Of a stretch of DNA of 64,000 nucleotides, positions 1 to 64,000 are shown piece by piece (the stretch's first letter is position 1; every line of letters begins with the position of its first letter). The notes under the pieces are model-generated. The model was not told the DNA's origin, did not search any database, and was given only the letters and a program-made list of their open reading frames with translations. Source of the stretch: Zygnema circumcarinatum SAG 698-1b (lineage: Eukaryota; Plantae; Zygnematophyceae); NCBI GenBank assembly GCA_037447605.1, contig CM074806.1, positions 4,278,001-4,342,000 of the forward strand, read 5' to 3'. The position numbers and the translations under genes were made by a program.

Positions 1-181
1 GAGAACGGCCCTGCAAGTATGTACGGTATTCAGAGACAAGGGCAGGGCAGGGCCTTGGAAACCCTAATTTTTTCTCGGTCCGTTGCAGGTTGGAGGGGTC
101 AGAAGCAGAGCCGGAGGAGAGCATATTCCATTTTTTGGGTGGTTTTTCCTCTGCACCGAGGGGGCGGGAGAGAGAGGCGTC

Positions 182-2185
182 ATGCATCATCCGGTCAGAG
201 GCGGAGTTCGAGGAGGGAAAGACCGTAAGTCATGCGTTTTTTGTACGGAAGAGAGAGAGAGTAGGGAGATGAGTCGGGGAGAGAGTGAGTGGTAGGGAGG
301 GGAAATGGTATGGAAGGATGACTGAGAGCGGGGAGAGAGAGGCGGGGAGAGAGTGTTTATGTGGGGAGGGAGAAGGAGAGGGAGAAAGTAAGGAAGCTCG
401 TGTCACCTTAGTCAGTAGCTTCTATTGCTAGGGCACAGTTATTCGTTTCTCGCCTGTTTAATTCTCTTAAAAAATATGCCGCTTCTTCCTTCTAACATCC
501 CTTGCAGCTAAATTCAAGAAAGTAATTCAACTTCGTGTTGAATGATGGAACTTCACAGAATTTAAATGGGATGATGTTAAAGCCGACAAGTATCGGGAGA
601 ACTACCTCGGCCACAGTCTCATGGCTCCAGTTGGCAGGTGGCAAAAAGGTGAGCCTTCTTTCTTAACATCCTGGAGCTGTTAGACTTATAAGGAAGAAGG
701 GAGTAAGGACAGCAGCCTTAACAGTCCCTTGACTCCTGTTCCTTTTCCTTTGTTTGTGCAGGCAAGGACTTGCATTGGTACGCGAGAGACGCAAAAGACT
801 CCGCTGCGGATGCGGATGCCATGAGAGACGAGCTTAAGCGAGTTAAGGAGGAAGAAGAAAGTTTAATGGCAGAAGCTTTAGGATTGGCTCCCAAGAAAGA
901 TCGAGGGCCCAAACTTGGCGGGGCGAATTTAGATAAGCATGAATCGGAGCAGCTGTTCAAACGAGGGAAGACGACTGAGCAGGTGAAGCCGGAGTACGCG
1001 GAGGGGGAGAGAATTCAAGGCCTGGGATTTGCTCCGTAAGTGCTACTTGGAAGACCCTTCAACCTTGAAATTGTAGTCGTGCTTGACCCCATAAATCCAT
1101 TGAAATTTATTGAAATTATTGAAGACTGCTGTTTGTGACATTCACTCAATCATGTGTTTCCTTAAGAAGATCGACAGTCAGACAGTTAGCAGGAAATTCA
1201 CTGGAATTCATTCGTGATGGCAATTGATCATGAATCAGGGTAACAGAAAAAATCTGCTCACATGTCTGGAAACAGTACTGTCCAAAAGTAATTTGTTTCA
1301 TTTATTTTAACGGAGAAGTTCTTATGCCCTTCTTAATATGGAAGTTGGCACTGCTGCTTGTGTCTCTGCAGCGCTCCATTTCATGTAGCGAATAAAGGAG
1401 CAAGCAAGGCTCTGGAAGGGAGTCGCAAGGCTGATAAGGAAGCACAAGGTCTTGACGAAGGAAGAGCAGCGACACATACGAAAGGAAAAGAAGCCGCTAA
1501 ACAGGAAATAAATTCACTTAAGTCGAAGCAAGAAGGGGAAGAGGATAGGGAGGAGGGAGCAGGTGGAGGAGAGGAGGGAGAGAAGGCAAGAAGGCCGCGA
1601 AAAAGCCACCAACAGAAAAAGCAGGAAAAGCTAGAGCGAATGGAAAGGTTGAAGGGCAAAGTGAAGGTGGGAAAAAGAGATTTGAAAAGGCAGAGGAGGG
1701 AAGAGAGGACAGCGAGGAAGAGGGCGAGGAGAGCGGAAAGGAGAGCCTTGGAGGAAGCGAATCAGAGTAGTGAGACGAGCTCAAGTGAAGACGAGAAGTC
1801 TGACAAACTTAAGGAGAGAGATGAGAAAGAGGCAACTGTTAGGATGGGTGAGGCTGGAGAGAGGGAACTCGGCACAAGCAGCGAGAGGGAGGGGACGGAG
1901 AGTATGAGGGACAGGGATCGGGAGAGTGATAGAGTGAGTAGAAGGAAGAGAGACATTGGTACTGAGGATTGTAGAGAGAAGGACCGAGGGACGGAAAGGC
2001 GAAGAAGTGAGGAAAAAGAGCCGACACGTCGAAGTGAGGGGACAGAGAGCAGACAGGAGAGACACAGAGAGAGACGGAGGGAAGCGGGACGGACCGAAAA
2101 AGGCGTGAGTGAGAGTGGGAGAAAGAGAAGTAGAGAGGTAGATGGTCGGCCAAAAATGAAGAGGCACGACTCTGAGGATGATTAG
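182..2185 (+). CDS. Multiple myeloma tumor-associated protein 2 (MMTAG2/C1orf35)-like protein with a long charged low-complexity C-terminus; 4 exons
   Basis: Exons 182-224, 559-648, 762-1035 and 1372-2185 join in frame through GT-AG introns. They give [54 protein letters not shown], the MMtag N-terminal signature, followed by an R/E/K/S-rich tail. Confidence 0.9.
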
Positions 2186-2763
2186 CCCCCCTTTCTTTTC
2201 CTTTTCGTCTTTTCTTGTTACTGCTTTTGTGAGGGCTACTGGTGCCAAGCCTTCAGAGCTCTAAGATAGACCTGGAAGAAATCAAACTCCTTAGGTTTTG
2301 TCGATCTATAGGGTTTTTTGCTTATTTGACAGTCTGAATAAATTGCTCACTCGCAATTCCTTTTCTGCGCTTTTCAAGGCGTTTTTGACAATCAAAGGAC
2401 AACGTGTTTCCAAATCGATTCTCCCTTCCAATTTCAAAGAATTGTTCAACAGGTGAAAGTGCCTGCTCATTCAAGGCTCTGTCGGTAGAATAAGAAACCA
2501 TTAAAACCGCGTCATACAGTCAGTTATTCTCCTGCTCCGTTCAGGATTCTGAACCTGTCGTACACAATATCAAGGAATTAACTTAAACCTGAATTAACAA
2601 AACAGTGCGCGGAACAAAGTTCATGAAGCTGTATACTGTTCACAGTTGCAGTAGCTACATTTCGATTGAGTACGACGAGAGAGCACCCTAAACACTAGTC
2701 AAATTGCATTGACTTATCGCTTACCAGAGCTGAGCAAGCCTGGTTCCTGCTTAAAGTATTGTG

Positions 2764-3634
2764 TTATGTCTCCAACGGGCTGAAGTACTTCCTGTCAAGA
2801 AGGTAAGCCCCTGTTGCAAACCGGATAGCCCAAACATCCTTCGGTCTTTTGTCAAGTATCCTGCATCCAAACTCCATACAATCCCAAACAGTTATTCGAG
2901 AAAATGATCAACTGGCGAACCGACAAAGCCTGCACAGAAAACAGAAGCTACTAAATGATCATACTTCTGCAGACCTCCTCAAATAGAGAAGGGGAATCCG
3001 TTCAGAACCAGCAATAACATATCGCGTTGGCCAAAGCAAAACCTAGAAATGTTACCATGCCCACCTGCCAGCATCTCCAACTTTTACAATGTCTTCATTC
3101 AGTCTCATCATCGGCATTGGCTCCGCCGTTTTCACATATGGAGGAGCCTCGATAATAATTATAGGACTTCCCACCTCAAGTTCTTGGCCTTTCCTCTCTC
3201 CCGCAGAATCAGGGCCTGAAACAAGCAAATTCAAGTGAGAAAAATTTGGTAAAGCTTGCTGATAAATAATCAGGTTTACATGATAAATATGAGATTAGCT
3301 AAACAGTTGCGCCACATGAGGACAGTTGAAGACAGGGTTATCCACAACGCTGACAACTTTGCATGAAAAAAATATACAAGGTCCTCGATTCAGCCATTGC
3401 AAGTCCACCTGCAGGTGTGATCTTCCTACCTTCTCCCGCCATGGCTGCAAGGGCTCCGACCCCGACAGTCCAGCGATTCCGCGCAGATGGTCGGAAGACA
3501 CATTGTGTATGCGAGGCCGTTTTTTTTGAGCTGGTTTTGGTGAAAGAAGAAGGGGGACCAAGGCCGAAGGACGGAGAGAAGGCCTTGGAGGAGGCGGCTA
3601 CAGGAAGGCCACACGCAGGAATGCAGGCAGCCAT
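2764..3634 (-). CDS. CRR42: Plastid-targeted DUF3148/SipA-like protein, probable homolog of the NDH assembly factor CRR42; 3 exons
   Basis: Exons 3634-3409, 3215-3065 and 2860-2764. A Ser/Ala-rich transit-peptide-like N-terminus is followed by GSPIIIIEAPPYVKTAEPMPMMRLNEDIVKVGDAGRILDKRPKDVWAIRFATGAYLLDRKYF, which matches the cyanobacterial SipA / plant CRR42 pattern as I recall it. Confidence 0.78.
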
Positions 3635-3669
3635 ACTTCTTGTCGGCTTGCAACTCCTGATGTCTTCTT

Positions 3670-3838
3670 CCTAACCCTAACCCTAATTCCAGCCCTAATT
3701 CAAACCCCGACCTTAATTCCAACCCTAATTCCAAACCCCAATTCCAACCATAACCCTGATTTCAACCCTAACCCTAACCCTATTCCTAATTCTAACCTCC
3801 AACCCTAATTCTAACCCTAACTCTGACCCTAACCCTCA
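3670..3838. repeat. Degenerate telomere-like (CCCTAA/CCCTAAT) array just upstream of the CRR42-like start codon
   Basis: Directly visible run of AACCCTAA variants. Confidence 0.85.
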
Positions 3839-4267
3839 GGGTGCGTTTTCATGGTCCAACTTCATTCATTTCGTTGAACGAATGCTGATGTGGTTCAACA
3901 TTGCTGATGCAACTTCGCACGTGCGAACGGTGGATCGGGTTCCCGAAACCCTAAATAATGCGGATTTCGCTTTCGTGCCCGAATAGAAAAATGGGGTAAA
4001 CTTGCGAGATCCAAATTATTAACGAAATAACGCCACGTGGCACACCCAGCGGAAGCGCGATTAGGGTTTAGGGCTGAGTTAGAAGAAAATTCTCTCCGAC
4101 ACGTCGGCATTCGTGGTTCAGAATGTACCACGAATGCCGACGTGGAAGCCACGTGGCGATTTCTCTTTGGCGAACGTGGCGCCCTCCGACATTCAGCCGG
4201 CTCTCACGTGCGAGCGGTTTTCATTCAACATCGTTCAACCGGTTGAATGTAAAAACTTCGACCATCT

Positions 4268-4446
4268 CCTCGTGGTTCCCCATGCTGACTTTGTCCATGT
4301 ACATTTGATGGCGTCGCCATCGTGTGATCGATGCCCCATCTTCCCTTTTTTATTTTGTTCCTTTGTGACCGGTTCTTAGTGGTTCCCCACGCTGATTTTG
4401 TCCATGTACATTTGATGGCATCATCGCCATCGTGAGATCAATGCCA
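4268..4446 (+). repeat. Two tandem copies of a dispersed ~90-bp repeat family (other copies ~12053-12130, 44295-44382 reverse, 44916-45000, 60590-60678 reverse)
   Basis: Shared core GTGGTTCCCCATGCTGACTT(T/C)GTCCATGTACATTTGATGGC...GAGATCAATG, compared by eye. Confidence 0.8.
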
Positions 4447-4463
4447 CATCCTCTTTCTTAATA

Positions 4464-4655
4464 GGGGGAGTCAGACCTTGACCATCGTTTACGAAATTCC
4501 CGAATTCATACTAAAAGTCACTTCTTTCGTGTACGAATTCCGGGTCGGGATCTGCGGCTCCGCCGATCCCAGCCGTACCGAAATGCGTACCTAGCCAATG
4601 CTTAATTCGCCCGACGGGCTTACGAAATTGATTGGCGTCAAGGTCTGACTCCCCC
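4464..4655. mobile_element. 192-bp MITE-like element with perfect 19-bp terminal inverted repeats
   Basis: GGGGGAGTCAGACCTTGAC (4464-4482) and GTCAAGGTCTGACTCCCCC (4637-4655), flanked on both sides by TAATA (4459-4463, 4656-4660). No ORF. Confidence 0.75.
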
Positions 4656-5370
4656 TAATAAACAAACTTCGGTTTCGGAGGTTTGCGAACTCTCCGCAGC
4701 GGTTTCCAACTTTTTCATTCAACCATGAAAACGTGCCCTAACCATAAGTCCGTACATATGTACCTCATGTATGTACAGTACACGTGGCGAGTCACATTGG
4801 CTAAAACTTCGCGGTAGAAGCAGAAGGCCCTCCCAAATCTTTTGGCTCCCAGCTCCAGGGAACGGTACGGCCGTTTCGTACAGGTGGTCGTACAGGTTGA
4901 ACTTTCCCTCGAACGAGTGCCGCCGAATGGAGCGCAGAGCCTGACAAAAAGATGGTCCTCCTGTCAACTGAAAGGTAACCGTAGGTATTTATGTACGAAT
5001 CGTACATGGTTTCGTACAAAATGTGTACGATACAGTACAAAATCTTGTAGAATGGTTGACGTTTCGTGATTCCGTACAGTGTCTCCTGTGTGCTGAAGCT
5101 GTCAGCTGCTGTCAGCAAATGCAAACTGGTAATACTCGCTTGCTTTACAGGTGTTGCAGCTGAACGGTTGGATTTTGATTTTGAAGGAATGGTACTGGAA
5201 TGATTAGACTCTGTTTTTTTGTTTCTAAGGAAGAGCGCCTGTTTGTTTATTATTGTTGATTTGTAAATAGAAGTTATTTTGCAGTTGTAAGCAAAGGAAT
5301 GTGAGGCAGTTGAGTTCGTGTGTCTGCATTTCTGCAAGAGCAAGCCTCTCTGCATTATTCGGCTGCCGCC

Positions 5371-8300
5371 ATGGAAAATGCGGTACGGAGAGTTGGAAAA
5401 TATGAGCTCGGGCGGACGCTTGGCGAAGGCACGTTTGCAAAAGTGAAGTTTGCAACGAATACAGAAACCGGAGAGAGCGTGGCGATGAAAGTGCTGGACA
5501 AAGAGAAGATTCTGAAGCACAAGATGGTGGATCAGGTCAGCTTCTTTTTCATCAGCGTTCGTCCTAATGCGCTTTTCGTAGTTCTCCGTCATCATCCATC
5601 GGCCTTTTAACCTTGCAAGCTCGTTGAAGGCTTCTAAATAATGTGGATCTTGTCGAAATGAGCGACCTTCCTTTCTTACTTGATTACTTTTCCGTGCTGT
5701 CTCGGGCTCTCCTTGCCCTCTGGATTAGAAATGCGTGCATGTTTGGAAGATATGACACGCCAACTGTCAAGTCTATTGCAAAATTGTTTTTTTCTTGCTT
5801 GTTTTTCTGCTTCTACAAAATGATGCTGAGGTAGGGTGTATCCGGAAACTGAATCCGCATCCAAACAAGCCTTCAATCTGTCCTTTTGGCGATGCAGATA
5901 AAGCGGGAGATATCAATCATGAAGCTTGTGAGGCATCCACATGTTGTACGTTTGCACGAGGTAAATCGCTTTCCTAGCTCTCGCTGGCCTCCTTTACGAC
6001 AGTCGGCGGCAAAGCGTTATTTCAGTGTGCTACATTCTAGAATGTCAGTTTTTGTGGAAACAATTTTTTTACGCTTCGTTTCTGATAATCCACGCCTCGC
6101 TTCCTTCCATTTCTGATCTAGGTGTTGGCTTCTCGGACTAAAATCTACATAGTGTTGGAGTTTGTGACTGGTGGCGAATTGTTCGACAAAATTGTAAGTC
6201 GCAGCCCGTGAGCATTTTGTCTCTCTTGACGAAACAAGCTGAAAGTGTAGTGGAAGGTTGGGACTCAGGTCGAGTGATATTACCAGCTTAAACGTGAGTT
6301 TTAGCGAATCGAAGTACGCAAGGTGGCTTAGTTTAAAGGATTCGATAGAGCTTGAAAGTGCAATGTTTTCACCGTCATGATAGTTTCAAATTGTCTTTGC
6401 AGGTGCATGAGGGAAAATTAAGCGAAGATGAGTCTCGAAGGTATTTTCAGCAGCTGATAGATGCTGTGGAATTCTGCCACAAAAAGGGCGTTTACCATAG
6501 AGATCTGAAGGTAAGACATTTATTTATTGTCTTTAGCTAATCTGGAGCACCTCAAATTAAATGAGTTCTATACCACACCCCCACACACTCCCCCCTTTCT
6601 CATTTCTCCCTGCCATTGCTTTGGAGTTCCATTAGGCCTCAGCTTATCCTTTGCTGAATATTCAGATTTTTTTCATTTGCTCTGCAAAAATTGACATCAG
6701 TAAACGTTCTCTGTTTTACAGCCTGAAAATTTATTAGTTGACTCCGATGGCGACTTAAAGATATCAGATTTTGGCCTTAGTGCACTTCCTCAGCAAGTTA
6801 GGGTGAGTCCCTTCCTATTCCTAACATATGCAAGGCGAGATGCAGGTTATGTCAACCTTCGGCAGATTCTGATAAAAATGCAAGCGAGAAATGCTTCTTC
6901 TGTTTGACGCTTTATGTCACTGCAATTCTTGGATGTCCAAGTTCTGCTTATGAGCTAAACTTCTAGATCAGCGATTACAAAACCAACGTGCCACTTTCGT
7001 GAAAGAATGCACCCTTGTCCCTCTGCAGGATGATGGACTCCTCCACACAACTTGCGGTACTCCAAATTATGTTGCTCCAGAGGTGAGTGGTTCATAGGCA
7101 CGCCTGTCAATATCTAGACAAGTAGTTCTTGTCTCGAATTGTGAAATTCAGTATGACTTGTCTTGGCTGAGGTGCTTTAAGCCAATCTTTCTTGCTTTAA
7201 ACCAACATCAAGCATTTCGAAGAGTTTTCCCTTTACTCCAGCATGCCGTCCTTGTACATAATGAAGCAATATGTGGAGCACTGTGCAGGTTTTGAACGAC
7301 AGAGGCTACGATGGAGCCATGGCAGATTTCTGGTCGTGTGGTGTAATCCTTTATGTGCTTATGGCAGGCTTTCTGCCTTTCGACGAGGCAGACCTCATGA
7401 CCCTTTATAAAAAGGTGTAGTTTAATCTGAATGGCCCTTACTTGGATTTTGTTCATATGTTTTCTTGTCATCCACAGTCTGAAGTACGTTGTTGTGTCGG
7501 AAGTTGATGCAGCCCGTGATACCCATTCCACTCTTTATCCTGCTTAGGTATTAATTTGTACGTTGTATCTTCTTCCTCAGTGAGAAATCTTAAGATGTTT
7601 GAGGACCTAAGAAGCATATCATATCTTGGAGACAAGTGCTTGATGAGCAATCTAATAATGTTATAGAAGAAACAGCAGTGTTCCTTTTATCCAAGCAGTG
7701 ACACGAATAGCAAAATAGGCCCACTTACCTCTACATGTTTTTGCCCATGGTTCGATTTACTCGCAGATCCATAATGCCGAATTCCGCTGTCCTTCGTGGT
7801 TCTCTCCTGGAGCAAAACACTTAATACTAAAAATTTTGAATCCAAATCCAAAAACGGTGAGTGTTGTTCAGACTGCCCATGATGATCGGAAGCTTCTAAT
7901 AATGTGTTTGAGATGAAGCAGGTTTTGTCTCTGTAGGATTGACATGCCGTGGGATTCAACAATACGTCAGGTTTAGAGATTGTTGTTTATGTTCAGATTA
8001 CTGGCGTTTTGCATTGCAATAGTCTGTCCTTTGAGCATCGGTCTGTCTGTGCATGTTCCTTAAGGGCGAAGCACAGGGTTGCAGAGGATAAAGTACGAAG
8101 AAATACAGAAAGATGAGTGGTTCTCGGTGGGCTACAAACCTTCGCAAAAAAGCGCTACGGAACACACCAACTTGGATGACGTTGATGCTGTCTTCAGCAA
8201 TTCTGAGGTGTGCAAGTCTATCCAGCCATTTAGGTGACTTGGACGACTGGAATTCTGGGGGATGCTCAGATTATGGACATCACCATCCAGGCAGCTTGAG

Positions 8301-10602
8301 CAAAGTTTTAAAGGGTGCTTGCATGATTTAGGGTTGCGGATGTTGGCTGTTGGAGACTTGATCCCTTGATCCCTTGATCCCTTGATCCTTTGATATATAT
8401 ATTGGATTTACTAACAATCAACATATTTGGATTAGCAATGGACTCTCAATCTACTAAGGGTACAGAAAGGAAAAAACGTAGGAAGGAATACGTTAAACAA
8501 TGGAATGGAATGAACTGAATGGAGTCGATGGGAATGGTTGATCTATCGATTTTTCAGGCAAACCATTTCGCCCTCCTATCACTGCTTCCACTCTCCTCTG
8601 CTGCCTCTGTTGACCTTCTGCTGTCAATGCATTCTCTTCAGATGTTATACTCTAATATTGTATGGGTCGGAGGGGGTTGCCTTACTGCCTACAGGATCAG
8701 CATGTGGTGGACAAGAAGGAGACGAAAGAAGTAGGACCCGAGGCCATGAATGCATTTGAGCTGATCGCTCTCTCTCAGGGACTGCAGCTTGGCGCCATTT
8801 TTGAAAAGAAGCAGGTATGGCAACTACTTTTTCCTTTCTTTTTCTTGATACATGCGCTGGGATAACTTGGTCGAGAATGACCTGAGAACGAATCATTCTT
8901 CGTAAGGATTTTTTTCGTGAGAATGTTGCACTCTTAGGAGATCGATGAGCGACAGACTAAGGTTGTAAGGACAGAGCTTGAAAATTTTAGAGAGTTTGTA
9001 GCGTGCATTCGCTTGCATATACAGCGGTATTGTTCATGTTTAATAAGTCCAATTGTGGGATACGAAGCTTGCCATGCATTCTTCAAACAGTTTTCAACCT
9101 GTTCAGTGAACTCATCGATGATATCGCTATGTTTTGTGTATCGTCTGTCCACTTCCATAAGTCAGGTGTAGTTAGTGTTTGACGTTAGCTATTTGTTAAA
9201 GGGATGCAGCGGCAAGATTTGGTCAAGCGACAAACGCGGTTTACTTCTAAAGCATCGCCGAAGGAGATTTTGACAAAGTTGGAAACGGCTGCCAAGGCTA
9301 TAGGATTTGCGGTACAGATAAGAAATTTCAAGGTATAGTTAGTCCTGCATCCAACAAATGAAAAATGCCTACAAATTTCAAACTCGAGGACTAGTAGACC
9401 TGCCTTTCCGTCAGTCCTTCTCTAAAACCGTCAAGTGAATTTAAGTAGAACTTGACCCATTGCTAAAAGGCTAGTGAATGTTTTGATCACCCGCTTACGC
9501 TCCTTCAAGAATTGCATATTTACTTGCGTTGTGTGTGGATTCGTGCTTTGCAGATGAGATTGGAAAGCGCAGCGACTGGCAGGATGGGCTTTGTATCAGT
9601 GGCTGTGCAGGTAACCCCCTTTGGCTCCCTTTGGTGTTAACATAGTCAGGTTCTTGCAGAAGCATAGTAGGATCTTTTCAAGCGTCCATAATTTGCGCAC
9701 AGTGGTCATACTTGGAATGTTTTTCAATCATCAAAGAGTGACGCGTGAAAGCGAGAGGAAGTATTTCAGCCTTTCCAGCTGATTTTCAAGTCCCTGAAAG
9801 TGCTTCTGTGAATGAACACAGTATAACCCATAAACCATTGAAAACAAATTCATTTCTGGCTGAAATAGTTTGGACCTCTGTGTTCTCGAAGCCGGAAAAG
9901 TTCATGCTCAAGGAGAGTTTGCTTTCAGGATGCATTTTATGTCCTTTGCTACATCGATTCTGTTTCTTCGTTTCCTTAACATTCTAACAATGTCACATCT
10001 CTTTAATTCCTTTTCCGGGGCCGGACCCGTCTCCTATTTGACAATGAACGAGTGATGAATGGCTTTCAGGTCTTTGAAGTAGCTCCGGGACTTTACATGG
10101 TGGAAGTTCGTAAGGCTGCGGGGGATACCCTCGAGTATCACAAGGTGACAATTTGACTGCGCCTGTTATTGTTTCCTATTTCTTCCACTCCTGCTCTCTC
10201 TCTCTCTCTCTCTCCCCCTCCCCCCCTTTCCTCTCTTGCGCGCTTGTGCACACTTGTCTTGTGTGCCCCCACTCGTCTCTCGCTTTCCATATCTCTCCCT
10301 ATCTCTCATTCTCTCCTTCTGTTCGGTCTCTGTGCGTTGCTCCCTTCCCCTCCCCCGTCCTGTTGCGTCTCATCATCTCGCCTGCTTGCTTAAAGGTCGA
10401 GGCAAAGGAAGATGTCCTCCTTTGCCTCTCTGTAGACTCACCCAAAGCTGAGCCTTATTGTGTACCTGTCGGCTTCTCGCAGTTCTACAAGGAGCTATAT
10501 GCGCGCGTGAAGAATTTGGTGTGGAAGGTGGAAATGGAGACGGAGACAGAGCAAAAACCGCCAAGGGCAGGGCCGCTGGTAGCTGCAAAGGTGGAATTTT
10601 AG
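5371..10602 (+). CDS. CIPK: CBL-interacting serine/threonine protein kinase (SnRK3/CIPK, intron-rich SOS2/CIPK8/CIPK23-type); 14 exons
   Basis: Exons 5371-5535, 5898-5960, 6122-6193, 6403-6510, 6722-6802, 7029-7082, 7289-7414, 7767-7856, 8085-8207, 8695-8814, 9210-9332, 9554-9610, 10070-10144 and 10483-10602, all phase 0. Kinase motifs [21 protein letters not shown] and [11 protein letters not shown] are present, as is the NAF motif [13 protein letters not shown]. Confidence 0.96.
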
Positions 10603-12255
10603 AGGGGCTGTTTGCATGTATTGCTCCCTCCGTTATCTGATTGGACCCACTAGTAATATTATTTCTATCACTTTGGGGGGGGCATACAGATCCTATTCCT
10701 TTCCAATCCTGCTAATAAGAGTCGGCCACTCTGCTCACGCTCTTGGCTTCATAGCAGCCTCCAGTCATACTATAGTTCCATGCTGTCCACGTAAGCTAAA
10801 ACGTTGTAGAGGCTACAGTGTCGGTGAATGCAAGAGGGATCATGCAGATCCGATAGTGTTCTTTTTCCCCCTCTCCCTCTGTCTCCCTCCCCCTCTCTCT
10901 CTCTCTTCTGGCGCTCCTGCAGGGAGTGTACCCTCGCATGGGGATCTTGCCTCGCACACGGTCTGCCAGCCATTCGACAGGAGCTGTGAAGAAGGAATAG
11001 GGCATGGCTTGGACTGCTCTGTTTCCGTACAGCAGGGAATCCCTCCCTCTCGCCCTCCCTGATACCCTCCCTGAGGGGAATGGAAATGTGCACCATACTT
11101 CCTCACCTTGGGTGGGCATCCTTATATAGAGGTGGTTGAGCAGGTAGATAATGTTATGTAAATAATGTAAATTTGTAGCGATATTCTGAGGGCCGAGTTA
11201 TGGTTATTTGTATGGTCAGGGTTAGGGTTGCGGAGAGGAAAGCTCAAGTTATGTGCTGGCTGAATTCTTTGTTGGATAAGAGAGCGAGAGGAGGGAGGAA
11301 AATAGGTTTTTGTGACCGGCCGAGGAAGATAGTTTTTATGACCGGCCTCTCATCCCCCCTCCATAACTAAAAAAAAAAAAACATAAATAAGGGTGTAAAT
11401 ACTTCATCCCCAATGTAGGCTATGGTTCTGCAAACGAATTACAGAAAAAAATCACAGATCTTTAGAACTCGGCTGTGGTTATAGGGAATGGTCAAGTGTG
11501 GGTCTAGTGGACCCTGAACTCTAGAAGCTGCTTCGAGTTTCAGCACGATTAACTATACCGCACTGAATCTCGCAGAGATGACGACGATATTTTAGGTAGA
11601 GGAAGATTGATTAAATATCTGAGAAACATTGTTTGCCACATTATACCACTACGAGTATTTGAACCTTCATCCCATTCTAATTTATAAATACGCTTTTTTA
11701 TAGTAAAGTGATTCGTATTGTGGTTATTCACTTGCAGATTTACATATTCATATTCATAATTCACCTTTATATCATCTTCACCATCGAAGAATTTTAAGAT
11801 TCCTGAAACATTCCAATTCTTGCGAACCCTCGAAATGGGAAAACTAACTAAGGTTCCTGCCGTGAAACCTCGGAATTTCAAACCACTTTAGGGGAGTACT
11901 GCATGTGACCTCCATAAAAAAATTCTTCGGACAGTGCCCCCCACCTTGTGCTAACGCCTTTTGTAACTCCTTGGCTTTACGTATTAAGAAATGCGAAGAA
12001 CCAACTTTTGCAAGAAGCAGAGAGTCCCGCTCATAGCCTTCCTTTCCTTCATAGGTCATTTGTGACCGGTTCACATTTGGCTCTACATTTTGTCTTTGTC
12101 CATGTAAGTTTGATGGCGAGATCAGTGCCAATGCACCCCCCCCTTTGAAATAGAACGAATCCCCCTCTGTACTGTAACAGGAAAACGAGAATTATGTAAC
12201 AGCTGCTGCTAGGCAAGGCGGGGTTGGGCGGAGGAGGAGGGCGTGAGGGGCAGCC

Positions 12256-13921
12256 ATGGATGGAGCGCTCACAGAGGTTCCATGCTGCACAGTCGTGGCA
12301 GCAGACACTGGGAACATGAGGTGCTGTGAAGACATCCACAAACCCTAATTTTCCTCACAGAACATTCAGTATTCTCCCGCTTTGGAATTCTGTTGGTTTG
12401 CTGAACGTCCGAGTGGGAGAAGAAGAGGAGGGATTAATATGATAGTGCACGAGTAGACATATCTTGAATGCCACCAAACAAGAAGAGATCACTCGGAATA
12501 ATAAGTACCAGTTGATGATAAGAAGAATCCACTAAAAGGTTCTGCTGTCGTTGAAAGAAAGTAAAGGAGAAAAAAGGTGATGATTCCCTAAAAGGATGAC
12601 ATTTCAGTTACATTAACTTCCTAAAGACCTAAAAACCCTGAAAAAGCCTCGACACTATTAGATTCTGATGATTGATGATGTGCATTTTATACCTTAATTA
12701 GGGCTTCTTCATTCCTCCATATTCCAGCTATGTCGCCTGCGGAAGGTGCGAGAGGCCAATCTCACAGACGGATGCGAGCTGGTCCAGCCAATCAAGAGTG
12801 GCCACGTGGCGAACATGGCGGTGTCAGGAATGCCAAAATGCAGACATGAGCGGCAAAAAGTATGAGGAGATAAAATTCAAGCGGCGTCAATTCAAACTGC
12901 AGGTGGGCAATGCGGCCTAGCAACGACGATACTAATACTTTAACGTCGCTTTTTAAATAGCAGAGAACCTTTCGGAAAGTAGTATTCCCGAATTATTTCG
13001 GGGTTTTGGAATGTGCATGTGGGAGATCCTCTCCCTCTCAAAACCCTCAATTGTAAGCCCCTAGAAGCTCTCAAACCCTAGAATCCCAGAACCCCGACAG
13101 CGCACTAGTCAGGAAAGTCATACGAACCCTGACAGACCCCGAACTTCATGTGGAAATTTCTGAGACTAATCATCCATGTGCCATGATGGCTCATCCATTC
13201 ATGCATGCCTCTAACAGTGCAACGAGCAATTCTTTTTTTCGGTTTTCCTTTGTTGATGAACTGTGCAGTTGGGAGTGCAAATTGGAGAGGAGGTTGTGAC
13301 TGTTGTCGCGTTCGACAAGACGGTGCGGTCTCTGCTCGGCTGCTCTGCTGACACGTGGTGGGCTTCCGCAGCAAAGCGGCCCGGGCAAGGTGGGCTGTGA
13401 CGTTATGCGGGAGGGAGCGGGAGAGGGAGAGGGAGAGGGAGAGGGAGAGGGAGAGGGAGAGGGAGAGGGTGAGGGTGAGGGAGTGAGAAAGAGCGACAAG
13501 GGAAGAGGGAGAGGGGAAGGAGAATTGGGAGTAAACGAGAGCGGGAGTTAGAGTTAAAGGAGGAGAAACGAAGAGATGCAAGGAAGAAGTAACCGAAGTA
13601 GTATATGCAACTCCAGGAGAAAAACATCAAAAAGTATTGGGTTCTTTGCGCTTGCAAACTCCTCTCTAAGAATAACATAAAAAACTAACTTGTGAAATAA
13701 TCTTTCTGCCTCGTAATTCACATATTTTGCACACTCCCCTCTTCCTTTTTTCTTGGTTATTTGTTGTATTTTTCTCAGCCCAATTCCTGCGGGATCAGTT
13801 GGAGGGCCTGGTGTGCTCGATGGCACTACGCGACAAAACTCGCGGAGTCGGTTCGGAGCTGCGCGTGGTCTGCATCACGCCGCTCTCTCCCTCCGTCTCA
13901 CAAATATTGAGTTCATTTTAA
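12256..13921 (+). CDS. Small stand-alone zinc-binding OB-fold protein (RPA1 C-terminal / DDIAS N-terminal-like), 167 aa; 4 exons; largely missed by the ORF track
   Basis: Exons 12256-12320, 12728-12902, 13269-13389 and 13779-13921 join in frame (504 nt). Protein: MDGALTEVPCCTVVAADTGNMSYVACGRCERP...WRCQECQ...KRRQFKLQLGVQIGEEVVTVVAFDKTVRSLLGCSAD...QLEGLVCSMAL...LRVVCITPL. It has a CxxC...CxxC pair and an FD..LLGCSAD motif typical of the RPA70C-like fold. The start has a gccATGG context. Confidence 0.75.
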
Positions 13922-14104
13922 GAAGATCCATGTTTATTTTTTTGGGGTTACTGTATTTTGTAGTTATTCAAGTGTTCGATCTCACATAAACTGGTCAACA
14001 AAAATGGCTCCTGTTCCTGTTGAAGCGCAATAAATGGGGTCAATGAAGATCGTACTAGATGAGGCCATTTGTGTAAATCCTTCACAGATCGGACCATTAG
14101 ACAA

Positions 14105-14885
14105 ACCAGTCGACTGGTTGGCAACCAGTGGTTGCGGACCGAAACAACCATTCGACTGGTTTGGAACCAGTGGATGCCACTGGTTGGCAACCATTCGAAT
14201 GGTTGCCAACCAGTGGCATCCACTGGTTCCAAACCAGTCGACTGGTTGCCAACCAGTGGCGCAGGACTGAAACAACCATTCGACTGGTTCGGAACCAGTG
14301 ATCCAATGGTTGGCAACCATTGAATTTCTGAAATTATGCCTTTTTGCAAAAATGGGTCGTTTGTGTTTTTTGGTTGGTTGCCAACCGTTGACAACTAGTG
14401 TAACAAGCCTGATGCGTACAGATGCGTACGGATTGGTACAGCAGAATCGTACGGTTGTTCGGGGATTCTGTACGGCCGAACCGTAATCGTTTTCTCCGAA
14501 ACGCCGACGGCATTTTGGTAACTGTAGCGTTCAGTTCGCTACAACTAGTGATTTAATGGTTGCCAACCATTTGATTTAATGGACATAACCATTCGACTGG
14601 TTGTCAACCAGTGCCGCCAGATCGAAACAACCATTCGACTGGTTGCCAACCAGTGGCATCCACTGGTTCCAAACCAGTCGACTGGTTGCCAACCAGTGGT
14701 TGCGGACCGAAACAACCATTCGACTGGTTGCCAACCAGTGGCATCCACTGGTTGGCAACCAGTCGACTGATTGCCAACCAGTGGCATCCACTGGTTGGCA
14801 ACCAGTCGACTGATTGCCAACCAGTAGACGTCCAACCATTGCCATCCAATGGTTGTCCAATGGTTGCCGATCCACTGGTCCGAAC
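14105..14885. repeat. Two arrays (about 14105-14325 and 14555-14885) of short palindromic units (A)CTGGTT-NNN-AACCAG(T) joined by palindromic linkers
   Basis: About 8 + 10 cores counted. Includes a perfect 90-bp palindrome at 14152-14241 centred on TTCGAA. Confidence 0.9.
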
Positions 14886-15574
14886 TGTGAAATCCTTGCT
14901 CTTTTTTCTGAAGATTCAATCAGGTTTCTTCTCTGCCCCTCTTCCTTCTCGCCCGCCCTCCGGCCCTTTCCCATTTCTTACTGTTCCTCTCTCCTATTTC
15001 CCTGCTGCTTCTCTCCGCCTACCTCCTGTTCACTTTCCCACTCTCTCCTTTTCCCTCTCATCCCTGCCTCTACCTCTCTCCTCCCGTTTCGCCACTTCTC
15101 CCACTTAACCCCTATGCATCCATCTCTCCTCTCTCTGCACACCCCTCCCCCTCAATTCTCTCCCTCCCCTCTCCCTCCTCCCCCTCCCCCTCCCAGCTCC
15201 CTCTCCTCTCTGCCCCTGTCCCTCCCCCCCATCTCCACCTTTACGTCTCCCCCCTCTCCCCACCTCCCCCCTTCCCCTCTCCTCCCCCGTCCCCTCTATC
15301 ATCCTCTCCCACGTTGAATTGGGATAGGCACAAAGGTGTACATGGCAAGTCTGAGCCTTCATTAGCACCCCTAGAAACGCCGCCTCAAATTTCTGGTCTC
15401 AGTCCATTTCTTTGCGACCACAGGCAACAGATCTCCAGCTCAGTTCAGTAACTGGATCATAGAACTGCACGGAATTGAAGCAACATGTAATACACAAATT
15501 GCTACACAAACGGAACTGGCAATACACACGTGACTTCCCCGTCACTTATCAATCAGCGGACACACTACAAAATA

Positions 15575-15617
<43 letters not shown>

Positions 15618-15977
15618 NNNNNNNNNNCCCCCCCCCCCCCCTCCCCCCCACTCTATGCTTCCCCCAAGCCCCTACGCTCCCAATCCTCAGCATATTAACC
15701 ACTATACTCAATTTAAAATAATCGAAACTATCTAACTAAAAAAATCACCTTTCTGTACATATCATCGAACGCTTGAATTGTGCCTCTTTAAAAAAATACG
15801 GCGAAGAATAACCTCAATGTAGAGAGCCATTAAAATCATACCTTCAGTTCGCCCCTCAGGTAGGTTGAAAAACCTTCATGTACGGAATTTATGTACGGTA
15901 GACGCACAATCAAGAGGGAAATACAAGAAACTGTCTTCATTCAAGTAAAAATTCTTACGAAATAAAAACGCTCTCAT

Positions 15978-16480
15978 TCAAGTGCTCGTTTCGTCCACCG
16001 ACGAATGAAATACGAAGGATGGGAACGACGTGGTGATGTCTCTGCATTGCCCCAAAGAACTCGTGTAAGGGAAATAGAAAATAGGGTTTCAAGAATTCGA
16101 GGATGTCAAGATTGGGCTTAATATTTAGGATTTAGAGATCTTTAGTTTCAAGATTTATAGGGTTTCAAGAGATTTAGGGTTTTCGAGATGTTCAAGGTCA
16201 TGAGACCTTCAGGGTTTCGACACTTTTTGGGTCGGAAAAAAGGACCTATAGGGTTTCGAATCTTTCGGGATCCAAGACCTCGTAGGATTTCAGGAACTCA
16301 AAGACAGGGTTCAAGGCAGGAGGAGGGTTTTGAAGGTTTCGACGAAATGCAGTTCTATTCTAATGTTGAAACTCTCCGTTCCAGCAGGAGGAGGGCTTCC
16401 GAAGGCCTTCATCTATAATACATACCTATTAAGAAAAACTAACCCAACCCAAACCTCGCTCTCTCTCTCACTCCCCCCTC

Positions 16481-16512
<32 letters not shown>

Positions 16513-19500
16513 TCTCACAAAACAGAGAACCCAGTCCTACTCACTTCAAGTAGGGCAGCGTCATGTTGGCCATGAGGGAGGGGTGTCTCTGCACGAGGCT
16601 CGCCCACTCCTCCGCGTCGATCCGCCCGTCCTGGTTTTTGTCGGCTTCCGCGAACGTCTGCGGCAACGGAGAACGGAGGAGGAGGGGGAGGACAAAGAAA
16701 CACGGACTAAAGTTTCAGTTCCGTTGGGCATAAAAGTACACGTCTCGTAGGAAGGTGGGGCAGAACGAGTGGGAGGAGAGAGAGAGGGGTGGATGACGTG
16801 GGGGAGAGAGTGGGAGAGAGCGCTCTGATACTTCTCTCTGAGGTTATTTTGAGTGTAAAAGTGATAGGGCCGACCTTATCTAAAATGGTCTCCACGACTT
16901 CCTCCGACAAGTTCATGTCGGACTCTCCGAGAAGAGCTAAAAGCATGCGCTTCACCTGCATTAAAACATTCAGTGAAATACGAGTAAATGTATCGGAACA
17001 TATTCAAAAAGCTACTAGAAGGCTACTATGATACATGCAATAACATGCAAAACGAACGATATGACGCTGAATACTAAACAGGGGACTGACAATCTTAAAG
17101 CAACAGCCACATGCTGTACCTCCTCTCGCTCGATATATCCCGTTTCGCGCACATCATAGAGCTTGAAAGCAACTGCCGCACACCACAGAAAAGAGGACTT
17201 GAATAAAAAATTCAAACAACAAGATATAGAATATCCGTTCTGTGCATTCTAACTTGCGAAACGGAAGGCAGTTAATTGGGTGGGCGCAAGAAAGTAAAAA
17301 GTAAAAAGAGCCCCAAATTCGACTCACAGGCAACTTTATCTTGGGCCCGAGCCATGGGGTGGAACACGCTCAAAGCTCGCACAAATTCGCCAAATTCAAT
17401 GACCCCATTTTTTTTGCGATCAAATATGTCAAAAACCTGCGTAAGATTTTCGTCCATTCGCAAAGGCAGGTTTCAGAATGGGGCCCTACTTGCTGCTTCG
17501 CTTTAATGGGAATAAGAGAGCTGAAGGCCTCTCTTGCACAGAGAGATAGGGAGAGAGCGCGAGAGATGGGGTAGATAGAGAGAGAGAAAGGGGGAGGGAG
17601 AGGGAGAGAGAAGGGGGGGGAGAGGGAGAGAAGGGGAAGAGGGGGGGCGGATGGAGAGGGGGAGATGGGGTAGATAGAGAAAGAGAATGGGGGGGGAGAG
17701 GGAGAGAGAAGGGGGAGTGGGGAGAGAAGAAGCGGACGGAGAGGGAGGGACGGGGGAGAGAGCGGGGAAGAGTGAGAACAAGAGACGGAGGGAGGAGGAG
17801 ATAGCGAGAGGAAAGGGGGTGAAGGGAGGGTGAGAGACGGGGGAGAGAGGTGGCGAGAAGGGGGGAAGGGAGAGGGAGGAATGGGGGAGAGATGAAAAGA
17901 GAGAGAGAGGGAGAGAGAGCGAGAGAAAAAGGAGGGGGGGAGAGTGAGAGACGGGCGAGTAAGGGGAAGATAACGAAAGAAGGGAGCAAGAGTCGGGGGA
18001 AGAGCGAGGGAAAGAGAGGGAGAATGAGAGGGGGGAGACAAAAGGGAAAGGGAGGGCAAGGAGAAAGAGAGAGAAAGGGGGAGGGAGGGAAGGAGAGGTG
18101 TAAGCACTCACCCGATTAGAGAAGAAGCTCTCCTTCTTGCTGTTCTTAAACAAAGCCAACTGAAACTCCTCCTGCAATCGATCACACGGAAAACCCTCAT
18201 CGATTAGATTTCACATGCATCCTTAAAAAAAAAAATTATGGTTGTGGGGAAAAACAGTGCACACTGACAAAAAAATCTGTCCGAGTGAAAAAAAAAAAAA
18301 AAAATGGGGGGAGTACCTTATGAATGAGTCCGTCGTCAATTACGGAACTGCTGATCTTCTTGAAGAGCTCATAGAGCGCCTCAACCTCACTCACGCTAAC
18401 TGCAAAAGAGCCCAAAAAGTCTTCAATACATTTAGGACTCCAAAACAAATCCGCGAAAAACCCGGACCATAAATCCAAAAAACTGAAACCCCCCGAAGGC
18501 CCCGAATCCCAAAAACGCAAAACCGCAGAAACCACGAAACCCCAATACCCGACGGTCCACCAAAACCCTCGATCCGCAGAAACCCCTGAACCCCAGCAAC
18601 CTTTCTCACCCCGCAAACCCCAAAAACCGTAAACCCTAAACCGTCGAACCCTAACACAAAACCCCAAAGCCTGAACCCGAAACCTGAAACCCTAAAACCC
18701 TAAAACCCTGAAACCCCAAAGTCTAAACTTTAGACACTGAGTCACTAACCCTAAAGCCGGAAACCCTAAAGCCGAAAATCCTGAACCCCAACCCCTCGAT
18801 CCTAAACCCTGAACGCTACCCCTGAACGCTAAACCCTAACCCTAAACGCTAACCCCAGACCCTAAACCCTGGACCCGTGACCCTCCACCCTAAACCCTAA
18901 GCCCCAGATCCAGAACCGTACAACCCTAAAACCTCAAACCCTAACCCTAAAACCCTCAACCCTCAAAACCCTAAAACCCCATACCCTCAACCCTAAAACC
19001 CTGAACCTCCTACCCTATGCCCTAAAACTTACAAACCTAAAACCCCTAACCCCCACACCCTAACCCCTGAACCTTACGCACTCTAACCCCTGAACCCTAC
19101 ACCCTAAACCCTAGACCCCAAACCCCTAAACCCTACACCCCAACCCCTAAATCCTACACCCTCTAACCCCTGAACCCTAACCCCTACACCCTAACCCCTG
19201 GACCTAAACCCGAATCCTAACCCCTGAACCCTACACCCTAAACCCTATACCCTAAACCCTGGACCCTAACCCCTAACCCCTGGATCCTAACTCCTGAACC
19301 CTACACCCTCTAACCCCTGAACCCTAACCCTTGGACCCTAACCTCTGAACCCTAAACCCTAACCCTAACCCCTACACCCTAACCCCTGGACCTAAACCTG
19401 AATCCTAACTCCTGAACCCTACACCCTAAACCCTATACCCTAAACCCTGGACCCTAACCCCTAACCCCTGGATCCTAACCCCTGAACCCTACACCCTCTA

Positions 19501-19619
19501 ACCCCTGAACCCGAAACCCTAACCCTAGCCCCTGGCTCACAGGCGGTCTCGTCCGCGAGCGTGACGGGGTCCTCGTAGCCCGGCGGGAGGCGCGCGAACT
19601 GCGACTGCCAGCACCCCAT
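15978..19619 (-). CDS. CBL: Calcineurin B-like calcium sensor with an N-terminal MGCxxS lipidation motif; 8 exons
   Basis: Exons 19619-19541, 18399-18317, 18171-18112, 17436-17328, 17172-17120, 16955-16875, 16657-16545 and 16041-15978. Protein: [62 protein letters not shown]...[26 protein letters not shown]...[18 protein letters not shown]...[19 protein letters not shown] (EF-hands plus the FPSF motif). Confidence 0.95.
18455..19535. repeat. ~1-kb degenerate telomere-like array filling CBL intron 1, with an internal ~188-bp higher-order duplication
   Basis: CCCTAAA/CCCTGAA/CCCTACA/CCCTAAC variants. The block beginning GACCTAAACC recurs at 19201 and 19389. Confidence 0.85.
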
Positions 19620-21227
19620 GGGCGCGCACAGGACGCGCCGCCACAGGACCCCGCCCTCGGCCAGCCTGCAAGGGGTTCAGGCGCGGGGGCTTAGGGTTTT
19701 AGGGCGGAGTGGCACTGCGATTGGAGGGAAGCGACGGGCAAGGGAGAGGGACCTGGGCAGTGGACGGTGTTTTAAGGCCTGCCCGGGATTTTGGACAATG
19801 GTGGGGGAAAGATATTTCAGGGGTGGTCCGTCAAGGCCGACGACATTTTGACCTATTATGAAAGTCGAGGGTAGGGGACTGGGCAAGGTGACGTCAGTGA
19901 GGGCGGTTGCTGTACGGTTTTTTGTCGGGAAGTGTACGAAATCTGTACGAGATTTGTACGAAAGGCAGTTCGAAAGGACGGCTCATGGTTGTTATCGGAA
20001 ATGCCATGATGGACGGTTTGTCGTGATCCCATGAGTCAGAGAGGCAGGGCACGTGGGTGCCGACAATGATTATCCGTATGGTTGTGGCGGCAGCTGGGCG
20101 TTCCATGTCTGAACGGCCGAAAATTTACAGAAGCAACAGAAGTGTAGCTGCTTCCATGCTTGTTTTTGTCGGTATTGCTCGAAGCCGACACTCTGTTATT
20201 AATAACGGCTTTTTGTCGTCTTCGGATCAGAAAGATATTAAAATGTACGGCCTGCGGTCAAAATAAAATCGTTCAAGCGTATCAGCACGTGAATGTGGAC
20301 ACGATTTCGGCTGTGAGATTCGGCGCCGACGTGTCGTGGCAGATTCGGAACCGACACGTGGTCAGAATCAGATACGACAGCTCATTTAAATAGTCCAACC
20401 AAAATATCTTCCCATATCGGAACTCAACGGATCTGCGAGCATGGAACGCCTTATCCTCTCCGCCCCCGCCCGCCCACGTCCCGGCCTCGCGGCCCGCCCA
20501 GGGCCTCCCCGCCAATCCGCCTGCCACGTATGCCTCGCCGGCTGCTCAGCTTGACCTGGCGCACTTTCGCATTTAGGATAACGACATGAATCCGTACATT
20601 ATTTTCGTACGTGTTTTGTCCATTTGTAACCACGTCAGCGAAAGCTGGCGTACGGACACACTAAAAGACAATTATGGTGGTACGGTCAAGAACCGACGGC
20701 CTTTATCGACTGACAGATGGTGTACGAACAACTCATTTCGGTCGTCACGTGACGTAAATCGGCTGGACATACCTGGACCGTACTGGCATAATCTTTTTGC
20801 AACGAACAGAATGAGTAGCATCTGATGTCATGACGTCACTATCTGTTGTTTTACGCCAAATCGTACAGCCGGTTCCGGTTGTTGTACCGATATATCGCGA
20901 TATGACCCTCCCCTCCCCCCCCGCGACCCCCTCCAAGTTGATGTTGCGAGCTCGTCCAAACCCTAATAGGCTTCCCCGCCTCTCGTCTCCCTCCCCTCCC
21001 TCCCCTCTTCAGGGACCTCTCTCTCTCCCCTTTCTCTCCCTCTCCCTCTCCCTCTCCCTCTCCCTCTCCTAGGCCTTCTCCCGCTTCCACTCCCTCTCCC
21101 TCTCCCGCTTCTCCCTCTCCCTCTCCCGCTTCTCCCTCTCCCTCGCCCTCTCCCTCCCCCCGCAGCATGGCTGCACGCGTCTCTCCAGAGGAGGCGAGGA
21201 GGCGGTGCTGAGGGCGCGCAGGCAGCC

Positions 21228-21892
21228 ATGGCTGACGTCATTTTGGAGTTTTTCAACGCGGTGAACCGGCGCGACCTGGACGCCATCGAGGCGTGCTACC
21301 ACTCCGACTACGTGTCCGTACAGCCCTGCTTCCCCGGCCGCCGCTTTGAGGGCCCCCGGGCGGTGCGCGCCCTCCTCCCTTCCAACCCAAATGCCAGCCC
21401 TAATTGGTGATACTATTACAACGATTATTTTCCTTAAAATAATGAACCTTTCGCCGATATCCTCCTGAGCTTGCTGGCTTTTCCGCGGTCTCACTTCTAC
21501 GAGGTCATGAACCAAAAGTTTAACAGTTCCATGCTGAGTCCTGGTTTCAGTTTAGCTGTCAGTTGCAGTCGTTTGTGGTTCCATGGACATAAGGAATGTG
21601 ATTTTTAATCCGCCGCGTTTGTTTCTCACTCATGGGACTCGGCTACGAGGCGGTGCTTAACTCTGAACGGAATTTTCGTAGGAGCTTTCGAGGCTGCATA
21701 ATATCATAGGGCCCTTCACATTTGACAGTTTGTGGGCATAGAAATGAATTGTCGTACAGTTTTCGTCTTCGCCGTTTTGCTGTTTGATTTCAGTTGAACT
21801 GAACGTCTGAGTCAATCTGGACTTTGTTCAGTCATATGCTTTCCTTCAAATTTCTTTTGTGCTGTCGTTCCTTTCGCTTGCTCTTCCTCTCT

Positions 21893-21946
<54 letters not shown>

Positions 21947-23615
21947 CTCTCTCTCTCCTCTCTCGCGATACTGATCACATGGATCTTAAAGATCACCGTT
22001 TGATTAGAGCCGAGGCACTCTCGCTGTGAAAAGCGTATCGATGTATCCATCTTTCTGGGCGACTGTAGCTTTGCAGAAGAATGTTGTGATTAAATGTGAT
22101 GTAGAATATATGTTTCTGCATCACATACGTCGTGAATATATCATCATTAAAGATGTGGATGGCGACAGAAATTAGGGGACACACGAAAGCCAGCAATTTT
22201 AGCCTAATTGAACGCGATTGAACTGTCCGTCCAGATGACCTTGCGCAATCGAAACTCAAAACCAAAACTTGAAGCCAAAAATTAGACGACTCACTTCTTC
22301 TCTCACCCCTCCCCTCTTGCACCCTCCCCCTTCCCCTCTTCCCCCTCCATCCTCCTCCTCCCCCTCCTCCCCCTCCTCCCCCTCCTCCCCCTCCTCCCCC
22401 CTCCTCCCCCTCTCCTCCTCCCCTCCTCCCCCCTCATCCTCCCCCCTCCTCCTCCTCCTTCCCCCTCTCCTTCTCCCCCCTCCTCCTCCCCCCCCTCCTC
22501 CCCCTCCTCCCCCTCCTCCCCCCCCTCCTCCTCCCCCCTCCCCCTCCTCCTCCTCCCCCTCCTCCCCCCCATTCCCCTCCTCCTCCCCCTTCCTCTTCCC
22601 CCCTCCCTCCCCCCCTCCCCCTCCTCCCCCTCCTCCCCCTCCTCCTCCTTCCTCTTCCCCCCTCCCCCTCCCCCTCCTCCTCCCCCCCTTCCTCCCCCTC
22701 CCCCTCCTCCTCCCCCCCTCCCCCTCTCCTCCCCCTCATCCTCCCCCCTCCTCCCCCCCTCCCCCTCCTCCTCCCCCTCATCCTCCCCCCTCCCTCCCCC
22801 CCTCCCTCCTCCTCCCCCTCCTCCTCCCCCCCTTCCTCCCCCTCCCCCTCCTCCTCCCCCCCTCCCCTCTCTCCTCCTCCCCCTCTCCTCCCTCCTCCTC
22901 CCCCTTCCTCCTCCCCCTCCTCCTTCTCCTCATCCTCCCCCTCCTCCCCCTCCTCCTCCTCCCTCCTCCCCCTCCTCCTCCTCCCTCCTCCTCCCTCCTC
23001 CCCCTCCTCCTCCCCCTCCTCCCCCTCCTCCTCCCCCTCCTCCCCCTCCTCCCCCTCCTCCCCCTCCTCCTCCCTCCTTCCTCCCCTCCCCTCCTCCTCC
23101 CCTCCCCCTCCTCCTCCCCCTCATCCTCCCCCTCCTCCTCCCCCCTCCCTCCTCCTCCCTCACCCCTCCCCCTCCTCCCCCTCCCCCCTCTCCTCCCTCA
23201 TCCTCCCCCTCCTCCCCCCCCTCCTCCTCCTCCTCCTCCTCATCCTCCCCCTCCTCCCCCTCCTCCCCCTTCCTGCCCCAGGTCCGGCATCTACGAGCAG
23301 CTGTGCCCCGCGTCCCCAGTCTTGATGCGAGGGGTTAAAAAGCGCCCGCGTCCTTCACCGGACTGGCGGGGAGGCCCGCGTGGCGGGCCGTGGAGGCGCA
23401 CCTCCGCCTGGGGCGGCCGGCGCCAGGGGTATAACCTCAAGGGCGTCTTCGTCATGGAGGTCGACGCGGGGAAGATCCGCCACGGCTCGCTCTACATGAC
23501 GCCGGTCTCCGCGGGGGGGGGGGACATCGACGCCTACGTGGAGGGCCTGGCCACGCCGGGGATGCTGGACAGACTCATGGGGGCGGGGGCTGAGAACCTG
23601 AACCCTGAACCCTGA
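21228..23615 (+). CDS. SnoaL-like / NTF2-family protein; 2 exons; exon 2 shows apparent frameshift(s), either sequence error or pseudogenisation
   Basis: Exon 1 (21228-21362) reads MADVILEFFNAVNRRDLDAIEACYHSDYVSVQPCFPGRRFEGPRA. After a ~1.9-kb intron, exon 2 starts at 23282 and hits TAA at 23336 in frame. The conserved C-terminus YNLKGVFVMEVDAGKIRHGSLYMTPVSAGGGDIDAYV lies in another frame. Confidence 0.7.
22295..23275 (+). repeat. ~1-kb (CCT)n/(CCCCT)n polypyrimidine tract in the SnoaL-like intron
   Basis: Directly visible. It produces the spurious poly-Pro/Leu ORF 22269-23615. Confidence 0.95.
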
Positions 23616-26141
23616 ACCCTGGGACTTGCGGTGGTGAAATGGGGCTCGATTAGGGTTAGGGTGGTAGGTTTTGGGGGAAAGGGGGGGGGGGGGGGGAGGA
23701 GGAGACTGGCAGGGTTTTGTTTGGTCTTTTTCCTATTTTTGCTTCTCCCCCTTATTTAACTACGTTGGTTATTTTGAGGCCATGGAGCATTTCCTTGGCT
23801 GAAGAAAGGGTTTAGAAGTCGGGCTTAGCCGCCATCTGAATTCTTTCCACCGCTGAGTTGTAGGCGTCATGAGAAGAGGCGTCGGAAGTGGCAGGTCGAG
23901 GGAATACTTTTTCCGCTGGAATAAATAGGTCCTGTGGTGGCGAGGAAGGCCCCGTTCCATGTAGAATGCTCGCTACAGTTGAACAGAAACAGGAACGGAG
24001 CGGATGGAGAGGGGGAAGGGTGTGGGGGGTCCTCTTCTGGCTGAGTTTACTGCTCCAGCTGCTTCGTTAGCAGCTGCCTCAATTCGAGTTTTTTGAGTGT
24101 ACGAAAATTGATAAAGTGAAGAGGGGAGGGTACCGTTCGCAGTTTCCAGCGCAAAGTTTGGAATGTAGTGGTGCCTTCAATGTCAACTGCTCTAGTTTTT
24201 CACAAAAAACCTCTTGTTGTCAATACTGCAAATCATGCATTCGGCCATGCATGCATGCATGCACGCCCTACAGCATCCATACATACTGTATCGTACGGAA
24301 ATCACGTGTCACCCGCTGATTGGTGCCAGAAGGGACTCTTAAGCGGTCGTACGGTCTCGGTCTCGGTCGGCGCGGCGCACGTGAACGAACTGTATGAAGT
24401 GATTTGTCGCGTACTCTGACGACAAAAGACTGTACGACAACCTTGCTGCCGCAGCCGCCCACCCGCAGATCGGGTGTTTTGTCGTCTTTAATCCAAAACG
24501 ACAAAACGGTTTCGGAAGCCGCATCCATTGTCCGTACGGTGGCGGTTTGGACCGGAAGAGAGATCGCATCGGGATAATCGATATATTGTGAGGTGTATCG
24601 ATATGGATGCCGTCATCACCTGTACGTTGCTCACGTCGTAGGGTGGGTGTCCATCAGCGTTTTTTCGCCGACGTGGAGGTACAGGCGTAGTTTTGGAGGA
24701 TGATGTGGCGCCGTCGTGGCGCCGACTAGGACCGACGTGGAGGTACAGGCGTAGTTCCCCAGAACGACCATTCGCGTGCCGCCATGTGGCTACCAAAGAT
24801 CCGCCAGCGTGCGACTGCCACGCTGGCTGGAAGCCGTCAACGCTCGGTGACCGCCGGTCGTGGTTGCAAGTCGCTTCAGCGCCGAGGAAGCTTCCCAATG
24901 TGCAGCCATGGCTGCCGACTTATCTGAAAAACCACGAGGAGAAGCCCGTGTGCCTGCGAACGGACAACGGGCGTTCCATGAGCCAGTCAGCCAAACGGCG
25001 TAGAAGCTCGTTGCAAGAGGGAGGGCTGCGGAGTTAAGCTCCGGTGCTTAACCCTAAAACAGACAGGGGATGAGCACCGAGGGGCCTCTCTTCCCATTCT
25101 CGCCTTAGGATTAGGGTTTGGAGACGGCTCTGGAGCATGCCGGGAGGGGGGGGGCTCTCCCTTTACTTCTCACACCGATGGAGATTTTCTATTAGAGGGA
25201 GGAGGGAGATCGCACTTTGTGAAGGTCTAATGGTCGTGTCGCCGCTCCTCCGCGCTTTAGAAGCAATTGATTAGGGTTGTAATTATTATTATTCTTTTTG
25301 TTTAATTAATTTGAGTATGTGATTGGCAAATTTTCACTGTCAGATTTTTGCTTCCATTCTCTTGGATAGCTTTTTCCAATGATGCTTGTGTTTTGGAGAG
25401 GAAAAAAACGAAATTGGAGCATGTGGTGGCAAGAAGCAAGCAGCAAGAAGCAAGACGCAAGAAACAAAAAGCAAGAAGCAAGAAGCACAAAGCCTGTTGA
25501 CAACAAAGAGAGAAATCAGCCAATGGAGAATAGAGGATAAAAGAGAGACGTATGTTGTCACATGTCCTTTCCACAACTTCCACCACAACAATAATATTTA
25601 ATGCTGGTGAATTGCGAGGCAAACGCCGCGAATGGCTTTGCTGCGAAAGGCAGGGAAGGAGGGAAGAGAAGGGAGCGGAGGTGGCGGCTGTAGTGGCGGC
25701 GGCCGTCGCCTCCTGCAAACCCTAAAAAACTGTCGGTAGCGACGCGCGTACGGTAACCGCAGTGGGCCACGGCGGACGCTTTCAAATCGTGCACGTGGCG
25801 ATCGCTGATTGGAAAACGGTGTTTTGATGGAACTCGTCATTTTATCTGCAAAACGGCGTCCTACGTGGACCGTAACGAGCTCGTCACGAAACGGGCTGAT
25901 GGAAACCCACCCTGAGACAATGGTATGATGGCGTATCGTATCGTATCGTATCGTGATGTGTTCCATCAAATTGTGGTGCTCCATGCGGAGTAGAGCGGTG
26001 ATGACGTCAGCATTTGACACATGGGAAAAGGCCCTCTACAAGAACCTAACAAACTCACAATTTAAAAAAAAAGAGTCAATTTTTGTTTTTCAAAATTTGA
26101 AATTTTAATTTTTATAAAAAAAAATTGTAATTTTCAAATTG

Positions 26142-29100
26142 TCACAAATTGTCGATTTTTGCGTTCATTCTAACAAATGTAATAAACTCGCCATCGCCCT
26201 CCAACGGATTTTTGCCTTCATGGAAATGCCGTTCAACGAATTCCCGCGTGAACGGCTCCCATGCGCCGCCGCCAGGCCGCCGCCCAAAACGGAGGACCTG
26301 CGCGCATGGAACCCCGGGTCCGTTCCGTGAGCCGTGCATCCATGTGAGCTTGAGGAACCCTAAAACCCTAAATGCTGGCAAACCCCAAAACCCTAAATGC
26401 TGGCAGACCCTAAAACCCTAAACGATGGCAAACCCTGAATCCCTAAATGCTGGCAAACCCTAAAACCCTAAATACTGGCAAACCCTAAAACCCTAAACCC
26501 CGCGCAAAGTGGCCATCTCACCTTCTCGTTCCACGGAAAGGAAAAGAAATGGTCCAGCAACGCCCTCGGGGGCTGTCCAATCAGAGGCTGCCACGTGTGC
26601 ATCACAAGCCCCTCCTCCACCGCGTTCCATGTGGCATTGTTCCGTTCCCGTACAGTTGTGGAGACGAGCAGGTCCACCTGCGAACAACGACAGCATGGAA
26701 CCGCGGGATTTGTGAACGCCCCAAAAACAAGAATTTCCATTCATAGTATGACACTGTTCCACCCTAAACCTGAAATTCTGTTACACCATAACGAACCCTA
26801 AATCAAGTAGTTTTCCACCAAAACAAAAAAATACAAATAAAAAGCAAAAACTGAAAACGGACAACTGAAAACTGAAAACTGAAAACTGGAATCTGAAAAC
26901 CTGCCTTGCCCGGAATGAGGCGCAGAGCTGCCTTCACTTTCTTCCGTAAAGTGGTGCGGCCATCGCTCGGGCCGACCGGCACTGCGAGAAGGGGCCGGCC
27001 GAGGGCGAGGGCCTGCTCCATCACCGCGCGCAGGGACACGGGCAGAGCCTCCACCGCCCCTCCCTCCTCGCCCTCCCCCTCCCCCTCTCCCTCTCCCTCT
27101 CCCTCTCCCACTCCCTCTCCCTCTCCCACTCCCTCTCCCTCTCCCTCTCCCACTAACACTCCCTCTCTCTCTCCCTCTCCCTCTCCCACTAACACTCCCT
27201 CTCTCTCTCCCTCTCCCTCTCCCTCTCCTCTCCCTCTCCCTCTCCCTCTCCCTCTCCCTCTCCCGCTCCTCCCGCGGGGGATATGACGCGTCCCGTGGAA
27301 GGGTCAAACAGCGTGAGAAGCGCCACGTGGAGATGGGACACTTTGCACGGAACTGCGGACACGGAACTGGGGAGAGGCAGCTCTCCGATGGCAGCCTGCA
27401 AAGTCAAACATTTCAAGCAACCAAAACTGAAAGTTAGAGAAATATGCAGTTAGGATCTGCAAACTAGCCCAGCCCTTTTTTGGTTTTTTAAGCGAATTTT
27501 CGACTTTTCAGCTTTTACGACCCAATCGGCTGCTTCTGGGTTCATGCAAACCCTAAAAATCTCACAAGCGAAGTAACCCTAATTTTGAGAATACCTGCAG
27601 GGCCAGAACTGAAGCCACATCTCCAGTCCATTGGATGAGAGTAAAAGGAGTGACATTTCCCTCCATGGCGGTCTTTTGCATGCTGTTATTTGCAATAAAA
27701 ATTGCTTCCTGCATATTCGGGCAGCCCAAATTTCCTTAACTTAGAGAGAAAAAATGATATCTTTGATTTCTCGGACACGTAAATTGGCCAAAATTGTCAA
27801 AATCGCATAGTGGAAGCCCTTTGAAGAAGACTAAAAGGGAGAAAAGGGGGCTAGAAATGAAAGAAAAATTACCTCGACAACATTTTTCCGTTTTCCTCTC
27901 CACCCCACCACATTGAAGTGGCCGTACGGGCAGTGCCTGCAGATGCTTCAAACCAAAAATTTGTCAAGAAAAAAGCTCACTGTTGTCAGAAAAAAAAACT
28001 CCAATATGTGCATGGAGATATAAAAAAAAAAAAAAAACTCAGCTTCATCCTTCACTGCCACAGAAAGCAAGAGCCATGCATTCAAAATGCAAAACTGGAA
28101 CTTTATTTCTGACTTTCTGACTTACTGACAACATTACTAATTACATTCAAAATTTTGCAACCAATCACATCATATACTGTAGATATTGGAGAGGTGAAAA
28201 ACGGAAAGGAAAAAAGGAAAAGTGGGGGCGGGATTTTAGGGGATTTTAGGGGTCCTTGCCTGCAGGAATTTCCGCAGCATGTTCCTCTCTCCCGCAGCGC
28301 CGCCATAGTGAACACATTAAAGCCTGCAGCCTCCCTCCGCCAAAACCCTCAAAACCCTAAAAAACACTACACATATTATAGGTAAAAAAGGTACAGTTAA
28401 CAAGTTTGTGAGGTCCTGTATGCATGTATGTGAACTCCGCAAATACTCATTCGCCAATATACATTGCATATGGGGATGTACAGGAGTAATGAATCTGACA
28501 CGTGATCGGGTCCAGGTACATCCGCCGCCTGTTCGCTTGGGCAACTCGGTGCGCTTCCTCAATATCGGGTGGTAGTATCGGCTTCTCCCACACCCCTCCC
28601 AACACCTCCGCCTCCCACACCCTCTCTCTCCGCCCTCTCTCTCTCTCCCCTTCTGGGGAAGAAGCCATCTCCTCTTTAGGTCCCTTTTTGAGTGATGTCG
28701 CCGGAGTCCAATACTCCCAGGGAAAATTTGTGGGCATGATTTCGGGCCGGTTGTGAAGTAGCCCTACCATCCTGCAGGATAGTATATCCTTCCTTCATAT
28801 TCAAATTTGAAGACTTTTTGAAAGAGAAGAAAGAAAAGGGAAACAGAAAACTGACTCACTGACTTTTATAACCAAAAAAATGATGATTTGGGGTAGAAAT
28901 AGAGCCGCAGAGGAAGGGAGGGAGATACCACTCTAATGCATCGACAAGGCGAGGACCGGAGCGGTTGAACATTTGGTCTCCATCTACAAGGACCACTCGG
29001 CCCTCTCTCACAGCGCGGAGGCTCTCCCACCATCTCTCTCTCACTACCCCCTCCAACTCCCTCTGTAAAGCAAACAAGCACAAACAAACCCCAATTGTAC

Positions 29101-30901
29101 CCAATTGAAATAACACTTCAAATTAGACACCCCAAGTTACGTATCCGTTGCAAATCAAACTTGGAAGGGGTGAGACTTGTTAAACCCTAAATTATGTTTA
29201 CCTTTGTTGTGTTAATGTCTAAGCCGCAAGGGCAAATAATGATCCAATCAGGGTCAACTTCAACCACCCTCTCCGGAGCCACTCGAAACGAATCCCCTGC
29301 ACCCCTGAACCCTGCGCTTTCTCCCTCAAAAAACCCTAAAACTCTTCAAAACCGAAAAACTTCAACTACGAACCATTCAAATCTACTCACTTTCCTGCAC
29401 CGGGAAAACCTAAAATCGATGAAAAAAAAGGCCAATCTCAGTAAACCGACAGTGCCAACAAGTCACATAATTCGTCCCTTTAAGACTGCGGCAAAAAAAA
29501 GTCTCTAAATTTTTATCACTTTCAAGTCTTCTTGAAAATCTTCAGGGTTTAGGGATTCTTATGAGGGGACTACCTGCCATTTTTCGAAGGGTTCAGGGGG
29601 TGCAGCCCCCCTGCCATTTCTATAATTTGGGGCGTCCAATGTCCGCCGCAGTAAATGGGGTCCGTCCATTCCATGAACACAATTCGCGGTTTTCCGTTGA
29701 ACGGAACGGAATTGGGCACAAGTTCACATGCAGCTTTCACTCTTCTTCGGAGCGAGTCAGCAGCGGCTACGGCTGCGTCTTCTAGTTCTGAAGGAAGGAA
29801 AGAAGGAAGGCAAAGCAAAAGTTTTTTTTTTTTCATGTAAATGTGATGGAAGGATGAATATGGGCAGTCGAATGACAAAAGAAGAGCAGTACAAAAAAAA
29901 AAAACGTAGTTTCTTTTCTAAAAAGGAATTAAAAAGTTTAAAAGTTTAAGCAAAAGAGGGTTAGTAAAATTTCCATGTATGTGTAGTTACAGTCGAGAAC
30001 AGCCTTCAAACATGGAACCGAAAAAAAGAATTTTTTTTGCTTCTGCAAGAGGTCTGCTTACCTACGGCCTTGCCAACTTTGATGACGTCATCGATAACGT
30101 CCTCCAACGCACCTGGGGCCAGGCTGACGACAGCAGGCTCGGGCTCAATTTCTCTGCTCCCCCACATCCCACATCTGACTGCTTGAACAAAATGCTTCGA
30201 AAAGAAAATCTAAGGAAAAAACTGAATTTCATCCTTTTCTATTAAAAATTAACTGTAAATAACTTTGCAAACTAATACTTTACGACTCACATGATCCAAC
30301 AAAATAAGCGCTTTTGAAATAAACTAAGATTAAATCAAAAGTTCTGAGTCCATACTTTGAAATCCGGTAGACGATTCCTGAGTCTATCGCACATACGCTG
30401 CAAAGCGACTGAGTCAAAATGACGGTCGGTTTCAAATTTTTCAAAGTCTCTTCGTGCAGCACATAAAGGCCTCGCCCTGCGGACAGCGATTCCGATACCT
30501 CTTTATCCACAGCTGCTTACAATAAAGAGCGNNNNNNNNNNCCCCCCCCCCCCCCCCCTTCCCCCAAAAAAGGGTCAAAATCGAATCCTTAATAAAGGCA
30601 TTTGGAGAAGGTCGGACCGACCCAGGTCAACAATATGACCTCCTAAAAAACCCAAATGTCTAAAACTGTAAAAAAAATGGAAAGTATTCGGGAAATATAG
30701 TGGAAAACCGGCACCTGCTGAGTTTGTAAACTTAGTGCGGGAGTCGGTGACGACTGGTCTTTCCTTTACTGAGGGAGGGTAGTCGTCAGAGTGCCCTCTC
30801 CCAACAAGCAAATTTTCTCCTCCAATAAAACCTAAAATTTCAGCGGCGGCGGGAAGGAGGGAAACCACTCGGTGGGAGCGAACATTTAAGGGAGAAGCCA
30901 T
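26142..30901 (-). CDS. Three-domain fusion: BtuF-like (Fe/B12 substrate-binding) domain + Cys-rich DUF5522-like domain + degenerate diphthine-ammonia-ligase-like (PP-loop) domain; ~13 exons
   Basis: Approximate exons 30901-30715, 30512-30356, 30174-30062, 29787-29574, 29304-29202, 29062-28929, 28771-28500, 28323-28260, 27936-27909, ~27709-27597, ~27395-26905, 26677-26522 and 26297-26142. BtuF-like motifs: [68 protein letters not shown]. Cys-rich motif: [22 protein letters not shown]. Ligase-like motifs: [36 protein letters not shown]. Confidence 0.8.
26356..26500. repeat. 25-bp minisatellite (AAACCCTAAAACCCTAAATGCTGGC, ~5.5 copies) in the last intron of the fusion gene
   Basis: Directly visible tandem units that contain telomere-like heptamers. 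Confidence 0.85.
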
Positions 30902-31495
30902 GGTGCGCAGTCTCGAGGCTGCTAAAGGAACAAAAACAAGAAGAGAGGGGAGGGAGGTGGGGGTGTGGGGGAATGGGGAGAAGGAAATTAGAAACTGCTA
31001 TCACATTAGACAATGGTTTGGTAAATACCTTAAAATTTTATGTATTTTTTAGATAAAGACGTAGTGGGTTTCCGGTTTAGCGAGCACGTGTTTGACGCTC
31101 TATTCAGTTTCCAAATATGTATATATATATATATAATATATATTCTTAGTGGCGCCTCGTTTGCACGCATGAACTGATGTTAACGAAAGCGAAAGTCTCC
31201 TTCTTTCAGTTTTTTTTGGTTACTTGACTTCCTTAGTTCGGGTAATGAGAACAATGCACGTTCTGAAAGTTTTTGGGGTTTTTTTTTCAGGGCTCAGCGC
31301 TGCATGGGGAGGGCGAGCAGCCTTGCACGCATCAGGACCGGACTGAACTGAGCGCTCTGCCGATGTATGTGGTAACTGGCGCGCTTGCATGCAGACGATA
31401 AAAACTTGCGAAATAAGCAGAGAGAGAAGGGGAAAGGGGGAGAGGGGGAGAGGGAGAGAGATAGAGAGAGGGAGAAGGGAGGGACGGAGGGAAAA

Positions 31496-31541
<46 letters not shown>

Positions 31542-32733
31542 GCGAAGCAGGTCCGACGTGCATACCGCGCTGTCCGAGCAATGCGCGCCACACGAATGTT
31601 CTTCTGAAAACCAAATGTCTTAGGGAATACGACAGCGCCAGAGAGAGAGAGGGGGAGAGAGAGAGCGAAAGGGGGAAAGGGGGAAAGGGAGGGAAAAGCT
31701 AAGAGTTGGCAGCTCATCGTATAATGATGTGACTTTGAGAACCACGAGGAAGCGGACCACCCACAAGTGACCTTGGTTGGGACGGACGGTACATAGGGAA
31801 AAAGCAATAATGAGCGGAACCCTCATGGCTTCTTGTTCGCACTCCTGTCAGTTTCGCTAAAAACACTAAAAACACTAAAAACACTTAAAACACTAAAAAC
31901 CCTAAAACCCTAAATACAATAGTATAGAATAGAATAATAGGTACAGAAAACCACAAACTTGGACTGATTGGCCTCGCCATCGTGATATCAATGCCACTTT
32001 CTCCCCCCAAAAAACTTGGACTAATTCAAGCTTTGATTTTGGGAAATGTTTTGGCTTGAGAGTTGAGACACCCCAATTCGGTTGTATGTGAATGATGCCA
32101 TTCACTTTTTCATCCTTTTTTAATCATTTTCATTTTTTGTAAAAATAGAATGAGCTACTTGTAATCCTTTGGCCAAACCTCATGTTCAGTCATGCCCAAA
32201 TGTCGAATGAGAATTAGAGTTGTGAGCGATACAGTTCCATCAACAAGAACATGAGCATTGCATGAAACGAGAGCGCGGCAAAAATAAATTGCTTTTGGAG
32301 GATCCAAGAATTCACGGCCTTTTAATGGACAATGTCAGCTGAAACCTTCCTTCACACCTTTACCCCTAAACCCTAATCTCTCCCTGAAAAGGCCCTAGCG
32401 GTGAACCTTAAACCCTGAATTTGCCAAAAATATGAGTGGACCGAAAGCCTTAACAAGGGAAGACAAAAAAAAAACCAAAAAAAAAGGTAAAGCCTGGATT
32501 GGATGAAAACAAAAGATGTATACTAAAATACAAAGCCAATGCAAAATCAAACAAACAGAAGTGCGAACTTATTGCTCGGGGGGGAGGGGGCCTCCTCTTC
32601 CTCTATTTTGACGTCAGGCCCCCATTAATAAAACCTGCAGGAAAAAAAAAGATGAAAAAGGGGGGAAAAGGACCCACACGCACAAACTAATCCTTTCTCT
32701 TTCAGACTCTGCAAACCAGCACTCCTTTCCATC

Positions 32734-35700
32734 CTAGGTCGTACGCCGCAAAATTGTGCGCAAACTTTTGCCGACCTCCTCTCCAAAGTCTTCTTGCGCG
32801 TGGTGGCCCACCTGCAAGAAGAGCATGAGAGACAATACAATCCTTAGCCCCAAATCCTGACCCCTGACCCCTGAACCCTGAACCCTGAACCTTGAAGTCT
32901 GCTTTATGGCCCACCTCTGCGAGCTGCGTGAGAGTCGCTTTCGCCGATTTGGCGAACTCCGGCACCCCCTTGAAGGGCAGCCACCGGTCCCGCATGCCCC
33001 ATATAAGAGCGGTCGGGCGGGCCCAACCTTCAGAGCTCAAATCGCGCCGCATGGTCTCCAGAGAGCGCTGCGCACGCCCAGCTGGAAGCATCGTCAGGAG
33101 AGAAAGGGGGAGAGGGAGAGGGAGAGAGAGAGAGGGAGAGGGAGAGAGAGAGAGGGAGAGGGAGAGGGAGAGAGGGAGAGGGAGAGAGAGAGAGAGGGAG
33201 AGAGAGANNNNNNNNNNGAGGGAGAGAGAGAGAGAGAGGGAGAGGGAAAGAGAGAGAGAGGGAGAGAGGGAGAGAGAGAGAGGGAGAGAAAGAGAGGGAG
33301 AGAGGGAGAGGGAGAGAGAGAGGGAGAGAGGGAGAGAGAGAGAGGGAGAGAGAAAGGGAGAGAGGGAGAGAGAGAGGGAGAGAGAAAGGGAGAGAGAGAA
33401 AGGAAGGGAAAGGGCAAGGGAAAGAGGAAGGGGGGGTGGAGGAGGGGAGGGGAGGGTAGAGGGTTTATAAGGAAATTAGGGTTGGGAGGGAGAGTTTCAC
33501 CTGCAGGTCCTTCTGCAGCGCGCGAGTGATGGCAGTGAGTGCGAATCCCGCCATGCCTGAGCGGAGGTACACTCCGCGGTAGACCATGGCGTCCTCCTCC
33601 TCCAGCGCGTACTGGGAGCAGCTCGCGAGCAGCTTGTCGCTCGCACGGAGAGGGTCCTGCATGCCGCCAGTTTTACGGAAATCCGTTAAGTGCATGGATC
33701 TGCCGAAGCAGGCTGTTCAGGGAAGAAGGCTGGAAAAGGCCTGTAATTGGATATTGACTATGGCATAGAACTGAATCTGTTCAATGGAGGGTGTCTGCTT
33801 TGCATAGAATGGGGGCGTACCTGCGCATAGATTTCACCGAGAAGGAAGCTTGCAAAGCTGCTAAGGGCACTGGGCAGCTTTGAGTGTTGTTCAGTTACCT
33901 GCATTTTGGTAAATTGCTTCAGAGTCACACCTCTCAATTTGACTGAAGAGATAAAACAGCAAAAGAAAGAGGTAAAACAAGCTAAAAACCAAAGATACAT
34001 GTAGAAATTTAGTGATAATTTTCATTCTTAACTTTTTGAAACAGGGAGGGGTTTGTTGGAGAAAACCTACTGGCGGATTGATGAGGATGAGCCTCTCCAC
34101 TTTATCCTGATTGGCAGTTGCATAAGCTGTCACAGCCGGTGCAAAGTATCCCTGCGGCAAATCACGTCGCGCCACGTGGCATCCCTTCACAAACTTGTAG
34201 TTATCTAAATTAGCTATTACCAGCTCATATGGGATCAATTGAGGCTGATTTTCTGCACTTCAGCTAAACAAAAAACCCTGCTCGCGGCCCTATTTCTTCA
34301 CCGGGATTTTCCCGTAAATTAATGAATAGATAAACTACTAAGCAAACAAGTCAAGGAGCTGACAATCACCTGCACCACAAGGGTGACCTTTTTCACATTT
34401 AGGGTTTCGATAAAGCTCGCCAAAGCAGCTGCATACTCTGCCAGAGTGTAGTCAAACCCGTATTTCGGCTGCGGTTTTTCGGAAAAACCAAATCCAATCC
34501 AGTCAGGAGCTATCACATGGAACTCCTCCGCCAACTGAGGGATAACGGTACGGAACGAGTAGCTCTGTGAGGGCAAACCGTGAAGCAGTACAACTGTGGG
34601 CTTAACAGGGTCGCCGTCTTCCACATAGAACCACCTGACAACAAAAAGAAGCACCAAGGGAGAAGGTGCATTAGGAGGGCATTCAAAACAGCCTCTTATT
34701 TAGAATATAAAAAAGAAAAAAACGTTTAGATCACACCACATATTTAAAAAGTGATCGTGGCTTTAAATTGTCACTTAAAATAAATACCATTCTGACCTCC
34801 GCGAAAGTGAGTCCCAAGTACCGAAACAAGTCGCCGGCTACTTGAGAAGATTCCGCCATGGCTAGTCCAAAAAGGGGCTCCTTCGCCTTCCCGCGATTCT
34901 CTCCCTGAGAGTAGGCCTCCACATACTTCCCCTTCTCCTCCCACAGCTCCGCAGGACCCTTCTCGTCGGAGTATTTGCCTGGTCGGCCAATGGGAGAAAC
35001 CACTAGGAAAGGCTTAACTTCATTATTAGGCAAAGTAGCTATAGGGAGCGGAGTCCCATGAACCTTAAAGACTCTGACCTTAAAGCTCTGCAAGATGCAG
35101 GATTTTTAAGCAGGATTAAAGGCGATTAATACTGGACGGTTCGCTAATGCAAGCTGCTTCTTCCCAGACTTGGAATCGCTCGAGATTGAAGTTAAAGGAG
35201 GACCACTTCTTGACAAACTTCGTCGTGAGTTTTTAACATTTGGATCGAGTAGAAAAACGAGTACCCATTAGTTGTGTAAACACGCCGCACGTTACATTTT
35301 CAAGTTCTCACTCTTTCTCTTCTCCTCTTGCCCCCTCCCTCCCACCCCCTATCTCGCTCCTCCTCAATACTCAGTTCCGTTTTAAGCTGTATCAATAACT
35401 CACATTCTCCTTTGACTTTGCTATCTCCCTCTCTTCTTTCACTGCCGCTCCCCACACCTCTCTCTCTCCCTCTCTCTGGTCCTACTCACACTCACTTCCT
35501 CTCCCACCCACTCTCCCACTCCCTCCCTTCTCCCTCTCTCCCCCCCACTAAAGAGAGAGCTCTCCTACCACCCTGGAAGGAGAAGCCGTCCCCGGGCAGA
35601 ACGGGCGCGTCCACCAGATACCCCTCATCCTCGTCATCGACGTACACAGCGCGACACGTGTGGCTCCCTCTCCTGCCGCCACGTGGCACACCTAGAGCTT

Positions 35701-35890
35701 CCAGACGGGGCCCTAACCCTAACTGAGGCTCCATGCGCAAAATCCGCCCGGCATTGCGAGCTTGCAGGCTTCTAGTCGTGCCACGTGGCAACACAGCTGA
35801 ATATTTCAGTGATGAAGGCCGAGGGAATCCTTCCAAAAGGCCATGGCTTCGTGCCACGTGGCAAGCTCCCGCGTGAGGGCAGGCCGCCAT
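32734..35890 (-). CDS. Plastid-targeted alpha/beta-hydrolase (haloalkane-dehalogenase-like fold, Arabidopsis At1g52510-like); 8 exons
   Basis: Exons 35890-35569, 34978-34822, 34634-34371, 34151-34071, 33898-33821, 33656-33501, 33067-32915 and 32811-32734. Motifs: YLVDAPVLPGDGFSFQGGKYSD, VVLLHGLPSQSYSFR, APDWIGFGFSEKP, LLGEIYAQDPLRASDK, IWGMRDRWL, VGHHAQED. Confidence 0.92.
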
Positions 35891-36174
35891 GGCGGCAGTA
35901 GCGTGGCGACCTGCTTGTGATAGGAGCCGGAGGGAGGGAGAGGGAGTGGGAGAGGGAGGGAGGGCGGGGAGGGAGCGGGAGCGGAGGGCAATGGAAGGGG
36001 AGAGGTTGTCCCAGGGAACGGAACTGTGGGAACAAGGAACGGATGGAGTTTGATTCGCGGAATATTCAAACGGTCAGAAAAAGAAAAGGGAATAATTATA
36101 AGAAAGTGCTATTTGTACACCTTTTTCTACCAGATACACACCTTTTGTCGCCGGTCAAATCTTATCTTATCTTT

Positions 36175-37117
36175 GGGTAGTGATATTTCCACCCCTTTTT
36201 TGGATCCAAACACCCCTTCCCGGCCGGGCAGATTCCAAAAGGGATTAAAAACGGAAAATGCTTTTTTCACACCTTTTTGGAATCGATACCCACCTTCTTC
36301 CGTCGGCTGATTTTATTTTTGCTAACCAAGGAAAATGATACCCCGTCACCGCATTTTGAATACTGTATCCCGCCTCCCTGAATTTTTTTTTTGGGGGAAT
36401 GAAATATCTGCCTGCCCGAATCCGCTCGGAGCGAAAGATCCGTCCGCCACGAGATCGTTCGCGGGTGTCCGTCCTTCACACGTGCGTGGCAATCGCAACT
36501 GTCGATTCCCTCACAGATCGCACCACTGCAGATCACCGTTCGATCTGCAGCCGGGCTCGATCTTAGCGAATGGAAAGCGCCCACGAGTCCCGTCAAAGCC
36601 GGATCGCACTTGCGAGTGCGCGCGTCCATCAGCGAGATCTCGTAATTGTTAGCTCCCAGCCAATCAACAGCTGCCACGTGTTACATTACGTGGAAAATTT
36701 TGATTGGTCCAAGCTCTCAATGTACGAAATTTTGGGTTCCTCAAAGTTGCGACCGTACGACATTTGTACGGACAAACTGTCGAGGCGACTTCGGCGGGAT
36801 ACGTGGGCTCGTGCCATTCGCTGTGACCGAGCCCGGCTGCAGATAAAATAGTGATCTGTCGTGTTGGGATTTGCGAGGGAATCGACGGCTGTGATTGACC
36901 GCACGCGTGAAAAGAAATTCAGGTAGGCGGGATATTCAAAATGGGGTGACGGGTTATCATTTTCCTTGTTTCGCAAAAATAAAATCTGCCGATGGAGGGT
37001 GGGTATCGATTCCAAAAAGGTGTGAAAAAAGCATTTTCCGTTTTTAATCCCTTTTGGAATCTGCCCGGCCGGGAAGGGGTGTTTGGATCCAAAAAAGGGG
37101 TGGAAATATCACTACCC
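36175..37117. mobile_element. 943-bp non-autonomous foldback (Mutator/hAT-like) element, copy 1, flanked on both sides by the same mirrored sequence
   Basis: Ends GGGTAGTGATATTTCC...GGAAATATCACTACCC. Long imperfect inverted arms extend ~400 bp inward. Confidence 0.75.
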
Positions 37118-39589
37118 AAAGATAAGATAAGATTTGACCGGCGACAAAAGGTGTGTATCTGGTAGAAAAAGGTGTACAAATAGCACTTTCTTATAATTAT
37201 TCCCTTTTCTTTTTCTGACCGTTTGAATATTCCGCGAATCAAACTCCATCCGTTCCTTGTTCCCACAGTTCCGTTCCCTGGGACAACCTCTCCCCTTCCA
37301 TTGCCCTCCGCTCCCGCTCCCTCCCCGCCCTCCCTCCCTCTCCCACTCCCTCTCCCTCCCTCCGGCTCCTATCACAAGCAGGTCGCCACGCTACTGCCGC
37401 CATGGCGGCCTGCCCTCACGCGGGAGCTTGCCACGTGGCACGAAGCCATGGCCTTTTGGAAGGATTCCCTCGGCCTTCATCACTGAAATATTCAGCTGTG
37501 TTGCCACGTGGCACGACTAGAAGCCTGCAAGCTCGCAATGCCGGGCGGATTTTGCGCATGGAGCCTCAGTTAGGGTTAGGGCCCCGTCTGGAAGCTCTAG
37601 GTGTGCCACGTGGCGGCAGGAGAGGGAGCCACACGTGTCGCGCTGTGTACGTCGATGACGAGGATGAGGGGTATCTGGTGGACGCGCCCGTTCTGCCCGG
37701 GGACGGCTTCTCCTTCCAGGGTGGTAGGAGAGCTCTCTCTTTAGTGGGGGGGAGAGAGGGAGAAGGGAGGGAGTGGGAGAGTGGGTGGGAGAGGAAGTGA
37801 GTGTGAGTAGGACCAGAGAGAGGGAGAGAGAGAGGTGTGGGGAGCGGCAGTGAAAGAAGAGAGGGAGATAGCAAAGTCAAAGGAGAATGTGAGTTATTGA
37901 TACAGCTTAAAACGGAACTGAGTATTGAGGAGGAGCGAGATAGGGGGTGGGAGGGAGGGGGCAAGAGGAGAAGAGAAAGAGTGAGAACTTGAAAATGTAA
38001 CGTGCGGCGTGTTTACACAACTAATGGGTACTCGTTTTTCTACTCGATCCAAATGTTAAAAACTCACGACGAAGTTTGTCAAGAAGTGGTCCTCCTTTAA
38101 CTTCAATCTCGAGCGATTCCAAGTCTGGGAAGAAGCAGCTTGCATTAGCGAACCGTCCAGTATTAATCGCCTTTAATCCTGCTTAAAAATCCTGCATCTT
38201 GCAGAGCTTTAAGGTCAGAGTCTTTAAGGTTCATGGGACTCCGCTCCCTATAGCTACTTTGCCTAATAATGAAGTTAAGCCTTTCCTAGTGGTTTCTCCC
38301 ATTGGCCGACCAGGCAAATACTCCGACGAGAAGGGTCCTGCGGAGCTGNNNNNNNNNNCAGCTCCGCAGGACCCTTCTCGTCGGAGTATTTGCCTGGTCG
38401 GCCAATGGGAGAAACCACTAGGAAAGGCTTAACTTCATTATTAGGCAAAGTAGCTATAGGGAGCGGAGTCCCATGAACCTTAAAGACTCTGACCTTAAAG
38501 CTCTGCAAGATGCAGGATTTTTAAGCAGGATTAAAGGCGATTAATACTGGACGGTTCGCTAATGCAAGCTGCTTCTTCCCAGACTTGGAATCGCTCGAGA
38601 TTGAAGTTAAAGGAGGACCACTTCTTGACAAACTTCGTCGTGAGTTTTTAACATTTGGATCGAGTAGAAAAACGAGTACCCATTAGTTGTGTAAACACGC
38701 CGCACGTTACATTTTCAAGTTCTCACTCTTTCTCTTCTCCTCTTGCCCCCTCCCTCCCACCCCCTATCTCGCTCCTCCTCAATACTCAGTTCCGTTTTAA
38801 GCTGTATCAATAACTCACATTCTCCTTTGACTTTGCTATCTCCCTCTCTTCTTTCACTGCCGCTCCCCACACCTCTCTCTCTCCCTCTCTCTGGTCCTAC
38901 TCACACTCACTTCCTCTCCCACCCACTCTCCCACTCCCTCCCTTCTCCCTCTCTCCCCCCCACTAAAGAGAGAGCTCTCCTACCACCCTGGAAGGAGAAG
39001 CCGTCCCCGGGCAGAACGGGCGCGTCCACCAGATACCCCTCATCCTCGTCATCGACGTACACAGCGCGACACGTGTGGCTCCCTCTCCTGCCGCCACGTG
39101 GCACACCTAGAGCTTCCAGACGGGGCCCTAACCCTAACTGAGGCTCCATGCGCAAAATCCGCCCGGCATTGCGAGCTTGCAGGCTTCTAGTCGTGCCACG
39201 TGGCAACACAGCTGAATATTTCAGTGATGAAGGCCGAGGGAATCCTTCCAAAAGGCCATGGCTTCGTGCCACGTGGCAAGCTCCCGCGTGAGGGCAGGCC
39301 GCCATGGCGGCAGTAGCGTGGCGACCTGCTTGTGATAGGAGCCGGAGGGAGGGAGAGGGAGTGGGAGAGGGAGGGAGGGCGGGGAGGGAGCGGGAGCGGA
39401 GGGCAATGGAAGGGGAGAGGTTGTCCCAGGGAACGGAACTGTGGGAACAAGGAACGGATGGAGTTTGATTCGCGGAATATTCAAACGGTCAGAAAAAGAA
39501 AAGGGAATAATTATAAGAAAGTGCTATTTGTACACCTTTTTCTACCAGATACACACCTTTTGTCGCCGGTCAAATCTTATCTTATCTTT
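37118..39589. other. Two further copies (inverted 37118-38348, direct 38359-39589) of 34944-36174, including hydrolase exon 1 and part of exon 2; probable assembly artefact
   Basis: ORF translations are identical and mirrored (coordinate sums 73292 and 76707). Both copies stop at the 10-N gap at 38349-38358. Confidence 0.8.
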
Positions 39590-40532
39590 GGGTAGTGATA
39601 TTTCCACCCCTTTTTTGGATCCAAACACCCCTTCCCGGCCGGGCAGATTCCAAAAGGGATTAAAAACGGAAAATGCTTTTTTCACACCTTTTTGGAATCG
39701 ATACCCACCCTCCATCGGCAGATTTTATTTTTGCGAAACAAGGAAAATGATAACCCGTCACCCCATTTTGAATATCCCGCCTACCTGAATTTCTTTTCAC
39801 GCGTGCGGTCAATCACAGCCGTCGATTCCCTCGCAAATCCCAACACGACAGATCACTATTTTATCTGCAGCCGGGCTCGGTCACAGCGAATGGCACGAGC
39901 CCACGTATCCCGCCGAAGTCGCCTCGACAGTTTGTCCGTACAAATGTCGTACGGTCGCAACTTTGAGGAACCCAAAATTTCGTACATTGAGAGCTTGGAC
40001 CAATCAAAATTTTCCACGTAATGTAACACGTGGCAGCTGTTGATTGGCTGGGAGCTAACAATTACGAGATCTCGCTGATGGACGCGCGCACTCGCAAGTG
40101 CGATCCGGCTTTGACGGGACTCGTGGGCGCTTTCCATTCGCTAAGATCGAGCCCGGCTGCAGATCGAACGGTGATCTGCAGTGGTGCGATCTGTGAGGGA
40201 ATCGACAGTTGCGATTGCCACGCACGTGTGAAGGACGGACACCCGCGAACGATCTCGTGGCGGACGGATCTTTCGCTCCGAGCGGATTCGGGCAGGCAGA
40301 TATTTCATTCCCCCAAAAAAAAAATTCAGGGAGGCGGGATACAGTATTCAAAATGCGGTGACGGGGTATCATTTTCCTTGGTTAGCAAAAATAAAATCAG
40401 CCGACGGAAGAAGGTGGGTATCGATTCCAAAAAGGTGTGAAAAAAGCATTTTCCGTTTTTAATCCTTTTTGAAATCTGCCCGGCCGGTAAGGGGTGTTTG
40501 GATCCAAAAAAGGGGTGGAAATATCACTACCC
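39590..40532. mobile_element. 943-bp foldback element, copy 2 (reverse), with an 8-bp target-site duplication; probably the true locus
   Basis: TTATCTTT at 39582-39589 and 40533-40540 flanks the GGGTAGTG...CACTACCC termini. Confidence 0.8.
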
Positions 40533-41282
40533 TTATCTTTAGGGTCTTTATGGTGTATTGGGTGTTTTAAAAGTGTGTATCTAGACACAAAAGGTGTGTA
40601 AACGGTGGTTCTTTGTACGGTTGGCATTGCACGGTACTGTACAGTACAGTCTCGTACGGATGATTCTCGTGCCGTACGACCTACGGGGACGCTTCTTTGT
40701 TGGCGTTCCATGGGCCACAGTTCCCGTTCCCGTCCCGTTTGGTTTCGCAGTGTTTCCCTTTGGAGTCATGTTTAGGTTCCCTGTCGTTTAGTTTATTCCT
40801 GTTCCCTCTCCTCTCCCTCCCTCTCCTTCCCCTCCCTCCCTCTCCTTCCTCTTTCTCCCTCTCTTTCCTCTCCCTCCCTCCAATCTCCTTGTTTTCCGCC
40901 GANNNNNNNNNNTCGGCGGAAAACAAGGAGATTGGAGGGAGGGAGAGGAAAGAGAGGGAGAAAGAGGAAGGAGAGGGAGGGAGGGGAAGGAGAGGGAGGG
41001 AGAGGAGAGGGAACAGGAATAAACTAAACGACAGGGAACCTAAACATGACTCCAAAGGGAAACACTGCGAAACCAAACGGGACGGGAACGGGAACTGTGG
41101 CCCATGGAACGCCAACAAAGAAGCGTCCCCGTAGGTCGTACGGCACGAGAATCATCCGTACGAGACTGTACTGTACAGTACCGTGCAATGCCAACCGTAC
41201 AAAGAACCACCGTTTACACACCTTTTGTGTCTAGATACACACTTTTAAAACACCCAATACACCATAAAGACCCTAAAGATAA

Positions 41283-42225
41283 GGGTAGTGATATTTCCAC
41301 CCCTTTTTTGGATCCAAACACCCCTTACCGGCCGGGCAGATTTCAAAAAGGATTAAAAACGGAAAATGCTTTTTTCACACCTTTTTGGAATCGATACCCA
41401 CCTTCTTCCGTCGGCTGATTTTATTTTTGCTAACCAAGGAAAATGATACCCCGTCACCGCATTTTGAATACTGTATCCCGCCTCCCTGAATTTTTTTTTT
41501 GGGGGAATGAAATATCTGCCTGCCCGAATCCGCTCGGAGCGAAAGATCCGTCCGCCACGAGATCGTTCGCGGGTGTCCGTCCTTCACACGTGCGTGGCAA
41601 TCGCAACTGTCGATTCCCTCACAGATCGCACCACTGCAGATCACCGTTCGATCTGCAGCCGGGCTCGATCTTAGCGAATGGAAAGCGCCCACGAGTCCCG
41701 TCAAAGCCGGATCGCACTTGCGAGTGCGCGCGTCCATCAGCGAGATCTCGTAATTGTTAGCTCCCAGCCAATCAACAGCTGCCACGTGTTACATTACGTG
41801 GAAAATTTTGATTGGTCCAAGCTCTCAATGTACGAAATTTTGGGTTCCTCAAAGTTGCGACCGTACGACATTTGTACGGACAAACTGTCGAGGCGACTTC
41901 GGCGGGATACGTGGGCTCGTGCCATTCGCTGTGACCGAGCCCGGCTGCAGATAAAATAGTGATCTGTCGTGTTGGGATTTGCGAGGGAATCGACGGCTGT
42001 GATTGACCGCACGCGTGAAAAGAAATTCAGGTAGGCGGGATATTCAAAATGGGGTGACGGGTTATCATTTTCCTTGTTTCGCAAAAATAAAATCTGCCGA
42101 TGGAGGGTGGGTATCGATTCCAAAAAGGTGTGAAAAAAGCATTTTCCGTTTTTAATCCTTTTTGAAATCTGCCCGGCCGGTAAGGGGTGTTTGGATCCAA
42201 AAAAGGGGTGGAAATATCACTACCC
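41283..42225. mobile_element. 943-bp foldback element, copy 3, between mirrored copies of the right flank (40913-41282 and 42226-42594)
   Basis: Same termini and internal ORF translations as copy 1 (offset 5108). The mirror axis is the N gap at 40903-40912. Confidence 0.75.
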
Positions 42226-43354
42226 TTATCTTTAGGGTCTTTATGGTGTATTGGGTGTTTTAAAAGTGTGTATCTAGACACAAAAGGTGTGTAAACGGTG
42301 GTTCTTTGTACGGTTGGCATTGCACGGTACTGTACAGTACAGTCTCGTACGGATGATTCTCGTGCCGTACGACCTACGGGGACGCTTCTTTGTTGGCGTT
42401 CCATGGGCCACAGTTCCCGTTCCCGTCCCGTTTGGTTTCGCAGTGTTTCCCTTTGGAGTCATGTTTAGGTTCCCTGTCGTTTAGTTTATTCCTGTTCCCT
42501 CTCCTCTCCCTCCCTCTCCTTCCCCTCCCTCCCTCTCCTTCCTCTTTCTCCCTCTCTTTCCTCTCCCTCCCTCCAATCTCCTTGTTTTCCGCCGAATGCA
42601 AGGCAAGTTTCATGCTTTATTCAAATTCGCAATGCAGATTAACAATAAGTTGTGCGCTTGTCGCCTCATGCAGCTTCATGTATATGTAAATGGACTGACT
42701 TCAAAAGGGCCCGGCTTGGCCCTGCTCACATAGGCCCATTCATCTCCCAACATTCTCCTCCATGTTATGAATTACGCTCTACTCCTTGTGCCCTCTGAAC
42801 CCCCTTGCTACTTGGGAAGTCAGCTCTTACAACATTAATCTCTCCTCTACCGCTATCGCTAAATTTCTATGTTATAACCTTGAAATAAAACAAAAGTCAT
42901 GGCCTCTCTTGAGCTCTTCCTTTACATTGTCGCCTCCCTCCCTCTCCAATCTGCCCGTTAGCCCTAAAAATCTCCTCCTACAAAACACCGCGGAAGACTA
43001 AACTAGTGTGTGGGCCATGCCTAGGAACTACAAACGTGGTGCGGGACAAGTCATGCGCAACATGTGTCCATGCCATGTTGCGCGCATGCACATTGTTCAA
43101 AGGCTCCGATCGCCCGCCAAACTCAATCCATCGGAACCCTCCCAAAACCCACAACTGCAGAAGCCGTGCCATGCCGAACCTCAGGTTCGGTCAATATCTG
43201 AACCCATGCGACCTTTCCAAGTTCATCGTAACATACCTGCAAGGACCAAGAATAGATCAACCCAACCAGCCACTAAACCCAAAAGATCAACCCACCCATG
43301 TTCACATACATGGCCAAGCCATGCCATGCACCCATAGCCGCGGCATACATTCGG

Positions 43355-43786
43355 TCATGCCAAGAGCCATGGCCTACCGTTTATCCGGGACTCTGGCGAC
43401 CAATCAATGCTCGAATAGTACGAGCTTTCCCTCCGCCATGGATCCCTCGTCTCAACGCCGCCAGCACCCTCTCTCGCGTCGCTCCTCTCCTCTCTCTCTC
43501 CCTCCTCTCCCACTATGACGACGGAGAAGCTCATGTTCATCCCCTGATCTCCATTCGATTCACCCCCAGCTTTATCCGCCGAGGACACAGCCTCCTCTGA
43601 TTCAAAAAACCTCTGCATGAACCCTCTCCGGATATCCCTCCACTGCCATATCACGAAGGCGACCACGACAAGCAGGAGGATGCCGATGCCTGCACCGCTA
43701 ACAATGCTGATTATGGAGCAGATGCATTTGATTTCAGCAGGAGGCAGAGGCGCCGCCATGGCGGCGGAAGGTGGTACGGCAGCCAT
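43355..43786 (-). CDS. Hypothetical single-pass membrane protein (may continue into unresolved downstream exons)
   Basis: 143-aa ORF with a gccATGG start and a hydrophobic stretch IISIVSGAGIGILLLVVVAFVIW followed by basic residues. No family recognised. Confidence 0.4.
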   Translation of the reverse strand: MAAVPPSAAMAAPLPPAEIKCICSIISIVSGAGIGILLLVVVAFVIWQWRDIRRGFMQRFFESEEAVSSADKAGGESNGDQGMNMSFSVVIVGEEGEREERSDAREGAGGVETRDPWRRESSYYSSIDWSPESRINGRPWLLA

Positions 43787-44511
43787 GGCTTCCCTCCTGG
43801 ACGAGCTCTCCTCCCTCTCATCCGCGCCGGGCCCCTCTCATGTCCTTTTCGTACACGTGGCACGCTGCGATTGGCCAACGCTCGACAAAGACCTGCACCG
43901 TCTCTGGAGGCGGCCGCGGAGGGCATACGGACGAAAACGGTACGGATAAGGGTACAGCGGACATTGACTTCTGGCAAGCACGTGCAAAGGTTGTACGCGA
44001 TTGGTGGGACCCGGTCACGGTTTTTTCGATTGGGATCGAACGGTGAAGATGCCATCTAGCGGACATGGACCGTAGTCAACCTGGGAAACCACGAGTAGCC
44101 GCGCAGCCCTAAATTCTGTTTTGTTTTATTACCGGAGGTCGTGGGATGGCGTCTGATACGACAAATTCGACACGCATGGGCGCAAATACTGCCAAGGGGT
44201 CTTGATAGATACGACAAAGTGGTTTAAACTTGACAGCTTTTATGAAAACGACAAACCTTTGAGTTAGGCCTACATCGTCAGCAAGGGAGGATGTGGCATT
44301 GACCTCACGATGGCGATGATGTCATCAAATGTACATGGCTAACATCAGCATGGGGAACCACGAGGAACTGGTCGCAAAGGACCCAAGGACAAAAGGAAAA
44401 AGCTCCGCCTAGGCTCAACAACTCTTCAAACCCTCCCTAGAAGCAAGTCCTAGAATAGCCTACGAATCGACACTTTTTTTGGCTAGATCCACTCCTTTTT
44501 GGTTAAATAAT

Positions 44512-45184
44512 GGATAATGATACTGCACCCCCTATTTTGGTTAACCCACCCCTTTTTGAAAAATTTCCCCCCCATTTTGGTTATCCCACCCCGTTGTTTT
44601 GGATATTTCACCCCCTTATTTTGGATATTCCACCCCCTGTTTTGGATATATAACAGAAAATAATCGGGAAAAGAGGCATTTCGAGTACGCTGAGGGGAAC
44701 GAATATTTCAATTGCAAGCAACCAGGCCACAACTTAAGAACTTGCCTTAATTTATTTAGGGGGTCTACAATCCTGACCTGAAAATAAAGAGTAAGGGTTG
44801 CCCCACATCGGTGACCTTTCCGGCTGCTTTTAGGGCTGCGTTTTTGCGCTCAGGCTTAGTTTAGTTTAGTTTTTTTTTTAAGTTTTTTGCTCTAGTTTTT
44901 TAATTTTTTTGCTTAGGTCCTTTGCGACAGTTTCTTGTGGTTCCCCATGTTGACTTCGTCCATGTTCATTTGATGGCCTCACCATATTGAGATCAATGTA
45001 AATCTCTTTATCTTTTGTTGCACAATGTTGGAAGTAAGTAGTGAAAAGGAAAAAACAAGGGGGTGGGATATCCAAAATAGGGGGTGGACTATCCAAAACA
45101 GGGGGTGGGATAACCAGAATGGGCTGGCAAAATTTTCAAGGGCGGGGGTGAATAACCAAAATAGGGGGTGCCGTATCATTCTCC
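44512..45184. mobile_element. 673-bp MITE/foldback element with ~130-bp imperfect inverted arms made of CACCCC..TTTTGG subrepeats
   Basis: Left end GGATAATGATACTGCACCCCCTATTTTGGTTA; reverse complement of the right end GGAGAATGATACGGCACCCCCTATTTTGGTTA. AAT lies on both sides (possible 3-bp TSD). Confidence 0.7.
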
Positions 45185-45906
45185 AATAGAATCCCTAAAA
45201 CCCCTACAAACCCCAAAAAAAACCTAAAATCTGACCGGCGAAAAAAGGTGTGAATCTAGCCAAGAAGGTGTGTAAATTGCTTCCCAGATTTAATTTTAGA
45301 AAATGAAAAATGAAATTTTCATTTCGAAAATGTTTGTTAGCTTTTATCCAATTCTGCGTCGCCACGTGGTCAGAATGGACGACGTGGTCGATAGCCATTG
45401 TAATTTTCTTAAAGCTATTTTTCGCTTACAATTGAAATGTACGAAATTTTTGAGTCGTGAAAAGTGACAGATGCCACGTGGCCCGACTACATATCCCGTG
45501 AATAAACGTTGCTAAACGACAAGTTTTGCTTTTGGTGAGTACGGTAGCGGTTATTTGAAACGGTCACCCAAAAGTCAAGAGCTACACGCCAAAGACAGTT
45601 ACTAGTTTGTCTTTTATGAAGTTCCATGTTGGGCTGGAGCTCCGTCTCTACACTCAGTTCGATCACGGGGCAACAGCCAGTTACATAGAACGGTATGCGT
45701 TCCTTGCTGTCGCGTATTTCCCACAGTTCCGTGCGAACGGGACAATACGGAACTGACAGGACATCAATCAGGCGGCCCTTAGCCCTAAAATCGAGGCTGG
45801 TGCAACGTCCCCTGGGAAGCGCCTTCCCTCTCTCACTTGCCCTCCGTCTCCCTTCCTCCCCTCTCTCTCCTCCTTTCGCTCCCTCCCCCTCTCCCCTCTT
45901 GCCGCC

Positions 45907-49459
<3,553 letters not shown>

Positions 49460-50186
49460 GGGTAGCATTTAGGGTTCTTCTTGGCGATCGTAAAGTGCTG
49501 CGGGGTTTATACTGCAAAAGAAAGGATTGCAGGAGGTTTCCTCTGCTTGTATTGTGGAATTTGTTCGCTGTAATGTGAAAAGGTTAAGTCTCATTGGAAT
49601 GAAAGGCTTCTTCTGTGATCCAATGTTTTGGAATTGTTCTTTGAAGATTTTTGCGCGTTGGTAACTCTGGAATATTTGAAATCCTAAAAGAGATCATTCT
49701 TAAGCGCAGTTGTGTATAGGGAGGTTTCGTTGTTTTTTTTTTTTTTTTTAATGGTAATTTGTTGTAATAGAGGTTGTTGGACACTCATCCAGGCTCATCA
49801 ATTTTTTTTTCTTTTAGAACGCGAGCTTTTATTTCATGTCTAGTCCGTGTACATTTTCTGTTCATCGAAATCTAGACTCTAAAAATTTTGTTTCTTCGCT
49901 AAACAATCCCCTAAGCCACTCTGCCTTTCCTTCAACGGTAAGGCAAAAATGCTCACTAATAAAACTAACATATATACTACTAAGGATACATGTATATGAA
50001 TGTATGTATCCTTATTGGGAAAAAATCGTTCGGCTCTCACCAATACTACTCTCCTTCCCGTGAATGATAAACGTGAAAAACAAACGTATATACAACCAGG
50101 TTTAGGGATAGGGTTATGGGTTTAGGGTTAAAAGGGGGGGGGTGGGGGTTGCGATAGGGTTTAGGGTTTAGGGCTTTTTGACCCCA

Positions 50187-52127
50187 CTAGGGAGCCTCCA
50201 CCCTATGCTCCCAATGATGCATCTTCGCGATTTCCGCCGCTTGGTCAGCGAAGCGACTAACCAAACCGTCCTCGTAGTCAGTCAAGTTGCTAACCTCCAC
50301 CACCTTGCTGCACTTGCTGTAGCCCTTCACCGCGATCCGGCGGAGGTGCACGATGAAGGCGACCTCTTCGGGCACAAACTCGGCCTTTGCGTAGTGCTCG
50401 GAGCGCGTCATGGTGTGCACTCCGCCCACGAGCGCTGTGCTCGCATTAGCTGCCCACTTCGAGCGGCCGTCGTTCATGCAATGCAGATCGGACGGCGCGC
50501 AGCGGTCGGAGCCCATGAGGCGGAAGGCGCGCCGTTGGATGCCCCAATCGCCGGGCGCGCCGGCGGGGCGGCAGAGCGCCGTGTTGTACTTGATGCGGTT
50601 GAAGGTGAGCGCGGCGGAGCCCTCGTGCCGCGCGAAGAGGAGGGGGAGGGTGAGGCCCGCCTCGTGCGCGAACAGGAACTCGTCGTAGTCGATGTTCAGC
50701 ACCCATCTGGAACACAGAAAGGAAAGGGGAGACCATAGGGGTTTTTTGGTAAGTAGTTGCAGATAAAGATCTCGCTCCTTCCCTCCCTCCTCTCTCGCTT
50801 TCGCTCTCCCTCTTTCCTCTCTCTCTCTCTCTGTGTCTATCTCTCTCTCTCTCTCTAACTCTCGCTCCTGCCCCCTTCCTCCTTCCTCTCCTTACTCTGC
50901 CCCCCCCTCTCCCTCTCCCACTTCCTCTCCTCCCTCTCCCTCTCCTCCTCCCGCCCCCGTCCTCCTCTCCCTTCATGCCTCCCACTTCCCCCCCCCCCTC
51001 TCGCCCTTTTGATTTTTCCCACTTACTTGGCCACATGCCGCGATCTATGTATGCAGTCGTTGATGAAGAGCACTTGGTTGTAGTACCACGACTCGTACGA
51101 CGACTGACTTTGACTGTGCACGATGGTCGCCATGCCGGAGTCCACCAGCGGCTTCAGCACATCCATGAGGTCCGGCGTGATCTCGTCCACAATGTAAAGG
51201 ATGAAATGCGCGTCTTCGAGCACTCCCGCGTGCCACAGGATCCACTCACGGATTATGAGTGGATCCACATTTGCCCGCATGGGAGCTCCACAAACCGCAA
51301 ACTTGTGTTCAAACCGTGGATCATCGCCCTGTTCAACTGGTCGATAAAGATTCGGATCAATGGAGGTCTCATGGAGCACAGGCGATATATCGTCTTCATC
51401 CTTTATCCCAGACTGCTTGTCCTCTGCGATTCCACTCAGTAAACAGGAGACTCTGACGAATTCGTTAACAAAATGGCCAACCATTCTAATTCTTGTTTTA
51501 CGCTTTGTTTCGCTGTAAAAACGTGAGCTGAAGGAAATTCAATGGGGTTACGACTTATCAAAACTAACCATTGTGGCGGGGTACACGTAGGAGCAATGTG
51601 CCGCCATTTGCTCCGCCGACTTCTTCGGAGAAAGAGCACTTTACAGTCACCGGTGAATACTCTTTCTCATGACTATCGTTGCCGCCGGACATCATCAGTT
51701 CTGTCGAAGACGCATTCACCACTTCAATCTTGCTGCAAGAAAGAGTTCGAAACAGCATCCTCCATCAATTTCTCAAAAAGAAGAAAAAAGGTGTGCTCAA
51801 CTTCAAACATGTAGCGACGTGCGACATCTCCAAGAAATCACGAATCTAAGAGTGGTTTTGAGAAGTCTTGATGTCGTGTTTAACAAGACATTCCGCAATC
51901 ATAACCGCCAAACTATTTTGCAGTGGGGGTTCGCCTAAAAACCCTAAAAACCCACCTGAGAGTGATGTGGTCCCCCAGGCGCCCCGGCAACCAGCTGCAG
52001 CCAAGCACTGGGGTCCCCCATTCTCTGCGGAGGTGACTGGACGTCAAACCGACCACGAAGAAGTCCTTCATGCTGTCGCGGTATGCGCTGCAACCATGGC
52101 ACTCGAATGACGATTAGGTCACGTCAC

Positions 52128-52173
<46 letters not shown>

Positions 52174-53048
52174 TCTCTTCTCTCTCTCTCTCTCTCTTTC
52201 TCTCCCTCTCCTCTCTTTTTAATTTCCTCATGCCTCTCTCCGCTTTCGAGTTCTTTTACCTTTTACCTTTGCACTCTACGCTCACCTTCCTTCCAACCCC
52301 CCAACTGCCATTCAATCCCTTTAGGATCGCGCCTATCATAACTCCCTTCTCCAACCTTCTCCTCTATATTTTTAATCTGCTCCTACTATCTAACGCCTTC
52401 GCCCCCCCCCCTCCACACTCCCTCCCCCCCTCCCGCTCCCACGTCCCTCCCATTCTCTCCCTCCCTCGTCCACTTCCTCCCCGCCTTCCCTCCCACCCAT
52501 GCCTCCCCCCACCCCCTTCCTCTCCGTCTCCCTATCCTTCCCTCATCCTCCACGAAGCAGGCGGGCGCGCATGCATGCCCGGCAGGCGGCTCACCTGAAG
52601 CGCACGAAGGTGTGGTATGCGCGCCCGGAGGGGAGGAATCCAAAAGACTTGAGCGTCTGCTGGAGGTGGTTCGTTATAGGGGGAAGACCAACTTCTTGCA
52701 GATCACGCCACCAATATCGATCCTCTCGGAGGATCCGGCGTTGCGAAGTTTCTGTCATCGTCATAGAAAATCTAATGAAACTGAGTAAATTTACAGAGCA
52801 AATGCTTACACTGGCAAAAAAGTGACCCTTGTTGGGCTATGGTTTTGAGAGAAAGCGAGAAGGATACCTGGATCAGTCTGCATCGCTTGCTCTAGTTTTG
52901 GCGCGGAGTCGTCACGTCGCGTCATGAACCGCTCAAAGAATGTTCCGCCGACCGAGTTGCTCCCAAAGGGAGTGATGCGCGCGAGGGCGCATCTCGAGGA
53001 GGCGGCGAGGACTGCGACCAGCAGCACCGCGAAGGGCGGGGGAGCCAT
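50187..53048 (-). CDS. Glycosyltransferase family 92 (DUF23), galactan beta-1,4-galactosyltransferase (GALS)-like; 6 exons
   Basis: Exons 53048-52868, 52771-52595, 52087-51956, 51732-51569, 51423-51027 and 50706-50187. The N-terminal hydrophobic anchor is followed by SAYR..FFVVGL, GGTLLL, CGAPM..VDP..IREWILWH, WYYNQVLFINDCIHRSRHVAKWVLNIDYDEFL (DxD motif), RSKW and GGVH. Confidence 0.88.
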
Positions 53049-54720
53049 GGCGGGAGAGAAAGGCGGGTGTGGGAGACGACAGCAAGATGGGGAGAGGGAG
53101 AGGGGGAGGGAAGGGGGAGGGAGAGGGAGAGGGAGAGGGAGAGGGAGAGGGGGAGGGGGAAGGAGAGGGAGTGAGACTCGTTTTGGATGCAGGGACGAGT
53201 CGAGCCTTCAGCGAGGCGGGGCGTGCCCGCCGCTTACGCCGTCAGGAGAATCTGCAGGCGGCAGCCGTCCCCATGGCGCCACGTACCCGCACGGCGCTGC
53301 GGCCAGGGAGCAGCGGCGAGGAGGCCGTTCGTACGGACAGTACCGTTTGGTGCCCGACAAAAACGGCCGTTTTGACGGTTGGGGGGTCGAGACATCAGCG
53401 ACAACGACCGACAGCAGGTCTCTCGGGAAGAATCGCAAATTGAGATTTGTCAGAATCTGAAAAGAATATTTTCTGTGAGCATTTTTAGGGCCGGCACCTA
53501 GCAGTCAAGAGCAAAGACAAAACGTAGATTTTTCCGGGCAGCTTGAATGTGTGGCAAAATAATGATCGGCAGGAAGAGCTCAATTTTTTTTTGTTCGATT
53601 TGTTTGGCAGAAGCGTTCTGACTGGTCAGACTGCAATCCTAAAAATTTTTAATAAGACAAGAAGATAGATATGCGTCAGCTGGAAACCTAGATTCTGTGG
53701 CGGATCGCAGATACGGTAGATCATTTTAGAATCCCAAAAGATTCGCTGCGGGACCCGAAAGCGCCCTCCGAAAGCGGCCGCGGTCCCCGGCTATTCGGCG
53801 GCCCAATAGGCGCCAATCCCGCGAGGTATCCAACGGCTTGGATTGGTTCGACGGTGGCAGCTTCAACCGCCTACAAACAAATCAGGTAGTGCCACGAGTC
53901 CAAGAGAAGCTTCCAACCGTACGATCCTGGCGCAATTCACCTGGGGTCACAGTCGTACAATGACAATTGCGTTCACACTACAGCGACACTAACAGGACCA
54001 GCTGCCCAATACGGCGAGGGAGGAGCGCCCGTCGAACATAGAACCGCAGTTTGCAAAAATGTGGGAGGCGAGCATGTAGGGCTCTGTCAATCTTGAAAAA
54101 AATACATATGCGAACTCGGAACCAGTACAAACCTTCATTGTTGTACAGTACCTTTTCTGAAATCTCGGAGCGAAACCCCCCCCCACCCCCCGAGACGAGC
54201 CGTAGACCTGTTCTGTAGTTCAGAACGACAGTCTAGTTTATCTGCTAGTAGAACTGGGCCCTCTAACACAGTTAGAAATGGCCACGTGTCGTATCTCTAT
54301 TGGCTGTATGCCACGTAGGACGTCGACTTCCTTCCTGTGCGTTCACACGTGATCCTGACCGCTAAAACCCGTATCCCCGCGTTCACACTGCTTATCCCCC
54401 GTCCCCTGTTCACACATGCAAAAATCCTTTTTGAACTGGTCGCTCGTGTGCAGCCGACGTCCAAGTCGGCTAAAATCCGAGATCGGATCCGCAAATATAA
54501 TCCAATCAGTGTTCGTCACGTATGCAACTTTTGTCACGTGGCGATCGGAGATTGGCCCGCCTGTCCGAGCTAGACTCGGCGCCTACGTGGCGGCGGGACA
54601 GGGGTTTCCAGCAAGTTGCAGCTTGAAGGGCTGCCAGCAACGAAAAAAGTGACAGATATTTTCAGCCTTCCTCTCACTGCACAACCTCACTCAACAATCA
54701 GATATATCTCTCTTCCTCTC

Positions 54721-54788
<68 letters not shown>

Positions 54789-54886
54789 TGCACAGGAGGA
54801 GCGCAAACAACCACACTGCAGGCGAGAAAAGCATCTCACTTTCCCTACAGCAAGCTCCCATTGTTTCGCTTTTGGTTGGAGAAGCG

Positions 54887-57800
54887 ATGGCCTTCGAGAA
54901 GATAAAGGTCGACAATCCAATCGTCGAAATGGACGGTGAGCAACGCGTCCACGTGTCTGAATCGTTGCCCGATTAGGAGGATGCTTGCTTGATTGCTTGC
55001 TGCAGGCGCATGAAGCGCGCCAGTTTCTGTTTTTTTTTGCATTAGATTCTCTCTTATTGCGTCATGTGCGCTCGGAAGGTTTTCGGGCAGCGCTTGGAAA
55101 GCAAATGGTCCATGTTCATGTTCATGTTCTATGGAAAGTTTTAAATGCAGGATGCCTTTTCCTTGTCGTTAAATTTGTTGAAGTGTGCGTCTCCTTCATC
55201 TCCATTGGTCTTTTTTTTTTGTTTTTGCAGGGGATGAAATGACACGAATCATTTGGCAAATGATAAAAGAGAAGGTGCAGACCATTCCGCGGCTTACTTT
55301 GCTTTTTTCCCACTCTTGCGTGGCCTCCTTCTCTCTCCCCCCCCCCCAGCTTTTTTGTTGCGATGCTCTTTTTTGGAACACCGCGCCTTTTTCCGTACTC
55401 AGGAGACGAAATATATATATTGTTTTATAATCTACAGTATTAATCGTAATTTTTGAATTCCAATTTTTTTCTTGCTCTCAAAGTATGTTCGTTCTCACTG
55501 GATATGCTGCCGCGGCCAGTTTCTTACATCATTTTTTTTATTTTTGTTTTTTGTACGCTTCTGTTAACGTTTGCAGCTCATCTTCCCCTTCGTGGATGTG
55601 GACCTTAAATATTATGATCTTGGAATTCTCAACAGGGATGCGACGGACGATAGAGTCACTGTTGAAAGTGCGGAAGCAACTTTGAAGTAAGTTTGTGTGC
55701 ATCGATAAGTGGTGAAAGCCGAACTACAGATAAGCGGAACTGTGTTTCTCCTTGTTTCGAGAGTGTGCACACATATGGCGAAGTGGGTCTTTTACAACAA
55801 AAAGAAGAAAAACCGGGAGTAAGTACGAAATCAAAAAATTTACACCTCAGTGTTGGGTTGCAGATATAATGTGGCGGTCAAATGCGCGACCATCACTCCT
55901 GGTATTCGTCTCACCTTGATGCTACATTTGGTTTTTGACATTTAAGAATCATCAACTGGCGTTCTGCTTTTCCCGTTTATTGTCTGTTTGTAGCTCAATC
56001 CTTCAGAAAGTCTTTGTTCTCAGTGTCCAGGCAGCTTGCATACTTGGACGAGGAGTGTGTTTGAAGCTCTCGGTACTCTTGAAAAAGTGATTTAGTTCTC
56101 AACAAATATCCAGAGGATTATTCAGAAACTTGAAATATTGTTCTGTAGATTGATTTCTCTGACATTCCGATGTGCTTGTTGTGGGTTCAGACGAGGCACG
56201 CATGGCGGAGTTCAACTTGAAGGCGATGTACAAGAGCCCAAACGGTGCGTGAAATGCAGGAAATTTTACGGTTTACGATTTCCAGGGGAAGACCTTACTA
56301 TCTAGGCAATTTAATTGGAATTCAGTGTCAGCACTCAGGACCCAGGACGTAAATAGTTGCTCCGGTTTGGATTATATTTTTAGGCTGGGCAACGTGGAGC
56401 ATTACGAGGCAAGACCTTGTTGTAACTTGACGAATTCTTTTCATGTTCAGCGAGAGAGTTATGAGATGTTAGTTTATCATAGGTCAGATGTTGGTGAATT
56501 GGTTCCTTTTTTCTTATCCATTCGTCTTACTTCTGTTCTCCGTTCATAGGAAAAGGTAGTGAGCCTATTTTTGACTTCAGTTTGTGCTGTTCTTTTCGTT
56601 TCCTTTTTTTGGTGTGCAGGCACTGTCCGAAACATTTTGAACGGTGCGGCGACATACAGCTCATAAATGTGCAGGCCTGTCGCTCCTTTACAATTCAAAG
56701 AACTGTGCTAGCAATAATTTCTCCTTTTCTCAGAAATCATCAAACTGCTGGTATGTGTGTTTTATGGTACAGGAACTGTTTTCAGAGAGCCGATAGTCTG
56801 CAAAAACATTCCAAAGCTTGTTCCTGGTAAGTATTTGATCAACCCTTTTTTTTTGCTAGCTTACAGTTTGTCATTTAACCCGTGTCTAAACTCCTCATAT
56901 TTCTTCGCCATATACTTGTACAAGCGTTCTGGTGTACGACGGATTATTGGTTCTCATGTTTAGCAGAGTTAGGAAGGAAGAAAGAAAGAAAGAAGCGTTG
57001 GTGTTGAGCAATTTCATGTTGGTTCAATAGATATCAACCATTACGTATTGCCCATTAACGATTGTGTTACTCAATAGGTTAACTTCTCCCTCTCCTTCCC
57101 CTTCCCTGCACAAATTGTAGTTGTGGATCAAAACCGAAAATGATGAATGTCACTAGTTTTAACTCCGCTCAACATGTAATCATACAGATTTAGTACCGTA
57201 GCAATACCTTTTCTACGTTGCTGAAGTTGTACGATCGAAATCTAAGACCTCTTACACGCATTCGTTGGGATCTGGGGCCCCCAGGGTGGACTCAGTCTAT
57301 AGTGATTGGCCGCCACGCCTACGGTGACCAATACAGGGCAACTGACGCTGTTATCAAGGGGGCAGGGAAGCTGAAGATTGTCTTTGGTAAGGTTGCATTC
57401 TCCTGTTTCATAGTGAAAAGTCGTTTGAGCAGTTTGCGTGTGTATGTTCACTGTGAACAGAGTTGCAGAATTTAATTGCTGACTTACGCACCACACTTCC
57501 TCCATAAGTGTTTCCTCTTTTGAAAAGTCTCAATATGTTTATAGATAGCAGAGTTTTCACTAAGGTTGGATTGGGGCGGCAGTTCCTGAGGGGGGAGGCA
57601 AGGAGCAGGAGTGGGAGGTGTTTGACTATAAAGAAGATGGCGGAGTGGCGCTTTGCATGTACAATACTGACGATGTAAGTTTCAATCAGTATTCTAGTTG
57701 GCTATGCTGTTCTATTTCGTTCAACGAATATTGTTTTTTGTACGAGGGAAAGAGAATGAGAGCGAGATAGAGAGCGAGCGAGGGAGAGAGAGAGTTTCTG

Positions 57801-59896
57801 AACACGAGGTGTTAAAATGTCGTAAAGGGTGATCAAAGTTCAATTCCCGCCTCAGTGTATTGCGATTGGTCATTTGCCCGAATAATTTAGTTTGAGTAGC
57901 TTCTTTCAGTTGACAAAAGCTATTTTGCTAAAAGTGACAAATCTGGGTGCATAATCAGTCCATTCGAGCGTTCGCCGAGTCCTCCATGACATTCGCCTAT
58001 GACAAGAAGTGGCCTCTGTATCTCAGCACAAAGAATACCATTCTCAAGAAATATGACGGAAGGTATAGCGCTCCTAACCTACATGTTTTAATTCTCTTTG
58101 TGTTTCATCCCTGTTAAAAAAAAGGAGTTTCTTAAGTGGAGGTGAAGCAGAGATGTACGATGCAGGATGTTAGATTGTTAGCTTAAATCTAACGGAACCT
58201 TGGGATTGGCAGATTCAAGGACATATTCCAGGAGGTATATGAGTCGGGGTGGAAGACAAAGTATGAGGAGGCTGGAATTTGGTATGAGCATCGACTTATC
58301 GATGACATGGTGGCCTATGCCATGAAAAGTCCTGGAGGCTATGTATGGGCCTGCAAGAACTATGATGGAGATGTGCAAAGTGACATGCTCGCGCAAGGTG
58401 AGCGTACCACTTCATGTCAAATGCGGTCCTACTTTTGCATGAAATGTCGGGTGGAGGAAGAAAGTTAAGTGTCGAACTGGATGCCGGACAGTTTCAAGTG
58501 GAGATCAGGAGCAGAGAAGTGATTATAAGTTCTTTAATTTCATTTTGGATCTTTTGTTTTTTTTTTTATGCAGGATTCGGATCCTTGGGACTCATGACAA
58601 GTGTTCTGGTTTGTCTACATTCCCATTGTCTTTATTTGTTTGCATGTTGGCTGTTTCTTCCCAGAAAGCATCAGTTTGCAAGTTCTCGTTTCCTAGCCCC
58701 GTTGTGAGGGGCTAACTGGAGCAGAGAGGGCCGCTATTCCCGGCTAAAGGTCTTGAATGTTGTGAGAGATCTTTTTAACAAGATTAAGACAGTGAAACTA
58801 TGGTTTGTTAATGTTAACGCCCAACAACATTTCCAAAGAGAAGTTCCTATCCGTCATCCGCTGGAAGCCTCCTCTGCACATTAACTCCTGAACTCTCTCC
58901 CTCTCTCGCTCTCCCCCTCACTCCCGCTCTTTCCCTCTCTCCCGCTCTCTCTCTCTCTGTCTCTCTCCGCTCCCTCTCCTTCTCCCCCGCCCCCGACTCT
59001 GCTGCCGACAGGTTTGTCCGGATGGAAAGACCATTGAAGCAGAAGCTGCTCATGGGACTGTGACGCGACATTACAGAGTTCATCAGAAGGGAGGAGAGAC
59101 GAGCACTAACAGCGTCGCCTCCATTTTCGCGTGGACCCGCGGTCTAGGCCACAGGTAAAGGAGCTTGTGCAGGAAGCTCAGCCCAATATTATTGAAACTT
59201 GAAACCATACAATTAACCTGCTGGACAAAATTCCTCCCAACGGATTGTGTGACGGGTGTTGCCTTGTTTGGCAATGCAAGATATACTTTAATGTAGCGGT
59301 GCTCCCACACTTATGCGGCTGATTCCTACCCTCTCTTATGAAGTTGTGGAGGGTTTGGGGATTGCAGGGCAAAGCTGGACGGCAACACGCGGCTGCATGA
59401 ATTCGCAGAAAAGCTTGAAGCTGCATGCGTTGACTGTGTGGAAGGAGGCAAGATGACCAAGGACCTCGCGCTGCTTGTCCATGGCCCCAAGTGCGTAGAT
59501 TCACCCACCTTTTTACAAAAAAATTGACGCTTGAACAGTTTAGGATTGACTGTGACATATTTCACAAAGGGCATCGAGCTTTGCTCAGACCTCAGGCCTA
59601 ATGTAGAAAGGATCCTCCTCTCTCTCTCCCTTCTTCCGCCCTCCCATCCTCTCCCCCCACTTCCACCTCTTCCCCCTCTCCACTCTCCCACTCACTTACT
59701 TCTCGCGTATCTTCCTCACAGGGCACAATTTGGGGCCCTTGCTACCATCCTAACCATCAGAATGCCTGACAATCTTTTCATAACTTCGTCTCTCTCCTGC
59801 AGGGCGGGAAGAGACACATACCTCAACACTGAAGAGTTCCTGGATGCAGTCGCGGCGGAGCTGAAGAGCAAATTGACGAGCGGGGCGAAGCTGTAG
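54887..59896 (+). CDS. ICDH: NADP-dependent isocitrate dehydrogenase, cytosolic/peroxisomal type with C-terminal AKL; 15 exons
   Basis: Motifs [106 protein letters not shown] and MTKDLAL. The protein ends TSGAKL*. It includes a 24-nt exon at 56620-56643. Confidence 0.97.
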
Positions 59897-61607
59897 GAAG
59901 CACAAATGATGGATGACTGAACCGTAACGGAGCAACATGTAACCGAACAGAAACCGACAGAACGCTACAGCAACGGGATGGGGGCACTAAAGTATCATTT
60001 TCGAGATTCAATTTGTTTTTAAGGCCAAATTGTTAGTGGGGGGTTGGCATCCTTTTCACTTTTTTTCACCCTGCCAGGTTGAGGGCCTTGCCGTAACTAT
60101 TCTTCAGCGACCGGAGAATGCTAAGGACTGGCCTTGCTGGCTTGGGTCAATGTTTTTTTGTCCTTCGGTGTTTTGCCTGCGGATGCAGCCTATGCTCGTA
60201 TACTGTGTCGCAGTTTTGGTTCTTCAGTTTGGACTGTCCGTCATGCAGTTCCATATTCGGGAAGGGATGTTTAAAAAAAAAAAAAACCCCAAATCATGTA
60301 CATACAGATCAACGGTAGTTCGCTCGACTCTGTTTGGAAAAGATTTTCGAGTTGAAGACCTCCTGTCAGTTTCGTGCATTTCCGAATGTAACCATCCGTA
60401 CATCAATAGTACGGACATGTACAGTACTTGCATTCGTACATTAGTCCGCAACTCTTCTCCCACCCGGCGTGTTACGCTTACGACTGCAATTCGCACCAAA
60501 TACCCCATTTTTGACTGTCATCGATCCAACAAATACCCTTAACTAATGTACCATTGACCCAAAACCAATGAGAACGAGGGGGGGAAGGCGGCATTGGTCT
60601 CACGAGAGCGATGAGGCCATCAAATGTACATGGACGAAGTCAGCATGGGGAACCACGAGGAACTGGTCGCAAAGGACCTCAGCAATGAGAAAGGTAAAGG
60701 AAAATGGCATTGAACTCAAGATGGCCGGACCATCAATGAGAAAGCGTTGTACCGCAACAACAACTACCATCTACGTACGCAATGCGCGGCGCTTCCATGG
60801 CTTTGTTCAACAAAATGTCACACAATTTCTGGAACTGTATGCGACTGCAGCGATCCGACCGACCGACCGAACGGTCCGAAATGACCGTTGAATAACCATT
60901 TTTTTAGCACATTGGCAACATCCAGTCAGCATCGGCCACGTCATACCAAATTTCCACGTCGGATACATTCATTATCCAAACACCTAGAGAGCAAAAGCGA
61001 AAAACAGAGCGCCACGTGTCATATCCAAAGTTCCAAACGCGTCATTGCCGCGGCCGACCGTTGAACGAGCCAGTAAGTCCAAGCTGGCACTATGCCACGT
61101 GGCTTTATATGAACCGTCCGAGTTTTCTTCTCTAACTAACGTGGACGGTCCGATCTCCCCCTTCCCCCGACCGCGTGCCGTCAACGGTCCTGTCGGCGGG
61201 CAGCTCCGCATCGCGCGGGCCGTCGAACCGTTGGGCGCTGCCACGTGGCGCCGCGGGCCGCGCAATTTGTCCGTTGGGCAGCTGCGCCCTCCCCTACAGA
61301 AAGCCCCCTCGCCCCACTCTTTGTCGTGTCTCTCTCTCTCTCTCTCTCTCTCGCTCTCTCTCCCTCGCTTGGGGTCTCTCTCTCCCTCTCTTACTCGCTC
61401 CCTCTCGTGGGGTCTTTCTCTCCCTCGCTCCCTCTCACTTTCTCTCTCTCCATGCTCAGAAGCCTCCCGCTCCTTACGTACTCTATCGAGGAGAAGACAA
61501 GGCAAGGGGTTCACTTTATGCTCACTCGGAAGCTGCACCATTCAAATTCTCCTTCACTAATTACCTGATTACCAAAGGCCCTTACAGCCTCCCTCCCTGT
61601 TCCGGCC

Positions 61608-62358
61608 ATGGCGATCGACGGCGCGGGAATGAAGCTCTCCCTCTTAGACGGCTGCGTCTCCTCCGCTCCCCTTAACGGTGGCGACCCCCACTCCCACTCC
61701 CTCTCCCTCTCCCCTCCCCCCCTCTCTCTCTCTGCCCGCCTGACCTCCCGCCCTCGGAAACTTGGGATTTCCGGGAGACGGTTCACCGCTGCTGCTGGAG
61801 TCGGAAAATGGCGCGAATTTGAGAACGTTCCGAGGGATGAAATTTCGATCGAAGATACGAAACTCAATGAAGGCGAAATGTTTGGAAGGAAGAGGCGGCG
61901 GGGAGGAAATAATTCTCTGAAACTGCTCCTCTCTCCCCTCCTTATCTCTCTCCTTCTCTCCCTCTCCACACTCACGCCTCCCGCAGCTGCTGCTGCGTCG
62001 ACTCCCACTCCCTCTCCCCCCCCTCCCCCTCGAACTTTTCTCCAAGTACAGTTTGCGGAGCAAAGCGCCGTGAGCTTTAGTTCGAACGTTACTTTGGGAT
62101 TTAATGTAAGCCAAGACTATGGGAATATGCCGTGTCTCCTCTGCAATGTCACCTGCTCGGTAAGCCTCAAACTATGGCCCTCGATTAAGTCAGCAGGGCT
62201 GCTGCTACCTGTGGAGGGAGAGGTTTCACAAGGGGGTGTTTGCGGGTTTCCTATATTTGGCAATTTTGGTGATTCAGAAACTTGTACATTCAAAGATAGG
62301 GATGTTTAGTTCAGTGTTAAGGGGATGCCTTTCCTGATTTTGAGCAATTTTTTTAATT

Positions 62359-62407
<49 letters not shown>

Positions 62408-63992
62408 GCTCTCTCTCTCTCGCCCTCTCTCTCTCAGGTGGACGGAGCGGAAGTTGCAAGCTGCAATAATGGGAGCATCTCTGTGGCGGGCCTCGAAGAA
62501 GGGGCCCACAACTTCACCGTCTCCGCCTCTGTAGATTCTGCCTCAACCGTAGCTACAACCACCGTCCAAGTCGGTAAGTCGACAGTTCAAATGTATATAT
62601 ATATATATGAGTTCATTTTTTATTTAAAAAAAAAAAATCATCTTTTGCAGCCTTACACTAACCTTCCGAGTCATTAATAAAAGATCGAGTAGCTTTAATT
62701 ACTGCTGATTCTTATGGGTGAGGAATTTCTATGCAGTTCTTTCCAAGCCGACAGCCGCTCTCACACGCTCGAGTGTGGCCGACCCCCAAGTCCAAACCCT
62801 TCTCGTGCAGATCGACTTCACCCGTGACTGTTTTGGGTTTAGCTGCAACTCAACGGCGAACTGCGGTCTCTATGTCACTGGTAACGGAACTGTCGTTCCG
62901 TCATCGTTTACTGAACTAGTGGCACATAGAACATACAGCGTTCTCGTCAATTTCGACAACACGACCTACGGACGGGTCCGCACTGCAGTTGAAAGCGATG
63001 CCTGCGTTGATGAGTGGGGGCAGAGCTTTGAGTCTTCCAATTTCTCAAAGGCAGTCACCTTATTTGGTAGGGCCTTCTTCCTCGCTCTCCCTCCTTCCGT
63101 CTCCCTCCCCTCCTCCACCCTTCGGGGTTCCGTTCTCGACCTGTCTACCCCACCTCTCTTTTTACCTTCTCCCTTCCCTTCTCCCACCCCTTTTTATTTC
63201 CCCTCATCCCTCCCGACTGACCCCCTTCCGCCTCCCCCCCACCACTCTCTCCCTCCCCCTCTCACTCCCTCCTTTTCTCTCCTTCCCTCTTCCGTTTCAA
63301 ACCACCCTATCCCCTCTCTCCCCACTCCCAATCCCTCCCCCCCCGCCTTCCCGTCTCCCCCCCTCACTCTCTCTCCCCCTCCCACTCTCTCCCCCTCCCA
63401 CTCTCCCCCTCCCACTCTCCCCCTCCCACTCTCTCCCTCCCTCATTCTCTCGCCCCCTCCCACTCTCTCCCTCCCTCACTCTCTCTCCCCCTCCCACTCT
63501 CATTCCGCAGATCGCAGACCTGTACAGGCCTCCATTGACTCCCTCGCAAGGCGGCGCCATTTCGATGTCGGCGGGGCGCAATACTTCGGCGAGGCGGTCA
63601 ACCGCTCGGCGGACCTCCTCTTCGCGGTCCGATTCAACTCCTCTCTGGTCAACACCACCGACGAAGTGAAGTCGCAGATCAGCGTGACAGGTGGCACGCT
63701 CGCATTGAACGGCACTTCCGCAAAGAAGAACAGACGCTACATGTTTACGGTGAGAGCTCTCAACATTGTTCTCATGTCTTTTTTTGTCGTGCAAGTTTTT
63801 GTTGCGTTTTACGAATGCAACAATGAATGAATGCTCGAATGAATTTTTATTTTGGGATTTGAATGTGATTTTTTATGCAGGTCATTCCTGCAAGCAACCC
63901 CGCCATCATCAAAATCACTCTCCAAGGAGGGGCTTTGATGAGCAGCTTTGGGATCGTGCCTTCGGCAGCTACAAGCGACCCTGTATATTACG
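61608..63992 (+). CDS. Large secreted/membrane protein with Ig-like N-terminal domains (Arabidopsis At3g48200-like); 5' part only, continues past the window
   Basis: Exons 61608-62159, 62438-62573, 62737-63066, 63511-63749 and 63881-63992. Motifs: GLEEGAHNFTV, IDFTRDCFGFSCNSTANCGLYVTGNGTVVPSSF, YGRV...CVDEWGQ, FDRRPV, NRRYMFTV. The signal-peptide-like segment follows a second in-frame ATG at 61878. Confidence 0.75.
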
Positions 63993-64000
63993 GTGAGAGG

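Follow-up and report, generated by a model that had tools for sequence, protein, structure and literature searches.

A 13-exon gene in the 64,000-nucleotide stretch of the Zygnema circumcarinatum SAG 698-1b genome that we analysed (the window) encodes a fusion of three domains: a substrate-binding domain, a DUF5522 module and a relic of a DUF71 domain. We consider it fairly probable that this protein is a cytosolic member of a conserved family that handles corrinoids (B12-type cofactors) inside the cell, and the window copy itself is most likely a non-catalytic intracellular B12 binder or chaperone. The family is linked to B12 in three independent ways: it has the DUF71-B12 signature, its bacterial counterparts form operons behind cobalamin riboswitches, and its distribution coarsely matches B12 use. 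Two algal B12 proteins have genetic support, CBA1 in uptake and COBT in remodelling (PMC10828217; bioRxiv 10.64898/2026.08.07.738727), and the family described here is a concrete candidate for B12 handling after uptake in eukaryotic algae and protists. Our literature search found no paper describing the three-domain fusion.

The coding region (26142..30901) lies on the minus strand and runs from an ATG at 30901 to a TGA at 26144-26142, as established from RNA-contig joints, translation and splice sites. All 12 splice joints were backed by RNA contigs from four runs; ten introns are GT-AG, and introns 8 and 11 are GC-AG. Exon 1 (30715..30901) carries the start codon and the first strand of the binding fold, without a signal or transit peptide. 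It is followed on the same strand by exon 2 (30356..30512), which encodes the CxVC motif of the subfamily (Cys codons at 30391-30402), exon 3 (30062..30153; RNA joint 30153>30356), exon 4 (29574..29787), which has the EWTDP...GGHW block and served as search query, exon 5 (29202..29304), with CPCGLD and the RNA joint 29303>29573 (X1, X5), and exon 6 (28929..29062), placed by RNA-contig joints. In exon 7 (28500..28771) the binding domain finishes at ~28708, and a low-complexity linker leads into DUF5522, which begins at ~28572. The DUF5522 core, ...TCCGNSC, is in exon 8 (28260..28323), which has a GC donor, and exon 9 (27873..27936) completes the motif, with the DUF5522 match ending at ~27909. 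The relic DUF71 domain starts in exon 10 (27595..27708); its core in exon 11 (26905..27395), which also has a GC donor, flanks a (GE)n low-complexity insert, and exons 12 (26522..26677) and 13 (26142..26297; RNA joint 26295>26520) complete the coding region.

Contig X1 record 3 covers exons 1-10, X5 record 18 covers exons 7-11, and exons 11-13 are covered by X3 record 11 and X5 record 17. Through their overlap, these contigs put the first two domains and the beginning of the third on one transcript and, together with the RNA joints, bear out the original prediction of a single 13-exon transcript. The N-terminus is the true one: the fold's first strand begins at residue 10, and further upstream a stop comes before any in-frame ATG. 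An assembly gap of 10 N (30532..30541) is located inside intron 1 (30513-30714), beside a poly-C run. The 1445-nt X1 record 3 contig joins 30715 directly to 30512 across this intron, and the family-profile alignment of the predicted protein showed no break at the gap position. Thus, the gap conceals no exon, and the frame stays intact across it. Three other RNA joints (26501>28341, 28647>29829 and 30559>28612) link telomere-like or low-complexity repeats and were treated as assembly chimeras.

Domain identities in the window protein were obtained from Pfam matches of its orthologues and from our own family HMMs; among the single window exons, which are too short for Pfam, exon 6 alone gave a match (E 0.23). 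The binding domain matched its family HMM end to end over residues 8-317 (432.7 bits), and orthologues matched Peripla_BP_2 (PF01497) at E 1e-8 to 1e-16. For structure comparison, an AF2 model of the closest orthologue, from Spirogloea, was used in place of the window protein itself. The N-domain of this model has a pLDDT mostly >90, and Foldseek matched it to PhuT, BtuF (PDB 1n4a, 5ysc), ShuT and BhuT at TM 0.74-0.83, with PhuT best, while siderophore binders scored lower (TM 0.46-0.67). By this model, the N-domain is a two-lobed class III substrate-binding fold, the same fold as in BtuF and the heme shuttles. The description "BtuF-like" in the original prediction is therefore right for the fold but not for BtuF proper: in the NCBIfam BtuF equivalog NF002894, the domain of the closest orthologue reached 27.6 bits against a cut-off of 234, the other relatives checked gave no match at all, and heme binders match the fold equally well. 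Furthermore, no curated NCBIfam model covers this binding-domain subfamily.

No export signal (signal peptide or lipobox) was found in the window protein, as had been claimed from the DNA, and most orthologues and bacterial subfamily members likewise begin at the fold. An inserted segment, the CxVC and CG motifs and a conserved His mark the binding domain as a member of a distinct cytoplasmic subfamily. The algal protein has these features in common only with cytoplasmic bacterial relatives; the bacterial BtuF-like proteins carry the insert and both the CxVC and the CG motif, and they too have no signal peptide. The algal protein thus differs from BtuF and the heme shuttles in these added elements, in having two more domains, and in having neither a signal peptide nor an ABC-transporter partner. 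It also differs from CBA1, an algal protein described alongside bacterial BtuF and needed for B12 uptake (PMC10828217); both are linked to B12, in our case as a proposal, and the two are set apart, by description only, by the absence of a signal peptide here and by a different set of domains.

The same evidence on the fold raises an alternative, in which the binding domain holds heme or another tetrapyrrole, an iron chelate, or bare metal through its Cys and His residues, and the family serves iron, heme or metal homeostasis instead of B12. In a PDB sequence search the best match of the binding domain was 4m7o, an "iron-binding protein" (E 4e-16), with heme binders scoring beside BtuF; the top Foldseek match, PhuT, is a heme binder; relatives are labelled "iron complex transport system substrate-binding protein"; and the invariant Cys and His could coordinate a metal directly. 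However, the "iron" names are automatic family-level labels, and both the genomic context and the distribution of the family, described below, favour corrinoids. Overall, we regard a role in iron or heme metabolism as unlikely, though it is the most serious competitor of a role in B12 handling.

The central module (residues 363-417) matched the DUF5522 family HMM at 86.2 bits (E 5e-29), with the motif CCGNSCRHCPY spanning exons 8-9, and orthologues matched PF17653 at E 1e-17 to 1e-21. DUF5522 comprises ~50 residues with four invariant cysteines, C-C-x3-C-x2-C, plus histidines. The sole match in a PDB sequence search was a ferredoxin (E 0.09), which is too weak for use, and a literature search on DUF5522/PF17653 found no papers. 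Fusions of DUF5522 to an RRM/AlkB-like oxygenase (P0177) and to uncharacterised proteins also occur, which shows that it is not B12-specific.

The third domain of the window protein aligned weakly, in three colinear pieces, to a profile of intact eukaryotic members (overall E ~1e-6). It is homologous to the DUF71-B12 subgroup of PP-loop ATP pyrophosphatases (COG2102/PF01902; PMC3541065), which shows descent, not activity. The three domains are those that had been named from the DNA, Peripla_BP_2, DUF5522 and DUF71, the last as a relic. In place of the relatives' PP-loop WSGGKDS, the RNA-supported exon 10 encodes WTGDVAS (27610-27630). The GDLHL block is also lost, with VSTTVR in exon 12 where relatives have FGDLHL. 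In exon 13, EGDGEFIT (26178-26201) replaces the relatives' GENGEFHT, with Ile for the His of the ENGEF/YH motif (Spirogloea has GGDGTFFT), and the protein stops 10 residues past this motif. The PP-loop SGGKDS is kept in 18 of 38 multi-domain relatives, 17 of which also have GExGEFHT, the form found in intact relatives, and SGGKD[S/A] is kept in 26 of 28 bacterial DUF71 ORFs. Most non-green relatives keep both the PP-loop and GExGEFHT, whereas the haptophyte and the other green algae that we examined have lost their ATP-site motifs. The loss makes the family a clean natural comparison of enzyme and binder forms. Since all catalytic motifs are gone from the window copy, it is probably a non-catalytic binder or chaperone, and the enzymatic "remodelling" that had been among the suggested roles is unlikely for it.

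The function of DUF71-B12 is a prediction made in 2012 (de Crecy-Lagard et al., PMC3541065), on which we found no experimental follow-up in the literature. In that study, 75 of 102 bacterial DUF71-B12 members adjoin btuCDF, the ENGEF/YH motif (His for Dph6 Glu188) sets the group apart from Dph6, and the proteins were proposed as a stand-in for bacterial CbiZ. The paper covers prokaryotic proteins, and a term search of its text gave no DUF5522, BtuF-like or eukaryotic fusion. By contrast, the domain described here has DUF5522 as fusion partner, joined in eukaryotes by a BtuF-like domain, and its ATP-site motifs are lost in the alga. CbiZ and CobT/CobS/CobC have no sequence kinship to the window protein, with its lost ATP site; algal remodelling requires COBT, and no CbiZ was found in Chlamydomonas (bioRxiv 10.64898/2026.08.07.738727). 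Through the triple fusion, the prediction standing since 2012 becomes directly testable.

The profile of intact third domains matched the Dph6-family structures 3rjz/3rk1 at E 1e-10; its N-type ATP pyrophosphatase fold is homologous to that of Dph6 (PF0828, PDB 3rk1). It could be argued that the substrate of the family is a protein or an RNA, changed by Dph6-like amidation or an AlkB-associated modification, with the binding fold a mere scaffold. Indeed, Pfam calls the third domain "Diphthamide synthase", one UniRef entry is named diphthine-ammonia ligase, and DUF5522 also occurs with RRM and AlkB-like domains. Yet the Dph6 motif EGGE/DxE188 is absent from both the window protein and its intact relatives, the latter having ENGEFH instead, and neither contains RidA domains; in the B12 subgroup, the residues predicted to contact EF-2 are reported to be different (PMC3541065); and bacteria, which have no diphthamide, carry such fusions behind B12 riboswitches. 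Action on protein or RNA is accordingly the least probable of the alternatives, and we give it very little weight.

Exon 11 is 491 nt long, and hence its entering frame differs from its leaving frame. It contains a (GGGAGA)n array at 27050..27276 on the minus strand (TRF 27066-27269, period 6, 34 copies), and the frame slip coincides with one 5-nt unit at ~27228-27232 in an array otherwise made of 6-nt units. Transcript contigs break within the tract after reaching at least 37-44 nt into the repeat from either side. Given this reach, and with GT sites only in GGGAGTGTTAGTGGG units of the purine-only tract, we judge a frame-rescuing intron unlikely. One short unit among hexamers is typical of an assembly error. 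If the frameshift were real, the protein would end in the repeat, and the gene could be a decaying remnant, its third domain under relaxed selection and its transcript without specific function. The change of frame in the assembled exon 11, the loss of every catalytic motif and an alternative acceptor of exon 5 at 29296 that breaks the frame (RNA joint 29295>29573, X3) are in line with such decay. We nevertheless consider it improbable. Conservation of the N-domain and DUF5522 is high, with 60% identity to Spirogloea over 302 columns in addition to the HMM score given above. Beyond the slip, the sequence can still be aligned to Spirogloea in the frame expected (34% over 141 residues), splicing of the last two exons is correct, and AF2 predicts that the orthologue's degenerate tail folds (pLDDT 75-90).

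Bacterial counterparts of the three parts occur together in several arrangements. A DUF5522-DUF71 fusion was found in 27 of 80 DUF5522 loci. L046 and L065 each encode a fusion of the BtuF-like domain and DUF5522 next to a DUF71 gene; at L048 and L053, a BtuF-like gene lies directly upstream of DUF5522-DUF71; and all three parts are present at L077. Cobalamin riboswitches (RF00174, 37-93 bits) were detected upstream on the same strand at L053, L046, L065, L019 and L077, in 5 of 26 DUF71-containing bacterial loci, compared with none of 12 control loci with a stand-alone DUF5522. After DUF5522-DUF71, L018 has two BtuF-like genes, FecCD, an ABC ATPase and CobQ, forming an operon with a btuFCD-type transporter. 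Most DUF5522-DUF71 genes are lone among unrelated genes. The genomic context of the single-domain matches P0065, P0064 and P0084 gave no help: the neighbours of the one bacterial match are uninformative, and the other two seem to be eukaryotic. We also considered the DUF6580 membrane protein of the riboswitch operons as the B12 transporter BtuM and dropped it, as a PDB search gave only a spurious PsbY match. These fusions and adjacencies, the riboswitches and the operon with btuFCD-type and cobQ genes substantiate the B12 link of the bacterial parts that the original prediction had stated, of which the DUF71 part was already published. Bacterial members of the same binding-domain subfamily stand behind cobalamin riboswitches with DUF71-B12 genes, which argues against a role in iron or heme metabolism. 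The eukaryotic triple fusion in turn serves as a "Rosetta stone" that ties DUF5522 and DUF71-B12 to a tetrapyrrole-type binding fold.

If the family handles corrinoids, the N-domain would hold a corrinoid and DUF5522 would hold a metal or iron-sulfur centre. In lineages with an intact PP-loop (a diplonemid, oomycetes, many uncultured protists and bacteria), the third domain would act with ATP on a side chain of the corrinoid, whether in salvage, repair or remodelling, whereas the window copy would hand the cofactor to a recipient such as the B12-dependent methionine synthase of the alga. In animals, the role of cytosolic B12 chaperone is filled by CblC and CblD. A bolder and more tentative proposal, which we hold possible but doubtful, is that the family is the machine, missing so far, with which protists and many bacteria process corrinoids inside the cell. 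Intact members would bind imported cobamide and repair or remodel it with ATP, for instance by restoring the amide on a side-chain carboxylate or stripping an unsuitable lower ligand, with DUF5522 as the iron-sulfur or metal centre; the green-algal and haptophyte form would be a pseudoenzyme chaperone that feeds methionine synthase in the manner of CblC/CblD.

By Pfam, the architecture Peripla_BP_2 + DUF5522 + Diphthami_syn_2 is present in orthologues from Spirogloea, Chara, several chlorophytes, Diacronema, Diplonema and oomycetes. The wider phyletic pattern was taken from a word-filtered search of which 120 of 532 matches were listed. Among these, carriers of the binding domain were green algae, chytrids, Glomeromycotina, Endogone, oomycetes and Planctomycetota, with no land plants or Dikarya fungi among the matches listed. 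Fungal B12 use is confined to non-Dikarya (PMC8085122), and across the matches listed the distribution of the family follows B12 use coarsely. That these matches lack land plants and Dikarya, although both groups need iron and heme, also speaks against iron or heme as the ligand. In a tree, the window protein clustered with those of Chara and Spirogloea (SH-aLRT 97), and the sequence relationships indicate that descent of the window gene is vertical.

The three-domain gene is protein-coding on the minus strand, and was first modelled from a six-frame reading and a hand-built exon chain. Its exon boundaries were fixed with Logan contigs from four public RNA runs of the same organism, placed over positions 26000-31100. 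These RNA contigs gave thirteen exons, the number first counted from the sequence: 30901-30715, 30512-30356, 30153-30062, 29787-29574, 29304-29202, 29062-28929, 28771-28500, 28323-28260, 27936-27873, 27708-27595, 27395-26905, 26677-26522 and 26297-26142 (exons 1-13, respectively). Ten introns are GT-AG and two are GC-AG (introns 8 and 11), and intron lengths are 139-323 nt. Compared with a longest-ORF reading, the RNA shifted five boundaries, all in frame: exons 2, 3 and 13 received new starts and exon 7 a new end, and at exon 5 one of two acceptors was chosen. The latter exon has a pair of acceptors 8 nt apart, one in frame (29304; runs X1 and X5) and one frame-breaking (29296; run X3), which suggests a possible unproductive isoform.

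Intron 1 (30513-30714) contains ten Ns at 30532-30541. A 1445-nt X1 contig is spliced straight from 30715 to 30512, and the N-terminal domain aligns to the family profile without gaps over residues 8-317. The assembly gap hides no coding sequence, and the reading frame runs on across it. A poly-C run of ~19 nt (30542-30560) abuts the gap, and RNA contigs end loosely in poly-C there.

We further asked whether the exons form a single transcript, as the original prediction assumed. X1 record 3 covers the 5′ UTR (30922) and exons 1-10, X5 record 18 begins in exon 7 and reaches exon 11, and two further contigs (X3 record 11, X5 record 17) extend from exon 11 as far as the 3′ end. These overlapping contigs therefore tie the binding domain, DUF5522 and the beginning of the third domain together in RNA, as assumed. 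Because exon 11 contains a (GGGAGA)n array (27066-27269, TRF) in which the RNA contigs end, we infer continuity over ~145 nt of this array. Exon 11 is 491 nt long, so its entry frame differs from its exit frame, and the switch coincides with a single 5-nt unit amid 6-nt units (~27228-27232). Since the frames used on either side are those that match the orthologues, the slip is read as a probable repeat-length error or polymorphism rather than the mark of a dead gene, and we give little weight to gene decay.

Single exons are too short for Pfam. A search of 1.84 billion representative proteins with exon 4 returned 872 matches, the long ones carrying Peripla_BP_2, DUF5522 and Diphthami_syn_2 (Pfam), and HMMs built from these long relatives were used to score the window protein. 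The binding domain scored 432.7 bits and DUF5522 (residues 363-417, including the Cys motif) 86.2 bits (E 5e-29), and the third domain matched weakly in three colinear pieces (overall E ~1e-6). The three domains originally named were thus each recovered, the third weakly. The protein begins at the first strand of the fold, a stop precedes any upstream ATG, and most orthologues likewise begin at the binding fold. As previously proposed, there is no signal peptide; this start leaves no space for one, nor for a transit peptide. These results showed that the gene is real and expressed, encodes a cytosolic three-domain protein and belongs to a conserved family.

Relatives were found in the streptophyte algae Spirogloea (three copies) and Chara, in many chlorophytes (Chlamydomonas eustigma, Gonium, Volvox, Botryococcus, Tetraselmis and others), and in the haptophyte Diacronema, Diplonema and oomycetes. 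The binding domain alone occurs in chytrids, Glomeromycotina, Endogone and Saprolegnia, and also in bacteria such as Phycisphaerae. Land plants and Dikarya fungi were absent among the matches listed (120 of 532); fungal B12 use is described as restricted to non-Dikarya (PMC8085122). A quick maximum-likelihood phylogeny built from the binding domain groups the window sequence with Chara and Spirogloea at SH-aLRT 97 (60% identity to Spirogloea), a position that fits vertical descent in a streptophyte alga.

The binding domain had been called BtuF-like. Its family profile matched an 'iron-binding' substrate-binding protein (4m7o, E 4e-16), Vibrio BtuF (5ysc, E 1e-12) and the heme binder ShuT. Structural comparison ranked the tetrapyrrole binders PhuT, BtuF, RhuT, BhuT and ShuT highest (TM 0.74-0.83), with siderophore binders lower (TM 0.46-0.67). 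The domain fails the NCBI BtuF model (27.6 bits against a cut-off of 234), and no curated NCBI model fits it. 'BtuF-like' therefore stands as a statement of fold, not of membership in BtuF, and a ligand of BtuF-type size is plausible. A ligand other than a corrinoid, such as heme, would agree with the ShuT sequence match and with PhuT leading the fold matches, and we consider it unlikely, though well short of negligible.

We next examined the third domain, originally described as Dph6/DUF71-like. DUF71 comprises two groups, Dph6 with the motif EGGE/DxE and 'DUF71-B12' with ENGEF/YH (De Crecy-Lagard et al., PMC3541065). The B12 link of the latter was predicted in 2012: 75 of 102 members adjoin btuCDF, and the group is anticorrelated with CbiZ in bacteria (PMC3541065). 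In our alignment, WSGGKDS, FGDLHLxDIRxW and, unlike in Dph6, GExGEFHT are retained by the relatives from the diplonemid and oomycetes and by many unnamed ones, and a profile of such intact relatives matched the Dph6-family structure 3rjz/3rk1 (E 1e-10). The window copy has EGDGEFIT in place of GExGEFHT, and its PP-loop counterpart is likewise altered. Its (GE)n insert lies in the loop after the LLTxF strand; in PF0828 the same loop region carries His48, among the residues placed around the ATP phosphates (PMC3541065). The domain is thus of DUF71-B12 ancestry and degenerate in the window copy: descent from DUF71 was upheld, and the motifs themselves have eroded. Degenerate third domains also occur in Spirogloea, Tetraselmis, C. 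eustigma, Gonium, Sanguina, Myrmecia and Diacronema. The AF2 model of the Spirogloea orthologue predicts an alpha/beta domain in this region (pLDDT 75-90), and the tail therefore looks more like a folded pseudoenzyme than a disordered remnant.

Bacterial homologs of all three parts had been described as lying near B12-uptake genes. Scanning 185,579 species genomes for the DUF5522 motif yielded at least 578 confirmed matches, and the ORFs of 80 kept loci were annotated with HMMs. DUF5522 is fused ahead of DUF71 in 27 of the 80 (most ~275 aa) and stands alone in ~40 (56-108 aa). Two Isosphaeraceae loci (L046, L065) encode a BtuF-like-DUF5522 fusion downstream of DUF71 and a DUF6580 membrane protein, a BtuF-like gene abuts DUF5522-DUF71 in Novosphingopyxis baekryungensis (L048, L053), and all three parts are present in an actinomycetotal locus (L077). 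The BtuF-like proteins of these loci lack signal peptides and, like the algal protein, have an inserted segment and CxVC, CG and SH(E/S)C motifs. Ordinary periplasmic BtuF-like proteins (L018, L027) have neither insert nor motifs; the algal protein's family shares the two-lobed tetrapyrrole-binder fold of BtuF but differs in being cytoplasmic and in these additions.

Cobalamin riboswitches (Rfam) lying upstream on the same strand were found in 5 of the 26 loci with DUF71, the five spanning at least four lineages of phylum or class rank, and in none of 12 stand-alone DUF5522 loci (137 kb). They precede DUF6580, the BtuF-like gene and DUF5522-DUF71 in L053 (93 bits), and a TonB-dependent receptor and DUF5522-DUF71 in L019 (73 bits), and also occur in L046 (69 bits), L065 (74 bits) and L077. 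In L018, DUF5522-DUF71 opens an operon with two BtuF-like genes, FecCD, an ABC ATPase and CobQ. The B12 association in bacteria was supported: the bacterial counterparts are fused or adjacent, partly behind B12 riboswitches. Our favoured reading, given somewhat better than even odds, is that the ligand is a corrinoid and the window copy a non-catalytic binder or chaperone.

The DUF6580 gene of the riboswitch operons (L046 4559-5071, Pfam E 2e-49; L053 4538-5203, E 1e-25) lies between the DUF71 and BtuF-like genes in L046. Its product is a candidate corrinoid transporter; it had no sequence match among solved structures, BtuM included. L019 has a second DUF71 gene (1-243, minus strand) whose PP-loop is intact (MASWSGGKDS...); it lies immediately upstream of the riboswitch-controlled receptor and DUF5522-DUF71 pair.

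DUF5522 has four invariant Cys spaced C-C-x3-C-x2-C, with His and Tyr close by. Such spacing is that of many [4Fe-4S] sites. Its sole match among PDB sequences was a ferredoxin at E 0.09, too weak to count as evidence. In a 649-aa metagenomic protein (P0177), DUF5522 is C-terminal to an RRM and an AlkB-like 2OG-Fe(II) oxygenase. In L010, L013, L017, L021, L030 and L038 it is N-terminal in proteins of 354-384 aa, the rest of which matched no Pfam family save a weak Por_Secre_tail match in one; the hosts are Ignavibacteria, a Patescibacteria-group MAG and an unclassified bacterial MAG. Given these other partners, DUF5522 looks like a general accessory module that extends beyond the B12-linked family. 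A protein or RNA substrate instead of a cofactor receives little weight beside the corrinoid reading.

The DUF71-B12 prediction was already known. Neither the eukaryotic fusion nor the cytoplasmic CxVC subfamily nor DUF5522 turned up in term searches of PMC3541065, PMC8085122 and algal B12 papers, including an August 2026 preprint, and literature searches for DUF5522/PF17653 returned no paper. Databases name the relatives only as hypothetical 'Fe/B12 periplasmic-binding domain-containing' proteins.

The introns also carry telomere-like units (AACCCTAAA), as a 25-nt tandem array of 5.7 copies in intron 12, the last (26356-26501), and again at ~28340-28365 and 27555-27575. RNA contigs show chimeric joints between these units, e.g. 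26501>28341. In X2, a joint at 26745-26926 leaves out 180 nt bounded by GT..AG on the plus strand. It overlaps intron 11 together with the last part of exon 11 and may represent an antisense spliced RNA. Finally, an unspliced contig over intron 10 (27371-27623) reached a depth of 42.7 in X3, above the spliced form, possibly through intron retention, DNA carry-over or a separate small transcript.
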